A stretch of 64,000 bases of DNA from Prevotella sp. CAG:279 (lineage in GTDB: Bacteria > Actinomycetota > Coriobacteriia > Coriobacteriales > Atopobiaceae): positions 8,040 to 72,039 of the forward strand of contig CAVJWS010000001.1 of NCBI GenBank assembly GCA_963653485.1, in the 5' to 3' direction. Each line of letters opens with the position of its first letter. The first letter of the stretch is position 1. The notes below the pieces were generated by a model that made no database searches, was not told the origin of the DNA, and saw only the letters and a program-made list of their open reading frames with translations. This document shows, in pieces, positions 1 to 64,000 of this stretch. Position numbers and translations under genes: made by a program.

Positions 1-211
1 CGTAGCGGCTCGCGTCGTTTCTGCGCGAACCGCGCAAAAGGCCGATGGTGACCGAGTCCGGGTCATCGTCGAGCTCGCCCTCCACGGCCGAAAGCGCGGC
101 CTCCCACATCGCGTCTTCGGTCTCGGGGGCCGAAGGGTCGACGTGAGAAGCCACCCCCGACGTTTCGCCGGGGGTGGTCTCTTCTTGCTTCTGTGGGTCT
201 TGGGGCGTCAA
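1..211 (-). CDS. N-terminal part of a CDS running off the window edge (product unknown)
   Basis: Open frame from TTG at 211 (MTPQDPQKQEETTPGETSG...) with no stop before position 1, starting 6 nt after the upstream gene's stop; hand-translated. Confidence 0.45.
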   Translation of the reverse strand, partial: MTPQDPQKQEETTPGETSGVASHVDPSAPETEDAMWEAALSAVEGELDDDPDSVTIGLLRGSRRNDASRY

Positions 212-217
212 GCGGGG

Positions 218-580
218 CTACTCCTCGGTGTCCTCGACCTCATCGGCCTCGACGGGAGCACCCTCGGCCTTCTCGGCGTCGGCGGCATTGAGGTCGCTCG
301 CGAGCTTCTGGGCGCGCTCGACGAAGGCAGCGCGCTCCTCGGCGCTCATGACGGACATGCGGGCGCGCAGAACCGTCTCCTGGGCGCCGTCGACCGTCTC
401 CTTGGCCTTCTGCGTGAGCTCGTCGTTGAGGTCCTTGCCCTGCTCGACGGTGAGCTCGCCCTTCTTCACGAGGGTGTCGACGAACTCGCCGGTCTTCTCG
501 GCGCCGTAGGCAACCGCGCCGACACCGGCAAGGAACGCCTTGTGGGCAAGCTCGGTGACGCTATCGGTGATCTCTGCCAT
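218..580 (-). CDS. Small phasin-like/coiled-coil hypothetical protein
   Basis: MAEITDSVTELAHKAFLAGVGAVAYGAEKTGEFVDTLVKKGELTVEQGK matches the LAGxGA...LVxKGE phasin-like pattern; purine-rich RBS before ATG 580. Confidence 0.65.
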   Translation of the reverse strand: MAEITDSVTELAHKAFLAGVGAVAYGAEKTGEFVDTLVKKGELTVEQGKDLNDELTQKAKETVDGAQETVLRARMSVMSAEERAAFVERAQKLASDLNAADAEKAEGAPVEADEVEDTEE

Positions 581-692
581 GGAAAGCCCCTTTCTCATCG
601 CGGCCCCGTGGCCGCAACTCCCTTGTCGCCGCTTGTACCCAAGCGCCACGCCGGACAAACACGCGACTTTCGCGAGCGGTTGACATAAAAAA

Positions 693-1391
693 CTAGCCCA
701 TCAGGGCCTCTCGCATGGCGGGGACGCTGGAGACGATAAGGTCGGCCCCGGCGGCCTCGAGCTCGCCCGCGGGGGCCGTGTCGCCGAGATAGACACCCAG
801 GGAGGCGACGTCGTTGGCGGCAGCCCCCTCGATGTCGTAGCTGCGGTCACCCACCATGACGGCCTGGGACGCCTCGGCGCCAAAGCCGCGGAGCGCCTCG
901 GCCACAAGGCCCGCCTTGCTCGCGTCGTTGGTGCCGGTCTGGGTCACCACGGCGTCGAAGAACTCCTCGGTGTCGGTCTGGTCGAGCGCGAGCCTCACGA
1001 AGCGCTCGAGCTTGGAGGAGACGATGGCGAGCTTGCGGCCGCTCGCCTTGAGGTCTGCGAGCAGGTCGTAGACGCCCTCGAAGAGCGGATTGCGCTCGGG
1101 GCCGAGGGCGCCGTAGGTCTCGCGATAGCGGCGCGTGACCTCCGCTGCGTCCTCCTCGCTCAGGCCATAGACCAGCGTGAAGGCGTACGGGAAGGGAGGA
1201 CCGATGAGCCGGCCGGCATCACCGATGAACTCGTCGGAGTAGCCCATGGAGCGCAGCGCCTTCTCGGCAGTGGCAACAATGCAGGGCTTGGTGTCGGAAA
1301 GCGTGCCGTCGAAGTCGAACAGCACGTAGGGCTTGTCGGCGAAGTTCACGCGGACCTCCTCGGACGTATTGGGATTCCAAGCATCATACAA
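693..1391 (-). CDS. HAD-family hydrolase (phosphoglycolate phosphatase/5'-nucleotidase-like)
   Basis: Motif I FDFDGTLSD, motif II VSSK, motif IV MVGDRSYDIEGA. Confidence 0.9.
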   Translation of the reverse strand: MYDAWNPNTSEEVRVNFADKPYVLFDFDGTLSDTKPCIVATAEKALRSMGYSDEFIGDAGRLIGPPFPYAFTLVYGLSEEDAAEVTRRYRETYGALGPERNPLFEGVYDLLADLKASGRKLAIVSSKLERFVRLALDQTDTEEFFDAVVTQTGTNDASKAGLVAEALRGFGAEASQAVMVGDRSYDIEGAAANDVASLGVYLGDTAPAGELEAAGADLIVSSVPAMREALMG

Positions 1392-1605
1392 GACGAAGGC
1401 CCCGGCATGTCCGCCGGGGCCAATGGGGATATGCAGAGGTTAGCTGCGGAAGACGCCTTCCCCGCGAGCCACCGCAAGGCGGCTCCGTCTTCCCCAACGC
1501 GCAGCTCATGCGAGCAAGACGGAGCAACAACCAAGCGAAACGCAAGACGGAAGACAGCACCCTCAGAGCGAAGGAAGGCCACCGCCCGCGCCGCATGACC
1601 CCGAG

Positions 1606-2289
1606 CTAGCTAAGGTTCCGCTGCTCCTTGGCGCAATCGAGCGGCCCCGTCGCGCGCAAGGTCTTGAGGGCGTGGGCCACAGGCACGAGCACGGCCTCGA
1701 GGTTCTCGGTGGCCGCCTTGGGCGAGCCGGGGACGTTAAGGACGAGCGTGCGGCCGAGGGTGCCTGCCGTGGCGCGCGAGAGCCAGGCGAACGGGGTAAT
1801 CCTTGCCGACGCGGTACGCATGGCCTCGCCAAAGCCGGGCACCATGCGCTCGCAGACGTTGGCCGTGGCCTCGGGCGTGACGTCACGCGGCGAGAGCCCC
1901 GTGCCGCCGCTCGTGACCACGAGGGCGACGCCGCTTGCGGCCGCGTCGCGAATGGCCTGCTCGATGGCAGCCATCTCGTCGGGAACGACGGCGGTTCCCG
2001 CAACGTCGTAGCCCTGGGCAGCAAGCAACGCGCACACGGCGGGGCCCGCCTCGTCGGCATAGACGCCCTGGCTTGCGCGATCGCTCACGGTAATGACGAA
2101 GGCGTCGTAGGCGGGAGCGCCGCCGCGCTCGTCGCCATGCCCCGCGGCATGCCTGTGAGCATGAGAGCAAGCGCCCATGCCATCGCCAGAAGAGGCACCG
2201 CCGGTCTCGACGACGACGTCAGAGCCGCCGACCCCTCCCAACGGCTCAGACTCTCCTCCGTGCTCCCAGCCCAAATCGTCAACGCTCAT
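1606..2289 (-). CDS. mogA: MogA/MoaB-family molybdopterin adenylyltransferase with N-terminal extension
   Basis: ITVSDR...DEAGP, VVPDE, TSGGTGLSPRDVTPEAT, NVPGSPKA motifs. Confidence 0.9.
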   Translation of the reverse strand: MSVDDLGWEHGGESEPLGGVGGSDVVVETGGASSGDGMGACSHAHRHAAGHGDERGGAPAYDAFVITVSDRASQGVYADEAGPAVCALLAAQGYDVAGTAVVPDEMAAIEQAIRDAAASGVALVVTSGGTGLSPRDVTPEATANVCERMVPGFGEAMRTASARITPFAWLSRATAGTLGRTLVLNVPGSPKAATENLEAVLVPVAHALKTLRATGPLDCAKEQRNLS

Positions 2290-2297
2290 GATGCCCC

Positions 2298-3332
2298 CTA
2301 CTTGCCGAAGGGACAGACGGGATAGTGGCACTCGGCGCAACCCAAGCACAGGCCGCCCTCGCCATAGGCGACGATGTCTTGCCTGGTAAGGCGGATGCCC
2401 GCGGCGATGCGCGGCATCACGAGGTCGAAGATGGTGGCGCCGGCAAACATCACGCAGCCCGGAAGGCCGAGCACGGGCGTCCCGTCATCGTAGTAGCCCA
2501 CGAAGAGCATGGCGCCGGGAAGCACCGGTGCGCCGTAGGTGACCATGGCCGCGCCGCTCTTCTGGATGGCGCCGGGGGTGTTGTCATCCGGGTCGACGCT
2601 CATGCCGCCGGTACAAACCACGATGTCGACGCCGGTCTCGCGCACGCGGGCGATGGCGGCCACGATGTCGTCCACGTCATCGCCAGGAAGCTCGTGGGCC
2701 ACGACCTCGATGCCGTAGGCGGCGAGCTTCCTCTCAACCACCGGGGTGAAGCTGTCTTCGATGAGGCCCGCGGCCACCTCGCTGCCGGTGGTGATGATGC
2801 CCGCACGGTGCAGCTTGAAGGGAACGACCTCGCACAGCGGCCCCTCTCCGGAGGCCTGCTGGGCCACGCGGTCCGCCTCGTCGAGCACGCTCTCCTCAAC
2901 CACGAGCGGGATGACGCGCATGCCGGCGAGCTTGTCGCCCGCATGCACCGCCGTGTTGCCCTTGCGGGTGGAGACCATGACCTTCTCCACGGAGTTCACG
3001 GCGAGCAGGGCCTCGGAGCGCACGGTGAAGCAGCCGTCATAGGCGGCCTTAAGCTCGATCTTGCCCTCCTTGACGTCGGACTCATGGGTGCAGCCGGGCC
3101 CTTCGGAGAGCTTGCAAAGCCGCAGGGCCGCGTCGTTCTCGTGCAGCATGCCCTCCTCGAGCTCCCACACGTAGACGCTGCGCTTGCCCATGGAGAGCAG
3201 CACCGGCACGTCCTCGGCCTGGACCACGTGGCCCTTCCTGAAGCGCGCCCCCTTGAACTGCCCAGGGATGATCTGGGTCATGTCGTGGCACAGCACGTGG
3301 CCAACGGCATCCTCAACAGCAAGTTCCTTCAT
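2298..3332 (-). CDS. MoeA-like molybdopterin-binding protein with Cys-rich C-terminus
   Basis: HDMTQI...FRKGH N-terminus, ITTGSEV, TGGMSVDPDD, PVLPGAM, GLPGC, C-terminal CLGCAECHYPVCPFGK; ATGA overlap with the upstream MOSC gene. Confidence 0.85.
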   Translation of the reverse strand: MKELAVEDAVGHVLCHDMTQIIPGQFKGARFRKGHVVQAEDVPVLLSMGKRSVYVWELEEGMLHENDAALRLCKLSEGPGCTHESDVKEGKIELKAAYDGCFTVRSEALLAVNSVEKVMVSTRKGNTAVHAGDKLAGMRVIPLVVEESVLDEADRVAQQASGEGPLCEVVPFKLHRAGIITTGSEVAAGLIEDSFTPVVERKLAAYGIEVVAHELPGDDVDDIVAAIARVRETGVDIVVCTGGMSVDPDDNTPGAIQKSGAAMVTYGAPVLPGAMLFVGYYDDGTPVLGLPGCVMFAGATIFDLVMPRIAAGIRLTRQDIVAYGEGGLCLGCAECHYPVCPFGK

Positions 3333-3943
3333 CGCTCGCACACCTCCACAACTCGCACGCCGTCCCCGCGGCGCACCTCCCCGCCGCGGATGACCACGGC
3401 GAAGATTCCCTCGCTCGGCATGGCGCACTTGCCTACCAGGCGCTTTATCTCACAGTCGTTATGGCACTTCTTGCCGATCTGGGTCACCGCCACAAGGGCC
3501 TCACCCACGGCAAGCACGGTTCCCACGGGCAAGGACTTGAGGTCGAGGCCCTCGGTAAGGACGTTCTCGGCAAAGTCGCCAGGGGCCAGGGCCGGCAGCA
3601 CCTCGCGCAGCTCGTCGACGCTCTCGTTGGGAAGCAGGCTCACCTGGCGATGCCAGGAGCCGGCATGGGCGTCACCAACGACGCCGCAGCCGACCTCGAG
3701 CTTTATGGAGTCAACCGGCTTCTTGCGCACGCCCTTGCGCTCACTCAGACAGACGGCAAGGACGTGACCGGACGCAGCCGCCGGGACGTCAGCCAACGTG
3801 GCCTCAGACGAAGCGGGGCTCACTTCGACAACGGTAGGACTAGCGGCGTTCATGGATGCGGCACCCTTCTCGCAAGCAGAACCGGAGGCAGCGGCCGCCG
3901 AGATCCCTCCCGTCTTAGAAGCCCCAACAGCGTTATCGGGCAT
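3329..3943 (-). CDS. MOSC domain-containing protein
   Basis: GDAHAGSWHRQVSLL, PGDFAENV, VTQIGKKCHNDC, MPSEGIFA. Confidence 0.9.
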   Translation of the reverse strand: MPDNAVGASKTGGISAAAASGSACEKGAASMNAASPTVVEVSPASSEATLADVPAAASGHVLAVCLSERKGVRKKPVDSIKLEVGCGVVGDAHAGSWHRQVSLLPNESVDELREVLPALAPGDFAENVLTEGLDLKSLPVGTVLAVGEALVAVTQIGKKCHNDCEIKRLVGKCAMPSEGIFAVVIRGGEVRRGDGVRVVEVCER

Positions 3944-4691
3944 CCTTGGCTCCCCTCACGAAGAGGCCGCTGCGACCGCCGTCCTTCTCGAGCAGGCAGA
4001 CCTCGCTGATGACTATGTCACGCTGGTGGGACTTGCACATGTCGTAGATGGTGAGCGCGGCCGTGCTCGCGGCCACGAGCGCCTCCATCTCCACGCCCGT
4101 CTCGCCCTTGCAGCGGGCCTCGGACTCGATGACGATGCCGTCGGCCTCATAGGAGAAGTTGATGTCGACGCCGCTCAGCGGCACCTGGTGGCACATGGGG
4201 ATGAGTTCGCTCGTGCGCTTGGCGGCCATGATGCCGCCCACCTGGGCCACGGCAAGCACGTCGCCCTTGCGGGTACCGCCGGTCCGCACGAGCTCGAGGG
4301 TGCTGGGCGCCATGAGGACCTTGGCGGACGCCCTGGCCACGCGCGAGGTCACGGGCTTGCCGCCCACGTCCACCATGCGGGCGCGTCCCTGCTCGTTCAC
4401 ATGCGTGAGGTCCGGGTCCCTAAACGAGGGGTTTTCGGCGCTCGTTTGGTCAACGCCGCCCAAAGGGCTGGCCGTATTCGATAGGGCAACGGCAGCGTCA
4501 GGCTCAGCTGCGCTCGAGTGCGCGGCGTCAACCACAGGCTCCGCATCGCCGTCTTGACCAACAACCAAGCGCTCGTAAAGCGCCGAGGTGAAGGCGAGAT
4601 GCTCAGCCTCGAGCTCTGCATCGCCCTCGGTCTCAGGAAGCGAACTCGCAACGGCGTCGCCGGCGATTGTCATATCTAGCTCGTTACTCAT
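3933..4691 (-). CDS. moaC: Cyclic pyranopterin monophosphate synthase MoaC (long acidic N-terminal extension)
   Basis: LTHVNEQGRARMVDV, KGDVLAVAQVGGIMAAKRTSELIPMCH, TGVEMEAL, IYDMCK. Confidence 0.95.
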   Translation of the reverse strand: MSNELDMTIAGDAVASSLPETEGDAELEAEHLAFTSALYERLVVGQDGDAEPVVDAAHSSAAEPDAAVALSNTASPLGGVDQTSAENPSFRDPDLTHVNEQGRARMVDVGGKPVTSRVARASAKVLMAPSTLELVRTGGTRKGDVLAVAQVGGIMAAKRTSELIPMCHQVPLSGVDINFSYEADGIVIESEARCKGETGVEMEALVAASTAALTIYDMCKSHQRDIVISEVCLLEKDGGRSGLFVRGAKDAR

Positions 4692-4694
4692 GGG

Positions 4695-5645
4695 CTAACC
4701 CCCAATCTGGAACATGCTGCGCGGCGTCTCGCTGGGAGAGGTGCCAGGCGCAAGGTTGTGGTGCGCCGGCTTCATCTGCACGCCGCGCGCAAGGGCGTCC
4801 GCCAGCTCTTGCCCATGAAGCCCGCGCAGCGCAAGCTCCGAGCTCGAGTGCAGACAGGGCTTGAGCCTACCATCTGCCGTGATGCGGATGCGGTCGCAAC
4901 CCGAGCAGAACTTGTGGCTCACGGCTCGGATGAGGCCCACGCGCCCCGCAAAGCCAGGCGCAGAATAAAGCTCGGCCACGCCAGAGATGCCAATGCGCCG
5001 CAGCTCAGGCACCTCGCGGAGCACCACATCACCTGAGACGAAACGCTCGGTGGGCCAAGCGGCGCACTCCCCCATCGGCATAAGCTCGATGAAACGCACC
5101 TCAACCTCTTCGGTTCGGGCAAGGCCCACGAGGTCGGCCACTTCGTCGTCATTGACGCCGCCCATGAGCACGCAGTTTATCTTGAGCGGGCCAAAACCGG
5201 CCTCGCGCGCGGCTGCGATGCCGGCAAGGGCGTCTTCCAGGTTGCCAACGCGAGAGATCTGCCGGTAGCGATCGGGGCGAAGGGTGTCCAGGCTGATGTT
5301 GAGACGCGTAAGGCCGCGCTCGCGCAGCTCGCCGGCCACCGGCGCCAGCAGCGTGGCGTTGGTGGTCATGGCCAGCTCGTCGATGCCCTCGATGCCCGCG
5401 AGCATCCCCACAAGGTCGCAGATCCCGCGGCGCACGAGCGGCTCGCCGCCGGTGATGCGCACCTTGCGCACGCCCAAGGCAGCCGCGGCCTCCACGATCT
5501 CGGCCATCTCCTCAAAGCTCAGCAGGTCTGCGTGTGTGCAGGCCGCAACGCCTGCGGCAGGCATGCAGTAGAGGCAGCGGCAGTTGCACTTGTCCGTGAC
5601 GGAAAGCCGCAGGTAGCTTATGTTTCTGCCATATCCGTCAAGCAC
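4695..5645 (-). CDS. moaA: GTP 3',8-cyclase MoaA (radical SAM)
   Basis: YLRLSVTDKCNCRCLYCM, ITGGEP, FCSGCDRIR...KPCL, C-terminal IGG. Confidence 0.96.
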   Translation of the reverse strand: MLDGYGRNISYLRLSVTDKCNCRCLYCMPAAGVAACTHADLLSFEEMAEIVEAAAALGVRKVRITGGEPLVRRGICDLVGMLAGIEGIDELAMTTNATLLAPVAGELRERGLTRLNISLDTLRPDRYRQISRVGNLEDALAGIAAAREAGFGPLKINCVLMGGVNDDEVADLVGLARTEEVEVRFIELMPMGECAAWPTERFVSGDVVLREVPELRRIGISGVAELYSAPGFAGRVGLIRAVSHKFCSGCDRIRITADGRLKPCLHSSSELALRGLHGQELADALARGVQMKPAHHNLAPGTSPSETPRSMFQIGG

Positions 5646-5646
5646 G

Positions 5647-6768
5647 TTAGGGCCTCAATGGCATGACGTCTGCGGCCGACACGGCAAGCGTGACCTTGGC
5701 CGGGTTGCCGAGGGCGGCCCAGGCGTCCTTCTCGAGCTCTACGCGCAGCTGGGCGCCGCCGGGCGTGCCGCACATGACGATAGTGGAGAAGACGTTGTCG
5801 ATGACGCGGTCCACCGTGCAGGGAATGCGATTCTCCGCCGCGTTTGCAGCATCTGCGTACGGGCGCGTGCCAAAGCCGGTCTTGGCGTCACCGATGGTGT
5901 CGGCAGCGGCGCCGTCGGCCTCGACGATGCGCAAGAAGTGTGCACGGATACCGGCGTGCTCGCAGCCCGCCACGTCGCGGCCGCACTCGAGCGTGACGCC
6001 CCAATCGTCGCAGGCAAGCGAGGTGGGGCCGTCCGGTTGCGCGGCGCTCACGTTCTTGCAGCCGCTGATGACGGCCTCTGAGAGCGTGAGCGGCTCGTCA
6101 AAGAGCTCGGCGGTGGTGACGGTGCGGCCGCTCTTGCCGGCGGAGAGCACGCAGACGCGGTCGCACATGCGGTAGACCTCGTCACGGCTGTGCGTGACGA
6201 AGACCACGCCGCCCGGGAAGGCGCGCAGCGTGTCGGCGAGCTCGAGCTCGAGCTGCCAACGCAGGAAGCCGTCGAGCGCCGAGAAGGGCTCGTCGAGCAG
6301 GAGCAGCTCAGGCTCGTTTGCCATGATGCGCGCCAGGGCGCAGCGCTGCTGCTGGCCGCCGGAGAGCTCGGCGGGGCGGTGCTCCTCGAGCCCCTCGAGC
6401 CTAAAGGCCGCGATCTGGGCACGGGCGCGGCGCTCGCGCTCCTCCTTGGAACCCTCGCGCACGCCAACCATCACGTTCTGCAGCACGGTCATGGTGGGGA
6501 ATAGCGCGTAGTTCTGGAAGAGGTAGCCCACGCGGCGCTGCTGCACGGGCACGTCCACGTGCGCCTCGGAATCGAACAGCACGCGGTCGTTCAAGACGAT
6601 GCGGCCCTCGTCGGGGCGCTCGATGCCGGCGATGCACTTGAGCGCCATGCTCTTGCCGCAGCCCGAGGCGCCAAGCAGCGCCAGTATCTCGCTCGCGTCG
6701 GCCGCCTCAAAGCTCACGTCGAGGCGGAAGCTGCCGAGCGTCTTCTTGATGTTTACCGAAAGGCTCAT
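5647..6768 (-). CDS. modC: Molybdate ABC transporter ATP-binding protein
   Basis: GASGCGKS, LSGGQQQR, LLLDEPF; downstream of modAB. Confidence 0.88.
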   Translation of the reverse strand: MSLSVNIKKTLGSFRLDVSFEAADASEILALLGASGCGKSMALKCIAGIERPDEGRIVLNDRVLFDSEAHVDVPVQQRRVGYLFQNYALFPTMTVLQNVMVGVREGSKEERERRARAQIAAFRLEGLEEHRPAELSGGQQQRCALARIMANEPELLLLDEPFSALDGFLRWQLELELADTLRAFPGGVVFVTHSRDEVYRMCDRVCVLSAGKSGRTVTTAELFDEPLTLSEAVISGCKNVSAAQPDGPTSLACDDWGVTLECGRDVAGCEHAGIRAHFLRIVEADGAAADTIGDAKTGFGTRPYADAANAAENRIPCTVDRVIDNVFSTIVMCGTPGGAQLRVELEKDAWAALGNPAKVTLAVSAADVMPLRP

Positions 6769-7445
6769 GAGCGTCCTCCCTGCGTGCGGGCCCTACCCTC
6801 GAGCCAGTTCATGGCGAGCAGCACCACGGCCGAGATGGCGACGTTCACGAGCACCCATTCGAGCGCCTGGACGTCCTCGCCGGTGCGCCACAGCTGGTAG
6901 ACCGTGGTGGAGACGGTGGCCGTCTGGCCAGGGGTGTAGCCGGCGATCATGGCCGTGGCTCCGTACTCGCCCAGCGCGCGGGCAAAGGCCAGCACGGCGC
7001 CGGCCAGGATGCCCTGGGCGCAGCACGGCATCTGCACTCGCCAGAAGGCCCAGGTGCGGCTCTTGCCGAGGGTCTGGGCGGCGTTGCTGAGCGTCTTGTC
7101 ATAGGCCTCGAAGGAGCCGCGCGCCGTACGGTACATGAGCGGGAACGCCACGACGACGCAGGCAAAGATCGCGCTGTACCACGTCATCGTGAGGCGGATG
7201 CCAAAGGTCTGCAGCGCCCAGGAGCCAACGATGCGCTTAGGGCCCAAGACGAGCAGCAGAAGGTATCCCACGACCGTGGGCGGAAGGACGAGCGGCAGCG
7301 TGAGCACGACGTCGAGCAGGGCCTTGACGGTGCGCGGCAGCTTGGCAATGAGCTGGGCTGCCCACACGCCCACGAAGAACACCACGACCGTGGAGACGGC
7401 CGCGATGCGCAGCGAGTTAAGTAACGGATACCAGTCCATAGGCAT
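6765..7445 (-). CDS. modB: Molybdate ABC transporter permease
   Basis: LPLVLPPTVVGY, FARALGEYGAT; hydrophobic segments. Confidence 0.92.
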   Translation of the reverse strand: MPMDWYPLLNSLRIAAVSTVVVFFVGVWAAQLIAKLPRTVKALLDVVLTLPLVLPPTVVGYLLLLVLGPKRIVGSWALQTFGIRLTMTWYSAIFACVVVAFPLMYRTARGSFEAYDKTLSNAAQTLGKSRTWAFWRVQMPCCAQGILAGAVLAFARALGEYGATAMIAGYTPGQTATVSTTVYQLWRTGEDVQALEWVLVNVAISAVVLLAMNWLEGRARTQGGRS

Positions 7446-7537
7446 TCCTTATCGGTATGCGCCGCCGCCGGCAACAAGGCCGACGACGGCGCCCAAACAC
7501 TAGCTTCCATCCCCATTCTAGGGGACAAGCCGACTAA

Positions 7538-8410
7538 TTAGGCAGTGGCCAGAGGCTTGAAGCCGACTTCCTCAAAGCACTCAGAGGCGACGGAACCCTT
7601 GAGGAACTCGAGGTAGGCCTTGGCGGTGTCCTCGTGCTGGGTGCCCTTGACCACGGCGGCCGGGTAGACGACCTCGCCGCACATGTCCTTGGTGGCGGAG
7701 TCGACGACGTCGAGGCCGGCGGAGACGGCGTCGGTGCGGTAGATGATGCCGCAGTCGACGGCAGCCTCGGAGACCTGCGTGGTGACCTCCTTGACGTTGG
7801 TGCCGTAGGTGATCACGCCAGAGGCGGCCAGGTCGTCCTCGGAGAGCTCGTAGTAGGCGAGGATCTTCTGGGTGTACTGGCCCACGGGCACGTCGGAGTT
7901 GCCCATGGCGAGCTTGACGTCGCCGGCCTTGAGGTGCTCGGCGAGGTCGTCAAAGCTCTTGATGCCGGCCGGGTTGCCCTCGGGCACGACGAGGGTGACC
8001 TCGTTCTGGAGGATGTTGAAGCGGGTGTCGTGCTCGATGAAGTCAAGGCCCTCCTCGTGGTCCTTCTCGGCCTCGGCGTCCAAAGCGTTCATCTGCTTCT
8101 GACCGGCGGAGATGAAGACGTCACACTCGGCGCCCTCCTCGATCTGGGTCTTGAGAGTGCCCGAGGAGTCGTAGTTGAAGGAGACCTCGACGCCGTTCTC
8201 GCTTGTGAAGGTCTCGGTGGCCCTGGTGAGGCTCTCGGTCATGGAGGCAGCGGCGAAGACCGTGATGGTCTCGCTCGCCGCGGCCTCGGTGCTGGCGGCG
8301 GCGGTGTCGGCCGAGGTGGAGCTGCTTGAGCCACCGCAACCAACGAGGCCGAGGCCGGCCAGGGTGACGCCCATGGTGGCGACCGCCTGACGACGGGTGA
8401 TGTTCTGCAT
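7538..8410 (-). CDS. modA: Molybdate ABC transporter substrate-binding lipoprotein
   Basis: Tat-like/lipoprotein signal (TRRQ...LVGC), VFAAASM, DSSGTLKTQIEEGA, VPVGQY, GIIYRTDA. Confidence 0.93.
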   Translation of the reverse strand: MQNITRRQAVATMGVTLAGLGLVGCGGSSSSTSADTAAASTEAAASETITVFAAASMTESLTRATETFTSENGVEVSFNYDSSGTLKTQIEEGAECDVFISAGQKQMNALDAEAEKDHEEGLDFIEHDTRFNILQNEVTLVVPEGNPAGIKSFDDLAEHLKAGDVKLAMGNSDVPVGQYTQKILAYYELSEDDLAASGVITYGTNVKEVTTQVSEAAVDCGIIYRTDAVSAGLDVVDSATKDMCGEVVYPAAVVKGTQHEDTAKAYLEFLKGSVASECFEEVGFKPLATA

Positions 8411-8501
8411 AACGCACGTCCCTTCTCTGTGGCGAGCCCCCTGGCTCGCCAATTGACGATATACCTGCGCCGACATGGCGCCGTGGTACTGAACTCAAAA
8501 G

Positions 8502-8525
8502 CGTTGTATCGCAAAATGCACAACG
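8502..8525. promoter_or_regulatory. ModE-box-like palindrome upstream of modA
   Basis: CGTTGT-N12-ACAACG, same geometry as the CGTTAT-N12-ATAACG ModE operator. Confidence 0.55.
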
Positions 8526-8577
8526 CTCCGTAAAATAAACCGCCAAGGCCAAGAAACGCTATGCCCTGGCGAGGAGG

Positions 8578-9543
8578 CTACAAGCCGCTCGGGCAGCCGT
8601 GAGACGTCTCTCCCCTCTTGGCAGCTCGAACTTGAATCATCTTAGCAGCGATGGAGACCGAAATCTCGGCGGGCGTCACCGCATCGATGGAAAGGCCGAT
8701 CGGAAGGTCGAGCGAGGCGATCTGCTCGGGCGTGGCGCCACGGGAGGCCACGACGCCCTCGAGCACCTTGCGCTTGTGGCGGCTCCCCATGCAGCCGAGG
8801 TAGGCCGGGTGGGAGTCGAAGGCCTGGGCCACGACGTCCTCGTCTGCCACATGGCCGTGGGTCATGACTACGACATAGTCGCGCTCGCCGAGCGTGATGC
8901 CAGCCGCGATGTCCTGGAAGCTGCCGAGGATGACCTTGGCGGCCGCCGGAAAGTTCTCCGCACGCGCAACCTCGGGGCGGTCGTCGAAGACCGTGACCTC
9001 GAAGTCGATGGCGGCAAGGGCGGGCACGAGGGCGCGGCCCACATGGCCGCCGCCGAAGATGACGCAGCGCTCGGCGCCGATGATGGGCTCGTAGAAGACC
9101 TCGTCCGCATAGCCGGGCTGGGCAGCGCCGAAGTCGCACGTGACGGCAACGGGCACCTCGGCGCCCCAGTCAACGCTCGCGGCGCTCGGCTGGCCGGCGT
9201 CAACGAGTTCGAGGCAGGCCTTGTAGGCGGCGAGGTCGGCCTCGCCAAGCAGGCGCACGCCGATGAGCTGCGAGCCGCCGCAGGCGATGTCGACCACCCC
9301 GCGCTTGAACTCGCGACGCACGGGCTCGGCACCCGCGAGCACCTCGCGGCAGAGGGCCTGGGTCTGCAGCTCGGGCGAGCCGCCGCCGACGGTGCCGAGC
9401 AGCGTGCCGTCAGCCAAAAGCAACATGCGCGCGCCGGCGTGGCGGGCGGCGGAGCCGGCCGTGCTGAGCACCACGGCCTCGGCCAGCTGGCGTCCGGCCG
9501 TAAGCTCGCGAACGGCGGCGCGAATGAGAGAGATGCCCTCCAT
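8578..9543 (-). CDS. xdhC: XdhC/CoxI-family molybdenum hydroxylase accessory protein
   Basis: GSAARHAGARM, GTVGGG, IACGG, IFGGGHVG, MTHGHVAD, YLGCMGSR, PIGLSIDAVTPAEISVSI. Confidence 0.92.
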   Translation of the reverse strand: MEGISLIRAAVRELTAGRQLAEAVVLSTAGSAARHAGARMLLLADGTLLGTVGGGSPELQTQALCREVLAGAEPVRREFKRGVVDIACGGSQLIGVRLLGEADLAAYKACLELVDAGQPSAASVDWGAEVPVAVTCDFGAAQPGYADEVFYEPIIGAERCVIFGGGHVGRALVPALAAIDFEVTVFDDRPEVARAENFPAAAKVILGSFQDIAAGITLGERDYVVVMTHGHVADEDVVAQAFDSHPAYLGCMGSRHKRKVLEGVVASRGATPEQIASLDLPIGLSIDAVTPAEISVSIAAKMIQVRAAKRGETSHGCPSGL

Positions 9544-9545
9544 GG

Positions 9546-10340
9546 CTAGCCCTCCAGCCTCTTCGTAAGCTGGCAGATGGCCTCGAGCACGCCCCCGCCA
9601 ACCGCTCGGGCCTTGTCCGAGGAGGTGAAGCAGTGGGAGCGCTCGCAGCGCGGGTCGATGTCGCCTGACTTCATGCCGCTCGTGACCTCGACGCCCTCCT
9701 GCAGAAGGCCCCTCAGCACGCCGTCGATGGTGCAGGTCATAGGCACGCCGGAGACGCGCGCGGCCACCTGGCCGGCACGAACGACGTCACCGATCTGCAG
9801 CACGGGCTCAAAGATGCCGTCTGCCGGGGCACGCAGCACGCGGTCCGCGCTGTGGCCTGCGATGACGCCGGGAATGCCGGTGTTGGGCGCAGCGGGACCA
9901 TCCCAGATGACCTGGCCCAGGTAGTGGCCGCGCTTGGTCTCCACCACGCAGTCGCAGTCCTTGCCGGCCGTGAAGCCAGGGCCGACGCCGATGACATAGG
10001 GCGCCATGGAGCGCCTGGTGCCGAGGTTCTTCTTGGCGAGGATGGCGTCAACCAGGATGGCCGGCTTGAGATCGGCCGCGCTTGCGCCCTCGGGGTCGAC
10101 CAGCACTGCGACCTCTCCGGCCACCACGATGGAGCGCGCCTCGGCGATGGAAGTGGCGAGGCGCGCGGTCACGCCCTCCACCTCGCAAGAGCCCAGGCGA
10201 ATGGCCTCCGAGAAGCTCACGGTGCGACGGATGGAGGTGGGAACGGCCAGGTCGCACATGACGACCTTGAGCCCGGCCCTGTGCAGGCGCAGCGCGATGC
10301 CGGTGGCGATATCGCCCGCTCCCCGAATCTCAACAAGCAT
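9546..10340 (-). CDS. yqeB: Selenium-dependent molybdenum cofactor biosynthesis protein YqeB
   Basis: IRGAGDIATG, IRRTVSF, VDAILAKKNLGT, GPGFTAG, VETKRGHYLG, GDIDPR, SDKARAVGGGVLEA. Confidence 0.93.
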   Translation of the reverse strand: MLVEIRGAGDIATGIALRLHRAGLKVVMCDLAVPTSIRRTVSFSEAIRLGSCEVEGVTARLATSIAEARSIVVAGEVAVLVDPEGASAADLKPAILVDAILAKKNLGTRRSMAPYVIGVGPGFTAGKDCDCVVETKRGHYLGQVIWDGPAAPNTGIPGVIAGHSADRVLRAPADGIFEPVLQIGDVVRAGQVAARVSGVPMTCTIDGVLRGLLQEGVEVTSGMKSGDIDPRCERSHCFTSSDKARAVGGGVLEAICQLTKRLEG

Positions 10341-10399
10341 GTAACTCCCCGTCCGCCAAACCGCGCAACAATACGTCCAAGGCGCGTCTCAGAAGGCGC

Positions 10400-10423
10400 C
10401 GTAGTTGTATTTATAGTACAACG
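10400..10423. promoter_or_regulatory. ModE-box-like palindrome in the yqeB/yqeC divergent promoter
   Basis: CGTAGT-N12-ACAACG (one mismatch to the modA site) in an AT-rich intergenic stretch. Confidence 0.45.
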
Positions 10424-10452
10424 CCATCCCAAACAATAAGTTAGGGGCGCTA

Positions 10453-11211
10453 ATGAATTGTTTGCAAACTCTCAATCAAACTGTGAACGAGCCGAAAGCA
10501 CCTGCGAACGGGGACGACAAGCGCGCCCTCACCGTGGCGGCCATCGGCAGCGGCGGCAAGACCACCTTCCTGCGAGCCTTGGCGGACGACGCCGTAGCCG
10601 CAGGAAAGACGGCCATCCTTGCAACCACCACGCATTTTCTTCCCTTTGAGGGGATCGAGACGGTAAGCGCCGACAGCGAGTTTGAGGTGGCCAGGCGCCT
10701 TGCCAAGCATCGCGTCATCTGCGCGGCGCAGCCCACGAGCTCCGCAAAGGACGCCGGCAAGCTCGGGCCTTCGCCCGTTGCCATCGAGAGGCTCGCGAAG
10801 CTTCCCGACTACCTGCTCGTCGAGGCCGATGGCTCGCGGCGCCTACCCTTAAAGGCCCACGCCGAGCACGAGCCCGCGGTTCCCGTCTGCGCAGACGCCG
10901 TGGCCCTGATGGTGGGCGCAAGCGGCTTTGGCAAGCCGGCCGCCGAGGCGGCACACCGAAGCGACCTGTTCTGCGAACGCGCGGGCTGCGCGGCCAGCGA
11001 CCCCGTGACGCCCGCCGTCCTCGCGCGCCTCATCATGGCCGAGATGCACGCCGGCATCATCTCGCCCACTCTCATCGTGGTGAACCAGGCCGAGGACGCC
11101 GAGACGCTCGACGCGGCCACCAGACTCAAGTGCGAGCTCACCGACAACGGCGTTGACCTGCCGCTCTTTGCCGGCAGCGTAAGGAGGCACCAGCTCCAGG
11201 CGATCGGTTAG
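10453..11211 (+). CDS. yqeC: Selenium cofactor biosynthesis protein YqeC
   Basis: GSGGKTT, TTTH, LVEADGSRRLPLKAHAEHEP, VVNQAE; divergent from yqeB. Confidence 0.9.
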   Translation: MNCLQTLNQTVNEPKAPANGDDKRALTVAAIGSGGKTTFLRALADDAVAAGKTAILATTTHFLPFEGIETVSADSEFEVARRLAKHRVICAAQPTSSAKDAGKLGPSPVAIERLAKLPDYLLVEADGSRRLPLKAHAEHEPAVPVCADAVALMVGASGFGKPAAEAAHRSDLFCERAGCAASDPVTPAVLARLIMAEMHAGIISPTLIVVNQAEDAETLDAATRLKCELTDNGVDLPLFAGSVRRHQLQAIG

Positions 11212-11278
11212 GTCACGGATAAGGCTCCGGATGCTCAATCAGCCCAACAGGCCAGAAGCGGCTACCTACAGACAAAAC

Positions 11279-11311
11279 GGCGCGCCCAAGCAGCAGTTAC
11301 TTGGGCGCGCC
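11279..11311. terminator. Probable bidirectional terminator between yqeC and the desulfurase gene
   Basis: GGCGCGCCCAAG-N9-CTTGGGCGCGCC flanked by AAAA and ATTGTT, between convergent genes. Confidence 0.7.
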
Positions 11312-11402
11312 ATTGTTCATTCGGACGAAGCCAGCCAAGCCCTCGGCAACAACGTCGGCCAAAAACCGCAGGGCAAAGACAGCCGGAGTTCGCAGTGTTT
11401 AC

Positions 11403-12557
11403 CTACTCCTCGGCCAGCACGCGGATGGCCGAGACGGCAACGGCAATCTCCTCTGGTGTGGTGAACCAGCTGGTGGAGAAGCGTACGGCGCCTTGCTCGC
11501 GTGTGCCCATGGCCTCGTGAATGAGCGGCGCGCAGTGGGCGCCGGGCCTGGTGGCGATGCCCCAACCCTGCATGAGCATGTCCGAGACGTCGGCGGAGGG
11601 GATGTCACCGACATTGAGGCACACGACCCCCGTATGAGGCTCGCCCTCCTCGAGCTCGCCCCAGCTGCCGTAGACCTTCACGCCCTCGACGTCGCGAACG
11701 CCCTCGTAGAGCTGGCGCGCCATGGCGAGCTCGTGCGCCCCCATGGCCTCAGCCCCGCCTTGCTCGGCGATAAAGTCGATGCCGGCGCGCAGGCCCGCCA
11801 ACCCGTGGGCGTTCAGGGTGCCCGCCTCGAGGCGTGTGGGCCAGCCGAGCGGCTGGTTGGGGTCAAAGCTATGGACGCCCGTTCCGCCCACGTTATAGGG
11901 CTCGACGTCAACGCCCTCGGCCACGGCAAGCCCTCCCGTGCCCTGAGGTCCCATCAGGGCCTTGTGCCCCGTGAAGCACACGACGTCAACGCCCTGTTCG
12001 GCCATGTTGATGGGAATTAGGCCGGCGCTTTGTGAGGCATCGACGATGACGCGGGCGCCAACCTCATGGGCGCGCTCGGCCACGCGGCCGACGTCGACGA
12101 CGTCGCCCGTGACGTTGGAGGCCCCCGTCACGGCGACGAGTTTGGTTCCGGGGGCGATGAGCCACAGGAGGTCGTCCATGTCCAGGCGCCCCAGCTCGTC
12201 GCAATCAGCCCTCTCGAGCTTGATGTGACGCTCGGAAACCATGCGGTTGAGCGGCCTCAGAACCGAATTGTGCTCGACCGACGTGGTGACGACGCGGTCG
12301 CCCTCATGCACGAGCCCGCTAATGGCGCAGTTGAGCGCGGCCGTCGAGTTTGGGGCGAAGGCAACGTGGTCAGCGCGCGGGCAGCCGAAGAGCTTGGCCA
12401 CGCGTTCGCGGCACTCGTAGACGACGCGGGCCGCGTCCATGGCGGCGCCAGCCGCTCCCCTACCGGCGTTTCCCACCGAACCCATGGCCTCGACCACGGC
12501 GTCGATGACCGGCTGCGGCTTGTGCATCGTCGTGGCGGCATTGTCGAGATAGATCAC
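11403..12557 (-). CDS. Cysteine desulfurase/selenocysteine lyase-like class V PLP enzyme
   Basis: IYLDNAATT, EHNSV, HxxxVIVDASQSAG, TGHK (PLP Lys), RPGAHCAP, VRFS; GTG start inferred. Confidence 0.9.
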   Translation of the reverse strand: MIYLDNAATTMHKPQPVIDAVVEAMGSVGNAGRGAAGAAMDAARVVYECRERVAKLFGCPRADHVAFAPNSTAALNCAISGLVHEGDRVVTTSVEHNSVLRPLNRMVSERHIKLERADCDELGRLDMDDLLWLIAPGTKLVAVTGASNVTGDVVDVGRVAERAHEVGARVIVDASQSAGLIPINMAEQGVDVVCFTGHKALMGPQGTGGLAVAEGVDVEPYNVGGTGVHSFDPNQPLGWPTRLEAGTLNAHGLAGLRAGIDFIAEQGGAEAMGAHELAMARQLYEGVRDVEGVKVYGSWGELEEGEPHTGVVCLNVGDIPSADVSDMLMQGWGIATRPGAHCAPLIHEAMGTREQGAVRFSTSWFTTPEEIAVAVSAIRVLAEE

Positions 12558-12627
12558 GCGTCCCCCGTCCATATTCGAGGGGGCGTCGCGGTGGCGGCAC
12601 CCCCTCGAAAAGAATAATCCTTCAGGC

Positions 12628-12882
12628 CTATTTAACGAACTCGAGCATTTCAATGACCGAGAAAGCCTCGACGGCCACCCCGGCCCGGGAGAACGCCTGC
12701 TCAAGCTCCTCGCGCTGGGCTGGCTCGGCCTTCCAGGCAAGACCGCAACCGGCAGAGATTTCGCCGGGAACGGGAATCATGCGGCCGGGCAGGCCCTCCT
12801 TGGCGCAGAGTTCCTCGCAGCTCATGGCGGCGGCCGTGGAGGGGAAGGTCACCACGAGCGCGGGCTTGCGGACGCGCGGCAC
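12628..12882 (-). CDS. DUF3343 small Cys-containing protein
   Basis: VTFPSTAAAM...RMIPVPGEISAGCGLAW; GTG start overlaps the yedF stop. Confidence 0.85.
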   Translation of the reverse strand: MPRVRKPALVVTFPSTAAAMSCEELCAKEGLPGRMIPVPGEISAGCGLAWKAEPAQREELEQAFSRAGVAVEAFSVIEMLEFVK

Positions 12883-13505
12883 TACGGCCTCACGACCACC
12901 GAGGCGCCAGAGAGCTTCTGGGCGATGACGTACATGTTCGTGACCTCGCCCACGGCAAGCTTGTCGGAGATGCCGTAGAAGTCGGTGCAGGTTCCGCAGG
13001 TGAGGATCTCTACGCCGGCGTCGGCGAGGTTCTTGAGGTCCTCGAGCGAGTCGGAGCCCTCGCAGGTGAGGAAGGCGCCGCCGTTGTAGAACAGGATGGT
13101 CTGGGGCAGATCGTCGAGCTGGGTGAGCGAGAAGATGAAGGCCTTCATGAGCTTCTTGCCGAGCGCGTCGTCGCCCGCGCCCATCACGCCGGCGCTGATC
13201 TGCACCACGACGTTCTTCTTGGCCGGCACGTAGCACTCGGCGGCCTCGGGCTCGCCGGCGGCGACCTCAACGGCCTCGCTGGCCACCGTGTGGGTGTGCC
13301 ATTCCTTCTCGGCCGTCTGCTCGCTCGTGAACTCACAGCCCTTGGAGGCGGCCATGCGGCTCAGGTTCTCGACGGCGATCTTGTTGTCCACGACGGTCTC
13401 GACCTCGCCGGGGCCGCCAAGCGTCCCGAGCGCCTTGAGCGTCTTCACCACCGGCAGCGGGCAGGCGTCTCCGCGGGCGTCGATGAGGAGCTTGTTTTCT
13501 GACAT
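12882..13505 (-). CDS. yedF: Sulfurtransferase-like selenium metabolism protein YedF (TusA + DsrE-like domains)
   Basis: IDARGDACPLPVV (TusA CPxP), MGAGDDALGKKLM, FYNGG, ILTCGTCTDFY, VGEVTNMY. Confidence 0.92.
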   Translation of the reverse strand: MSENKLLIDARGDACPLPVVKTLKALGTLGGPGEVETVVDNKIAVENLSRMAASKGCEFTSEQTAEKEWHTHTVASEAVEVAAGEPEAAECYVPAKKNVVVQISAGVMGAGDDALGKKLMKAFIFSLTQLDDLPQTILFYNGGAFLTCEGSDSLEDLKNLADAGVEILTCGTCTDFYGISDKLAVGEVTNMYVIAQKLSGASVVVRP

Positions 13506-13517
13506 ATGAGCTTCCTT

Positions 13518-13581
13518 TCTTCTGGAATTCTCTTCGGAATTCTCTTCTGGAATTCTCTTCTGGAATTCTTTTCGATAATTC
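13518..13581. repeat. Tandem array of a 13-bp unit TCTTCTGGAATTC (3 perfect copies, one with a 1-nt deletion, one degenerate)
   Basis: Units at 13518, 13531, 13543, 13556 and 13569, read directly from the sequence just upstream of the yedF RBS. Confidence 0.85.
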
Positions 13582-13614
13582 TGAACGAGCTTGTTGCGCT
13601 TACGAACCTGCGGG

Positions 13615-13727
13615 GCGGAAGGTCTTGGGTATGGCCTTGCAGACGTCCTCGCGATGACCTGCTGCCTACGAAGTGCGAGCTTGGGCGCTGCGGAATGTCT
13701 GCTGCGGCTATACCCAAGACCTTCCGC
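13615..13727. repeat. Long hairpin with 18-bp perfect terminal inverted repeat
   Basis: GCGGAAGGTCTTGGGTAT (13615-13632) / ATACCCAAGACCTTCCGC (13710-13727), with further inner pairing GCAGAC/GTCTGC. Confidence 0.8.
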
Positions 13728-13876
13728 TTACGGAGTTCTAATTCGGCGACTGGTCGTTGAGTTTGAGTTTGAGCTTGAGCATGATTTTGCACTCCGGCAT
13801 TTCAGAAAAATTGGGGGGGGGACCTGTTCAACCTGCGGGGCTATCGCCGGTTGTAAGGCTTACTGGAATCGGGCGG

Positions 13877-14920
13877 CTACATGTTGACCACTACCGAGGC
13901 CTCTTGCTTCTTCGTTATCCGGCCAACTATGTTGGCCGGATGGTCCAAGGACCGGAGTATTTCTACGTAGGCTTCAGCCTGCGCCGCAGGAAGGGCCACG
14001 AGGAGGCCACCGGAGGTTTGGGGGTCGAAGAGGACGTCGGTGAGGTCCAGCGGCACGTCTTCCGAGATTTGCACCCTGGGCCCGAAGAAGTCTCGGTTGC
14101 GGTAGGCGCCGGCGGGGATGAGGCCCATCTGGGCCATCTCGCGCGCCTGGGGCATAACGGGAACGGCGCTTGCGTTGAGCTCAACGGTGAGGCCGCTGGC
14201 CTCGGCCATCTCGCAGGAGTGGCCGAGCAGCGAGAAGCCCGTGACGTCGGTGGCGGCGTGGGCCTCAAAGCCATCCAGGGCCTCGGCGGCGTACTTGTTG
14301 AGGTGAATCATCGAGTCTGTGGCCACCTTCACGCCGGCGTCATCAAGCAGGCCCGCCTTGTGGGCCGTGGTGAGCACGCCGGTGCCGAGGGCCTTGGAGA
14401 GCACCAGCGCGTCGGCCTCGCGGGCGGTGCCGTTGGCCAGCAGGTGGCTGAGGTCCACGAAGCCCGTCACGGCAAGGCCGAACTTGGGCTCGCGGTCGTT
14501 GATGGAGTGGCCGCCAGCCACGATGACGCCGGCCTCGCGGCACTTGTCGGCGCCGCCCGCCAGGACCTGGCCGGCCACCTCGATGCCCAGGCAGTTGGGG
14601 AAGCACAGCAGGTTGAGGGCGAGCGCGGGGCGACCTCCCATGGCCCAGACGTCCGAGAGGGCGTTGGCGGCGGCCACCTGGCCAAAGAGGAAGGGGTCGT
14701 CCACCATGGGCGGGAAGAAGTCGGTGGTGCCCACCAAACCGCGGCCGTCACCCAGGTCATAGACGTAGGCGTCGTCCGAGGAGTCAAAGCCTACGAGGAG
14801 ACGCTCGTCGCTCAGTCGGGGAAGCTCAGAGAGCACCTGCGAGAGGTATCCGGGCGCAAGCTTGGCGGCGCATCCGGCCGCCTCAACGAGCTCGGTGAGC
14901 TTCACTCCGGTCATGTCCAT
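13877..14920 (-). CDS. selD: Selenide, water dikinase SelD (Cys-type)
   Basis: KLTELVEAAGCAAK (TGC codon), DDAYVY, TTDFFPPMVDDP, ANALSDVWAMGG, GGHSI, TDVTGFSLLGH, DPQTSGGLL. Confidence 0.96.
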   Translation of the reverse strand: MDMTGVKLTELVEAAGCAAKLAPGYLSQVLSELPRLSDERLLVGFDSSDDAYVYDLGDGRGLVGTTDFFPPMVDDPFLFGQVAAANALSDVWAMGGRPALALNLLCFPNCLGIEVAGQVLAGGADKCREAGVIVAGGHSINDREPKFGLAVTGFVDLSHLLANGTAREADALVLSKALGTGVLTTAHKAGLLDDAGVKVATDSMIHLNKYAAEALDGFEAHAATDVTGFSLLGHSCEMAEASGLTVELNASAVPVMPQAREMAQMGLIPAGAYRNRDFFGPRVQISEDVPLDLTDVLFDPQTSGGLLVALPAAQAEAYVEILRSLDHPANIVGRITKKQEASVVVNM

Positions 14921-14944
14921 GCTGGAAATCCCTTCTACCTGCGC

Positions 14945-15712
14945 TTACTTGAGCTCGAGCGCCTTAAGCGCGGCGCCGAGGGCACCGGCGAAGCGGGCCT
15001 CGGGGCAGCTCGACACAGACGCGCCGAGCTTGGCGCCAAGACGCTCGACAAAATAGGCGTTCTCGCAGAGGCCGCCGGTGAGGAAGTACGGCTCTCCGCT
15101 GCCCTGGCCGGCGAGCGAGGCCACGCGGGAGACCACGCTCTCGATGATGCCGTGGGCGATGTTCTCGCGACGCTCTCCCCTGCCCACGAGGCTGATGACC
15201 TCGCTTTCGGCGAAGACGGTGCACATGCTGGAGATGGTGATGCCGCCGCCCGCCGCGGCCAGGCGCGCCAGCTCTTCCTGGGAGACGCCGAGCTTGTCGG
15301 CTATGACCTCAAGAAAACGGCCCGTACCTGCGGCGCATTTGTCGTTCATGGCGAACTTGGCCACGCGTCCGGCACGCAGCTGGATGACCTTGGTGTCCTG
15401 GCCGCCCACGTCGACGACCGTGCCCTCGGCGCCAAACAGCCTCACGGCGCCGACGCCGTGGCAGGTGATCTCGGTCACGACCTTGTTGGCGTACGGCACC
15501 GAAACGCGACCGTAGCCCGTGGCCACCACGCGTGTGCCCTCGTCGCCCACGTCGACGCCAGCCGCCGCCAGCGCCTCCTTGGCGCGCTCGGCGGCATCCA
15601 CGCTTGAGAAGCCCGTCGGCATGGCTTGCTCCATCAGAACCTTGCCGCCGGCCCCCAGCGCCACGACCTTGGTCGCGGTGGAGCCGATGTCAATGCCGAC
15701 GCCTATCGCCAT
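14945..15712 (-). CDS. ASKHA-type [4Fe-4S] activase (HgdC/YjiL family, double-cubane reductase partner)
   Basis: GIDIGSTATK, ATGYGR, TEITCHG, DVGGQDTK, MNDKCAAGTGRFLE, MCTVFAESEV. Confidence 0.93.
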   Translation of the reverse strand: MAIGVGIDIGSTATKVVALGAGGKVLMEQAMPTGFSSVDAAERAKEALAAAGVDVGDEGTRVVATGYGRVSVPYANKVVTEITCHGVGAVRLFGAEGTVVDVGGQDTKVIQLRAGRVAKFAMNDKCAAGTGRFLEVIADKLGVSQEELARLAAAGGGITISSMCTVFAESEVISLVGRGERRENIAHGIIESVVSRVASLAGQGSGEPYFLTGGLCENAYFVERLGAKLGASVSSCPEARFAGALGAALKALELK

Positions 15713-15731
15713 CTTCCTCGTTCCCCCAGCC

Positions 15732-16892
15732 CTACAGCGTCTCGATAAAGGCCGCGATGCGGGTGTCGATCTGGCCCTGGTCGCCCGCGCTGTAGTCGGT
15801 CTCGATCTTCATGTACGGGATGCCCGCGCCCTCGACGGCCGCCTGCATCTTGGCACTCTCGACGTTGAAGGTGTGGCAGGCGGTGAGCACGCTCTCCACC
15901 ACGCCGTCCACATGGTACTTCTCGCACATGGCAAGCGTGTTGTCCATGCGGCCCTCGTTGGGCGTCATGACCGAGCAGTTAATCTCCAGATAGCGGTCGG
16001 CGATGGCACCGAGGATGTCGTCGGCGTCCTCGTCGATCATCATGCGCGCCGTGCGCTCGCCCGAGCAGTCATCCATGCAGACGACGGTGCCGCCGTTTTC
16101 CTCGATGGTCTTGCCAATCTTGTTGATGACGCCGCCGACCGGGCAGCCCGTGATGAGGATACGCTTGGCGTCTTCGCCGATGGGACGCTCGCCGGCCTCG
16201 TAGGCGGCCTTGCGGGCGTCCACCGTCTGCTCGATCTGGCAGGCGAAGTTGTCCATGTCGAAGTTGAAGGTGCCGGCGAACATCGTGCTCATAAGCTCGA
16301 CGCCGCCCATCACGGGAGGCTGCTGGACCTGCAGCTCAAACATGGAGACCTGTGCTGCGCGCAGGCGGTTGCGACGGCGCACCGCGGCGCGCAGGTCGTC
16401 ATCGGTGATGGTGATGCCGTAGAGCTCCTCCAGGCGCTCCTTCAGAAGGCGGCACTCCTCGCGCCAGCCGGCGCGCTCGTACTCGCGGTCGCGGCTCTGG
16501 GGCAGGTGCAGGATGTGCGTGGGCTTGAGGTCTGCGAGCAGCTCGTACATCTTCTTCTTGCCGTCGCAGGTGGTCTCGCCGATGATGAGGTCGCTGAAGT
16601 AGGTGAAGGGGCACTTCTGCGAGTAGGCAAAGCCGTAGGTGGACTTGATGAGCGGGCAGAGGTTGGCCGGCAGCACCTTTTCGGCCTCGGGGATCACCTC
16701 GTCCGAGGTGCCGCAGAGCCCCACCGCGGAGGCGCCGGCGGCGTCCACTATCTCGAGCGGGGTGTAGCTGCACAGAAAGCCGACGAGCCTGTTGCCCGCC
16801 TGCTTGAAGTCCTTCACGCGGATGAAGGCCGCCTTGCGCTGCTCGTTGAACTCCTCGAACGTGCGCGGCAGCTGCTGCTCTGTGTCGCCCAT
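15732..16892 (-). CDS. Double-cubane-cluster anaerobic reductase (DCCP/YjiM; 2-hydroxyacyl-CoA dehydratase fold)
   Basis: [81 protein letters not shown]...TRIAAF. Confidence 0.88.
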
Positions 16893-16927
16893 GGCAATGC
16901 TCCCCTGCTAGATTCCCCGAATATGAC

Positions 16928-16965
16928 AACGGTGGGCCCAGGCTCCCCGGCCCGGGCCCACCGTT
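16928..16965. terminator. Intra-operon hairpin after the SBP gene (mRNA stabiliser or partial terminator)
   Basis: AACGGTGGGCCC-N14-GGGCCCACCGTT; no U-tract. Confidence 0.5.
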
Positions 16966-16975
16966 CCCCTATAGC

Positions 16976-18070
16976 TTAGGCCTCGTCGCCCAGGACCGGC
17001 GCCCAGACCTTGCCGAGGATGGTGTCGGCGTCGTCGGTGGAGTCGATGATGCCGTACTCCTTGTAGTCCTCGATGATGGACTTGAGTGCGGTGCTCGTCC
17101 TCTCCTCGGACATGTCGTAGTTGAAGTCCTGGATGATCTCGAGCGCGGCCTGCTTGTCGCCGGATGCCCAGTTGTTCTCGAACATGAGGTCGAGGGCCTC
17201 GGACTTGTTCTCGTTGATCCAGAGGCTCGCCTTGCGGAAGGCGCGGGTGAACTTCTTGGCCGTCACGGGGTTCTCGGAGAAGAAGTCGGAGTTGAAGGCC
17301 AGGATGCAGCAGGGCTCCTTCTGGTAGTCCTCGTCAAAGGTGAGCGAGCGGACCACGCGCAGGGTGCCGTCGTCCACGAAGGACTTGGCGAACTGGTCGG
17401 AAAGCACGGCACCGTCGATCTCGCCGTTCTGCAGGGCCTGGACCACGGCGTCGGTGCTCACGACCTTCCAGTCGATGGTGTTGACGTCCACGCCATCGTG
17501 GCCGAGGAAGCGCATGGCGATGTTCTGGTCGGAGTTGCCCACGCCGTCGGGAATGGCCACGGCCTTGCCGGCGAGGTCGGAGGTGCTCTTGTTGTCGGAG
17601 CTCGCGAGGACGTAGAGGCCCTTGCAGCCAGACTGGCAGCCGACAGTGAAGGTCATCTTCACGCCGTTGATGGAAGGCACGAGCAGGGTGGCGATGTGGT
17701 CGCCGGCGGCCTGGACCTTGGCGGTGCCGAGGCCGTCGGAGGCGCTCGTCATCGAGACGATCTCCACGTCGAGGCCCTCGTCCTCATAGTAGCCGCCGAC
17801 CTTGGCGATGCCGAAGGCGCCGAGGCAGACGCCGCCGTTGTAGCCGGCCTGGATGGTCTTGCCATAGAAGGGCTCCTTCTCCCAGGCGGCCTGCTCCTCC
17901 TCGGCGGTCATGTCCTTGACCTCCTTGGTGATCTCCTCGGCGGCACCGGCGGTGGAGGCGGAAGAGTCGCTGACCTGGCTGCCGCAGCCCGCGAGGCCGA
18001 GGCCGGCGAACACGGCGCCGGCGCCCATGAGCTCAATGAAGTTGCGGCGGGAGATGTTGTTCTGGGACAT
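16976..18070 (-). CDS. NitT/TauT (SsuA/NMT1-like) ABC substrate-binding lipoprotein, Cys-rich
   Basis: Tat lipoprotein signal SRRNF...LAGC; GYYEDEGLDVE; motifs GGVC, GCQSGC, EPCC. Confidence 0.85.
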   Translation of the reverse strand: MSQNNISRRNFIELMGAGAVFAGLGLAGCGSQVSDSSASTAGAAEEITKEVKDMTAEEEQAAWEKEPFYGKTIQAGYNGGVCLGAFGIAKVGGYYEDEGLDVEIVSMTSASDGLGTAKVQAAGDHIATLLVPSINGVKMTFTVGCQSGCKGLYVLASSDNKSTSDLAGKAVAIPDGVGNSDQNIAMRFLGHDGVDVNTIDWKVVSTDAVVQALQNGEIDGAVLSDQFAKSFVDDGTLRVVRSLTFDEDYQKEPCCILAFNSDFFSENPVTAKKFTRAFRKASLWINENKSEALDLMFENNWASGDKQAALEIIQDFNYDMSEERTSTALKSIIEDYKEYGIIDSTDDADTILGKVWAPVLGDEA

Positions 18071-18109
18071 GTCTTTCCTTTCTGGGAACTTATGCTGAGC
18101 CCGCGCAGA

Positions 18110-18859
18110 CTAGCGGGCCTTGGAACCAAAGTGGAGGGTGTCGAGCACGTGGGAGCGAAGCTCGAAGAAGCGCTCCGAGGTCCTCACGCGCGGATAGGGC
18201 AGGTCGACCTCGATGCGCTCGACGATGCGCCCGGGGCGCGGCGCCATCACGAGCACCGAGCCGCCCATGTAGATGGCCTCGTCCACGTCGTGGGTGACCA
18301 TGACCATGGTGGACCCGAGGCGTTGCCACATGGAGAGGATCTCGTCCTGCATGTTCATGCGCGTGAAGGCGTCGAGCGCGCCAAGCGGCTCGTCGAGCAG
18401 GAAGACCTCGGGCTCCATCACCATCGTGCGCACGAGCGCGGCGCGCTGCGCCATGCCGCCGGAGAGCTGGTGGGGGTAGGAGTCCTTGAACTCCAGCAGT
18501 CCGGCCATCTCGAGCAGGGCCTTGACCCGCTCGGGGTCAACCGAGCCCGTGAGCTTGGGCCCAAAGGAGACGTTCTGCTCAATCGTGAGCCAGGGGAAGA
18601 GCGTGGGCTTCTGGAAGGCCACGCCGCGCTCCGGCCCCGGGCCCTCGATGGGCGTGCCGTCGAGGACGGCCGTGCCCGTGGTCGGCTTGGTGAGGCCCGC
18701 GATGACGCGCAGCAGCGTGGACTTGCCGCAGCCCGAGGGGCCCACCACGCTCACGAACTCGCCGTGCTCGATGGTGAGGCTGATGGGGGCCAGCGCCTGG
18801 GTGACACCGCCGTCGGGGGTGGCGAAGCTCTTGGAGACGCAGGAAAGCTCGAGGGCCAT
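18110..18859 (-). CDS. NitT/TauT-family ABC ATP-binding protein
   Basis: GPSGCGKST, LFPWLTIEQNV, LSGGMAQR, LLDEPLGALDAFTR, VTHDVDEA. Confidence 0.93.
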   Translation of the reverse strand: MALELSCVSKSFATPDGGVTQALAPISLTIEHGEFVSVVGPSGCGKSTLLRVIAGLTKPTTGTAVLDGTPIEGPGPERGVAFQKPTLFPWLTIEQNVSFGPKLTGSVDPERVKALLEMAGLLEFKDSYPHQLSGGMAQRAALVRTMVMEPEVFLLDEPLGALDAFTRMNMQDEILSMWQRLGSTMVMVTHDVDEAIYMGGSVLVMAPRPGRIVERIEVDLPYPRVRTSERFFELRSHVLDTLHFGSKAR

Positions 18860-18860
18860 G

Positions 18861-20012
18861 CTACTCACCCAGCCCTTCGCGCCAACGCAGGACGTGGGCG
18901 GCGATGCGCTTGAGCGCAAAGTTCACGGCGACGAAGATGAGGCAGATGATGACGATGGCGGCATACATCTTGCCGTAGAGCGCCCAGGACTTCTGCCAGG
19001 TGATATACCAGCCAAGGCCGCTCTCCACGCCGATCATCTCGGCCACGAGAAGCGCGGTGCACGCCGAGCTCATGGCCTGCGTCATGCCCTGGAAGATGGA
19101 GGGCAGGGCAGACGGGATGGCGACCTTGACCACGAGCTGCGGCGTGCGGGCGCCCAGCGTGCGTGCGGCCTCGTAGAGTGCCGGGTCGATGTTCCTGATG
19201 CCGGTGGCCGTGGCGATGGTCACGCTGAACCACACGCCCAGGGCGATGATGAAGACGGCGCCGGAGAACAGCGATGCCGCAAGCACCATCACCACCGGAA
19301 TCCACGTGGTGGAGGGAATGGCGCCGAGCACCTTGAGGAAGGGGTCGACCCAGTAGGAGACGCGCTTGCTGTAGCCGCAGGCGATACCCGTGAGCAGGCC
19401 GAGAACCACGCCGGTGAAGTAGCCGGTGAAGAGCAGCTTGAGGGAGTTCTGGATGCAGTCGAGCAGATAGTCCGCATCCCCTATCGCGGCGTTGAGGATC
19501 TGGTCCACCCAAGGGAAGTACGGCAGGGGGAGCCGCCCGGTCTTCACCGTCAGCACGTCATAGGCCAGGAAGAGGGCGAAGACGAGCGTGAGGAAGGGCG
19601 CGCGGTAGCGCACGGCCTCAGAGGCGCGCTCGCTCACGAACGTGGCCACAAAGGCCACGAAGGCTCCGGCGGTAAGGGCTCCCATGAAGTAGACGTAGGT
19701 CCAGGTGATGGTGTTGCCGGAGACGTTGGGCACATAGAGGTATTCGAGGATGGCCGCGACGCCCACCAACGTGGGCAGCAAACATACCGCGGCGTCAGCC
19801 AAGCGCTGGGCCGCCGTGCGCTGGCCGCGCTCCATGCGACGTAGCTCGTCGCCGGAGGAAGGAACGTCGCCCTTGTCCTGCTCTGCACAGAGAGGCTCGC
19901 TGCCGGTCATGGGCGATCCGGGATTGTAAGATTCGCTCCGAAAAGCCTCGCCAGCAGACGTTATCGGCGGCCTAGTGCCACCACCAGTTTCCATAGTTGC
20001 TTCTGATGCCAT
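18861..20012 (-). CDS. NitT/TauT-family ABC permease with extra N-terminal TM segments (start could be 19835)
   Basis: EAA loop LYEAARTLGA, PSALPSIFQG, LVAEMIGVESGLGWYI. Confidence 0.88.
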   Translation of the reverse strand: MASEATMETGGGTRPPITSAGEAFRSESYNPGSPMTGSEPLCAEQDKGDVPSSGDELRRMERGQRTAAQRLADAAVCLLPTLVGVAAILEYLYVPNVSGNTITWTYVYFMGALTAGAFVAFVATFVSERASEAVRYRAPFLTLVFALFLAYDVLTVKTGRLPLPYFPWVDQILNAAIGDADYLLDCIQNSLKLLFTGYFTGVVLGLLTGIACGYSKRVSYWVDPFLKVLGAIPSTTWIPVVMVLAASLFSGAVFIIALGVWFSVTIATATGIRNIDPALYEAARTLGARTPQLVVKVAIPSALPSIFQGMTQAMSSACTALLVAEMIGVESGLGWYITWQKSWALYGKMYAAIVIICLIFVAVNFALKRIAAHVLRWREGLGE

Positions 20013-20054
20013 AGTTCCCCCGGCCGTTCGCCTCGCACCATACGCGAGCCAAAC

Positions 20055-20163
20055 AATTAGTTATTATCTCTGACTAATTTTTATCGAACGTTGTAGTTTT
20101 TCGCAAATAGCGGTCTGCGAGCGGTTTTATGCCCTGATTTCGTTGTTGCGAAAATACACAACG
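20055..20163. promoter_or_regulatory. Divergent promoter region with several palindromes
   Basis: AATTAGT-N11-ACTAATT (20055-20079); CGTTGT-N12-ATAGCG (20089-20112); CGTTGT-N11-ACAACG (20141-20163). Confidence 0.5.
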
Positions 20164-20224
20164 GATACGCAGCAACCTCGCAACATCGGCGTCCTACCAT
20201 GGGACCAAATCGAAGGAGGATGCC

Positions 20225-21442
20225 ATGGAGACCGGTTACGAAGATGAAACATGGGAACTCACCAAGGGCCTCGTGCGCATAGACAGCTCAGACCCCGGCG
20301 CCTACGAGGGTGAGGTCGAGGAGTTCATCAAGGCACGGCTCGACGCAAAGATTGCCGAGCTTCCCGACCGTCTCTCAAGTCTTATAAAAGTGGAGGAGCT
20401 TGAGGCGCTCCCCGGCCGCACCGAGCTCATGGCCACCATTCCCGGCAGCAGCGACGAGCCGCGCCTCGTCCTCATCTGCCATATGGACACCGTGCAGCTC
20501 GGCAGCGGCTGGGACGAGGACATCAAGCCTTTGTCTGCGCTCGAGCGCGACGGACGGCTCTACGGTCGAGGCTCCTGCGATATGAAGAGCGGCCTCGCCT
20601 GCGCGCTCACGGCCTTCTCAAGCGCCCTTGAACGCGTGAAGGAGACCGGCGCCCTCCCCCGCCGTGGCTTGAGCGTCATCTGCACGGTGGACGAGGAAGA
20701 CGAGATGCGCGGCGTGGAGGCCGCCGTCAAGGCCGGCTGGGTTGGCGAGCGCGAGTGGGTGCTCGACACCGAACCCACAGACGGCCAGATCCAAGTGGCC
20801 CACAAGGGCCGCACCTGGTTTGAGCTCACCATGCAGGGCGTGACGGCCCACGCGAGCCAACCCTGGCACGGCGCCGACGCCATCGCCGGCATGGCCGAGG
20901 CCATCTCCTCCATTCGAAAGGCCATAGCCGCGCAGCCCGAGCACGCCGAGCTCGGACGCTCCACCGTGACCTTCGGCCAGATTGAGGGCGGCTACAGCCC
21001 CTACGTGGTGCCGGACAGCTGCAAGGTCTGGATAGACATGCGCCTCGTGCCGCCCTGCACCACCGAAATTGCCACCGGCATTGTCGAGCAAGCCATTGCG
21101 ACCGCCGAGGACGAGGTACCCGGCTGCCGCGGGACCTATCGCATCACCGGAGACCGCCCCGCCATCGAGCGAGACCCCGAGTCCGGCCTGCTCGCCGCGC
21201 TCCTGCGGGCAACAAAGGCCGCCGGTAGTAACAAAGCCGAGGTAGGCATATTCACCGGCTACACCGACACCGCCGTCATCGCCGGAAAGTGCCACAACCG
21301 CAACTGCATGAGCTACGGCCCCGGCTCGCTGGCGCAGGCCCACAAACCCAACGAATACGTAGCGCGAGCCGACGTCGACCGCGTCCAAGCCGTCCTCATC
21401 CAGCTCGTCGGCGATGTCTGCTGGGCTGGCGCGAGCAAATAG
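20225..21442 (+). CDS. M20 family metallopeptidase/deacylase (ArgE/DapE-like)
   Basis: CHMDTV, YGRGSCDMKSG, VDEE, TEPT, HKGR, AHAS, AHKPNE; GGAGGA RBS. Confidence 0.92.
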   Translation: METGYEDETWELTKGLVRIDSSDPGAYEGEVEEFIKARLDAKIAELPDRLSSLIKVEELEALPGRTELMATIPGSSDEPRLVLICHMDTVQLGSGWDEDIKPLSALERDGRLYGRGSCDMKSGLACALTAFSSALERVKETGALPRRGLSVICTVDEEDEMRGVEAAVKAGWVGEREWVLDTEPTDGQIQVAHKGRTWFELTMQGVTAHASQPWHGADAIAGMAEAISSIRKAIAAQPEHAELGRSTVTFGQIEGGYSPYVVPDSCKVWIDMRLVPPCTTEIATGIVEQAIATAEDEVPGCRGTYRITGDRPAIERDPESGLLAALLRATKAAGSNKAEVGIFTGYTDTAVIAGKCHNRNCMSYGPGSLAQAHKPNEYVARADVDRVQAVLIQLVGDVCWAGASK

Positions 21443-21534
21443 CCAATCACTAGGCCCCTTGCCGATCTCACGTTGCCAGGCAAAGGGGCATTGAGCCCTG
21501 CTCGGGTAGCTCGCCAGGCCCCTCGCAAGTCTCC

Positions 21535-21682
21535 CGTTGCCAGGCCAAGGGCGTTGCGTCTGGCTCGGGCAGTCCTGCGCTCGCACGGAAGTGACATTAA
21601 GTCACTTCCGGCTCATGCGGAATCTCGCCAGCCACAACACCCTTGGCCTGGCTCTGTTCGCAAACCTTGGTTGCAAAGGCGA
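21535..21682 (+). repeat. ~150-bp structured dispersed repeat, copy 1 (REP/MITE-like)
   Basis: Near-identical reverse complement at 22729-22877; outer stem GCCAGGCCAAGGG/CCCTTGGCCTGGC; inner hairpin CGGAAGTGAC-ATTAA-GTCACTTCCG. Confidence 0.88.
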
Positions 21683-21822
21683 ACCCGCGAGTCTTCTGTT
21701 GTTTAGAGAATGAGTTGAAGGCCCAACTCTTCTTCGGTTGCCCAGGGCTGCCCAGACGTGGTTGGCAACGACCCTCAACCTGCGCATTCTGAGCTTCGCC
21801 AGCATTCTTGGTTGTGCTCCTC

Positions 21823-21863
21823 AAAAGAAAAGGCCGTCCCGCCAAATTCGGACGGGACGGCCT
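21823..21863 (-). terminator. Rho-independent terminator of mtnN
   Basis: AGGCCGTCCCG-N11-CGGGACGGCCT followed on the minus strand by a U-rich tail (TTTCTTTT). Confidence 0.8.
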
Positions 21864-21904
21864 CTCTGGGTTCTTATTGCTTTGTCGGCGCGCTTACGTC
21901 TTGC

Positions 21905-22609
21905 CTAAGCAATCTTGGGAAGCATGGCGTGGACCACGCTGGCGCAGCGGGCTGCGGCGGCCTTTTCGAACTCGGGGTAGGAGACGTTCGCCGAGCCGTC
22001 GGCCTTGTCGGAGATGGCGCGGACCACCACGAAGGGGACGCCGGCCACGTGGCAGACGTGGGCGATGGAAGCGCCTTCCATCTCGCAGCACATGCCGCCG
22101 AACTGGCTGGTGATGCGAGACTTTGCCTCGGTGCCGGCGATGAACTGGTCGCCGGAGCAGACGCGACCCTCGTAAGCATGGACGTCCTCGAATGAGGAAG
22201 CGGCCTCGAGCGCGGCGGCGCGCAGGTTAGCATCAGCATCAAAGGCAACGAGGTGCAGGTCTGCGTGCTCGCCGGGAGCATAGCCAAGCGGGGTCACGTC
22301 CACGTCGTGCTCAAGGGCATCGGTGGAGACCACGATGTCGCCGACCTCGAGGCACTCGCCCAAGGCACCGGCCACGCCGGTGTTGATGACGTGCGTGACG
22401 CCAAAGCGGCAGACGAGTGCCTCGGCGCACATGGCGGCGTGGACCTTGCCGATGCCGCACTTCACCACGACCACGCTCACGCCGTCGAGCGTGCCTTCGC
22501 AGAACTCCATGCCGGAAAGCTCGACGACCTTGGCTCCCTCGACCTTGGACTTCAGCTCGTTAACCTCGGAGTCCATAGCTCCGATAATGCCAACCTTCAC
22601 AGCGCTCAT
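21905..22609 (-). CDS. mtnN: 5'-methylthioadenosine/S-adenosylhomocysteine nucleosidase
   Basis: GIIGAMDSE, CGIGKVHAA, INTGVAG, SGDQFI, EMEGAS, RAISDKAD. Confidence 0.95.
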   Translation of the reverse strand: MSAVKVGIIGAMDSEVNELKSKVEGAKVVELSGMEFCEGTLDGVSVVVVKCGIGKVHAAMCAEALVCRFGVTHVINTGVAGALGECLEVGDIVVSTDALEHDVDVTPLGYAPGEHADLHLVAFDADANLRAAALEAASSFEDVHAYEGRVCSGDQFIAGTEAKSRITSQFGGMCCEMEGASIAHVCHVAGVPFVVVRAISDKADGSANVSYPEFEKAAAARCASVVHAMLPKIA

Positions 22610-22728
22610 GTCAGTCCTTTCTCGCGATGCAAACGCTCCTACTATACCCACCTGGCCAGCTTGAAAATGACAAGCAAGGTTCTTTTGCAAGGGCTGTTCT
22701 AGCCAAATCTAGCCAAAGAGAGACCCCC

Positions 22729-22877
22729 TCGCCTTTGCAACCAAGGGATGCAAACAGAAGACAGGCCAAGGGTGTTGTGGCTGGCGAGATTCCGCATGAG
22801 CCGAAGGTGACTTAATGTCACCTTCGTGCGAGCGCAGGACTGCCCGAGCCGGACGCAACGCCCTTGGCCTGGCAACG
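22729..22877 (-). repeat. ~150-bp structured dispersed repeat, copy 2 (inverted relative to copy 1)
   Basis: Reverse complement of 21535-21682; inner hairpin CGAAGGTGAC-TTAAT-GTCACCTTCG at 22802-22826. Confidence 0.88.
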
Positions 22878-22957
22878 TGAAGCTCGCAACAAGAGGGGTC
22901 GCAAGCCTCAATGGTCCACCCAGTAAGCATGCGCTCGCAGCAACGCCCTCGCCATGG

Positions 22958-22993
22958 AAAAAAGGCGGCGAGCCGGAATGGCCCGCCGCCTTT
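22958..22993 (-). terminator. Rho-independent terminator of the feo operon
   Basis: AAAGGCGGCG...CGCCGCCTTT stem with an A6 run (U-tail on the minus strand) just after the feoB stop. Confidence 0.75.
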
Positions 22994-23018
22994 GAGCAGC
23001 TACGTTATGCAGCGAAGC

Positions 23019-25607
23019 TTACTTCTCGGCCTCGGCGAGGGAACCGAGGATGCGCTCGTCCTTCTCGTCGAACTTGGGCGCCGGACGGAAGAGCATGAAG
23101 AGCATGCCCGCGAGCGCGGCGAAGGCCACGACGGTCCAGACGCCAAAGTTGCCCAGGACGAAAAGCTCCCAGAGCTGGTTGATGATCATGCCAACGACCC
23201 AGCCAAAGCCGCACTGGTAGGCGATGGCGCCCCAGAACCACTTCGGGTCGTCCATCTGGCGACGGATGGTGCCCATGGCAGCGAAGCACGGCGCGTCAAG
23301 CATGTTGAAGGCCACGAAGGCGCACATGGCACCGGCGTGCATGAGGCCGTTGCCGTCGGCGAACATGTTGGCAAAGCCGGTCCACATGTTGAGGGAGTTC
23401 TCAGTGGCGTCGCCCAGGCCAAAGAGGGTGCCGAAGGTGGAGACCAGGTTCTCCTTGGCGATGAGGGCGTTGATGGAGGCGGCGGTGGCCATCCAGTTGT
23501 CGGCGCCGAGCGGGGCGAAGATCCAAGAGACGGCACCGGCGAGGACCTTCAGCAGGGACTTCTCGACGTCACCGTCGGACAGGAAGCCGAAGGAGCCGTT
23601 GTCAAAGCCGAAGTTGGAGAGGAACCACACCACGACGGCGGCGGCGAAGATGATCGTACCGGCCTTCTTGATGTAGGAGCTCACGCGCTCCCAGATGTGC
23701 AGCCACCACGACTTGATGGACGGGAAGTGGTAGGCCGGAAGCTCCATGACGAACGGGGTGGGCTCGCCGGCGAAGGCCTTGGTCTTCTTCAGCATGATGC
23801 CGGAGACGATGATGGCGGCGACGCCGAGGAAGTAGAACATCGGGGCGACCCACCAGGCGTCGGAGCCGCCGATGAGGCAGCCCATGACGAGGGCGATGAT
23901 CGGCTGCTTGGCGCCGCAGGGGATCATGGTGGTGAGCATGGCCGTCATGCGACGGTCCTTCTCGTTCTCGATGGTCTTGGTGGCAAGGACGCCGGGCACG
24001 CCGCAGCCGGAGCTGACGAGCATGGGGATGAAGGACTTGCCGGACAGGCCGAAGCGACGGAAGATGCGGTCCATGACGAAGGCGACACGGCTCATGTAGC
24101 CGCAGTCCTCGAGGAAGCAGAGCAGGACGAACAGCACGAACATCTGCGGGATGAAGCCGAGCACGGAGCCCACGCCGCCGATGATGCCGTCGATGACGAG
24201 CGACTTCACAACGTCAGAGGCGCCGGCCGAATCGAGCCAGCTCTCCACGGCAGTGGGGATGGCCGGGACGAAGCCCTCGTAGTCGGCAGAATCGGGCTCC
24301 TCGCCCTTGCCGGCGACGGCGGCCAGGAAGCCGGCGGCGTCGACGGAGGCGATGGTCTCGTCAGTGTCGTTGCCGTCCTCGTCGGTGATGGCGACGTCGG
24401 TGGCCACGACCTTGGCGCTCTTGGCCTCGGCGGCGAACGCCTCGACGACGGCCTGACTGTCTGCGTCCTCGGGGTCCTCCACGATGGCGTCAACGGCATC
24501 GCTGACCTCGGTGGCGCCGTCGGCGTCAACCACGCCGGCCTCCTCGGCGGCGGCGATGAAGCCGTCGACCTGGTCGCCGTAGTGGTTGTCAGACCAAGCC
24601 TCGGTGGCCTCGTCGTAGGCGGCCTGGCCGGCGGAGCTCACGAAGAAGCCGTCGGAGAAGAGGTTGTCGTTGACCCAGTCCGTGCCGGCGGTGCCGACGG
24701 TGGAGATGGCGATGTAGTACACGAGGAACATCACGACGACGAAGATGGGAAGGCCGAGGATGCGGTTGGTGACGACCTTGTCGATCTTCTCGGAGGTGGT
24801 GAGCTTCTTGGGGGCCTTCACCACGCAGGCGTCCATGACGCGGGCGATCCACTCGTAGCGGTCGGAGGTGATGATGGACTCGGCGTCATCCTCGCGGGCG
24901 TCCTCGACGGCCTTAATGTCGACCTCGAAGGCCTCGAGCTCGGCGTTGGTGAGTCCGAGCGGCTCGATGGCGGCGGCGTCGCGCTCGAAGACCTTGATGG
25001 CGAACCAGCGGTTGAGGCTGGCGTCGCACTTACCGGAGATGCCGGCCTCGATCTTGGAGAGGGCGGCCTCGACCTCGTCGGAGAAGACGTGGGCGGGAGC
25101 GGCGGCCTTGCCGGCCTTGCCGGCGGCCACGGCGGCGTCGACGAGGGCGTCGACGTTGGTCTCGCGCAGGGCGGAGACCTGGACGACCTTGCAGCCGAGC
25201 TCGGCGCCGAGCTTGTCGGTGTCGATCTTGTCGCCGCTCTTCTCGAGCAGGTCGAGCATGTTGAGGCCGAGCACCACGGGCAGGCCGCACTCGAGCACCT
25301 GGGTGGTGAGGTAGAGGTTGCGCTCGAGGTTGGTGGAGTCCACCAGGTCAATCACGGCCGCGGGGCGGTTCTTGATGAGGTAGTCGCGCGAGACGACCTC
25401 CTCGGGCGAATACGGGGAGAGCGAGTAGATGCCGGGGAGGTCGGTGAAGGTGACGGCCTTGTCCTTCCTCCAGTTGGCCTCCTTCTTCTCGACGGTGACG
25501 CCGGGCCAGTTGCCCACGTAGCCGTTCGAGCCCGTGAGGGCGTTGAACAGCGTGGTCTTGCCGCAGTTGGGGTTACCTGCGAGCGCGATGTACATGCGGT
25601 CTTCCAT
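23019..25607 (-). CDS. feoB: Ferrous iron transporter FeoB
   Basis: GNPNCGKTT, VGNWPGVTVEKK, DLPGIYSL, NLERNLYL, LEDCGYMSR, GCGVPG, FVMELPAY, PCFAA. Confidence 0.97.
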   Translation of the reverse strand: MEDRMYIALAGNPNCGKTTLFNALTGSNGYVGNWPGVTVEKKEANWRKDKAVTFTDLPGIYSLSPYSPEEVVSRDYLIKNRPAAVIDLVDSTNLERNLYLTTQVLECGLPVVLGLNMLDLLEKSGDKIDTDKLGAELGCKVVQVSALRETNVDALVDAAVAAGKAGKAAAPAHVFSDEVEAALSKIEAGISGKCDASLNRWFAIKVFERDAAAIEPLGLTNAELEAFEVDIKAVEDAREDDAESIITSDRYEWIARVMDACVVKAPKKLTTSEKIDKVVTNRILGLPIFVVVMFLVYYIAISTVGTAGTDWVNDNLFSDGFFVSSAGQAAYDEATEAWSDNHYGDQVDGFIAAAEEAGVVDADGATEVSDAVDAIVEDPEDADSQAVVEAFAAEAKSAKVVATDVAITDEDGNDTDETIASVDAAGFLAAVAGKGEEPDSADYEGFVPAIPTAVESWLDSAGASDVVKSLVIDGIIGGVGSVLGFIPQMFVLFVLLCFLEDCGYMSRVAFVMDRIFRRFGLSGKSFIPMLVSSGCGVPGVLATKTIENEKDRRMTAMLTTMIPCGAKQPIIALVMGCLIGGSDAWWVAPMFYFLGVAAIIVSGIMLKKTKAFAGEPTPFVMELPAYHFPSIKSWWLHIWERVSSYIKKAGTIIFAAAVVVWFLSNFGFDNGSFGFLSDGDVEKSLLKVLAGAVSWIFAPLGADNWMATAASINALIAKENLVSTFGTLFGLGDATENSLNMWTGFANMFADGNGLMHAGAMCAFVAFNMLDAPCFAAMGTIRRQMDDPKWFWGAIAYQCGFGWVVGMIINQLWELFVLGNFGVWTVVAFAALAGMLFMLFRPAPKFDEKDERILGSLAEAEK

Positions 25608-25741
25608 GATTCCCTTTCTGTGCTTGTTGCTGGGGGCAGGGTCGGCCCCCTGTCCAGATTGGACGCTCGTTTCAAATGGCGCGGTGCTACCGTTGCACCT
25701 CGCCCCTCCGTCGCGACGGAGCGATTTGGCGATGGCGGGCC

Positions 25742-25969
25742 TTACGCTGGCTCAACCTCGACCTTCTCGGCCTCATCCTTACGGATGGAGAGCTCGTAGC
25801 CACGGACGTTGAGCTCCAGCGGGTCGCCGAGCGGGGCCACCTTGACCACCGTGACCTTGGCGCCCTTGGTGATGCCCATGTCCATGATGCGGCGCTTGAC
25901 GGCGCCCGTGCCGGTGAGAGCCTTCACCGTGCAGGAGGAGCCGACGGGGATGTCCCTAAGCGTAGTCAC
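25742..25969 (-). CDS. feoA: FeoA family protein
   Basis: RRIMDMGITKG...APLGDP...GYELSIRKDEA; GTG start after a purine-rich RBS. Confidence 0.92.
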   Translation of the reverse strand: MTTLRDIPVGSSCTVKALTGTGAVKRRIMDMGITKGAKVTVVKVAPLGDPLELNVRGYELSIRKDEAEKVEVEPA

Positions 25970-26076
25970 CTGTACCCTCTCTTCCTCTTCTTGCCGGGTG
26001 AGCCCGGCCTGGTACGACATGCGAACGCCCGGCAAGCCGGGCACAAGAAATGCGGCCATAAGGCCGCACTAATTGA

Positions 26077-26319
26077 CTAGTTGACGTAGACATGCATGCA
26101 GATGGTGTGGTCCACGCCGAGCTGGGCGCCCTTGACGTTGACGATGGTGCCCGAGGCGCCGCTCTGCGTGACGACCTTGACCTCGGCGCCCTCGACGAAG
26201 CCGAGGTTCTCGAGGTGGCGACGCATCTCGGTGTTGCCGCTGACCCTCACGACGCGGACGGTCTCGCCCTCATGGGCCATGGCGAGCGGAAGCTGAGCGC
26301 CGTTGGAGATGCCTGCCAT
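26077..26319 (-). CDS. feoA: FeoA family protein (first copy)
   Basis: LPLAMA...RRHLENLGFVEGAEV; GAGGAG RBS. Confidence 0.88.
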   Translation of the reverse strand: MAGISNGAQLPLAMAHEGETVRVVRVSGNTEMRRHLENLGFVEGAEVKVVTQSGASGTIVNVKGAQLGVDHTICMHVYVN

Positions 26320-26335
26320 AATCGCTCCTCAAAAA

Positions 26336-26375
26336 GAGTTTCCTACGTTTAACTCAAAGTAGTATGTGACTAACT
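26336..26375. promoter_or_regulatory. Candidate metal-repressor (DtxR/MntR-like) operators upstream of feo
   Basis: Adjacent AT-rich palindromes GAGTT-N10-AACTC and AAGTAG-N7-CTAACT directly upstream of the feoA RBS. Confidence 0.45.
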
Positions 26376-26633
26376 CTCTATAGAGTCAACCATGGCAAAC
26401 CATTATTTACAGAGCGACGTATTGCGACGCAAGACGCGACGAGTCGCCGATGGCCGCGGGCTGGATAGGCATGCGATTAGAGAACGTAGGGCATATCCAA
26501 GGCCTCGAACGAAACGGGGAAGGAAACCAGCTACTCCTCCCTTAGGCATGAGCACTCGTCATGTACGTTACGCAAAGGCATAGACGGCTTGAAAATAGAT
26601 GCGTTTCGCACGTCACGGATTCAAGACAAAGAG

Positions 26634-26662
26634 GGGGCCTCCGCACTGAGTGCAGAGGCCCC
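26634..26662 (-). terminator. Probable terminator after the DUF523-PNP gene
   Basis: GGGGCCTC(c)GCACT-G-AGTGC(a)GAGGCCCC hairpin with a short U-rich tail on the minus strand. Confidence 0.55.
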
Positions 26663-26728
26663 TACTGATAGAGACAAGCTGGCAGCTAAAGCAATTCCGG
26701 AGGCGCGAATTGGCGTTCCTGTGCTCCC

Positions 26729-27937
26729 CTACTTGAGAAGCGCGAGCACGCCGCGGACGAGGCGCTCGAAGTCGTCCTCGTGGCTGTGGGCCACCTCGAG
26801 CACGCTCTCGTGCGTGACGCCCGCCTCGCCGGCCATGTTGGCGGCCAGGGTGAGGCCGAGCACGTTCATGCCGAGCGCGTGGGCCATGATGGTCTCGCAG
26901 ACGAGCGACATGCCGGCAAAGGAGCAGCCGAGCGCACCGAGGGCGGCGACCTCCGCGGCCGTCTCGAAGCTGGGGCCGAGCAGGCCCGCGTAGACGCCCT
27001 CCTGGAGCTCAATGCCCTCGTCGGCGGCAACGCCCACGGCAAGCTCGCGCAGGTAGGGCGTGTAGGCGTCGGTCATGCCGACGAAGGGCGTGTCCACATA
27101 GGCCAGGTCCTCGGCCTCGAGCAGGGGGTTGGTGCCGGTGAGGTTGATGTGGTCGGTGATGAGGCCCAGGCCCATGTGGGCGCGGCCGGAGATGGCGCCG
27201 GTGGCGCAGGCGAAGATGATGTCCTTGCAGCCGAGCTTGTGGGCATGGCGTACCAGAGAGCTCACCTGGGCGGCATTGAAGCCCTGGTAGAGGTGGACGC
27301 GGCCGGGATAGACCACGACCGGCACGCCGTCGAGCGAGCCAACGGTGACCTCAAAGGTGTGGCCGGCAATGGGGCGGGCCGCCATGGGAAAGCCCTCGAT
27401 CTCGTCATACGGGATGCGGCGAACCGGCTTGACCAGGCCCGCAAGCTTGCCCAGGCCGCTGCCGAGCACGATGGCGACGGGGTGCTCGACGCTGGCACGG
27501 CAGTCCTCAACAACCTTCTCGTCTACCACGACGATTCCCTCCTTCCGAAGGGCGGCGGCCGCAATGCCTTCGCCCCTCACGAGCGTATGCGTATGCGTTC
27601 CATCGTAGACAAACGAGCTGCCGCACGCAGGGCTCTTCGCCTTAAGGACGGCGAGCGGCGCCGCGGCCCCGCGCGCCCGAGAAAGTGCTAGGGCGGCCCC
27701 TCGCTCGTAGAACTCAGTGACGTCGGCGCCTTGCTCAGTGAGCACCCGGCCGCCAAGAACCTCCGCAGGGGGTCGGGGAATCCCAAGGCCCCCGTCGACC
27801 TCCGGGCATACGTCGATGACCGAGCCTCCCCTAGCCCTCACGTCCTGCGCAAGGGCCTGCACGCAACAAGAAGGGCGAGCGCGGCCGTCATAGCGGCAAC
27901 GCTCGCCCAAAAGGCATCTGCTGACGAGAATGTTCAT
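26729..27937 (-). CDS. Fusion: DUF523 (TudS/thiouracil desulfidase family) + trimeric-type purine nucleoside phosphorylase
   Basis: N-terminal VSRCLLGERCRYDG, CPEVDGGLGIPRPP, LKAKSPACG; C-terminal IVLGSGLG, GRVHLYQG, DHINLTGTNPL, GPSFET, GMS, ANMAG, HESVL; one uninterrupted ORF. Confidence 0.9.
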   Translation of the reverse strand: MNILVSRCLLGERCRYDGRARPSCCVQALAQDVRARGGSVIDVCPEVDGGLGIPRPPAEVLGGRVLTEQGADVTEFYERGAALALSRARGAAAPLAVLKAKSPACGSSFVYDGTHTHTLVRGEGIAAAALRKEGIVVVDEKVVEDCRASVEHPVAIVLGSGLGKLAGLVKPVRRIPYDEIEGFPMAARPIAGHTFEVTVGSLDGVPVVVYPGRVHLYQGFNAAQVSSLVRHAHKLGCKDIIFACATGAISGRAHMGLGLITDHINLTGTNPLLEAEDLAYVDTPFVGMTDAYTPYLRELAVGVAADEGIELQEGVYAGLLGPSFETAAEVAALGALGCSFAGMSLVCETIMAHALGMNVLGLTLAANMAGEAGVTHESVLEVAHSHEDDFERLVRGVLALLK

Positions 27938-27947
27938 GTACGCGCAG

Positions 27948-28883
27948 CTAGGCGCCGAGCGTGCAGATGTTGATGGTGGCGGTGGAGAGGACGCCGTTCA
28001 CGTAGTTGGTCCACTCGCTGCTGGCGGCCGAGGCGCTCTGCGCGTAGGCCTGGTAGGCAACCGAGTAGGCCATCTGGGCCTGGGCGTAGGTGGCCGAGTC
28101 GGGCGTCCAGGACTCGTCCTTGAGCGCCGCGTAGTAGGAGCCGTCGGTGCGGGCCCAGGTGTTGTTGGTGGAGTCCCACTCGTCCCCGAGAAGGTTCACG
28201 ATATAGGCGCCGTAGTCGGCCGTGGCCACGTCTTCCTCGCCATCGGCAGGGGTGGTGGGAGCGGACGGCATGGAGGAGACGGCGGTGGTGCAGACCTTCT
28301 CCTTGAGCTTGTAGAGGCTGGCGCTCTGGCGCACGACCTCCTTGGCCTGGTCCTCGGAAAGGCCGTAGTTGGAGGCAAGGGTGGAGATGTCTGAGACGCC
28401 AAGCGTCTGCTCGGCATAGCTCGACAGGTCATCGTCGGAGACGGTGATGCCCTCGTCGGCGGCCTTGAGGGCAAGGATGTTGTTGCGCGCAAGGGCGAGC
28501 GTGGAATCCGCGTTGGGCAAGGTGTAGTTGCCGTCGGAGTCCTTGGCGCTGTCGAGCGAGGACTGCGACTCAAGGGCTTGGCGCACGGTGATGGACTCGG
28601 TCTTGCCGTCATAGGTGTAGGTTGCGATCACCTTGTCCAGGTCCGACTCGGAAACCGTGGTGACGCCCGGGAAGGCCGCGGAGGCAGAGGCGCCGCCCAG
28701 CACGAAGTGCCCGAGGAGCACGCCCACGACAAGCGCGACGACGAACACGGCCGCCACGACGGGAGCCGGCACGCCACGCCTGCGCGGCCTTGGACCCTCC
28801 GCGCTCATGCGCGCGGGCTGGGGGCTGTGAGCCCCGTGGGCTCCGGACATGTGAGACTGCCTATCCATCTTGAGTAACTCCAA
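27948..28883 (-). CDS. Membrane-anchored exported hypothetical protein (possibly SurA/PrsA N-terminal-like)
   Basis: Single TM helix (VVAAVFVVALVVGVLLGHFVL) followed by a Ser/Thr/Asp-rich soluble domain; codon usage like neighbours. Confidence 0.65.
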   Translation of the reverse strand: MELLKMDRQSHMSGAHGAHSPQPARMSAEGPRPRRRGVPAPVVAAVFVVALVVGVLLGHFVLGGASASAAFPGVTTVSESDLDKVIATYTYDGKTESITVRQALESQSSLDSAKDSDGNYTLPNADSTLALARNNILALKAADEGITVSDDDLSSYAEQTLGVSDISTLASNYGLSEDQAKEVVRQSASLYKLKEKVCTTAVSSMPSAPTTPADGEEDVATADYGAYIVNLLGDEWDSTNNTWARTDGSYYAALKDESWTPDSATYAQAQMAYSVAYQAYAQSASAASSEWTNYVNGVLSTATINICTLGA

Positions 28884-29017
28884 CGAATACGAGCGGACGA
28901 GCCGCTTTGCTTAGGCCCATCTCGGGCCGGACCATCCCTATGACTTTACAACGCTGCAAGCCCAAACCTCACGCACTCCACAAGATGCGACAAAGCTGCA
29001 AGCCACGTATAAGGGGC

Positions 29018-30112
29018 CTAGCCAAGCTCGCGGACGCGCTTGGCGACGGCGGCCGCGTAGGCGCGGGTGCCAACGGCGCCCTCCGTGCTGCCGGTGAGGT
29101 TCTTCTTGACGTCGGCCGTGACCTGGTCTGCGGCGGACAAGGTCTCGCGCACGGCCTGGCGCACCTTGGATGCGGCCTCGCCCTCGCCGAGGTGGTCGAG
29201 CATCATGGCGGCCGAGAGGATCATGGCCGTGGGGTTGGCGATGTCCTTGCCGGCGATGTCGGGGGCACTACCATGCGTGGCCTCGAAGATGGCCTGCTCG
29301 GCGCCGATGTTGGAGCCGGGGGCCAGGCCCAGGCCGCCAACCAGGCCCGCGCACAGGTCGCTCACGATGTCGCCGTAGAGGTTGGGCAGCACAAGTACGT
29401 CGAAGTCGCTCGGGTCCTGAACGAGCCCCATGCAGGTGGCGTCCACGATCTTGGCGTTGAACTCGATGTCGGGATACTCGGCGGCCACCTTCTCGGCGGT
29501 GTGGAGGAACAGGCCGTCCGTGCACTTCATGATGTTGGCCTTGTGCACCGCCGTGACCTTGTGGCGGCCGTTCTTGCGGGCGTAGTCAAAGGCGTAGCGC
29601 ACGATGCGCTCCGAGCCGCTCACGCTGATGGGCTTGAGCGAGATGGCGGAGTCGGGCCTGATGGTGCCGGCGCCTGCCTCCTCGACGGTGCGCATGATGG
29701 CCGCGGCGCCCTCGGAGCCCTCGTCGAACTCGATGCCGGCGTAGAGGTCCTCGGTGTTCTCGCGAACGATGACGAGGTCGACGCCGTCGTAGCGACTGCC
29801 GTCGCCGGGCATGGAGAGGCAGGGGCGCACGCAGGCGTAGAGGTCGAAGGCGCGGCGCAGGGCGACGTTGACGCTGCGGAAGCCAGAGCCCACCGGCGTG
29901 GTCACCGGGCCCTTGATGGCGACGCCGGTCTCCCGCACGGAGTCAAGGACGCGCTCGGGAAGCGGGGTGCCCTCGGCCTCCATGACGTGGGCGCCGGCCT
30001 CCTGGCGCCTCCACTCGATGTCAACGCCGGTGGCGCCAACCACTTCGAGCATGGCCTCGGAAATCTCGAGGCCGATGCCGTCTCCCGGAATCAGCGTTAC
30101 CAGATGGCTCAT
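29018..30112 (-). CDS. Isocitrate/isopropylmalate dehydrogenase family, probably NAD-dependent isocitrate dehydrogenase
   Basis: IPGDGIG, RSVNVALRR, RENTEDLYAG, VHKANIMK, NLYGDIVSDL, FEATHGSAPDIAGKDIANP. Confidence 0.9.
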   Translation of the reverse strand: MSHLVTLIPGDGIGLEISEAMLEVVGATGVDIEWRRQEAGAHVMEAEGTPLPERVLDSVRETGVAIKGPVTTPVGSGFRSVNVALRRAFDLYACVRPCLSMPGDGSRYDGVDLVIVRENTEDLYAGIEFDEGSEGAAAIMRTVEEAGAGTIRPDSAISLKPISVSGSERIVRYAFDYARKNGRHKVTAVHKANIMKCTDGLFLHTAEKVAAEYPDIEFNAKIVDATCMGLVQDPSDFDVLVLPNLYGDIVSDLCAGLVGGLGLAPGSNIGAEQAIFEATHGSAPDIAGKDIANPTAMILSAAMMLDHLGEGEAASKVRQAVRETLSAADQVTADVKKNLTGSTEGAVGTRAYAAAVAKRVRELG

Positions 30113-30225
30113 ATGCACTCCTTGTCACAGGCGCGCCACATCGGCACGCGTCTTGCCTTCGCGCCATTCTCGCCCGCATGGGCCACGCGAAGGCGCAGGC
30201 TCGCAGATGTTAAAGACCTCGAAAC

Positions 30226-30834
30226 CTACTCGCCCTTGATGGCGGCGATGATCTGGGCGGAACGGTCGCGCACGTAGCCGCGGCCGTTGCTCGCGTCAAA
30301 GTCGATGCGCTCGGCGAGGGCGGCCTTCGTGGCCTCGCTCGCCTCGCCCTCGGCAAGCTCGAGCATGCCGCAGAGCATGTCGCGGTAGCCGGTGTCGCCG
30401 TGGTAGCACTGGATCGCCTCGTCGAGGATGGGCCACACCTTGTCGGAGGTGGCGGCGGACTTGGCGGCCATGCGGCACAGCAGGCAGAAGGCCGCGATGC
30501 GAACGCGGGAGTTGTTCTCGTCAAAGAGCGAGGCCTCGGCGCCCTCGTAGGCTTCATCGACGAGCTCGGGATGGGCGGCGCACAGCTCGCGCAGGGCGTC
30601 GAGGGCCTCCCAGCGCGTCTGGGCCTCGGGACGGAAGAGCGCGTCGACAAGCGCCTCGGCGACGCGAGCCTCCTGGCCGGCAACGGAGCTCGCGTCCTCG
30701 CGAAGCATCACGCAGATGGCATGGGAGGCCTCCTGGCGCGTGCGACGGACCGCGCCGGAGAGCTCGTCGATGAGGCGGTCGAGCTCGGTGACCTTGCCGG
30801 CGCCGAACTTGGCCTTGTCCTTAGCTTCAGTCAT
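30226..30834 (-). CDS. HEAT/ARM-repeat-like hypothetical protein
   Basis: Helical repeats (RRTRQEASH, PEAQTRWEALDAL, SRVRIAAF); AAGGA RBS before ATG 30834. Confidence 0.65.
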   Translation of the reverse strand: MTEAKDKAKFGAGKVTELDRLIDELSGAVRRTRQEASHAICVMLREDASSVAGQEARVAEALVDALFRPEAQTRWEALDALRELCAAHPELVDEAYEGAEASLFDENNSRVRIAAFCLLCRMAAKSAATSDKVWPILDEAIQCYHGDTGYRDMLCGMLELAEGEASEATKAALAERIDFDASNGRGYVRDRSAQIIAAIKGE

Positions 30835-30848
30835 GGGTAGTTCCTTTC

Positions 30849-31646
30849 CTATTCGCAAAAACCATCCACGACGGCAGTGCCGCTCCGCGGATCGGTGTGT
30901 ATCTGGATGAGCCCGAACGAGGCGGCCTCGCGCAGCAGGGCCGTGAAGCTGCGGTAGCCGTAGGAGCGCTCGGAGAACTGCGGTTGCTTGCGACGCATCG
31001 TGTCCTTGATGAGCGAGGCCTGCATGAGGCCGTCGGTCTCGCGCTGGAGGGCGTCCACCGTCTCGAGCATGAGCTTGTAGCAGGCGAGCTTCTCGGCGGG
31101 CACCTTGTCCTCGTAGGCGGGGATGCCGCCCGCGCTCACGATGTCCTCGTAGAAGATGAACTCGTCGCAGACCTCGGTGAGCAGGGTGCTCGTGGCCTCG
31201 CGCATGCCGACGCCGATGACCGTCTTGTTGAACTCTCGGAGCTTGGAGACGAGCGGCGAGAAGTCCGAGTCGCCGGAGAGGATGGCGAAGGTGTCGATGT
31301 GGTTCTTGGTGAGGCACATCTCCACGGCGTCAACCGCAAGGCGGATGTCAGCCGAGTTCTTGCCGGTGTAGGCGCGGTCCGGGATCTCGATGAGCTCGAT
31401 GCCCAGCTCGTGCAGGGGCGCCACGGCGTCGTCGAAGCGCTGCCAGTCGCAGTAGGCGCGCTTGGCCACGATACGGCCCTTGTCAACCAGGCGCTCGAGG
31501 ATCTTCTTCACGTCGGGCGCGGGGCCGGGCTTCTGGTGGCCGCGGCGGTCTCGCTTGCCGGTGCCAAGTGCGAGGTTCTCGTAGTCGATGAGAACGGCGA
31601 TGGTGCCCTGAGGAGCCATGGCCATGTTGGGGTTCATGTCTGCCAT
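30849..31646 (-). CDS. NYN (LabA/DUF88) domain protein with C-terminal OST-HTH/LOTUS domain
   Basis: LIDYEN, RAYCDW, KNSADIRLAVDA, SGDSDFSPL, CDEFIFY, FSERSYGYRSF. Confidence 0.9.
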   Translation of the reverse strand: MADMNPNMAMAPQGTIAVLIDYENLALGTGKRDRRGHQKPGPAPDVKKILERLVDKGRIVAKRAYCDWQRFDDAVAPLHELGIELIEIPDRAYTGKNSADIRLAVDAVEMCLTKNHIDTFAILSGDSDFSPLVSKLREFNKTVIGVGMREATSTLLTEVCDEFIFYEDIVSAGGIPAYEDKVPAEKLACYKLMLETVDALQRETDGLMQASLIKDTMRRKQPQFSERSYGYRSFTALLREAASFGLIQIHTDPRSGTAVVDGFCE

Positions 31647-31649
31647 GGC

Positions 31650-32075
31650 CTACCTCTCCCCCTCCCTGTCCTTGCCCTTGACGCTCATGAGCTCGGGCTC
31701 GGGCTTGCCGCTGGCCGCGCGGGCACGCTCGGCCTTGCGGGCGCGTGCCCGCTCGCGGTCGCGATGGCGCGCGGCCGGCGTCATGAGGCGGTCGACGAAC
31801 TTCCAGGGGCCCACCGACTCGCCGTAGCCGAACTTGAGTCCCGCCACGGCGCCCGCCACGGCGCCGACGGAGAACATGCCGAGCACCACGTAGCCGGTGG
31901 CCCAGACGAACATGAAGAGGATGCCGCCGAGCAGCACCGCCGCGACGTTGGCAAGCGCGTAGGCGCCGGCGCCCTCAACGCGAGCGCCGGCCTCTTCTCC
32001 CAGATGGAAGCCTATGACGATGCCAAAGACCGCGAACAGGATGCTGACGATGGTGATGCCGAAACCGTCTGCCAC
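31650..32075 (-). CDS. Small membrane hypothetical protein
   Basis: Three hydrophobic segments then a basic tail; tightly packed between neighbours. Confidence 0.65.
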   Translation of the reverse strand: MADGFGITIVSILFAVFGIVIGFHLGEEAGARVEGAGAYALANVAAVLLGGILFMFVWATGYVVLGMFSVGAVAGAVAGLKFGYGESVGPWKFVDRLMTPAARHRDRERARARKAERARAASGKPEPELMSVKGKDREGER

Positions 32076-32078
32076 GAG

Positions 32079-33161
32079 CTACTCCTCGCCGCAGCAGCCG
32101 TGGCCGCCGCAGCATTCGTGGTCGGCGTCGTGGCCGTGGCCACCACAGCCGCACTCGCCGTCGTGGCCGCCGCAGCACTCGTGGTCGCCGTCGTGGTCGT
32201 GGCCGCAGCAGCAGCCGTCCTCGCCCTCGAAGACGCTCATGTCGAGCTTGTCCCAGTCAAGGCCTGCCGCCACGGCGTCGGCCTGCTCGCAGTAGAGCAG
32301 GCGAATGGCCTGGGTGCCCAGGCGCGCGCCGCCGATCTGGGTGAGCATGTCGTAAAGGGTGTAGGCCGTCTCGGTACCGGGCAGCGTGATCTCGAGGTCC
32401 TCGGACTGCTCGATGGCAAGCCCCAGGTCCTTGCGGAAGTGCTCCACGAGGAAGCCCGGCTTGTAGTCGCCCTCGAGGGCCTTGGGGCCAAGACTCGAAA
32501 GCGCGCGGGAGCCGCCCATGCCGGAGCCGACCATCTCGAGCATGCGGGAGGCGTCAAGGCCGCCCTGCTCGGCAAGGGCCAGGGCGTCGGCCATGCCCAC
32601 CATGCAGCCGGCCAAGGAGACCTGGTTGCAGAGCTTGGCCGTCTGTCCGGCGCCCGCGGCGTCAAAGTAGAAGATCTTGGACGAGAAGGTCTCGAGCACG
32701 GCGGCCACGGGGGCGGCGTCGGCCTCGGAGATGCCCGCGATGAGCGTGAGGGTGCCGTCGATGGCGCCGGACTCGCCGCCGGTCACGGGGCAGTCGAAGG
32801 CGTGCTTGTCCTCGACCTCGGCCGCGTCGTGGATGTCACGGGCGAGCTGGGGCGAGGAGGTGGTGAGGTCGATGAGCCAGGCGCCCTTCTTGGCGCTGCG
32901 CAGAAGGCCCTCGCCTGCAAGGTAGACGTCCTCCACGTCGGACGGGTAGCCGAGCATGGTGAAGATGACGTCGGCGTCCTTGGCGGCCTCGGCCGGGCTT
33001 GCCGCCCATGCGGCGCCGCGCTCGATGAGGCCGGCGGCCTTCTCCTTGGTTCGGTTGTAGACGGCGAGCTCGTAGCCGGCGTCCATGATGTGACCGGCGA
33101 TGGGGGCGCCCATGATGCCGGTGCCGATGAAGGCGACCTTGGGCTTCTCGGTAGTTGCCAT
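32079..33161 (-). CDS. NAD(P)-dependent oxidoreductase, 3-hydroxyisobutyrate dehydrogenase family, with His/Cys-rich tail
   Basis: FIGTGIMG, YNRT, DCPVTGG, GAGQTAKLCNQ, PGFLVEHFRKDL. Confidence 0.9.
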   Translation of the reverse strand: MATTEKPKVAFIGTGIMGAPIAGHIMDAGYELAVYNRTKEKAAGLIERGAAWAASPAEAAKDADVIFTMLGYPSDVEDVYLAGEGLLRSAKKGAWLIDLTTSSPQLARDIHDAAEVEDKHAFDCPVTGGESGAIDGTLTLIAGISEADAAPVAAVLETFSSKIFYFDAAGAGQTAKLCNQVSLAGCMVGMADALALAEQGGLDASRMLEMVGSGMGGSRALSSLGPKALEGDYKPGFLVEHFRKDLGLAIEQSEDLEITLPGTETAYTLYDMLTQIGGARLGTQAIRLLYCEQADAVAAGLDWDKLDMSVFEGEDGCCCGHDHDGDHECCGGHDGECGCGGHGHDADHECCGGHGCCGEE

Positions 33162-33474
33162 GCAAATCCTCTCTGTCGCCTCAGGCGGCGAGCTTATAAA
33201 CGTACGAACACAAAACAGGGCGGCGATGCCGCGCGCAGCTTCCTTGGGGCCCACGCCCCAAGCAAAGCCCAAGCGCGCAACTCGAAAGGCGCGGGCGCAA
33301 CGCACAGGAAAACGCTCTCCTAGCCGCATAGGTTCCGCGGGGGCAAAGCCAAAAGCGCTGGCGCACGTTCTCCCATCTGCAAAGTTGCCGCGCGCAGACG
33401 GCTCCCGCGCAAAAGCACGACATCGGTAAGAACGCGCAAGTGAAAAGCGGGGCCGATGCCGCAGTCCCGACTCC

Positions 33475-34560
33475 CTACCTACCCTTGACCTTGCGGGCCA
33501 GGCGGTCGGTGAAGCTAAGCGCCTCGCGACGATCCTTGCCCCAGAACACGCAGGCCACCATGCCCGGGCCAACATGGGCGCCGATGGCCGGCGAGACGGA
33601 GCTGCGGATGATGGGGATGTCCTGGCAGCCGGGCTCCTTGCGGATCTGGTCCGCAAGCCAGCGGGCGTCCTTCTCGGCGTCGGAGTCCACGATGCCGATG
33701 GGCATGTGGGTCACCACACCGTCCGCGCCGATGTAGTTGGCCTTGAAGTCGGCGATGATGGCACGCAAGGCCTTCTTGCGGCCGCGGCACATGCCGCGCA
33801 GCGTAAGCGAGCCGCTGAGGTCGTAGGAAAGCTCGGGCTTGATGTCGAGCTTGCCGCCCACGGTGGCAGCCGCAGGCGGAATGCGCCCGCCGCGTGCCAG
33901 CGAATCGAAGCTATCGAGCGTGAAGTAGCCCTGGATGTAGTAGCGGGCCTCCTCGGCCCACTCCACGAGCTCCTTGGCCGTGAGGCCGTTGCCCACCTGG
34001 CGCACCGCCTCGATGGCGAGCAGCTCGGCGGAAGCCGAGGGGCAGAGGTTGTCCACCACGTACATCTCGTAACCGGGGTGGTTCTCCATCACCATCTCGG
34101 CCGCGGTGCGCGCGGCGTCCACGCTCGAGGAAAGGCCGCGCGTGAAGGCGAGGTAGACGGCCGGCACGCCGGAAGCGGCCGCGCGTTCGAAGACCTCGAG
34201 GTAGGCGCCGGGCGTGACGGCGGAGGTGGTGACATGCTCGCCGTTGCGCATACGGTCGTAGAACTCGTGGGCGCTCATAGACTGCCAGATATCGTCCAGG
34301 TGCTCGCCGTCTGCCATAACGAAGGGGAAGCGCACGACCTCCACGCCGAGGGCGCGCGCCACCTCGGGCGCGAAGTCCGCGCACGAGTCCACGATGATGC
34401 GGCACTGGCCGTCCCTGCGATAGCTCGCGCTGGCCTCGCGGGCGATCTCGGCAACGCCCTGCAGCTCGCCCTCGGACTCGTCGCCTTCGCATGCGACGGC
34501 CGCGGGCTCCGAAAAGCCCGCGGCCTCAAGGTTGTTGTCGTTAGCGTTATCGCTACTCAT
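33475..34560 (-). CDS. DegV family fatty-acid binding protein
   Basis: IIVDSCAD, TTSAV, GLSSS, LARGGRI, LDIKP, IGAHVGPG. Confidence 0.92.
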   Translation of the reverse strand: MSSDNANDNNLEAAGFSEPAAVACEGDESEGELQGVAEIAREASASYRRDGQCRIIVDSCADFAPEVARALGVEVVRFPFVMADGEHLDDIWQSMSAHEFYDRMRNGEHVTTSAVTPGAYLEVFERAAASGVPAVYLAFTRGLSSSVDAARTAAEMVMENHPGYEMYVVDNLCPSASAELLAIEAVRQVGNGLTAKELVEWAEEARYYIQGYFTLDSFDSLARGGRIPPAAATVGGKLDIKPELSYDLSGSLTLRGMCRGRKKALRAIIADFKANYIGADGVVTHMPIGIVDSDAEKDARWLADQIRKEPGCQDIPIIRSSVSPAIGAHVGPGMVACVFWGKDRREALSFTDRLARKVKGR

Positions 34561-35128
34561 CTGGCTCCTCAATCTTGGGCTTGATGATTCCGTAGCCGCC
34601 GTTCTTGCGACGGTAGATGACGTTCACAAGGCCGGTGGTGGCGTTGGTGAAGACGTAGAAGTCATGACCGATGAGGTCTGTCTGGACGAGGGCCTCTTCC
34701 TCGGTCATGGGCGGCAGGTCAATGACCTTCTCGCGCACGAGCTCGTCATCCTCGGGCTCACCCTCGATGAGGTCGGCGAGATTCTCGGGCATGGGGGCCA
34801 CGGGCAGGCCCTGGGTGCGCTGGCGGTGGTCGATGACCTTGGTCTTGAACTTGCGAATCTGGCGCGTGACCTTGTCGGCCGCGATGTCGATGGCGGCGTA
34901 CATGTCGTTGTCGGCGCTCTCCACGCGCACGACGTTGTCACGGACGCGAACCGTGACTTCGCAGACGGCGGCCTCGGGGTTAGAACGGTTCTTCTCTACG
35001 CGGAGCACGACGTCGCAGGTCATGGGCTGGATGTCGAACACGCCAAGGGCGTCGCCGATCTTCTCGTCAACATAGCTGTGCAGCGCATCGGTAACAGTTA
35101 CCTTGCGACCGGAAACCTTGATGTCCAT
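34553..35128 (-). CDS. hpf: Ribosome hibernation promoting factor, long form
   Basis: VTDALHSYVDEK, DMYAAID...RQIRKFK, PMTEEEA...GHDFYVF...VIYRRKNGGYG. Confidence 0.95.
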   Translation of the reverse strand: MDIKVSGRKVTVTDALHSYVDEKIGDALGVFDIQPMTCDVVLRVEKNRSNPEAAVCEVTVRVRDNVVRVESADNDMYAAIDIAADKVTRQIRKFKTKVIDHRQRTQGLPVAPMPENLADLIEGEPEDDELVREKVIDLPPMTEEEALVQTDLIGHDFYVFTNATTGLVNVIYRRKNGGYGIIKPKIEEPDE

Positions 35129-35286
35129 GAAGCCTCCAACCTTAGAGCTTTGGCAGTTCGCGATTTCTCATCAGGAAATCGTTGTGTCTTAGATACCCAA
35201 CTAAGGCAAGCCAAAGCCCAGAAACTCAAATTGACCGTCCGCCGATTGCACCCTTCACAGCAGGCCAAAGGGTGCGGCCGAACGCG

Positions 35287-36270
35287 CTAGTCGGAGACGG
35301 TCGCGGCGTTGGCGCCGGCGGTGGAGCCGTCAAGCACGCCGGAAGCCCCGCCGTTGACGTTGGCTGTGTCGCTGGCGCCCGCCACGGAGCCGGCAGAGAT
35401 GGAGATGTTGGAGACGACCGAGGCGTCGGTGAGCGGGCTCATGCCAGAGAGCCACTTGGATCGAATGATGTCGCCCACGCCGTTGGAGGCGATGGCGTCA
35501 AGCGCCTCCTTGACGTAGTTCTGCAGCTCGGTGTTGGTGGAGGCCACGGCGCATCCCACGCTCTCGGGAGAGGTGATGGTGCCCGCGCAGGCAATGTCGG
35601 AATAGGCGCCGGCAAGGTAGGCGCCGGAGTTCGCATCGCACAGCACATAGTCAATCGAACCCTGCTCAAGCGCGGCAAAGGCATCGTTGAGGTTGCTGAA
35701 GGTGGTGATGGTTGCCTGCAGGTCGCTACGCTTGAGCAGCTGCATTGAGGCGGAGCCGTCCTGCACGCCAAAGTTCTTGCTCAACAGGCTGCCCTTCTCG
35801 CTCACCTTCTCCTCGCCCTTGTAGAAGAAGGCGGTGGAGTCCTCGGCATAGGAGCCGACCACGGTGGCCTCGCCAGAGACGGAGGACTTGGAGCTCATGA
35901 CGATGTCGCATTCGGTTCCCACGGCAGAAGCGGCGTTGGAGACGGACACGAGCTTGACCTCAAGGCCGAGCTGCGAGCCGATGGCATACGCCGTGTCGAC
36001 GTCATAGCCGAGATAGGAGCCGTCCTGGGCCGTCACGCACATCGGCGCGTTGGCGCTCTGGTTAAGACCGACGGTGAGCACGCCGTCCTCAAGCAGGGTG
36101 GGCGTAGAAAGCGAGGTGCCCACGGAGGCGGACTGTGCCGCAAGCGCGTCTGCCACGGAGGGCGAAGAGACCGACGACACAACGACGTCGATGGGGTTTG
36201 CGCACCCCGTAAGGGCGAGCGTGGAAGCAGCGAGCAAGGCGGCGAACCTAGCGGCCGTGGTGCGGGTCAT
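35287..36270 (-). CDS. Orphan polar amino-acid-type ABC substrate-binding lipoprotein
   Basis: Lipobox LTGC, GVLTVG, GYDVD, GVQDGS, AALEQGSIDYVL. Confidence 0.8.
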   Translation of the reverse strand: MTRTTAARFAALLAASTLALTGCANPIDVVVSSVSSPSVADALAAQSASVGTSLSTPTLLEDGVLTVGLNQSANAPMCVTAQDGSYLGYDVDTAYAIGSQLGLEVKLVSVSNAASAVGTECDIVMSSKSSVSGEATVVGSYAEDSTAFFYKGEEKVSEKGSLLSKNFGVQDGSASMQLLKRSDLQATITTFSNLNDAFAALEQGSIDYVLCDANSGAYLAGAYSDIACAGTITSPESVGCAVASTNTELQNYVKEALDAIASNGVGDIIRSKWLSGMSPLTDASVVSNISISAGSVAGASDTANVNGGASGVLDGSTAGANAATVSD

Positions 36271-36675
36271 CGAGTCTCCTCGTGTCGGGGGCGCGGCGCG
36301 CCCGGTCTGGAACTCGGCGCGTACGCGCCGCTTCGTCAGTACGTCTCAGTCAGCTGACCTGGTATTTGACCCCACACTCGCGCACCGGGGCGGTTGCTTT
36401 GGACGCCGCGGCGCCCGCCACTACTGGCCCTCTCGCCCGCGGGGCGGTATGCCCCTCGTATGACGGACGGTACGACTTACCTCTAGGACGAGCCATGCTC
36501 GCGCAGGCGCGCACGCCAGCGCTTACGTGGATCCCTTTGCCCTCGTCTGGCATGGACTAGGGCCGGCTGCGGACCTGTTGGCCCGCAGGGAGACGCAATG
36601 AAAACGCGGCCACTTTGGCCGCGCGACGAAGCGTTCCCACCGGCCCGCAACCACAGACCTGAATGAGACTTTTGC

Positions 36676-36684
36676 ATTATAGCA
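36676..36684 (-). promoter_or_regulatory. Extended -10 promoter element (TGcTATAAT)
   Basis: Perfect TGnTATAAT on the minus strand just downstream of the comF stop. Confidence 0.55.
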
Positions 36685-36715
36685 GCTCGGAGATGGTGAA
36701 CCTATGAACGCGAGC

Positions 36716-37492
36716 CTAGTAGGCACGGGCAAGGGCGCAGGCCGTGACCTCGGAGGCGCCGGCCGCGAGCAGCGCGCGGGCGCAGGCCCTCATGGAGGCG
36801 CCGGTCGTGACCACGTCATCCAAGAGCAGCAGCGAGCAGGCGCTCACGTCAGACAAGACGGTGACGCTGCCCTCGGTGTTCTTGCTTCGCTCGTCGCGGC
36901 CGAGGCTGCGCTGGTCTTGAGCATAGGGCCTAGCCAACACGTCTGCCATGGGAAGGCCGAGGTAGGCAGCAACGCAGCGGCAGACCTCTTCCATGTGGTC
37001 GAAGCCACGGCGACGGTAGGCGGCCGCCGTTGCGGGCACGAAGCAAACGGCGTCGATTGCCGCCGCGTCAAAGCGCGCGGTGCCGTCTTGGGCGGCGCAG
37101 CCGGCAGCCTCGGTGAGGGCCGTCTCCATGGCCGCGGCAATGGCGGGGGCAAGCCGGCGCTCCCCCGCGTCCTTGTAGCCAACCACGAGCTGGCGGGCCG
37201 CACCCTCGAGCGGCAGGGCGCAGACGCAGGCGCGCGTCTCCCAAGAGCTTCCCTTTGCCTGGTCGCATTCGGTGCAGGCGAGCCAGCCGTTGGGGGCCCC
37301 GCAGTTGGGACAGGCCCAGCGCTGGTCAATCCAGGCGAGCCTGGCACGACAGCACTCGCATATGAGCTCTCCCGGCTCATCGCAGACAAGGCAGCGAGTG
37401 GGCCAGGCAAGCTCGCGGGCGGCCTTGCCCGCGACGGAAAGGCCGAGGGAAAGCGAGCAGGCAAAACGGTTATGCGAGGCGGGCGCGCTCAT
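36716..37492 (-). CDS. comF: ComF family protein (double zinc ribbon + PRTase)
   Basis: CLVC...CECC...CPNC...CTEC, RRRGFDH, LLLDDVVTTGASM. Confidence 0.9.
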   Translation of the reverse strand: MSAPASHNRFACSLSLGLSVAGKAARELAWPTRCLVCDEPGELICECCRARLAWIDQRWACPNCGAPNGWLACTECDQAKGSSWETRACVCALPLEGAARQLVVGYKDAGERRLAPAIAAAMETALTEAAGCAAQDGTARFDAAAIDAVCFVPATAAAYRRRGFDHMEEVCRCVAAYLGLPMADVLARPYAQDQRSLGRDERSKNTEGSVTVLSDVSACSLLLLDDVVTTGASMRACARALLAAGASEVTACALARAY

Positions 37493-37702
37493 GGCCGCAA
37501 GGAGGCGTCGCCGGCAAGGCGGGCACACGGAAGAACCACAGGGACGGGATTTCGAACCTCAGGCCACCGCATTGCCAAGGCCGCCATGTCAACGCTTCGG
37601 CCGGCAGACACCAGGCCCTGCGAGAAGGCCAAGCAATGCGGGTTCTGTAAAACGCCGATGCCCATCGCCGCTGCGCCGTCGCCGGTTGAGAAGGCCGCGC
37701 GC

Positions 37703-38788
37703 CTAGCGGGCCTGGCCGGAGGCGGCGGCCTCGATGAGCTGGGAGAGGACGTCGGAGAGCTTGCGGCCGGAGGCGGCCATCATCTCGGGGAAGCGGCTGT
37801 AGCGCGTGAGACCCGGGATGGAGTTGACCTCGTTGAAGACGACCTCATGCCCGGGCGTGACGAAGAGGTCAACGCGGGCAAAGCCTGAGCAGCAAAGTGC
37901 CTGGTAGACCTCAAAGCCCGTCTTGCGCACGAGCTCCATGTCGGCCTCAGAAATCTGGGCCGGGCAGCGAAGCGAGGAGTTCATGGAGCTGGCCGAGGCG
38001 CCGGCCGTCTGGTCCTGGTGGATGTGGAAGAAGCCGCCGTCGGTGACGACCGTCTCGTCCACCACGCCCATCTCAAGGCCGCTCACGGCGTCGCCGATGA
38101 CGGCGCAGCCCACCTCGGTGCCCACGATGGCCTCCTCCACGGAGACCTTTGGGTCGAGAGAGAGGGCCACCTCGACGGCCTGGGCCATCTCGGAGGCGTC
38201 GCTCACCTTGGAGACGCCGAAGGACGAGCCGCCGCGCGTGGGCTTGACGAAGACGGGGTAGCCGCCGCAGGCCTCCACGGCCGCGGCAACCTCAGCCTCG
38301 GTGGAGCCGCGGTGGAGCACCTCGCACTTGGGCACGCGCACGCCGGCGGCACCCGCCAGGCGGTGGGAGACGTCCTTGTCCATGCACACGGCGCTGGAGA
38401 GCACGCCGCAGCCCACGTAGGGCACGCCCGCGCTCTCGAGCAGAGCCTGGGTGATGCCGTCCTCGCCACCCTGGCCGTGGAGCACCGGCAGCGCCACGTC
38501 GAGCTCGAGCTTGGTGAGGGTCCCGTCGGCCTCGTGGCGGCAGAGGCCGCCGCCGGGGACCACGACCACGGGACAGGTGTCGTGTGAAGCCCAGGGGTCG
38601 CCCTCAACCACGTCAGACAGCTCGCCGGTGTAGTTGAGCCACTGGCCCTCTCGCGTGATGCCCACGAGCGTGAGCTCGAAGTTGAGCCCGGCAAGCTCGC
38701 CAAGCACGTTGGCTGCGGAGCGCAGGGAGATGTCGTGCTCGCTGGAGGTGCCGCCGAACAGGACGGCGACGCGGAGGTTGTTGCCCAT
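37703..38788 (-). CDS. D-alanine--D-X ligase, VanA/VanB/VanD-like (possible D-Ala-D-Lac ligase)
   Basis: LFGGTSSEHDISLRSA, LHGQGGEDG, VKPTRGGSSFGV, EVGCAVIG, omega loop FFHIHQD, ARVDLF, NEVNSIPG, YSRFPEMMAA. Confidence 0.88.
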   Translation of the reverse strand: MGNNLRVAVLFGGTSSEHDISLRSAANVLGELAGLNFELTLVGITREGQWLNYTGELSDVVEGDPWASHDTCPVVVVPGGGLCRHEADGTLTKLELDVALPVLHGQGGEDGITQALLESAGVPYVGCGVLSSAVCMDKDVSHRLAGAAGVRVPKCEVLHRGSTEAEVAAAVEACGGYPVFVKPTRGGSSFGVSKVSDASEMAQAVEVALSLDPKVSVEEAIVGTEVGCAVIGDAVSGLEMGVVDETVVTDGGFFHIHQDQTAGASASSMNSSLRCPAQISEADMELVRKTGFEVYQALCCSGFARVDLFVTPGHEVVFNEVNSIPGLTRYSRFPEMMAASGRKLSDVLSQLIEAAASGQAR

Positions 38789-38885
38789 GGTTCTCCAATC
38801 GTTGCGCGGGCGAGCCCGCGTGAATAGTCGGATGCCTATCGTAGCAGCCATGAGCGAAGGCGGGCACAAATTGACGCAAACGAAG

Positions 38886-39938
38886 CTAGCGAAGGCCGAA
38901 GAGGTCGAGCGCGTTCTCCCAGAGGGCTCGGTAGGTCTCATCGCGGCTGGCCACGCCGGCGGCCTCGCGCACGTCGGCCACGCAGGAGGCCTGGAAGGCC
39001 ACCATGGCAGGCTCGCACTCCTCGCCGCGCAGGGGAACCGGGGCCATATAGGGGCTGTCGGTCTCCGTGACGATGAGGTTCTGCGGCGCCTTTGCGGCAG
39101 CCGCGCGGATGTCGTCGCTCTTGGAGAAGGTCGCCGCCCCGCCAAAGGCGATGGTGCAGCCCAGCTCCACAAAGGGTTCGAGGACCTCGGGCCCGCTCGT
39201 GAAGCAGTGAAGGTCGCAGCCCGCCTTGGGCACGCCCACCTCGGCCAAAAGCTCTGCGGACAGACGATGTGCCGTGGCCCCCGGGTCGTCGACGGCGTCC
39301 CTCACGTGCAGCTCCACGGGCAGGTTGAGCTCATGGGCCATGAGGAGCTGGCGCCTGAAGATGCGCATCTGTGTATCGAGGTCGACTTCACTATAGGGGC
39401 CGAAGTCCAGGCCGATCTCGCCCACGCCGACGCAACGACCGGCAGGGAGCAGCTCGCGCATGCGGGCCTCGGCCGCGTCGTCGAAATACGGGGCGTTGTA
39501 GGGGTGGGAGCCGGCAATAAATCGCAGGTCAAGCGGCAGTTCGGTGGTGCAGCCGGGAGCGTCCGGGAAACCCTCGAACGCGGGCGGCTTAAGGCCGGCC
39601 TCGGCAAACTCCAACAGAAGCTCGGAGGCAAGCTCGGCGCACTCGTCGATGAAGGAGACGAGCTGGGCTGGCGTGCGACGTGGCATAGAGTCGGTCGGGT
39701 CGAGGCCGCAGTCCCCCACCGGGTCGATGGGCACCACGAGCAGGCGCACGCCGGCCAAGGCCGCACGGGCCACGGCCAGCGCCGGGTCATGGCTTCGCAG
39801 CACCGTGAGGTGGCCGTGGGTGTCCGCGAGCGGGGCCAGCGGGCGCGGGTAGTCGCGGGCCTTTCCCTTCTTGGTGTGGAAGAGTTGGCCGTCGGCGAGC
39901 GTGAGGGCGTCCGTGATGGTCATCGCCGCGTGGCTCAT
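38886..39938 (-). CDS. tatD: TatD family hydrolase
   Basis: [33 protein letters not shown] overlap with rsmA. Confidence 0.9.
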   Translation of the reverse strand: MSHAAMTITDALTLADGQLFHTKKGKARDYPRPLAPLADTHGHLTVLRSHDPALAVARAALAGVRLLVVPIDPVGDCGLDPTDSMPRRTPAQLVSFIDECAELASELLLEFAEAGLKPPAFEGFPDAPGCTTELPLDLRFIAGSHPYNAPYFDDAAEARMRELLPAGRCVGVGEIGLDFGPYSEVDLDTQMRIFRRQLLMAHELNLPVELHVRDAVDDPGATAHRLSAELLAEVGVPKAGCDLHCFTSGPEVLEPFVELGCTIAFGGAATFSKSDDIRAAAAKAPQNLIVTETDSPYMAPVPLRGEECEPAMVAFQASCVADVREAAGVASRDETYRALWENALDLFGLR

Positions 39939-40816
39939 CGCAGGGCCTCCCCCACGGACCCCATTCGAGCGAGCTCGGCAGAAAGGCACATGAAGTCGGC
40001 CGCGGCCAGGGTCTCGGCTCGGCAGGTGGGCTCGATGCCGCAGGACGCGAAGGCGGCGTCGAGCGCGGCCTTGTCAAAACCCTTGGCGGCCATGGAGTTG
40101 CGGATGGTCTTGCGGCGCTGGGCGAAGGCCGCGTCGATGACGCCGCAGACGTCTGCCACCGCCACGCCTTCCGGCAACACGAGCTCGCGCCGGTCGATGC
40201 GCACCACGGCCGAGTCCACGTGCGGAGCCGGCATGAAGCAGCGGGGCGGCACCTCGAAGCGACCGGTCACCTCGCCATATAGGGCCAGCTTGGCGGTGTA
40301 GCCGCCGTAGGTGCGGTTGCCGGGGGCGGCGGCGATGCGGTCTGCCACCTCCTTCTGCACCATCACCACGGCACGCTCGAGCGCCGGCATGGTCTGGAAG
40401 AACTGCAAGATGATGGTGGCCGCCACGTTGTAGGGCAGATTGGCCACGAATACCGTGGGTTCGCCGCCCGCGGCCTCGGCTATGCGCTTGGGAGAGACCT
40501 TGAGGGCGTCGCCCATGACGTAGGCAAAGCCGCTGCGCTCGTCTGCGTGGTGAGCCAGCACGGGCTCGAGCTCGGGGTCGGCTTCCACGGAGACCACCTG
40601 CGCGGCCTCCTGGAGAAGCGCGAGCGTGAGGGTACCGATGCCGGGACCAACCTCGAGCACGCGCTCGGTCCCCTCAAGCTCTGCCAGCTGGCAGATGCGC
40701 TCAATGACGTGGTTGTCCACCAAGAAGTTCTGCCCCAGGCGGTGCTTGGTGGCAAGGCCGAACTCCTCGAGCAGCGAGCGCGTGGCCGCAGGGGACGCGA
40801 GCGGCGATGTCGTCAT
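39935..40816 (-). CDS. rsmA: 16S rRNA (A1518/A1519) dimethyltransferase
   Basis: LGQNFL, LEVGPGIG, ANLPYNVA, MVQKEVADR, FAQRRKT. Confidence 0.96.
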   Translation of the reverse strand: MTTSPLASPAATRSLLEEFGLATKHRLGQNFLVDNHVIERICQLAELEGTERVLEVGPGIGTLTLALLQEAAQVVSVEADPELEPVLAHHADERSGFAYVMGDALKVSPKRIAEAAGGEPTVFVANLPYNVAATIILQFFQTMPALERAVVMVQKEVADRIAAAPGNRTYGGYTAKLALYGEVTGRFEVPPRCFMPAPHVDSAVVRIDRRELVLPEGVAVADVCGVIDAAFAQRRKTIRNSMAAKGFDKAALDAAFASCGIEPTCRAETLAAADFMCLSAELARMGSVGEALR

Positions 40817-40939
40817 GGGCAGGTCCCTTCACGAATCTCTGGGGGCAAAAAACGAGAAAGGCCCCGCCGCACCGGAGATTGCCTGGGGCCGAAGGGCCGC
40901 AAGGCAGGCACCGGAGACGGCGGAGCCGCAAAGACAGAA

Positions 40940-42547
40940 CTACTCCTTGACGAGCCTCGGGAAGAGGGCGTCGCCCTTCTCCACGGGATTGCCGCCGGCC
41001 AGGCGGCCCCACTCGCACATGGCGCGCAGGTCGTCGGAGCCGGCCTCCTCGGCGCAGCCGATGCGGCGCAGGGCCTCGGCGCTCGTGGTGGGCATGAAGG
41101 GCGCAAGCAGGTGCGCGGCGATGCGGATGGACTCGAGCAGGTTATAGATGACGAAGGCGAGCTGCTCGGCCTTTGCCGGGTCCTTGGCGAGCGTCCAGGG
41201 CTCGGAGTCCTCGATGTAGTGGTTGGCCGCGTGGATGAGCTCCATGGCGCAGTCCTTGCCGCCCACGTAGTCGAGCTTGCCCATGGCCTCGAAGTAGCGA
41301 TCGTAGATGCCCTCGGCAGCCTTGGCCAGCGGGTTCTCGAAGGCATCGGCGCAAGCCGGGGCGGCAGGGGCGGCGCCCTCGAAGTACTTGATGCTCATGT
41401 TGGTGGAGCGGCTGATGAGGTTGCCCCAGCTGTTGGCGAGGTCGGCGTTGTAGACCTGCTCCATGCGCTCGAAGGAGATGGCGCCGTCGGTGCCGGGCAC
41501 CACGTCGGTCATGAAGTAGTAGCGGTAGCCCTCGACGCCGAGCAGCTTCATGACATCGGCCGGCGCGATGGCGTTGCCGCGGCTCTTGGACATCTTCTCC
41601 GCGGCGCCCGTCTCGGCGTTGCGGACGGTGAGGAAGCCGTGGGCAAAGACGTGCTCGGGCAGGGCCTCGCCGATGGCCATGAGCATGGCCGGCCAGATGA
41701 CGCAGTGGAAGCGAATGATGTCCTTGCCGACGATGTGCAGGTTGGCAGGCCAGCGGAAGGCAAGCTCGGCGCGGGCCTCGCCACAGTCCACGCCGTAGCC
41801 CACGGCCGTCATGTAGTTGAGCAGGGCGTCAAACCACACGTAGGTGACGTGGCCCTCGTCAAAGGGGACCTTGATGCCCCAGTCGAAGCTCGTGCGCGAG
41901 ACGGACAGGTCGTTCAGGCCGCCCTCGACGAAGCTGCGGACCTCGTTCATGCGGAAGTCGGGCTGGACGAACTCGGGGTGCTCGTCGTAGAGGGCGAGAA
42001 GCTTGTCCTGGAAGGCGGAGAGCTTGAAGAAGTAGCTCTCCTCCTGCACGCGCTCGAGCGGGCGGTGGCAATCCGGGCAGAGGTGCTGGCCCTCGCTGCC
42101 GTACTCCTCGTCGCCCTTCTTCACCTGGGTGTCGGTGAAGTAGGTCTCGTCGGGCACGCAGTACCAGCCGTCGTAGCTGCCCTTATAGAGGTAGCCGCTC
42201 TCCTTCATGCGCTCCCAGAGGTACTGCACGGCGTGGTGCTGGCGCGGCTCGGTGGTGCGGATAAAGTCGTCGTTGGAAATCTCGAGCTTTTCCCACAGGT
42301 CCTTGAAGTGCGGGGCCTGGGAGTCGGTCCACTCCTGCGGCGTCATGTCGTGCTTGGCGGCAGCCTCGGCGACCTTCTCGCCGTGCTCGTCCATGCCCGT
42401 GAGGAACTTGACGTCATAGCCGGCGGCGCGGCGGAAGCGCGCCTGGACGTCGGCCAGGATCGTGGAGTACGCGGTTCCCAGGTGCGGGTCGGCGTTGACG
42501 TAGTAGATGGGCGTGGTGACGAAGTACGAGGGCTTGGAGTCTGCCAT
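40940..42547 (-). CDS. metG: Methionine--tRNA ligase (no C-terminal Trbp domain)
   Basis: TTPIYYVN, HLG, TGMDEHG, YVWFDALLNY, GKDIIRFH, KMSKS. Confidence 0.97.
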   Translation of the reverse strand: MADSKPSYFVTTPIYYVNADPHLGTAYSTILADVQARFRRAAGYDVKFLTGMDEHGEKVAEAAAKHDMTPQEWTDSQAPHFKDLWEKLEISNDDFIRTTEPRQHHAVQYLWERMKESGYLYKGSYDGWYCVPDETYFTDTQVKKGDEEYGSEGQHLCPDCHRPLERVQEESYFFKLSAFQDKLLALYDEHPEFVQPDFRMNEVRSFVEGGLNDLSVSRTSFDWGIKVPFDEGHVTYVWFDALLNYMTAVGYGVDCGEARAELAFRWPANLHIVGKDIIRFHCVIWPAMLMAIGEALPEHVFAHGFLTVRNAETGAAEKMSKSRGNAIAPADVMKLLGVEGYRYYFMTDVVPGTDGAISFERMEQVYNADLANSWGNLISRSTNMSIKYFEGAAPAAPACADAFENPLAKAAEGIYDRYFEAMGKLDYVGGKDCAMELIHAANHYIEDSEPWTLAKDPAKAEQLAFVIYNLLESIRIAAHLLAPFMPTTSAEALRRIGCAEEAGSDDLRAMCEWGRLAGGNPVEKGDALFPRLVKE

Positions 42548-42801
42548 GTGATGAACCTCTTCTAATGACGTGCGCCGGCAGATGAGCCGGCGCAGGCGAA
42601 TGAGCCACGGGAGATTGTAGCGCGAGCGCGGCGTTTGCGCCCGGACGGACAGGCCGGGGCGGCCGGCGGGGCGCGAGGAGCATTTACTGCGCCCGATAGC
42701 CAGCGACGGTCCTGTGACCCGGGCGCAGCCGCTTGGCACAACCTCAGCCCATCATGCACGGGCGCCCCATCAGCAGAGATGGGACAGGAAGACTCATACG
42801 G

Positions 42802-43728
42802 CTAGCTGGCCAGAATCTTGTCGTAGACCTCGGACTTGGGCAGGCCGAACTGCTTGGCCAGGCGCTTGGCCAGGGAGCTCTTGGGCTCGCCGGCGGCAAG
42901 GCCCTGCTCGATGGCCTCCTCCACGGTGGCCGGCCCTCCCGCGGCGGCATGGCGCAGGGATGCAAGCTCGTCTGAGCTGGGGCCCTCCACCACGATGACA
43001 CACTCGCCGCGCAGCTCGCCGCGCTCGCGGATGCGTTCGGCAAGGGCGCCGGAGACGTCTCGCGCGCACTCCTCGTGGAGCTTGGTGAGCTCGCGCACGA
43101 GGGCCACGCGGCGCGCCGGGAAGGCTTCGGCGATGGAATCGAGGGAAGCGCAGACGCGGTGCGGGCTCTCGTAGAAGACGAGCGCGCCGGGGATGGGCGC
43201 GAGCTCGGCCAGGCGACGGGCACGCTCGCCGGCCTTGCGCGGAAGGAAGCCCTCGAAGAAGAAGTGGTCCATGGCAAGGCCGCTCGCAACGAGGGCGCAG
43301 GTCACGGCACTGGGACCGGGAATGACCTCGACAGTCAGGCCCTGATCGAGTGCGGCGTCCACGAGGCGCTGGCCGGGGTCGGACACTCCGGGCATGCCGG
43401 CGTCGCTCACGAAGGCCACGCGCTGCCCGGCCGCCACACGCGCGAGCACGCCCTCGACGCGGCTCGCGATGACGTTCTCGTCGCAGCGCTCGAGCGGCAC
43501 TCGAATGCCAAAGCGCGCGAGCAGCTTGCTCGTGACACGGGTGTCCTCGCACAGCAACACGTCGGCGGCGCGCAGGGTGTCAAGCACGCGCGGCGAGGCG
43601 TCAGCGAGGTTGCCGATGGGGGTGCCCACCAGGGAGAGCATGCCGCCGGCAGCCGCATCCGCAGCCGTCAAGTCCGCGCCGGTCTCGTCAGCCTCAGGCT
43701 CAAAGCTATCCCTCACGATCTCCCCCAT
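42802..43728 (-). CDS. rsmI: 16S rRNA (C1402)-2'-O-methyltransferase
   Basis: TPIGNL, CEDTR, SDAGMPGVSDPG, FEGFLP, FYESPHR, RELTKLHEE. Confidence 0.95.
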   Translation of the reverse strand: MGEIVRDSFEPEADETGADLTAADAAAGGMLSLVGTPIGNLADASPRVLDTLRAADVLLCEDTRVTSKLLARFGIRVPLERCDENVIASRVEGVLARVAAGQRVAFVSDAGMPGVSDPGQRLVDAALDQGLTVEVIPGPSAVTCALVASGLAMDHFFFEGFLPRKAGERARRLAELAPIPGALVFYESPHRVCASLDSIAEAFPARRVALVRELTKLHEECARDVSGALAERIRERGELRGECVIVVEGPSSDELASLRHAAAGGPATVEEAIEQGLAAGEPKSSLAKRLAKQFGLPKSEVYDKILAS

Positions 43729-44801
43729 TAGTCGAACATCCCGTTCTCGAAGCTCGAGAGGGCCACACGGGCGTCCCAGCTCGAGAGGCGGCCTTCGGTC
43801 TTCCAAGTCTGGAAGAACCAGCCGCGACTTTGCGCGAAGGCGCCCATCTGGCCCGCAATGTAGACGCGCTCGAGCGCGATGCGCCCCTCCGGCGTCATGC
43901 CAGCGTCTGCCAGCGGCAAGGCGCTCGACCACTCGCCCACCATGACCGGCAGCCCGCTCTTGCGAGCGGCGTCCACATAGGCCCGCGAGTCCTCCACGAG
44001 CTTGCGCACGCCGGCGGGGCCCGACGCGTTCATGGCCTCGGAATAGTGATAGACGTGGCAATCGAGCCACACGTTCTCGTAGCGCGAGGGCGACATGAAG
44101 CCGCGCCAGGCCCCCGGCGCGCCCGCGTCATTGAAGACGATGAACGGGGAGGGGCCGGCCGCCTCACGCACCGCATCGTAGACGTCGCGGTAGAAGTTGC
44201 GGATGAGGTGGGGCGGCACGCCCTCAACCACATGGAAGCCCTTGCGCTCGCGCGCGCGGAGCTCGTCAACGGGCTGGATGCCCATGAAGTTGGAACGGCC
44301 CTCGTAGCGCGAGGCCAAGGCCGCGGCCACCTCGATGACGGCATCGCGCAGGCTCTCGACCTCGCCAAAGAAGTTGGCGGAAGAGAGCGGGTCCTGCCCG
44401 GGCATAAGCGCGACGTCGAGAAGCACGTCAAGGTCCGCGGCCTGCGCCCAGTCAAAGGCGAGGTCGACATAGCGAAGGCAGCCTGCCGAAGGGCCGCGCA
44501 AGGGGCCCGACTCGCCAAAGACGAACCACGGCAGCTGCAGGCGGACGGCGTCATAGCCGCGCGAGGCTATGCGGGCGAAGTCCTGCTCGCCGATGAACTC
44601 CTCGCGATGGCGCTCGAGCATCTTCTCGTAGCGGGAAGGTTCCACGGCTTCCGCAAGCTCAAGCTCGTCAAACGCGCCGGTCCCCGCAAACAGGGAGGGC
44701 GTGACCCAAGGCTCGAGCACAAGCCAGCCCGAGAGGTTGACGCCATGAAACGGCCTTGACCCCTCGTCCGCCCGAGACCTGCGAAACCTCTTCCCTGCCA
44801 T
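43728..44801 (-). CDS. GH5 glycoside hydrolase (exo-beta-1,3-glucanase-like), degenerate active-site motifs
   Basis: GVNLSGWLVLEPWVTPSLF, DCHVY, VGEWS, GWFFQTWK; the NEP motif reads VDEL. Confidence 0.8.
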   Translation of the reverse strand: MAGKRFRRSRADEGSRPFHGVNLSGWLVLEPWVTPSLFAGTGAFDELELAEAVEPSRYEKMLERHREEFIGEQDFARIASRGYDAVRLQLPWFVFGESGPLRGPSAGCLRYVDLAFDWAQAADLDVLLDVALMPGQDPLSSANFFGEVESLRDAVIEVAAALASRYEGRSNFMGIQPVDELRARERKGFHVVEGVPPHLIRNFYRDVYDAVREAAGPSPFIVFNDAGAPGAWRGFMSPSRYENVWLDCHVYHYSEAMNASGPAGVRKLVEDSRAYVDAARKSGLPVMVGEWSSALPLADAGMTPEGRIALERVYIAGQMGAFAQSRGWFFQTWKTEGRLSSWDARVALSSFENGMFD

Positions 44802-44846
44802 GTGTCCTCCTCGCACGGCTCGCCAACCCGCCCGGCAGCGAACCCG

Positions 44847-46670
44847 CTAGCCAAGCTCCTTCAAGCCATGGTACAGCTGCCAATACTGTCCGTGCTCGGC
44901 AAGCAGCTCCTCGTGCGTGCCGCGCTCCACGATGCGCCCGTGCTCCAGCACCATGATGGCGTTGGCGTTTCTCACCGTTGAGAGTCGGTGCGCGATGACA
45001 AACACCGTGCGTCCGGCCATGAGGGCGTCCATGCCGCGCTCGATGAGGGCCTCGGTGCGGGTGTCCACCGAGCTCGTGGCCTCGTCCAAGATGAGCACGG
45101 GCGGGTCTGCCACGGCGGCGCGGGCAATGGCGATGAGCTGACGCTGGCCGGCCGAGAGGTTGGCGCCGTCGCTCGTCACCATCGTGTCGTAGCCGTGGGG
45201 CAAGCGCGAGATGAAGCCGTCTGCGTTGGCCGTCCTGGCGGCGGCGCGCACCTCCTCGTCGGTGGCGTCGAGCTTGCCGAATCGGATGTTGTCGGCGATG
45301 GTGCCGCTGAACAGGTGGGTGTCTTGCAAGACGATGCCCAGGCTGTGGCGCAGACTCGCCTTCTCGATGTCGCGGACGTCAATGCCGTCGTAGGTGATGG
45401 TGCCGCCGTTGACCTCGTAGAAGCGGTTGATGAGGTTGGTGATGGTGGTCTTGCCCGCGCCCGTGGAGCCCACGAAGGCGATCTTCTGGCCCGGCTTTGC
45501 GTAGAGGGTGAGGTTGGCGAGCACCTTCTTCTCGGCCTTGTAGCCAAAGGTCACGTCGCTGAAGCGGACGTCGCCCGCAAGCGGCGTGGTAGCGCCGTCT
45601 GCGGCCACCCACTCCCAACCCTCATGGTCGCCCTCTCCCCCGTGCTCGAGGCGCACCGCGCCCTCGTCAACCTCGGGGTCGAGGTCCATGGCGCAGAAGA
45701 TGCGCTCGGCACCCGCAAGCGCGCCGAGCAGGAAGTTGCCAAGCTGCGTCACCTGGTTGAACGGCATCGCCGCCTGGCGAACGAACACCAGGTAGCTCGC
45801 GAGGCTGCCCATGTCGGTAAGGCCGTTTGCGGCCAGGATGGATCCCAGCACGGCCACGATGGCGTAGTTGGTGTAGGTCATGGCCACGGTGATGGGCACC
45901 ATCGTGGCGGCATAGGTCTGGGCCGCCGTGCCGCTCGCGCGCAACTCCTCGTTGAGGGCACGGAACTCGGCGATGTTGGCGTCCTCGTGGTTGTAGGCCT
46001 GCACCACCTTCTGTCCCTCGCACATCTCCTGCGCGTAGCCGTCGAGCTCGCCCAGTCGGCGCTGCGCCTTGCCAAAGAAGGCCGAGCTGCGCCTGCCGGC
46101 CAGGCGCACGTACGCGATGAGCGCGACGTCACAGGCAACGGTGACGATGGTGAGGCGCCAGTCGAGCACAAAGAGCAGCACGGTGGTGCCAAAGGCCTGG
46201 ATGGAGGCCTGGATGACGTTGGCGAAGCTGTTGTTGAGCGCCTCGGAGACCGTGTCGACGTCGTTGGTGAAGTAGCTCATGACGTCGCCGGTGCGCGTGC
46301 TGTCAAAGAAGGAGACGGGCAGCCCCTGCAGGTGAGCGAAGAGGTCGGCGCGGATCTTTGAGACCACGCGCTGGGCGGCGCCCACCATGGCCTGGGTGTA
46401 GCCCAGGGCGCAGGACGCCCCCACAATGTAGATAACCGCCGCGGCGGTGACGCCTCTCGTGAAGCCGGAGACGTTGCCCGAGGCCAGGCAGTTGACCACG
46501 GGCTTGATCATGTAGGTGCCGGCCAGCTGGCAGAGGGCGCACACACTCGCGAGCACGCCCACGGCGAGCAGGGTCTTGCGCGCCCCGCCCATGTAGGCGA
46601 GCAGGCGGCCGGTGGTCCGCTTGAGGTTCTGCGGCTTCTTGAAGCCGCCCTTGGTGGTGAACGCTGCCAT
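44847..46670 (-). CDS. ABC exporter subunit (TMD+NBD, canonical Walker B)
   Basis: GSTGAGKTT, LSAGQRQ, ILDEATS, IAHRLST. Confidence 0.93.
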   Translation of the reverse strand: MAAFTTKGGFKKPQNLKRTTGRLLAYMGGARKTLLAVGVLASVCALCQLAGTYMIKPVVNCLASGNVSGFTRGVTAAAVIYIVGASCALGYTQAMVGAAQRVVSKIRADLFAHLQGLPVSFFDSTRTGDVMSYFTNDVDTVSEALNNSFANVIQASIQAFGTTVLLFVLDWRLTIVTVACDVALIAYVRLAGRRSSAFFGKAQRRLGELDGYAQEMCEGQKVVQAYNHEDANIAEFRALNEELRASGTAAQTYAATMVPITVAMTYTNYAIVAVLGSILAANGLTDMGSLASYLVFVRQAAMPFNQVTQLGNFLLGALAGAERIFCAMDLDPEVDEGAVRLEHGGEGDHEGWEWVAADGATTPLAGDVRFSDVTFGYKAEKKVLANLTLYAKPGQKIAFVGSTGAGKTTITNLINRFYEVNGGTITYDGIDVRDIEKASLRHSLGIVLQDTHLFSGTIADNIRFGKLDATDEEVRAAARTANADGFISRLPHGYDTMVTSDGANLSAGQRQLIAIARAAVADPPVLILDEATSSVDTRTEALIERGMDALMAGRTVFVIAHRLSTVRNANAIMVLEHGRIVERGTHEELLAEHGQYWQLYHGLKELG

Positions 46671-48400
46671 TACTCCTCCTCTCCGCTGGCGACCTGCGTG
46701 CGATAGAGCTCCTGGTAGATGGGGTCGCTTGCAAGCAGCTCGGCTGGTGTGCCGACGGCGTGCACCCGTCCCTCGTCCAAGATCACGACCGCGTCGGCGT
46801 CCTGCACCGAGGCGATGCGCTGGGCCACGATGAACTTGGTGACGTCGGTGAGGCTCGCAAGCCCCTCGCGGATGCGTGCGTCGGTCGCCATGTCCACCGC
46901 GCTCGTGGAGTCGTCGAAGATGATGACCTTGGGGTGGCCCACCAGGGCGCGCGCGATGCAGAGGCGCTGGCGTTGCCCGCCCGAGACGCCCGCACCGCCG
47001 TGGCCCAGGTCCGCGTCGAGCCCGCCGATGCGCTCGAGGAACTCGTCTGCGCAGGCGAGCCTGCAGGCCTCGAGCAGCTCGGCGTCCGTGGCGTTGGCGT
47101 TTCCCCACAGCAGGTTCTCGCGCACGGTCCCGGTGAACAAGACGCAGGTCTGGGGCACGAGCGTCACCGCGGCACGCAGGGCGTGCAGGTCGTACTCGCG
47201 CACGTCTCGCCCGCCCACGAGCACCTGGCCCTCGCTGGCGTCGTAGAGGCGCGGCAGCAGCGAGACGAGCGAGCTCTTGCCCGAGCCGGTGCCGCCCAGG
47301 ATGCCCACGGTGGAGCCCGCCGGGAACTTGAGGCAGATGTCCTCGAGCACGTTGGCCGCGGCGTCGGCGCTGTACTTGAAGCCCACGTGGCGCAGCTCCA
47401 CGGACGAGTCCGCCGCCACGTCGGCGGCCTTCGCCGGCGCCTCGATGGTTGGCCGCTCGTCCAAAACCTCGCTCACGCGCTCCACGCTCGCGAAGGCGCG
47501 CGTGAGCAGCAAGAATACGTTGCTGATCATCATGAGGGAGTTGGTGATCTGCAGCACGTAGCTCATGAAGCCCGTGAGCTCGCCCACCGTGAGCTCGCCG
47601 TTCAAGATCATGCGGCCGCCCAGCGCCATCACGAGGACGTCGATGGTGTACATCACGGTCTGGAAGAGCGGCAGGTTGAGCACCGCGCCTCGGAAGGTGC
47701 GCGTGGAGGTGGCGCTGAGCTCGTCGTTCACCCGGCCAAAGCGCTGCTCCACCCACTCGCCGCGCACGAAGGCCTTGACGGCGCGGATGGCGGTGGCGCT
47801 TTCCTGCACCACCTCGTTCAGGCGGTCCATCACGGTCTGCAGCAGGCGGTAGAGCGGCGCCACGTGGCGCACGATGAGCACGAGCGCCACGGCCAAAAGC
47901 GGCAGCATCACAAAGAAGATGCAGGCCAGCCGTGCGTTCAGCAGGCTCGCGAGCACCAGTCCCGCGCTGAACATCACGGGGCCGCGCATCATAGGCCTAA
48001 AGCCGTTCATCACGGCGTTCTGGATGACCGTGACGTCGGTGGTCATGCGAGTCACGAGCGACGAGGTGTCGAACTTGTCGATGTTTTGGTACGAGAAGCC
48101 CTGGATGGCCACGAACTCCGCGTCGCGCAGGTTGGCGCCGAGTCCCATGGCCGAGCGGGCCGAGAAGCGCGAGAAGGCCATGCCGAAGAGCATCGCCGTC
48201 ACGCCGCAGGCAAGCATCTCGGCGCCGGTGAGCCAGACGTGGGAGAGGTCGTGGCCCACGATGCCCTGGTCGATGAGGCCGGCCGTGAGGAAGGGGATCA
48301 GCAGCTCGAGCGTTCCCTCAAACAGCATGCAGACGGCGGCCAGCACGAAGTCGCGCTTGTAGGAGCCGAGGTAGCGCCACAGAAGGCGAACTTCACTCAT
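46670..48400 (-). CDS. ABC exporter subunit (TMD+NBD, degenerate Walker B/H-loop), heterodimer partner
   Basis: GGTGSGKS, VSGGQRQ, IFDDSTS (D for catalytic E), VAQR (Q for H). Confidence 0.93.
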   Translation of the reverse strand: MSEVRLLWRYLGSYKRDFVLAAVCMLFEGTLELLIPFLTAGLIDQGIVGHDLSHVWLTGAEMLACGVTAMLFGMAFSRFSARSAMGLGANLRDAEFVAIQGFSYQNIDKFDTSSLVTRMTTDVTVIQNAVMNGFRPMMRGPVMFSAGLVLASLLNARLACIFFVMLPLLAVALVLIVRHVAPLYRLLQTVMDRLNEVVQESATAIRAVKAFVRGEWVEQRFGRVNDELSATSTRTFRGAVLNLPLFQTVMYTIDVLVMALGGRMILNGELTVGELTGFMSYVLQITNSLMMISNVFLLLTRAFASVERVSEVLDERPTIEAPAKAADVAADSSVELRHVGFKYSADAAANVLEDICLKFPAGSTVGILGGTGSGKSSLVSLLPRLYDASEGQVLVGGRDVREYDLHALRAAVTLVPQTCVLFTGTVRENLLWGNANATDAELLEACRLACADEFLERIGGLDADLGHGGAGVSGGQRQRLCIARALVGHPKVIIFDDSTSAVDMATDARIREGLASLTDVTKFIVAQRIASVQDADAVVILDEGRVHAVGTPAELLASDPIYQELYRTQVASGEEE

Positions 48401-49073
48401 GGGCGGCCTCCTTCTCGGAGGGATTGCCGGGCTTGGGATTGGCGAGCCTTTCGGGCTCCCCCGCCTTCGTAACCGCGCCAGGCTCAGCGGGCATCTGGGG
48501 CACGGCGGCATCCGGCTTGGGCTCGGCGGGCTTCTCGAGCTGCGCCGCCTTCGCGCACGCGTCAGCCCCGGCGGCCGTTTCGGGCTGCGACGCCTTGCCG
48601 GCCTGGCCCTTCTCCTCGGCGCACTTGGCCACGAGGTTCACCCGCGCGCGCTCGAGGTAGTCCATGAACTGCTCACGCTCGGTCGCGCTGAAGCCTGCGA
48701 GCATGGCCTCGTCCACCTCGTGGCAACGCTCGTCCCAAGGGCGCACGCAGGCCTGGCCCGCCTCGGTGAGCTCGGTCTTCTTGGTGCGGCGGTCGGCCGG
48801 GTTGGCGCTCGTGGTGACGAAGCCGTTCTTCTCGAGAGCGTCGAGGATGCGGCAGACCTGGGCCGGGTCCATGGAGAGATAGTCGGCGATCTCTCGCTGG
48901 GTGGCGCTGCCCATCACGGCAAGGTAGGAAATGACGCGCGGCTGGCCCGTGGTGAGCCCGAGCGTTGAGCGGAAGGGCTTGAGCAGCGCCTTTTGCGCCT
49001 GTAGCGCGCGCACGAGCGCCATGTGGGCGTCTACGAGCGAATAGCCCTCGCCCACCTTTGGCATCTTGGACAT
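48393..49073 (-). CDS. MarR family transcriptional regulator with low-complexity C-terminal tail
   Basis: TQREIA...VCRILDALEKNGFV...DRRTKKTELTEAG. Confidence 0.9.
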   Translation of the reverse strand: MSKMPKVGEGYSLVDAHMALVRALQAQKALLKPFRSTLGLTTGQPRVISYLAVMGSATQREIADYLSMDPAQVCRILDALEKNGFVTTSANPADRRTKKTELTEAGQACVRPWDERCHEVDEAMLAGFSATEREQFMDYLERARVNLVAKCAEEKGQAGKASQPETAAGADACAKAAQLEKPAEPKPDAAVPQMPAEPGAVTKAGEPERLANPKPGNPSEKEAAHE

Positions 49074-49082
49074 GCAAACTCC

Positions 49083-49157
49083 TTGACTTGTCAATCATTG
49101 ACCTTGCAAGAGAATAGGCACTTTTATTGAGATGTCAACGAAAATCTGACTTGTCTC
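49083..49157. promoter_or_regulatory. Repeated TTGAC-N2-GTCAA palindromes, candidate MarR operators
   Basis: TTGACTTGTCAA (49083), TTGACCTTGCAA (49098), TTGAGATGTCAA (49127), CTGACTTGTCTC (49146) in the divergent promoter. Confidence 0.6.
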
Positions 49158-49211
49158 AGATAAGGCACCGGAGCATCCTTAACGCATCCGAGACGCGAGA
49201 AGGGGCGAGCC

Positions 49212-49721
49212 ATGACCGAGCACAGGCCGATGAGGCGCAATAAACGCGAGCTAACGAGTGCAGAGGACCTGTTGGGCGTAGTGGAGAAGGCAGCCGTCGT
49301 CCACATCGGATTTGCTGACGAGGAGGGCGTGGCAATCTTTCCGCTCAACTACGGCTTCGACTGGGACGCGAGCGGCGAGAAGCCTGCGCTCACGCTGTGG
49401 CTACACGGGGCCAACGAAGGCCGCAAGGCTGATGCCTGGCGCAATAAAGCGCAGGTAGCCATAGAGATTGACGTTGAGGTTGGCGTCACCACCGGCACCT
49501 ATTCCTGCGCCTACTCCTATGCCTACGAGAGCCTCATGGGAGACGGCATCATTGCCCCCGTGACAGACGCAGACGAGAAGCTCCACGGGCTCAGCCGCAT
49601 CATGGAGCACATGGCCCCCGGCGCACCCGTCCGCTTCTCCGAGGAAGGCATCGAGCGCGTAGCCGTATGGCGCGTCGACGTCATCCGCCTCACCGGCAAG
49701 CGCCGCGAGGCCCAAGCCTAG
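49212..49721 (+). CDS. Pyridoxamine 5'-phosphate oxidase-like FMN-binding protein (NimA-like)
   Basis: MRRNKRE, PLNYG, LHGANEGRK, YESLMGDG, LTGK. Confidence 0.85.
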   Translation: MTEHRPMRRNKRELTSAEDLLGVVEKAAVVHIGFADEEGVAIFPLNYGFDWDASGEKPALTLWLHGANEGRKADAWRNKAQVAIEIDVEVGVTTGTYSCAYSYAYESLMGDGIIAPVTDADEKLHGLSRIMEHMAPGAPVRFSEEGIERVAVWRVDVIRLTGKRREAQA

Positions 49722-49901
49722 CGAGGGCATGGCCAAGCGCAAACGAAGGCGTCAAAGAGCAGGGCGCCCGCCCGCGGCACAAGACACGGCCGCGGCGGGT
49801 GCCTTCTTCGTGCGCACGTAAGCGAGAGCGAGGCTCAAGCAGCAGCCAGCACGCGAATAGTTCGCAGCGAGCGCACGCAAACCGGGCTAGCCAAACCTAA
49901 T

Positions 49902-49963
49902 GCCGCTCCAACCCACGCCAAATACCTCCAGCCAGACCCTACGCCGCTCCAACCCACGCCAAA
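49902..49963. repeat. 21-bp direct repeat x2, 41-bp period
   Basis: GCCGCTCCAACCCACGCCAAA at 49902 and 49943. Confidence 0.8.
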
Positions 49964-50195
49964 CAGCGCCACGAAATACGCCAGCGGCCGAACGGTAGCA
50001 AATGACCTGTAAACGGTAGTCAACCTCTGTAGCTGAAAACGCAATACCGGATACCGAACTAGGTTGTCCACTTATCGATAGTCATTTGCGAAGATTAGAT
50101 GTATACGGATTCGTGGACATTTCTCCTTGCCTTACGGGAGTACCTTCTCCCCCGTCGGCGCAATGGGACGCCGACGGGGACAAAGGGAGGAACGC

Positions 50196-52982
50196 ATGGA
50201 CAAGAGGGTCTACCGCTTTGGCGCGGATGAGGCCGGGCACGACGTCACCGAGGGGACGAGCCACGACAACAACGTCCTCGGCGGCAAGGGCGCCAACCTC
50301 GCCGAGATGGCGCGCCTGGGGTTGCCGGTGCCGCCTGGCTTCACCATCACCTGCCAGACCTGCATGGACTACGCCCGCAGCGGAAACAAGTGGCCCGCGG
50401 GGCTGCTCGACGAGGTGGACGCCGCCCGCGAGGACCTCGAGCGCCGCTGCGGCAAGCGCCTGGGAGACGCCGAGGACCCGCTGCTGGTGTCCGTGCGCTC
50501 CGGCGCCCCCATCTCCATGCCCGGCATGATGGACACCGTGCTCGACCTCGGCCTTAACGACCAGAGCGTGCTGGGGCTGGCCGCCCAGACCAACAACGCC
50601 CGCTTTGCCTGGGACAGCTACCGCCGCTTCGTCCAGATGTTCTCCAACGTGGTCATGGGCATCGACTCCGACCTGTTCGAGGACGCCCTCAAGGCCATGC
50701 GCGCCGAGGCCGGCGCCGCCACCGACGCCGAGCTTGAGGCCGAGCAGCTCCAGGAGCTCGTGGCCCAGTTCAAGCAGATCTTTGCCGAGAACGTGAGCGA
50801 CGAGGAGTACCCCGTGCTTGCTGGCGAAGACGGCGCCGCCGAGTTCCCGCAAGACCCCACGGTGCAGCTGCGCCTTGCCATCGCCGCCGTCTTTGGCTCC
50901 TGGGACTGTGACCGCGCCCGCCTCTACCGCCGTCAGAACCACATCGCCGACGACCTCGGCACCGCGGTGAACGTGCAGGCCATGGCCTTTGGCAACAAGG
51001 GCGAGACCTCGGCCTCCGGCGTTGCCTTCACGCGCAACCCCGCAAACGGCGAGCGCGAGTTCTACGGCGACTACCTCGTTAACGCCCAGGGCGAGGACGT
51101 GGTGGCCGGCATCCGCAACACCGAGCCCATCGCGAGCCTCAAGCACACGCCGGGCCTCGAGCAGGCCGGCGAGCAGCTCGAGCAGATCTTCGGCATCCTC
51201 GAGAACCACTACCGCGACATGATGGACATCGAGTTCACCATCGAGCAGGGCAAGCTCTACATGCTCCAGACCCGCGTGGGCAAGCGCACCGCCGCCGCGG
51301 CCCTCAAGGTGGCCGTGGACATGGAGCGCGAGGGCCTCATCACCCGCGACGAGGCGCTGCTGCGGATCAACCCCTCCCAGCTCGACCAGCTCATGCACCC
51401 GCAGGTGGCCAAGGGCGCCGAGAAGAACGTCATCGCTCGTGGCCTCAACGCGAGCCCCGGCGCCGCCGTGGGCGAGGTGGTCTTCAGCGCCGCCGACGCC
51501 GTGCGCGTTGCCGCCGAGGGCCGCGCCTGCGTGCTCGTGCGCTGGGAGACCACGCCCGACGACCTTGCCGGCATGACCGCGGCCAAGGGCATCCTCACGA
51601 GCCACGGCGGCAAGACGAGCCACGCGGCCGTCATCGCCCGCGGCATGGGCAAGCCCTGCGTCTGCGGCGTCGACGCCCTGCGCATCGACGCGGCGGCCCG
51701 CGAGGTGAGCGTGGCCGGCAGCGGCCTGGCACTGCACGAGGGCGACCTCATCTCCATCGACGGCGGCACCGGCGAGGTCATGCTGGGCGCCGTGGCCCTG
51801 GAGCGTCCCGGCACCACCGGCGACCTCGAGACCATCCTCACCTGGGCAGACGAGGTGCGACGCCTGGGCGTGCGCGTCAACGCCGACAACCCTGCAGACG
51901 CCAAGCTCGCCCTCGAGCTGGGCGCCGAGGGCATCGGCCTCACCCGCACCGAGCACATGTTCCTGGGCGAGCGCAAGGACATCATCCAGCGCTTCATCCT
52001 GGCCGAGGACGACGAGCAGCGTGCAGGCGCCGCCGACGAGCTCAGCCGCGCGCAGGAGGACGACTTCTACCAGATCCTCTCCGTCATGGACGGCCGCTCG
52101 GTGACCATCCGCCTTCTCGACCCGCCGTTGCACGAGTTCCTCGACAACCCGCGCGAGATCGCCGTGGACATCGCCAAGAAGCAGGCCCTGGGCGCCACCG
52201 ACGAGGAGCTTGCGAGCGAGCGCGCCCTTCTCGAGCGCATCGACGCCCTAAGCGAGGCCAACCCCATGCTCGGCCTGCGCGGCTGCCGCCTCGGCTTTGC
52301 CTACCCGCAGCTGCCGCAGCTCCAGACCCGCGCCATCGCCCGCGCCGCGGTGAGGCTCAAGCGCGAGGGCAAGAACCCGCGCCCGCACATCATGGTGCCT
52401 CTCGTGACCCTCAACGCCGAGATGCGCGAGATGCGCGAGCTGGTTGAGCGTGCCATCATCGAGGTCGAGGTGGAGACCGGCGTGCGCCTGGGCGAGATTC
52501 CCGTGGGCACCATGATCGAGCTGCCGCGCGCCGCCGTCATGGCCGACCGCATCGCCCGCCACGCAGAGTTCTTCTCCTTCGGCACGAACGACCTCACGCA
52601 GACCGCCCTGGGCTTCTCCCGCGACGACGTGGAGGGCAAGGTGCTGCCCACCTACCTCGAGCGCGGCATCCTCGAGCGCAACCCCTTCGAGACGGTTGAC
52701 GAGGGCGTGGCCAAGCTCGTGGGGATGGCCTGCACGCTGGGCCGCGCGGCACGTCCTGGCATCTCGCTGGGCGTCTGCGGCGAAACCGGCGGCGACCCCG
52801 AGTCCATCCGCACCTTCTACGACCTGGGCCTGGACTACGTGAGCTGCTCGCCCTACCGCGTGCCGGTGGCGCGCCTCGCCGCCGCGCAGGCCACGCTCGC
52901 GAGCAAGGTGAGGCCCTACGTGGCCATCACCCCGCACTACCCCGCCTCCCCCGAGCGCCAGCCCTGGGCCGAGCAGGTGTAG
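50196..52982 (+). CDS. ppdK: Pyruvate, phosphate dikinase
   Basis: LGGKGANLAEM, SVRSGA.SMPGMMDT, GEDVVAG, GGKTSHAAV, GTMIELPRA, SFGTNDLTQ; GGGAGG RBS. Confidence 0.97.
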   Translation: MDKRVYRFGADEAGHDVTEGTSHDNNVLGGKGANLAEMARLGLPVPPGFTITCQTCMDYARSGNKWPAGLLDEVDAAREDLERRCGKRLGDAEDPLLVSVRSGAPISMPGMMDTVLDLGLNDQSVLGLAAQTNNARFAWDSYRRFVQMFSNVVMGIDSDLFEDALKAMRAEAGAATDAELEAEQLQELVAQFKQIFAENVSDEEYPVLAGEDGAAEFPQDPTVQLRLAIAAVFGSWDCDRARLYRRQNHIADDLGTAVNVQAMAFGNKGETSASGVAFTRNPANGEREFYGDYLVNAQGEDVVAGIRNTEPIASLKHTPGLEQAGEQLEQIFGILENHYRDMMDIEFTIEQGKLYMLQTRVGKRTAAAALKVAVDMEREGLITRDEALLRINPSQLDQLMHPQVAKGAEKNVIARGLNASPGAAVGEVVFSAADAVRVAAEGRACVLVRWETTPDDLAGMTAAKGILTSHGGKTSHAAVIARGMGKPCVCGVDALRIDAAAREVSVAGSGLALHEGDLISIDGGTGEVMLGAVALERPGTTGDLETILTWADEVRRLGVRVNADNPADAKLALELGAEGIGLTRTEHMFLGERKDIIQRFILAEDDEQRAGAADELSRAQEDDFYQILSVMDGRSVTIRLLDPPLHEFLDNPREIAVDIAKKQALGATDEELASERALLERIDALSEANPMLGLRGCRLGFAYPQLPQLQTRAIARAAVRLKREGKNPRPHIMVPLVTLNAEMREMRELVERAIIEVEVETGVRLGEIPVGTMIELPRAAVMADRIARHAEFFSFGTNDLTQTALGFSRDDVEGKVLPTYLERGILERNPFETVDEGVAKLVGMACTLGRAARPGISLGVCGETGGDPESIRTFYDLGLDYVSCSPYRVPVARLAAAQATLASKVRPYVAITPHYPASPERQPWAEQV

Positions 52983-53115
52983 CAAGCAGAGCCCGCGCCC
53001 GCCAAGGAAGGGTGGCGTGCGCAGGCGCCCTTTGCAAAGCCCGGACGCAAGGCCAGGACCGGGCGAAAGCGGGGCGTCCCGTGGAAGGGAAACGGGGGGC
53101 GCAAGGCACGAATGA

Positions 53116-53153
53116 AAGGGCGGGCGGCCAGAAGAAACTGGTCGCCCGCCCTT
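53116..53153. terminator. Bidirectional terminator between ppdK and the MFS gene
   Basis: AAGGGCGGGCGGCCAG-N6-CTGGTCGCCCGCCCTT with T-rich and A-rich flanks. Confidence 0.7.
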
Positions 53154-53354
53154 GCTTTGATAGATAGAAGTTGCGGTGCTTGCAAGATTGGAATTGCGGC
53201 GCTCATAAGCGGCGGCTCTGGAAGTGCGCCGAATTCACTACGAACTGCGTAGCGAATTGTCTTGGCAGCAACTTGGGCCCGGCCGACTCATGACGCGCTG
53301 CGTCACGAATCTTCTCAGACCAGCGCACGTGAATCCGCCGCGCGCAATACAGGC

Positions 53355-54794
53355 TTACGCCCCGGCGCCCGCCTTTTCCACCTTGCCGTGACGCCAGCAC
53401 ATGAGGGCGGCGCAGACGAGGCTGCCCACCACCACGTAGCTCACGAGCACGTAGGACTCGCGGGTGCCCAGCATGGTGGAGAGCGCCATCTCGGCGCCGC
53501 TCGCCTGCCAGCCGTTCACCACAGCCGTGACCACGGCGGTGCCGATAGCGCCCGAGAGCTGCTGCAAGGTGTTGATGACCGCGTTGCCGTCGGACTTCAC
53601 CTCGGCCGCGAGCAGGCCCAACGCGCAGGTCATGGCGTTGCCCACCATGAGGCTCTGGCCAAAGGCAAAGAGCACGTAGACGCCCATGGCAAGCCCCGTG
53701 CCGATGCGCAGGGCGGCCAGCCAGGCAAAGGCAACGCAAGCAATCAGCGCACAGACCACGCCGCAGAGGATGGGGCGCGCGGGGCCCAGCTTGTCGAGGA
53801 TGCGGCCGGAAAGCGGCGCCATGACGGCGCCGACGGCGCAGCCCAGAAGCAGGATGGAGCCTGCCTCGGTCTCCCCCGCACCCATCACGAGCTGGGAGTA
53901 GTTGGGCAAAAGGAACGAAAGCCCCAGCACGCTGAACTGCAGCAGCATGATGGAGAGCAGGCCCGCCACAAAGCCCGGCTCCTTGAAGACGGAGAGGTGG
54001 ATGAGCGGCTCGCCCGCACGCAGCTCGCGCACCACGAAGAGCACGAGCGCCACGACGAACAGGGCAAAGAGGCCGAGCACCACCGGGCTCGTCCAGCCCA
54101 GCACGCCGCCCTCGGAGACGGCAAAGACCAGGCCCGCGAAGCTCACGCCCAGAAGCGCCCAGCCCAGAAGGTCGAGCGGCTCACGGCTCACCTCGTGGCT
54201 CTGGCGGATGGAAATGACGCCGAGCACAAAGGCCACGATGAGAATGGGCAGCAGCGCGGCGAAGATGGCGCGCCAACCAAAGTTCTCGGCCAGCCAACCG
54301 CCGAGCGAGGGGCCAACCGCGGGGGCCATGGCGCTCACGAGCATGCCCGTGCCCATCATGGTGCCCATGCAGTTCTCGGGCGCCTGCTCGGTGATGATGT
54401 TGAACATGAGCGGCAGCGCGATGCCGGTGCCGATGCCCTCGAGGATGCGGCCGCACAAAAGCATGGGGAAGCTCGCCGCGCACATGCCGCAGACGATGCC
54501 GGCCACGTAGAAGGCCATGGCGCAGATGAAGACGCGCTTGGTGGGAAAGCGGCGGTTGAGGTAGGAAGACGTGGGCACGATGAGCGCGAGCACCAGCAAA
54601 TACGACGTGGTCATCCACTGCACGGTGGCCGTGTCCACGCCAAACTCGCTCATCAGGGCCGGAAACGTCACGTTCATGGCGGTCTCGACCACCACGCCCG
54701 AGAACGACATGATGCCGGCGGCCACCACGCTCATGACGAGGCGCGCGTCGAGCGCGCGCTCAAAGGGTGCGGCCTTCTCGATATTACGTTGCAT
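53355..54794 (-). CDS. DHA2-type (14-TMS) MFS efflux transporter
   Basis: ETAMNVTFP, QWMTTSYLL, GRILEGIG, APAVGPSLGG, QQLSGAIGTA. Confidence 0.9.
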   Translation of the reverse strand: MQRNIEKAAPFERALDARLVMSVVAAGIMSFSGVVVETAMNVTFPALMSEFGVDTATVQWMTTSYLLVLALIVPTSSYLNRRFPTKRVFICAMAFYVAGIVCGMCAASFPMLLCGRILEGIGTGIALPLMFNIITEQAPENCMGTMMGTGMLVSAMAPAVGPSLGGWLAENFGWRAIFAALLPILIVAFVLGVISIRQSHEVSREPLDLLGWALLGVSFAGLVFAVSEGGVLGWTSPVVLGLFALFVVALVLFVVRELRAGEPLIHLSVFKEPGFVAGLLSIMLLQFSVLGLSFLLPNYSQLVMGAGETEAGSILLLGCAVGAVMAPLSGRILDKLGPARPILCGVVCALIACVAFAWLAALRIGTGLAMGVYVLFAFGQSLMVGNAMTCALGLLAAEVKSDGNAVINTLQQLSGAIGTAVVTAVVNGWQASGAEMALSTMLGTRESYVLVSYVVVGSLVCAALMCWRHGKVEKAGAGA

Positions 54795-55574
54795 GTGTCC
54801 CTCAATCCCGTTGGCGGGCGCGGGCAGGCCGCAAGGGCAGCAGCTCCGTCCTTCGGCTCTGTCTCTGGCCAGGCGAATGCCCCCATTCGCCGAAATCACG
54901 CCCATGATTTGACAAAGGGAATGGTAGGCGAAATTTAGGAACACAACTGAACCTGAAAGCATTTTCACAACGGAGCGCCGCACAATTTCGGCTCGGCGAT
55001 TTTTTAGGCAATTTGGGCAAGGAGGGCAAGTAGTCCGCAAATATCACAGTTCGACTACCTGCGATTTAACGAATGCAAAACAAGGGGACTGCTCACCCGC
55101 CAACCAGCGCCTAAATTCTCGCCGAACCTGCAAATGAGGCCATATTCCCCTCCCCTTTACATGGCAAACTGCCGCACGGCAAGGGCCCGCGCCGAGGAAT
55201 CCTCGGGCGCGGGCCCTTTGCGGTCGCCGATGTCTGCGAGAGACGGCTGAACCGTCTGGCCCGCGACCTCCCGCCCCCACGGGAGTTCGCGGACTCGCCC
55301 AACGGGCAGGCTCGCCGGCGGCCAATAGGAAGGTGCAGCTCCTTGGCTGCTTTTACGTGGGTGAATGCGAGCGGTTGCGGGCACGTGCTAGCAAGGCTTC
55401 GCGATTTGGCCACGGGAACCTACCGCGCTCCCGCCCCAACCGTCATCCAAACCACGCGACAAAACGCTATGGCCGCAGCTTAGAAGGCTCGTCTTTGCTC
55501 AACAGGAAACTGAGCTCATAGCGCTTGGCCGCGAGGTTTGGGCGGGGCCAGCGCTCGGCCCCGCCCGGGGTCAC

Positions 55575-57071
55575 CTACTTGGAAAGGCCGCTCTCCTCAG
55601 GCGGGAGGGGCTTCTTCAGAAGCGAGAGGATCAGGCAGCCAACCACGGCGCCGGCGGCGAGGGCCACGAGGTACTGCAGCGGGTTGGTGATGACCGCGAT
55701 GACCCAGGCGCCGCCGTGCGGGGCGGGACTGGCGCAGCCAAAGAGCATGCTCAGGCCACCGGCGGTAGCGGAGCCGGCGATGCAGGCGGGCAGCACGCGC
55801 AGCGGGTCGGAGGCCGCGAACGGAATGGCGCCCTCGGTGATGAAGGAGAGGCCCATGATGTAGTTCACGAGGCCCGCCTTGCGGTCGTTCTCGGTCCAGC
55901 GGTTCTTGAAGAACGTGGTGGAAAGGGCGATGGCCAGGGGCGGGACCATGCCGCCCGCCATGACGGAGGCCATGATCATGTTGCCCTGCAGGGTCTGCTC
56001 GGCGAGCGCGGCGGTGCCAAAGACGTAGGCGGCCTTGTTGATGGGGCCGCCCATGTCGGTGGCCTGCATGCCGGCGCAGATGACGCCCAGAAGCACGATG
56101 CTCGTGCCGGACAGGCCGTTCAGGCCGTTGCTAACCCAGACGTTGATGGCGCCCATGACCGGGTTGAAGGCCATCATGAACAAGCTGGTGAACAGGATGC
56201 CGAAGATGGGATAGATGAGCATGGGCTTGATGCCCTCGAGCGAATCAGGCAGCACCGAGGAGGCCTTCTTGAGAGCGTTCACGATGACGCCAGCGGCAAA
56301 GCCGGCGAGAAGGGCGCCCAAGAAGCCCGCGGAGATGAGCTGGACCTGGGCCTCGGAGTCCATGGCCGTGGTGAGGTAGGCCAGGGTGTAGCCGTTCTTG
56401 GCGATCCAGCCGCCCACGAAGCCGGCGGCAAGGCCAGGCCTGTCGGCGATGGACATGGCGATGAAGCCCGCGAGCACCGGGAGCATGAAGTTGAAGGCCT
56501 GGTTGCCCACGAGGTTGAAGAACGCGGCCACGGGCGTGGAGCTGCCATAGGAGCTCGTACCCATGCCGGCCTGGTCGAGCAAGAACGAGAAGGCCATGAG
56601 GATGCCGCCGCCCACGACGAAGGGCAGCATGTGGGAGACGCCGTTCATGAGGTCCTTGTAGACCCTGCGGCCCAGCCCCTCCTGGCCAGCCGCCGCGGCA
56701 GGCGCGGCCTTGGCGGCCTTCTTGCCCTCGGGCTCGTAGACGGGTGCCTTGCCCTCGAGGATGATGTTGATGAGCTCCTCGGCGTCGTTGATGCCGCGCG
56801 TGACCGGGCACGAATACACGGGCTTGCCAACGAAGCGGTCGAGCTCGACGTTCTTGTCAGCGGCGATGATGACGCCCTTGCAGCCGGCCACCTCCTCGGC
56901 CGTGATGACGTTGTCCGCACCGCCGGAGCCCTGGGTCTCCACCTTGATGGTGACGCCCATCTCCTTGGCCTTCTTGGTGAGGCCCTCGGCCGCCATGAAC
57001 GTGTGGGCTATGCCCGTGGGGCATGCCGTGATCGCCACGACGTCGTAGATCGCGCCTTCCTTCTCTGCCAT
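55575..57071 (-). CDS. Fructose-family PTS EIIBC
   Basis: IIB TACPTGIAHTFMAA...VETQG; IIC LMNGVSHMLPFVVGGG, DMGGPINK, ITEGAIPFAA, PHGG. Confidence 0.93.
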   Translation of the reverse strand: MAEKEGAIYDVVAITACPTGIAHTFMAAEGLTKKAKEMGVTIKVETQGSGGADNVITAEEVAGCKGVIIAADKNVELDRFVGKPVYSCPVTRGINDAEELINIILEGKAPVYEPEGKKAAKAAPAAAAGQEGLGRRVYKDLMNGVSHMLPFVVGGGILMAFSFLLDQAGMGTSSYGSSTPVAAFFNLVGNQAFNFMLPVLAGFIAMSIADRPGLAAGFVGGWIAKNGYTLAYLTTAMDSEAQVQLISAGFLGALLAGFAAGVIVNALKKASSVLPDSLEGIKPMLIYPIFGILFTSLFMMAFNPVMGAINVWVSNGLNGLSGTSIVLLGVICAGMQATDMGGPINKAAYVFGTAALAEQTLQGNMIMASVMAGGMVPPLAIALSTTFFKNRWTENDRKAGLVNYIMGLSFITEGAIPFAASDPLRVLPACIAGSATAGGLSMLFGCASPAPHGGAWVIAVITNPLQYLVALAAGAVVGCLILSLLKKPLPPEESGLSK

Positions 57072-57351
57072 ACCGTCCTCCTTTTGCAAAGCGGTCCCTA
57101 TCCCCTGCGTTCGAGGGGCCTCAAGACACGCGTATTACCTTGTTTGATTTGGCAATAAAGCCGAGCTAGAGCAGCGGGTTAGTGCTGGGGGGTGGCGGGG
57201 TTGCCGGGCTCGGGGTCGCCGCTTGTCGGGCTCCCGCTCCTGGCAGCGCGATCGCCGGGGCATCATATTGCCTTGCTCCCCTGGCGGGCGCCCTGCCCAC
57301 CGCCTCGGCTAGCGCCGCGGCCTTGCGGCCACAACCCCGCCGCTGTCCTAG

Positions 57352-58098
57352 CTAGAGCACCATGACGTTGTCCTGGTGCCGGTATTCATCGGGAACGTCT
57401 CCCGTGGTGATGATGGTCGCGCTTGGGTAGTCGGCGAAGGTGACCGGCGCCACCATGCCGAACTTGCTCGCGTCGGTAAGCACGTAGCGGCGGGCCGCAC
57501 GCGTCATGGAGACGCGCTTGACCTCGGCCTCGTCCACGTCGGGCGTGGTGAAGCCCGCCTGCAGGCTGATGCCGTTGGCGCCCCAGAAGCCGCAGCTGAA
57601 GCTGTAGCGGTGCAGCATCTCGCAGGCATCCGGCCCAACCAGGGCCTCGGTCTCGGCCTTGTAGCCGCCGCCGAGCACCATGAACCTGAGCCCGCGCTCC
57701 TTGAGCCGGCTCGCGTGACCGAGGGAGTCCGTCACGAAGGTCACGCCGTCGATGTGCGGCAAGTGCTCAACCAGCTGCAAGGTGGTGGAACCCGAGTCAA
57801 TGTAGACGAAGGTGTCAGGCTCGATGAGCTCGACGGCCTTGGCCGCGATGAGCCCCTTGTCGGCCGTGTGCAGGTCGCTTCGCTCCGAGATGGTGAGGTC
57901 GCGCGTGATGTGGGCGCGCTCGAGGCTCGTGGCCCCGCCGTGCACCTTGGCCACCCGATGCGCCTTGTCAAGAAGGGCGAGGTCACGCCTGATGGTGGAG
58001 ACGGTGACGCCAAACTCCTCGGCAAGCTCGGGCACGGAAACCGAACCCTTCTGGTGGACGAGCTCGACGATGGCGTTCAGGCGGTCCTCGGCAAACAT
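57352..58098 (-). CDS. DeoR/FruR family transcriptional regulator
   Basis: STIRRDL...VHGGA, IDSGSTT, DASKF. Confidence 0.93.
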   Translation of the reverse strand: MFAEDRLNAIVELVHQKGSVSVPELAEEFGVTVSTIRRDLALLDKAHRVAKVHGGATSLERAHITRDLTISERSDLHTADKGLIAAKAVELIEPDTFVYIDSGSTTLQLVEHLPHIDGVTFVTDSLGHASRLKERGLRFMVLGGGYKAETEALVGPDACEMLHRYSFSCGFWGANGISLQAGFTTPDVDEAEVKRVSMTRAARRYVLTDASKFGMVAPVTFADYPSATIITTGDVPDEYRHQDNVMVL

Positions 58099-58102
58099 GG
58101 CG

Positions 58103-59278
58103 CTACTCCTCCTCGGGGTACACGACTCCCCAACTCGCGCGCAGCTCGGTCATGAGCTCCATGACGTCGGCGGCGTAGTCGATGAGCTTAAGGCGCGCCT
58201 CGTCGCCGGCAACGGCTGCCTCCAGGTCGGCCATCTCGTAGCAGAGCGCATAGGCCTCGGTGCCGGCCGCGACCTGCTCCTTGTGGCCGTCCTCGGTCCA
58301 CACGATGGTGGCGTGGTCGGCGCGCGGGTAGTCGGAAATCTCGATATAGCACTTATCGTACGAGATAACCGCGCGCTTGGGCTGCTTGGAGTGCAAAGAA
58401 AGGCTCAGGATGCCGAGCTGCCCGGCGGCGTTGCGGCAGACCACGCCGCCGGCCACGTCCACGCCGGTCTCGCACACGTTGCCAAGCGAGACCACCTCAG
58501 TGGGCTGGCTGTCCATGGCAAGGCGCATGACGGAGAGCGCGTAGACGCCGATGTCGAGCATGGCGCCGCCGGCCAGCGAGCGATTGTAGAAGCGGTTGGA
58601 GAGATCGCCGTACTCCTTGTAGCTGCCAAAGTTGAGCTGGGCGAGGTTCATGGGACCGAACTCCCCCGCCTTGGCGCGACGGTTGATCTCGGCGTAGAGC
58701 GGCATGTGCAGGACGGTGGTTGCGTCCATGAGCACCACGTTGTGCTCGGCTGCCAGGGCGCGCGCCTCATCTAGCTCGGCGGAATTGAGCGTGATGGCCT
58801 TCTCGCACAGGACGTGCTTGCCGGCGGCGAGGGCGCCGCGCAGGTACGCTATGTGGGTGTTGTGGGGCGTGGTGATGTAGACCGCGTCGATGTCCGGGTC
58901 GGCATAGAGTTCCTCGACCGTCTCATAGACCTTCTCCACGCCGTAGCGCTCGGCAAAGGCGTGGGCCTTGGAGGCCGTGCGGTTGGCGACGCCGGCGAGC
59001 TTGCGGCCGGCGAGCTCCAGGGACTGCGCCATCTGGTTGGCGATGACGCCGCAGCCGATGACCGCCCAGCGAAGCTGGGGCGCCGCGAAGATCTCACTCG
59101 GGAACGGCTGGTCCGCGACGGCCGCAAACGCCGCCCTGGCCGCAGCAGCAGCGTCGAGCGGGGCCGTGGGCTGAACCTGCGCGTCCCGAGGCGCCGCGGG
59201 CTGGGCCGCCGCAGGCTGCGTCTCCGCGGACTGCGAAGCCGTAGGCTGCGCCTGCACGGGCTGGTTAGTATCTGCCAT
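58103..59278 (-). CDS. Gfo/Idh/MocA family oxidoreductase
   Basis: IGCGVIA, YITTPHNTH, GKHVLCEK, GGAMLDIGVY; Ala/Gln/Pro-rich N-terminal extension. Confidence 0.9.
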   Translation of the reverse strand: MADTNQPVQAQPTASQSAETQPAAAQPAAPRDAQVQPTAPLDAAAAARAAFAAVADQPFPSEIFAAPQLRWAVIGCGVIANQMAQSLELAGRKLAGVANRTASKAHAFAERYGVEKVYETVEELYADPDIDAVYITTPHNTHIAYLRGALAAGKHVLCEKAITLNSAELDEARALAAEHNVVLMDATTVLHMPLYAEINRRAKAGEFGPMNLAQLNFGSYKEYGDLSNRFYNRSLAGGAMLDIGVYALSVMRLAMDSQPTEVVSLGNVCETGVDVAGGVVCRNAAGQLGILSLSLHSKQPKRAVISYDKCYIEISDYPRADHATIVWTEDGHKEQVAAGTEAYALCYEMADLEAAVAGDEARLKLIDYAADVMELMTELRASWGVVYPEEE

Positions 59279-59482
59279 GAGGTACTCCCATCTAAGAGCC
59301 ATCTCTTTTGACGAGCCTACTTTCTCACATTCGCGCGCGTTTATGCGCGTCTATGCGCGTTTTCACCCGCAAACGGTAGATTTTCGCGCGCAAACGGCAC
59401 ATGAACACGCACAGACACGCGCAAAGGAGCGCAGCTGAGCCAGAAAACGCGCAAGAGCCATCCCGGGAGCACATGTTCCCAA

Positions 59483-59532
59483 CGTGTACATTCACGCTGA
59501 ATTTTCACCAACTTTCAGCGTGAATGTACACG
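59483..59532. repeat. 19-bp perfect inverted repeat with 12-bp spacer
   Basis: CGTGTACATTCACGCTGAA-TTTTCACCAACT-TTCAGCGTGAATGTACACG. Confidence 0.9.
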
Positions 59533-59624
59533 CAAGGATTCATCGCCAAGCTAGATAATCGATCAAGGATTGAAATACGGGATGCGCACCGTGTGCGAGA
59601 AGTCTTGTAACGAGGGAGAACCTT

Positions 59625-61253
59625 ATGAACCAAGCTGAGATTGTTATCAAGTCGAATGCTGTGTTTACGGGAACGGGGTCGGCGCCGTTCAGGGGTGGAG
59701 TGGCCGTTGCGGGTGGCAAGGTTGTTGCTTGCGGTGACGATCGTCATCTGGCACCGTTCGTTGGGCCAGACACCGAGGTGCGCGACTTTGGCGACGGGCT
59801 CGTCATGCCCGGCTTCATTGACACGCATACGCACTTTGCGCAGGGGGCCATGGCCACCGACCCTGACTTTTGCGTGAACCTCATCGACTGCAACAGCTTC
59901 GAGAAGTGCATGGAGCGCGTGGCGGCCTTTGCCGACGCCCACCCCAACAACGAGTGGGTCCTCGGCGTGCAGGCCATCCAGTTTGAGTGGGATAAGCCGG
60001 AGATGCCCACGGCCGCCGAGATTGACCGCTACATCGCCGACCGCCCGGTGTTCATCCAACAGGTGGAGCTGCACACCTACAGCGCCAACACCTGCGCCCT
60101 GCGCAAGATGGGCATCACGCGGGACACGCCGGACCCCTCGGGCGGCAAGTTCCTCAAGGACGAGAACGGCGAGCCCACGGGCGTCCTCTCCAACAACGCC
60201 GCGAGCGCCTTCCTGCAGGCCATCTACAACCCGCCGCTCGAGCGCGCGAGGGAGTCATTCGAGAAGACCTGCAAGACGGCCCTGAGCCTCGGCATCACCT
60301 CGGTGGGCTCGGTGAACCCCACCTTCGTAGGCCTAGAGGACCCTTACGCCGTCTTTGCCGAACTCAGCCGCGAGGGCAAGTTCCCGCTGCGCATGTTCGT
60401 CTACAGCGACCTGTTTGACCTCGAGATCAAGACGCTCGACGAAATCAAGGAGACCTACAGCTTCCCCGGGAGCACCGTCGAGTGGCGTGGCCTCAAACAG
60501 TTCATCGACGGCGTGTGTTCGGACCACACCGCCTGGATGCTCGAGCCCTACGCCAACGCGCCCTGGACCTGCGGCGAGGCGGCCGAGGACCCCCAGCGCG
60601 TGCGCAGAAACGTCCTCGCCGCCTGCGAGGCCGGCGCCGCCGTGCGTCTGCACGCCATCGGCGACCGCTCGGTCCGCCACGTGCTCGACTGCTTTGAGGA
60701 GGCAGAACGCCTCTATGGCAAGAAAGGGCTGCGCCACTCCATCGAGCACAACGAGACCGTACAGCCCGAGGACATCCCGCGCTACGCCCAACTTGGCATC
60801 AGCCCCGCCATGCAGCCGTGGCACATCCTGCTCGACATGGCAGACCTCGCCAAGGACGACGCCGTGGGGCCTAAGCGCGCCGCGCTCAGCTGGCCGCTTA
60901 AGAGCTTGCTTGCCTCGGGCGCGAACATCCACCTTGGCAGCGACTTCCCGGTGGTGGGCCTGGGGCCCATGGAAGAGCTCTACGCCGCGGTCTGGCGCAT
61001 GCTGCTGGACGGCTCCAACCCGGAGGGATGGTTTCCCGAGGAGCGCATCGACATGGCGGACGCCCTGCGCGCCTACACCTACGGCGCCGCCTATGCCATG
61101 GGCATCGAAGACCGCGTGGGTTCGCTCGCCTGCGGCAAGCAGGCCGACATCTGCGTGCTCAGCCGCAACCTCTTCGAGTGCGGCCCCGCCGAGGTCCTCG
61201 ATACCAAGAACTTGCTCACGATGATCGGCGGCAAGGTTGTCTACGAGGCCTAG
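59625..61253 (+). CDS. YtcJ-like metal-dependent amidohydrolase (Amidohydro_3)
   Basis: PGFIDTHTH, KQFIDG, HAIGD, IEH, GSDFP, GKQAD. Confidence 0.9.
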   Translation: MNQAEIVIKSNAVFTGTGSAPFRGGVAVAGGKVVACGDDRHLAPFVGPDTEVRDFGDGLVMPGFIDTHTHFAQGAMATDPDFCVNLIDCNSFEKCMERVAAFADAHPNNEWVLGVQAIQFEWDKPEMPTAAEIDRYIADRPVFIQQVELHTYSANTCALRKMGITRDTPDPSGGKFLKDENGEPTGVLSNNAASAFLQAIYNPPLERARESFEKTCKTALSLGITSVGSVNPTFVGLEDPYAVFAELSREGKFPLRMFVYSDLFDLEIKTLDEIKETYSFPGSTVEWRGLKQFIDGVCSDHTAWMLEPYANAPWTCGEAAEDPQRVRRNVLAACEAGAAVRLHAIGDRSVRHVLDCFEEAERLYGKKGLRHSIEHNETVQPEDIPRYAQLGISPAMQPWHILLDMADLAKDDAVGPKRAALSWPLKSLLASGANIHLGSDFPVVGLGPMEELYAAVWRMLLDGSNPEGWFPEERIDMADALRAYTYGAAYAMGIEDRVGSLACGKQADICVLSRNLFECGPAEVLDTKNLLTMIGGKVVYEA

Positions 61254-61258
61254 GCGAG

Positions 61259-61798
61259 CTACAGCTCCACGAACATGAAGGGGCTGCCGTGATCTTGGAT
61301 GATGCTCACCAGGTCAGGGGTCTTGAGAAGGACCGAGGCCGTGTTGCTGCAGGGGTGGCAGCCAATCTTGCCCCAGCGCTCAAAGTCCGCGTCGAGGGCC
61401 ACCTGGACGGTGCGGCTCTGGTCGTTGAGGGCGGCGAAGGGCGTGACGGCGCCGGGGTAGATGCCAATCTTCTCGGCAAGGTCATCGGCCGAGGCAAAGC
61501 TCAGGCGCTTGCTGCCCAGGCGCTCCTGCAGCAGCTTGAGGTCCACCGTCTTGTTCTCGGGCACCGTGACCAAGTAGTAGTTGCGATGCTTGGGGTCTCG
61601 TAGGAAGAGGTTCTTGGCCTCGAACTCCGCAAAGGGCAGCTTGGCGCGCGCCTGGGCCTCCTCCACCGTGAAGACCGGTGGATGCTCCACGGCCTGGTAC
61701 TCAACGCCAAGGCGGTCTAGCAGAGCATATATGCTTGCCTTGGTGAGCGCGCCCGCAATGGCGTTGGTGTCTTCCCAAGTCTGTTTCGCTTCGCCCAT
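61259..61798 (-). CDS. YbaK/ProX-family aminoacyl-tRNA editing protein
   Basis: EHPPVFTVEE, KNLFLRD, LSFAS, PGAVTPF, HPCSNTAS. Confidence 0.9.
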   Translation of the reverse strand: MGEAKQTWEDTNAIAGALTKASIYALLDRLGVEYQAVEHPPVFTVEEAQARAKLPFAEFEAKNLFLRDPKHRNYYLVTVPENKTVDLKLLQERLGSKRLSFASADDLAEKIGIYPGAVTPFAALNDQSRTVQVALDADFERWGKIGCHPCSNTASVLLKTPDLVSIIQDHGSPFMFVEL

Positions 61799-61820
61799 AC
61801 GCGCTCCTAGCCCAATCCCA

Positions 61821-63023
61821 TTACCCGTCGAGCTCGACGAGCAAAGCCTCGACCACCTCGACGGCGTCGCCCACCACGGCGTAGTTGGCCGCGCCGAAGA
61901 TGGGGGCGTCCGGGTCCTCGTTGATGGCCACGACGCACTCGGCGCCGTTGATGCCGGCGAGGTGCTGGATGGCGCCCGAGACGCCCACGCTCACCAGCAG
62001 CTCCGGCGCCACGGAGACGCCCGTCTGGCCAACCTGGTGGCGATATTCCAGCCAGCCGGCCTCCACCACGGGGCGCGTGCAGCCAAGCTCGGCACCAAGG
62101 GTGTCCGCCAAGCGCCGCATGAGCTTGAGGTTCTTCTTGGAGCCGATGCCGCGGCCTACCACGACCAGGCGCTTGGCGTCCGTGATGGAAGGCTCGTCGG
62201 AGGGAGTGGCATGCTCCAGCACCTCCACGCGCGGGGCGACGTCGGCCGCAAGCTCCACGTCTACGACCTCGCCGGCGCGCGAGGCGTCCGGCTCGGCGGC
62301 CTTGAAGATGCCCGGGCGAACGGTGGCCATCTGCGGGCGATGCGCGGGGCACATGATGGTGGCCATGAGGTTGCCGCCAAAGGCCGGGCGCGTCTGGTGG
62401 AGAAGGCCCGTCTCCTCGTCGATGGAGAGCACGGTGCAGTCGGCCGTGAGGCCGGTCTGCAGGCGCACGGCCACGCCAGGGGCAAGCTCGCGGCCAAAGT
62501 TCGTGGCGCCGTAGAGGATGATCTCCGGCTTGCTCCCACGCGCGAGGTCGCAGATGAGCCGTGCGTAGCACTCGGCGTCGTTGCCGGCCAGACGCTCGTC
62601 GCGGCAGCGTAGCACGCGGTCGGCACCAGCGGCGATGAGCTGGGAAGCGTTGGCGTCGCTTGCGCCCTCGCCCTCCCCCAGCACGGCCGTCACGTCGCAG
62701 CCGCGGGCAGCGGCCAGCTCTCGGGCGCGCCCAAGCAGCTCAAAGGCCACAGGAGCCACGGCGCTATCAGCCCCGACCTGGGCGAAGACCCAGATGCCAT
62801 GGTAGGAGCCAAGGTCAACGGCGCCGGACGCCTCGCCGCGGTCGATGGAGATGGCGTCCACCGGGCAGGCGTCAACGCAGCTGCCGCAGAACACGCAGTT
62901 GCCGGTGGGCACGGCGCGGCGCTCACGCCTCTCGCCCTCGATGCGCACGCCGTCGTTGGCGCACGCCCTCACGCAGCGGCCGCAGCCGACGCACTTCTCG
63001 GTATCAATCAGAAGGCCTGGCAT
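61821..63023 (-). CDS. etfA: Electron transfer flavoprotein alpha subunit with N-terminal 2x[4Fe-4S] ferredoxin
   Basis: CVGCGRCVRAC, CVFCGSCVDACP, GLTADCT, RPAFGGN, QVGQTG, GVSGAIQH. Confidence 0.94.
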   Translation of the reverse strand: MPGLLIDTEKCVGCGRCVRACANDGVRIEGERRERRAVPTGNCVFCGSCVDACPVDAISIDRGEASGAVDLGSYHGIWVFAQVGADSAVAPVAFELLGRARELAAARGCDVTAVLGEGEGASDANASQLIAAGADRVLRCRDERLAGNDAECYARLICDLARGSKPEIILYGATNFGRELAPGVAVRLQTGLTADCTVLSIDEETGLLHQTRPAFGGNLMATIMCPAHRPQMATVRPGIFKAAEPDASRAGEVVDVELAADVAPRVEVLEHATPSDEPSITDAKRLVVVGRGIGSKKNLKLMRRLADTLGAELGCTRPVVEAGWLEYRHQVGQTGVSVAPELLVSVGVSGAIQHLAGINGAECVVAINEDPDAPIFGAANYAVVGDAVEVVEALLVELDG

Positions 63024-63820
63024 TATTCCATCCCCCTCACAAGCTCGGCGAGGCGCGCGGCCTGCTCGGCCACGGTCCCCTCAACGCGCACGCACTCGTG
63101 GCTCTTCTCGGGCACGAACGAACGGACAACCTGCGTGGGCGAGCCGGTGAGTCCACAGCGCGAGGCATCGGCGCCCGAGGTCTCCGCCGTGAGCACCTCG
63201 ATGGTCGCGGCCTCTCCCGCGCGCACGCCGGCGATGCTCGGCATGCGCAGCTGGGCGGCGTCCTTGGCCACCGTGATGACGCAGGGCAGACAAACGCGCA
63301 CGAGCTCAGAGCCCTCGTCGGAGTCACGGCGGAGGGTGAGCGCGCCGTCCGCGAGGCCCACGACCTCGGTCACGCCGGCCACGCAGGGCACGCCAAAGGC
63401 GCCCGCAAGCTCGGGACCAATCTGGGCGGTGTCGCCGTCCACGGCCATCTTGCCGCAGACGATAAGGTCCGGCTCGGCGGGGAGAGCGGCGATGCCGCAG
63501 GTGAGGGCATAGGCCGTGGCCAGTGTGTCCGCGCCGGCAAAGGCGCGGTCGGAGAGGAGCAGGCCGGCGTCGGCACCGCGCGCCACGCAGTCGCGCAGCA
63601 GTCGCTCGGTTGCCGGGATGCCCATGGAAATGCAGGTCACGTGGGTGTCTTGGCCTGCGGCGGCGCGCTCGTCCTTGATGGCGAGCGCCACCTCGAGCGC
63701 CGTGGCGTCAAAGGGGTTCACCACGGCCTGCTTGCCGTCGCGGACGATGGTGTTGGTCTTGGGGTCCATCTTGACCTCGGTGGTGGAAGGCACGGCCTTC
63801 ACGCAAACGACGACGTTCAC
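63023..63820 (-). CDS. etfB: Electron transfer flavoprotein beta subunit
   Basis: VCVKAVP, NPFD, DRAFAGADTLAT, GKMAVDGDTAQIGP, GSPTQV. Confidence 0.94.
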   Translation of the reverse strand: MNVVVCVKAVPSTTEVKMDPKTNTIVRDGKQAVVNPFDATALEVALAIKDERAAAGQDTHVTCISMGIPATERLLRDCVARGADAGLLLSDRAFAGADTLATAYALTCGIAALPAEPDLIVCGKMAVDGDTAQIGPELAGAFGVPCVAGVTEVVGLADGALTLRRDSDEGSELVRVCLPCVITVAKDAAQLRMPSIAGVRAGEAATIEVLTAETSGADASRCGLTGSPTQVVRSFVPEKSHECVRVEGTVAEQAARLAELVRGME

Positions 63821-63821
63821 C

Positions 63822-64000
63822 CTACTCGCCTCCCTTCTCGAAGCTGTCTTGCGGGACGGAACCGCAGCTCACGGCCGCGCTCGACGCATCCGCAGCGGCG
63901 TCCTCGGCGCCCACCTCGACAAGCGCCGCGGCAAGCACGTCCTCGCCAAAGAGGTTGCCGCGGCCGAGCTGGCCCGCAGGGTCGAGCTGGGCCTTCAGGC
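63822..64000 (-). CDS. C-terminus of a probable FAD-linked oxidase (GlcD/D-lactate dehydrogenase-like), truncated by the window edge
   Basis: Hand translation LKAQLDPAGQLGRGNLFGE..., resembling the KxxxDPxxxxxxGxxF end of FAD-oxidase_C; immediately upstream of etfB. Confidence 0.6.
   Translation of the reverse strand, partial: LKAQLDPAGQLGRGNLFGEDVLAAALVEVGAEDAAADASSAAVSCGSVPQDSFEKGGE

Follow-up and report, generated by a model that had tools for sequence, protein, structure and literature searches.

A predicted operon of nine genes in a 64,000-nucleotide window of the genome of a gut-type anaerobe of the Atopobiaceae (the window being the whole stretch of DNA that was analyzed) places an ABC importer ahead of a double-cubane family protein (DCCP), its activase, selD, yedF, a DUF3343 gene, and a desulfurase-like gene. 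Judged from its sequence, the importer is an unnamed ABC family with a four-Cys binding protein, and it is the new element of the locus. We regard it as quite possible, if somewhat short of an even chance, that the locus serves as an accessory route for salvaging an organic Se or S compound, from which selenide would be released reductively and passed to SelD.

All nine ORFs described in the initial annotation are present on the minus strand, from 20012 down to 11403, and the gaps of 1, 39, 83, 19, and 24 nt that it gave from the permease to selD were reproduced. The permease through selD form a single gene run headed by ModE-like boxes. The importer is encoded by a SsuC/SaoP-like permease gene (18861..20012; PF00528) with no in-frame TGA, a SsuB/SaoA-like ATPase gene (18110..18859), and a gene for a binding lipoprotein of the SsuA/ThiY fold (16976..18070; NMT1). 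A GC-rich hairpin in the following 83-nt gap (16921..16972), with 23-nt arms that are 83% complementary and no T run, may act as an mRNA stabilizer or a weak terminator. Downstream lie the genes for a short, YjiM-like class II DCCP (15732..16892) and an ASKHA-type, ATP-dependent activase of the DCCP-R/YjiL type (14945..15712), followed by selD (13877..14920), which encodes the Cys17 form of selenophosphate synthetase (TIGR00476, 379.5 bits vs a cut-off of 125) and contains no TGA.

The gaps after selD measure 371 nt (selD–yedF), −1 nt (yedF–DUF3343), and 55 nt (DUF3343–desulfurase). yedF (12882..13505; TIGR03527, 210.5 vs 110) encodes TusA and DsrE domains, and the DUF3343 gene (12628..12882; PF11823) encodes a putative Se/S carrier with a Cys46 that is invariant in the alignment. 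The last gene (11403..12572; start at the ATG at 12572 or the GTG at 12557) encodes a cysteine desulfurase/Sec-lyase-like PLP enzyme (TIGR01977, 383.1 vs 377); its score against the model of the selenocysteine lyase SclA falls below cut-off (NF040779, 307.2 vs 525). The enlarged selD–yedF spacer (13506..13876; 53% GC) carries an inverted repeat of 22 nt as well as four tandem repeats of 13 nt each, so that read-through into yedF is less certain. The corresponding gap in congeners is about 30–130 nt, as estimated from tblastn hit ends, and the repeat element was not found in their spacers; weak matches occur at three further sites in the genome. The enlargement is probably an inserted repeat element. 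A search for sigma-70 consensus promoters gave 0 sites vs 0.8 expected.

The DCCP assignment was borne out: the protein is a true member of the double-cubane family (NF040772, 488.9 vs 350) rather than a HadBC dehydratase. Like the Carboxydothermus hydrogenoformans DCCP/DCCP-R pair (PDB 6ENO, 7YYL), it matches NF040772, carries the seven motif Cys, and has an adjacent activase, here 19 nt downstream (TIGR00241, 222.5 vs 125.4). Cys41, 60, 79, 109, 276, 306, and 339 all align with Cys of 6ENO, and the motif is invariant in 20/20 sequences; the Cys276–306 spacing of 29 is slightly below the printed 32–34. The short form lacks about 35 extra N-terminal residues of 6ENO, whose N-terminus closes a channel. 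It is 46% identical to Escherichia coli YjiM, and in the yjiM-yjiL-ytiA region of E. coli a DUF3343 gene is likewise nearby; here, selD and an importer are joined directly to DCCP in one predicted operon, whereas the 16-kb E. coli region has neither. The biological function of DCCP is still called unknown in a passage of a 2025 paper (PMC11971306).

A conventional fermentative role as a CoA-ester dehydratase or reductase appears highly improbable for this DCCP. It shares the PF06050 superfamily with such enzymes, and its short form may admit a CoA ester; the proposal that short DCCPs act on CoA esters or on larger molecules (PMC7317905) counts against salvage. However, it is encoded by a single gene, with no second homologue that could complete an alpha/beta pair found in the genome by tblastn, and its scores as a 2-hydroxyacyl-CoA dehydratase or benzoyl-CoA reductase are far below cut-off (HadC, 93.9 vs 700; BzdN, 70.5 vs 453.8). 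The operon contains no CoA-transferase or acyl-CoA dehydrogenase gene, and a CoA-ester role also fits poorly with the strict dependence of DCCP on selD.

This dependence is evident in a survey of 151 Coriobacteriia genomes, 120 with and 31 without selD, in which related genomes are not independent. All 65 DCCP genomes have selD, and DCCP is present in none of the 31 genomes that lack it. DCCP thus occurs only with selD yet is missing from 55/120 selD genomes, as would be expected of an accessory step that lies upstream. Another selenium user is encoded in 64/65 DCCP genomes (yqeB only in 7, selA only in 40, both in 17). The single exception, G115, has a selD containing a TGA, and its selA is therefore probably unassembled. 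Delivery specifically to YqeBC/XdhC, as had been proposed, is not supported, since selA occurs without yqeB in 40/65 DCCP genomes; DCCP is thus not YqeBC-specific. Nor is it needed for the labile-Se cofactor, because 10/34 yqeB genomes lack DCCP, a count that weighs against salvage.

The suggested neighborhood survey extended the linkage beyond this genome. The core of DCCP, activase, selD, yedF, DUF3343, and desulfurase is complete in 54/54 related loci that extend 6 kb or more downstream, and the whole order from importer through DUF3343 was found again in a second genus (G249). The DCCP–selenium link itself is not new and had already been published (Haft & Gwadz 2022; Lin 2015, Table 1). 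Haft & Gwadz reported DCCP with selD in 955/970 cases, and Table 1 of Lin et al. (2015) gives the same core in the same class, a Slackia heliotrinireducens selD-yedF-DUF3343-Sec lyase neighborhood that includes a "hydroxyglutaryl-CoA dehydratase subunit" and its activase. No ABC importer appears in that table, which includes YedE and LysR, and the dehydratase-like gene is given no role there.

The same one-way dependence on selD (65/65 here; 955/970 in Haft & Gwadz) fits equally well a requirement of DCCP for selenium. In such a case SelD, YedF, DUF3343, and the desulfurase would assemble or repair a cluster bridged by Se (8Fe-8S-Se), with the importer bringing in an unrelated, perhaps organosulfur, substrate. 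Haft & Gwadz (2022) formally allow for a Se-bridged cofactor as an alternative, which counts against salvage. DUF3343 is the tightest partner of DCCP, including in E. coli yjiM-yjiL-ytiA, and the importer tracks DCCP rather than selD. We nevertheless consider this explanation somewhat unlikely, as none of the 151 Coriobacteriia genomes convincingly combines selD and DCCP without another Se user and as DCCP produced recombinantly shows activity when its cluster contains only sulfur (PMC7317905).

The importer is rare, being found in 7/250 family genomes and, with a single-sequence query, in 0/150 class genomes. All eight carrier genomes have DCCP and selD. Four of the eight Atopobiaceae copies adjoin DCCP and four sit away from it, two of the latter being decayed (G003 and G299). 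The importer is absent from the DCCP operons of congeners and from 80/80 mostly Collinsella loci. The slot before DCCP is filled by an Opp-type importer in 19 of 73 loci, another SsuA-type importer in 3, a long DCCP in 49, and other genes in 2; in genome G009, an Opp importer is placed between DCCP and selD. The importer is an accessory gene set in a variable slot of the operon. This rarity, the many other contexts of the family, and the decayed copies would suit an importer that came to lie behind this promoter as a mere passenger, with a function unrelated to DCCP or selD. We find this very unlikely given the repeated adjacency to unrelated short DCCPs of separate lineages, the identical importer-DCCP-selD order at different chromosomal places in two genera, and the box pair that the G003 copy has at another locus.

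The wider family comprises 245 representatives at E 1e-10, and among 94 distant relatives of the binding protein none has an NCBIfam match at E 1e-45. In metagenomes, the family adjoins DCCP in 10/74 loci, corresponding to 4/19 informative clusters at 75% identity; the adjacent DCCPs, which accompany anaerobic members of the family, are short forms that do not make up one group in the tree. The other 64 loci show no DCCP in view, and selD, yedF, DUF3343, and desulfurase genes occur in 0/74, both of which count against salvage. Distant, mostly aerobic members have organosulfur-assimilation neighbors in 4/5 contexts read, with SfnB-like/SsuD-like or CysK-like/MetB-like genes, so that the annotated contexts point to sulfur and not selenium, again weighing against salvage. 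The role first proposed for the importer is not supported as stated, in that it is accessory and its family keeps company with DCCP and with sulfur assimilation more than with selD.

These neighbors, and the lack of Se genes in the 74 importer loci, would also fit an anaerobic organosulfur desulfuration unit of importer and DCCP that supplies sulfide, a reductive counterpart of the SfnB/SsuD monooxygenases, with selD nearby through shared carriers and regulation. The locus in G027, where DCCP lies alongside a PatB C–S lyase and amino-acid importers, is consistent with this idea. We judge it unlikely: it leaves the constant company of DCCP and selD unexplained, this operon contains no cysK/metB-type gene, and the fold and Cys pocket do not distinguish S from Se.

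The importer had been called Cys-rich. Its Cys content is not high (6/364 residues in the binding protein), but Cys82, 149, 254, and 255 are invariant in 54/54 relatives and kept in 8/8 sequences that include members at 21–25% identity. The predicted model of the binding protein (pLDDT 89.4) has ThiY/Thi5/SsuA as top Foldseek matches, at 13–19% identity. Cys318 of the permease is invariant in 52/52 close relatives and not in distant members. The SAO locus (Haft & Gwadz 2022) likewise has an SsuABC-type importer, a Cys/CC binding pocket, and an adjacent DCCP. SaoX, SaoP, and SaoA are the best NCBIfam matches of the three subunits, yet the proposed comparison with SAO-cassette HMMs separated the two systems, with every cut-off missed (SaoX, 60.9 vs 300; SaoP, NF040733, 100.3 vs 295; SaoA, NF040729, 246.2 vs 360), and identity as SaoXPA was rejected. 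The Cys pattern also differs (50/192/224/225 in SaoX), and SaoP has Sec210, to which Cys318 of this Sec-free permease is a candidate counterpart. No match to saoB/L/E/C/T/D occurs among 18 neighboring proteins scanned; unlike the SAO locus, this one has no Sec, no selA hit in the genome, and selD inside the operon. Type 1 mlp clusters, which salvage methyl-selenide (Kountz & Balskus, PMC10418091), follow a similar logic, with "dicubane" genes as accessories, whereas genes for a corrinoid protein, Mlp, or RACE are absent from this operon.

Two ModE-like palindromic boxes of the CGTTRT-N11/12-AYAACG type precede the permease. When orthologous sites from other genomes were used to train a scoring matrix, the distal box (20141..20163; 23.0 bits) came out as the best site in the genome; the proximal one (20089..20112; 20.1 bits), supported by an upstream alignment, lies some 76 nt upstream of the start of the permease gene. 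Others occupy the yqeC/yqeB divergent spacer (10400..10423; 21.0 bits) and the region before modA (8502..8525; 21.8 bits), which is followed by modABC-moaA-moaC-MOSC-moeA-like genes; xdhA, ssnA, and a xanthine permease gene are also preceded by the common box. The boxes fit the core of the 24-bp palindromic ModE consensus printed in PMC2700814, and the exact pattern gives 7, 3, 3, 0, and 1 sites in five genomes (reversed control, 0). The only ModE-like candidate regulator is a fusion protein that joins a ModE-type HTH to an NTP transferase of the MobA/MocA type (52.2 vs a cut-off of 98.5). These boxes suggest sensing of Mo, not Se, which counts against salvage.

Boxes shared with modA could also mean that the four-Cys importer takes a soft metal, metalloid, or thiometallate (thiomolybdate, for example) that serves the maturation of molybdo-enzymes or an organometallic chemistry like that of SAO. 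The predicted Cys/CC pocket resembles that of SaoX, interpreted by Haft & Gwadz as metal-binding, and thiomolybdate is a usable Mo source whose transporters may be unknown (PMC11484787). DUF4418 (9/75 loci) and an FtsX-type exporter (14/75 loci) are frequent neighbors of the family, and moaC-like genes and, in two loci, an arsenosugar cluster also occur. However, congeners have the identical tandem box pair before a DCCP operon without the importer, so the box belongs to that operon; 4/8 family copies have no box, and aerobic members lie beside desulfuration enzymes. Metal import is accordingly quite unlikely.

The labile-Se Mo hydroxylase trait is complete in this genome, which contains every marker: selD, yqeB, yqeC, the Se-dependent XDH (TIGR03311), ygfK, and ssnA. 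No selA or selU hit was obtained in the assembly (91% complete). yqeC is a separate plus-strand gene (10453..11211; TIGR03172, 147.8 vs 73.05) convergent with the desulfurase gene, while yqeB and an XdhC-family gene (minus strand, 8578..10340; TIGR03309, 356.9 vs 220; Pfam XdhC domains) belong to a yqeB-xdhC-mod-moa unit separate from the DCCP operon. DCCP and the importer are not among the required parts of the trait.

Salvage of an organic chalcogen compound is favored by the confinement of DCCP to selD genomes and the further selenium user in 64/65 of them, the complete core, the exchangeable importers in the slot before DCCP, the pairing of this importer family with DCCP and the presence of DCCP and selD in all its carrier genomes, the organosulfur neighbors of its distant members, the labile-Se markers of this genome, and the box shared with them. 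It would proceed as follows. The operon would be active when the molybdenum/purine regulon is switched, and the predicted cysteine pocket would capture a thiophilic small molecule, an organic compound of Se or S, candidates being a selenol or thiol, a di-chalcogenide, or a seleno- or thioether. DCCP, energized by its ATP-hydrolyzing activase, would reductively cleave a C–Se or Se–Se bond to selenide, which SelD would turn into selenophosphate. Carriage of Se, or its recovery from selenocysteine, may fall to YedF, DUF3343, and the desulfurase-like lyase. The end user here would be the labile-Se cofactor of xanthine dehydrogenase, reached through YqeB/C and XdhC, and in other Coriobacteriia the same DCCP module may feed selenocysteine synthesis. 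The importer would be optional, broadening only the range of usable Se sources. More tentatively, this widespread family may take up small organic chalcogens for flavin monooxygenases in aerobes and, in anaerobes, for DCCP acting as an O2-free, ATP-driven C–Se/C–S lyase, with a ModE-MocA fusion regulator here directing labile Se to purine-degrading molybdo-enzymes.

The DCCP–selenium link has been published only as a correlation, and E. coli also has a DCCP. The locus offers a handle, because its binding protein is soluble and belongs to a family that repeatedly pairs with DCCP; the ligand, which can be identified directly, would be a direct route to the natural substrate of DCCP, and the predicted regulon points to purine/molybdenum conditions as the time to look. 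If the more tentative reading holds, DCCP/YjiM would gain a physiological reaction and a dedicated organoselenium importer would be defined. A function would still be gained for an unnamed transporter family should the ligand turn out to be sulfur or a metal. If salvage is correct, the operon would show how gut anaerobes draw selenium from organic sources, by a new reductive C–Se/C–S cleavage.

Family scans of the window proteins recovered nine minus-strand genes at 11403-20012, in agreement with the co-directional run described in the initial annotation, and the gaps it had given from the permease to selD (1, 39, 83, 19, and 24 nt) were measured at the same values. The run encodes an SsuC-type permease, an ABC ATPase, an NMT1-type binding lipoprotein (16976-18070), a double-cubane cluster protein (DCCP) reductase (NF040772, 488.9 vs 350), an activase, the Cys form of SelD, YedF (12882-13505), a DUF3343 protein, and a TIGR01977 desulfurase; beyond selD, the intergenic distances are 371, -1, and 55 nt. 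The next gene, yqeC, lies on the opposite strand, and yqeB, xdhC, modABC, and the Moco genes form a unit apart from the run. By their named relatives, the encoded proteins belong to a member of the Atopobiaceae, in the class Coriobacteriia. An Rfam search of window positions 4000-30000 returned zero matches, and a sigma-70 consensus scan returned zero sites.

Several other features of this region were observed. In the selD-yedF spacer (13506-13876), an insertion of ~330 nt includes an inverted repeat of 22 nt and tandem repeats of 13 nt, and has weak matches on contigs C13, C104, and C78. Two inverted, 93% identical copies of a dispersed element of ~150 bp (~21530-21680 and ~22730-22880) bracket an MTA/SAH nucleosidase gene, and at least five other contigs carry the element in part. 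At 26729-27937 (-), a 2-thiouracil desulfurase (DUF523) domain is fused to a purine nucleoside phosphorylase domain; a similar ORF in congener G010 (locus L240) lies near an exact copy of the ModE-like box described below. YedF shares 87-89% identity with copies beyond the sampled congeners (loci L255 and L039) and 77-79% with the congeners, a pattern hinting that the cassette has been exchanged between genera.

The DCCP-selenium core is conserved. The related DCCP loci, the best 80 of 598 matches among genome contigs, are nearly all from Collinsella and give depth rather than breadth; among them, activase, selD, yedF, the DUF3343 gene, and the desulfurase gene are all present in the 54/54 loci with 6 kb of downstream sequence. 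Across 151 genomes of the class, whose kinship means that counts are not independent, DCCP occurs in 65, all of which have selD, while 55 have selD without DCCP and 31 have neither. E. coli K-12 has yjiM-yjiL-ytiA, in which YtiA is a DUF3343 protein. A strict seven-Cys pattern missed 7 of 20 DCCPs, E. coli YjiM among them, and was not used for classing. A protein with a C-GCAxxG-C-C motif and a SLAC1/TDT channel form a recurrent pair within DCCP operons and a four-Cys importer locus (L030:6725-8361, L101:11205-12748, and L128:11040-12507).

The initial annotation expected its pathway to give the DCCP family a concrete physiological role. The core link to selenium is not new, as earlier publications already make it. 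Haft & Gwadz (bioRxiv 10.1101/2022.07.06.499078) place 955 of 970 high-scoring double-cubane proteins in selD genomes, find DCCPs adjoining the Cys/Sec-rich SAO importer in 21/52 species, and regard selenium processing as more probable than a Se-bridged cofactor, which they name as a formal explanation. Lin et al. 2015 (PMC5322559, Table 1) group the same core genes in Slackia, and Kountz & Balskus (PMC10418091) provisionally link the dicubane protein to selenium. A review (PMC7317905) and PMC11971306 describe the physiological function of DCCPs as unknown and the YjiM-like short forms as a class that may accept larger substrates. Set beside the 65/65 co-occurrence with selD, the reading of DCCP as a CoA-ester enzyme is the least probable that we weighed.

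The initial annotation further had selenium delivered to YqeBC/XdhC, but delivery is not specific to these: among the 65 DCCP genomes, selA without yqeB is found in 40, yqeB without selA in 7, both genes in 17, and neither gene in 1, so the module goes with selenium use in general. These counts also bear on a model in which DCCP itself consumes selenium. Such a consumer would account for the constant presence of selD, but no convincing case of selD and DCCP without another selenium user was found among the 151 genomes, and we consider it unlikely. In the genome of the window, selA and selU were not found in the assembly (91% complete), contig C24 carries a TIGR03311 xanthine dehydrogenase, xdhA, ygfK, and ssnA, and the selenium consumer is the labile-Se hydroxylase system.

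The importer is an accessory that fills a variable slot before DCCP and is optional in the pathway. In three congeners (G002, G008, and G013), an M20 gene is directly followed by DCCP with no importer between, and in G010 a second, long DCCP occupies the importer position. Among the best 80 of 598 matches, there are 73 loci with 3 kb of upstream sequence; this slot is taken by a long DCCP in 49 of them, by an importer of Opp type in 19, by a different SsuA-type importer in 3, and by other content in 2. The four-Cys binding protein was found in 0/80 of these loci, nearly all Collinsella, in 0/150 class genomes by single-sequence query, and in 7/250 family genomes by profile search. With the window's own, this gives eight copies, three of which (G000, the window's genome; G011; and G249) have the full order importer-DCCP-activase-selD; G249 belongs to another genus and has this order at a different chromosomal place. 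The G021 copy sits between two DCCPs. Four of the eight copies are located elsewhere, and deletions have degraded two of these. All eight importer-carrying genomes have DCCP and selD. That the importer is a passenger seems to us very improbable. The decayed copies (G003, L215:3086-3961; G299, L258:9263-10240) are both distant from any DCCP, and in-frame deletions join the ATPase or the permease to the binding protein. Recent horizontal arrival of the importer was also considered and is not backed by codon usage (GC3 0.85-0.96, as in neighboring genes).

Comparison with the SAO-cassette HMMs, as the initial annotation had suggested, rules out SAO membership: these models are the best match for all three importer subunits, yet far under cut-off. 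The fold of the binding protein is of the SsuA/ThiY type, and its Cys residues 82, 149, 254, and 255 are invariant in 54/54 close homologues, kept in nearly all full-length distant representatives, and invariant in 8/8 members, among them proteobacterial and spirochaete proteins that are 21-25% identical. The family is large, with 245 representatives found at E 1e-10. Of 94 relatives tested against the NCBIfam models at E 1e-45, none gave a match, ESM Atlas matches were generic NMT1 clusters only, and no relative was present in the viral contigs searched. Across 74 metagenome importer loci, a search for in-frame TGA (Sec) codons at the conserved Cys positions of the binding protein and the permease gave stops only at unconserved positions or in error-rich contigs.

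DCCP adjoins the importer in 10 of these 74 loci, or 4/19 informative clusters at 75% identity; selD, yedF, the DUF3343 gene, and the desulfurase gene occur in none of the 74. The adjacent DCCPs are short forms scattered over a single 20-row tree (read without a formal clade test), which suggests that the pairing arose repeatedly. Five distant annotated contexts were hand-chosen from plasmid matches, with enzyme matches below family cut-offs, and four have sulfur-assimilation surroundings: SfnB-like and SsuD-like enzymes in Bradyrhizobium and in Paracoccus, the latter also with serine acetyltransferase, a CysK-like enzyme in Pantoea, and CysK-like, MetB-like, PatB, and Rrf2 proteins in Treponema; the Azospirillum neighbors include nothing clear. 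Hence the importer tracks DCCP and chalcogen-stripping enzymes rather than selD. A sulfur-scavenging unit of importer and DCCP would fit such contexts; it leaves the constant company of DCCP and selD unexplained, and we hold it to be rather unlikely.

Other frequent importer neighbors are DUF4418 and an FtsX-type exporter. DUF4418 and an FtsX/MacB-type ABC exporter flank the importer in L123, L126, L134, L138, L144, L147, L161, L187, L188, and L259, an importer-exporter pairing that resembles the SAO design. The importer also adjoins an arsenosugar biosynthesis cluster (ArsS, TIGR04169, TIGR04283) in L124 and L130, and lies upstream of cytochrome c552 with c-type maturation genes in L182, L192, and L193. 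In several genomes without a box before the importer, an unnamed radical SAM gene stands beside it, mostly divergent (L028:6653-7639, L257:5812-6795, and L130:12584-13606).

Two ModE-like palindromes (20089-20112 and 20141-20163) lie in the spacer upstream of the permease. This pair also stands before the DCCP operon in importer-free congeners, before the differently built operon of G009, and before the displaced G003 importer copy, which is the best evidence for the predicted expression of DCCP, activase, and selD from the permease promoter. The pattern fits the ModE consensus as printed in PMC2700814, and counts of its exact form in five genomes are 7, 3, 3, 0, and 1, versus 0 for the reverse. 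A matrix trained on sites of other genomes gave nine sites of at least 17 bits in the window's genome versus 2-4 in shuffles; four, on contig C1, are orthologous to training sites, two (C48:4813 and C10:10856) are without evident link, and predicted boxes precede modA, lie between yqeC and yqeB, and precede xdhA, ssnA, and a xanthine permease, only these last three being independent predictions. Such company might suit an importer of a metal or thiomolybdate (PMC11484787); four of the eight importer copies have no box before them, and we find this reading doubtful. The predicted candidate regulator of the box is a ModE-type HTH, scoring below the ModE cut-off, fused to a MobA/MocA-like NTP transferase (contig C33, L229:829-1803 (-); also L228 and L230). 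Its gene is part of the purine-catabolism cluster, where carbamate kinase and hydantoinase-like genes flank it, and the protein is possibly a sensor of Moco nucleotide.

Separately, contig C45 carries a run of five small ORFs (L220:564-2166; 80-109 aa) downstream of genes for a Mo hydroxylase and a PatB lyase. Most have leader-like N-termini and Cys pairs, and we take them to resemble bacteriocin or RiPP precursors.

From the observed gene identities, order, co-occurrence, and boxes, we tentatively favor, at somewhat less than an even chance, an operon that supplies selenium while the Mo-dependent purine pathway is on, and we infer each of its chemical steps. The importer would capture an organic Se or S compound, DCCP would cleave it reductively, SelD would activate the released selenide, and the carrying or recycling of selenium would fall to YedF, DUF3343, and the lyase. 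The pathway of the initial annotation stays plausible in this form, with its core already in print and its importer optional. We found no publication on the importer family or the box regulon among the mostly open-access papers searched; the supplements of the Haft preprint may list such neighbors. This analysis adds an as yet unnamed family of four-Cys importers that, judging by its gene neighborhoods, is repeatedly paired with DCCP, along with a predicted ModE-like regulon. Together, they open the substrate of DCCP to direct testing.
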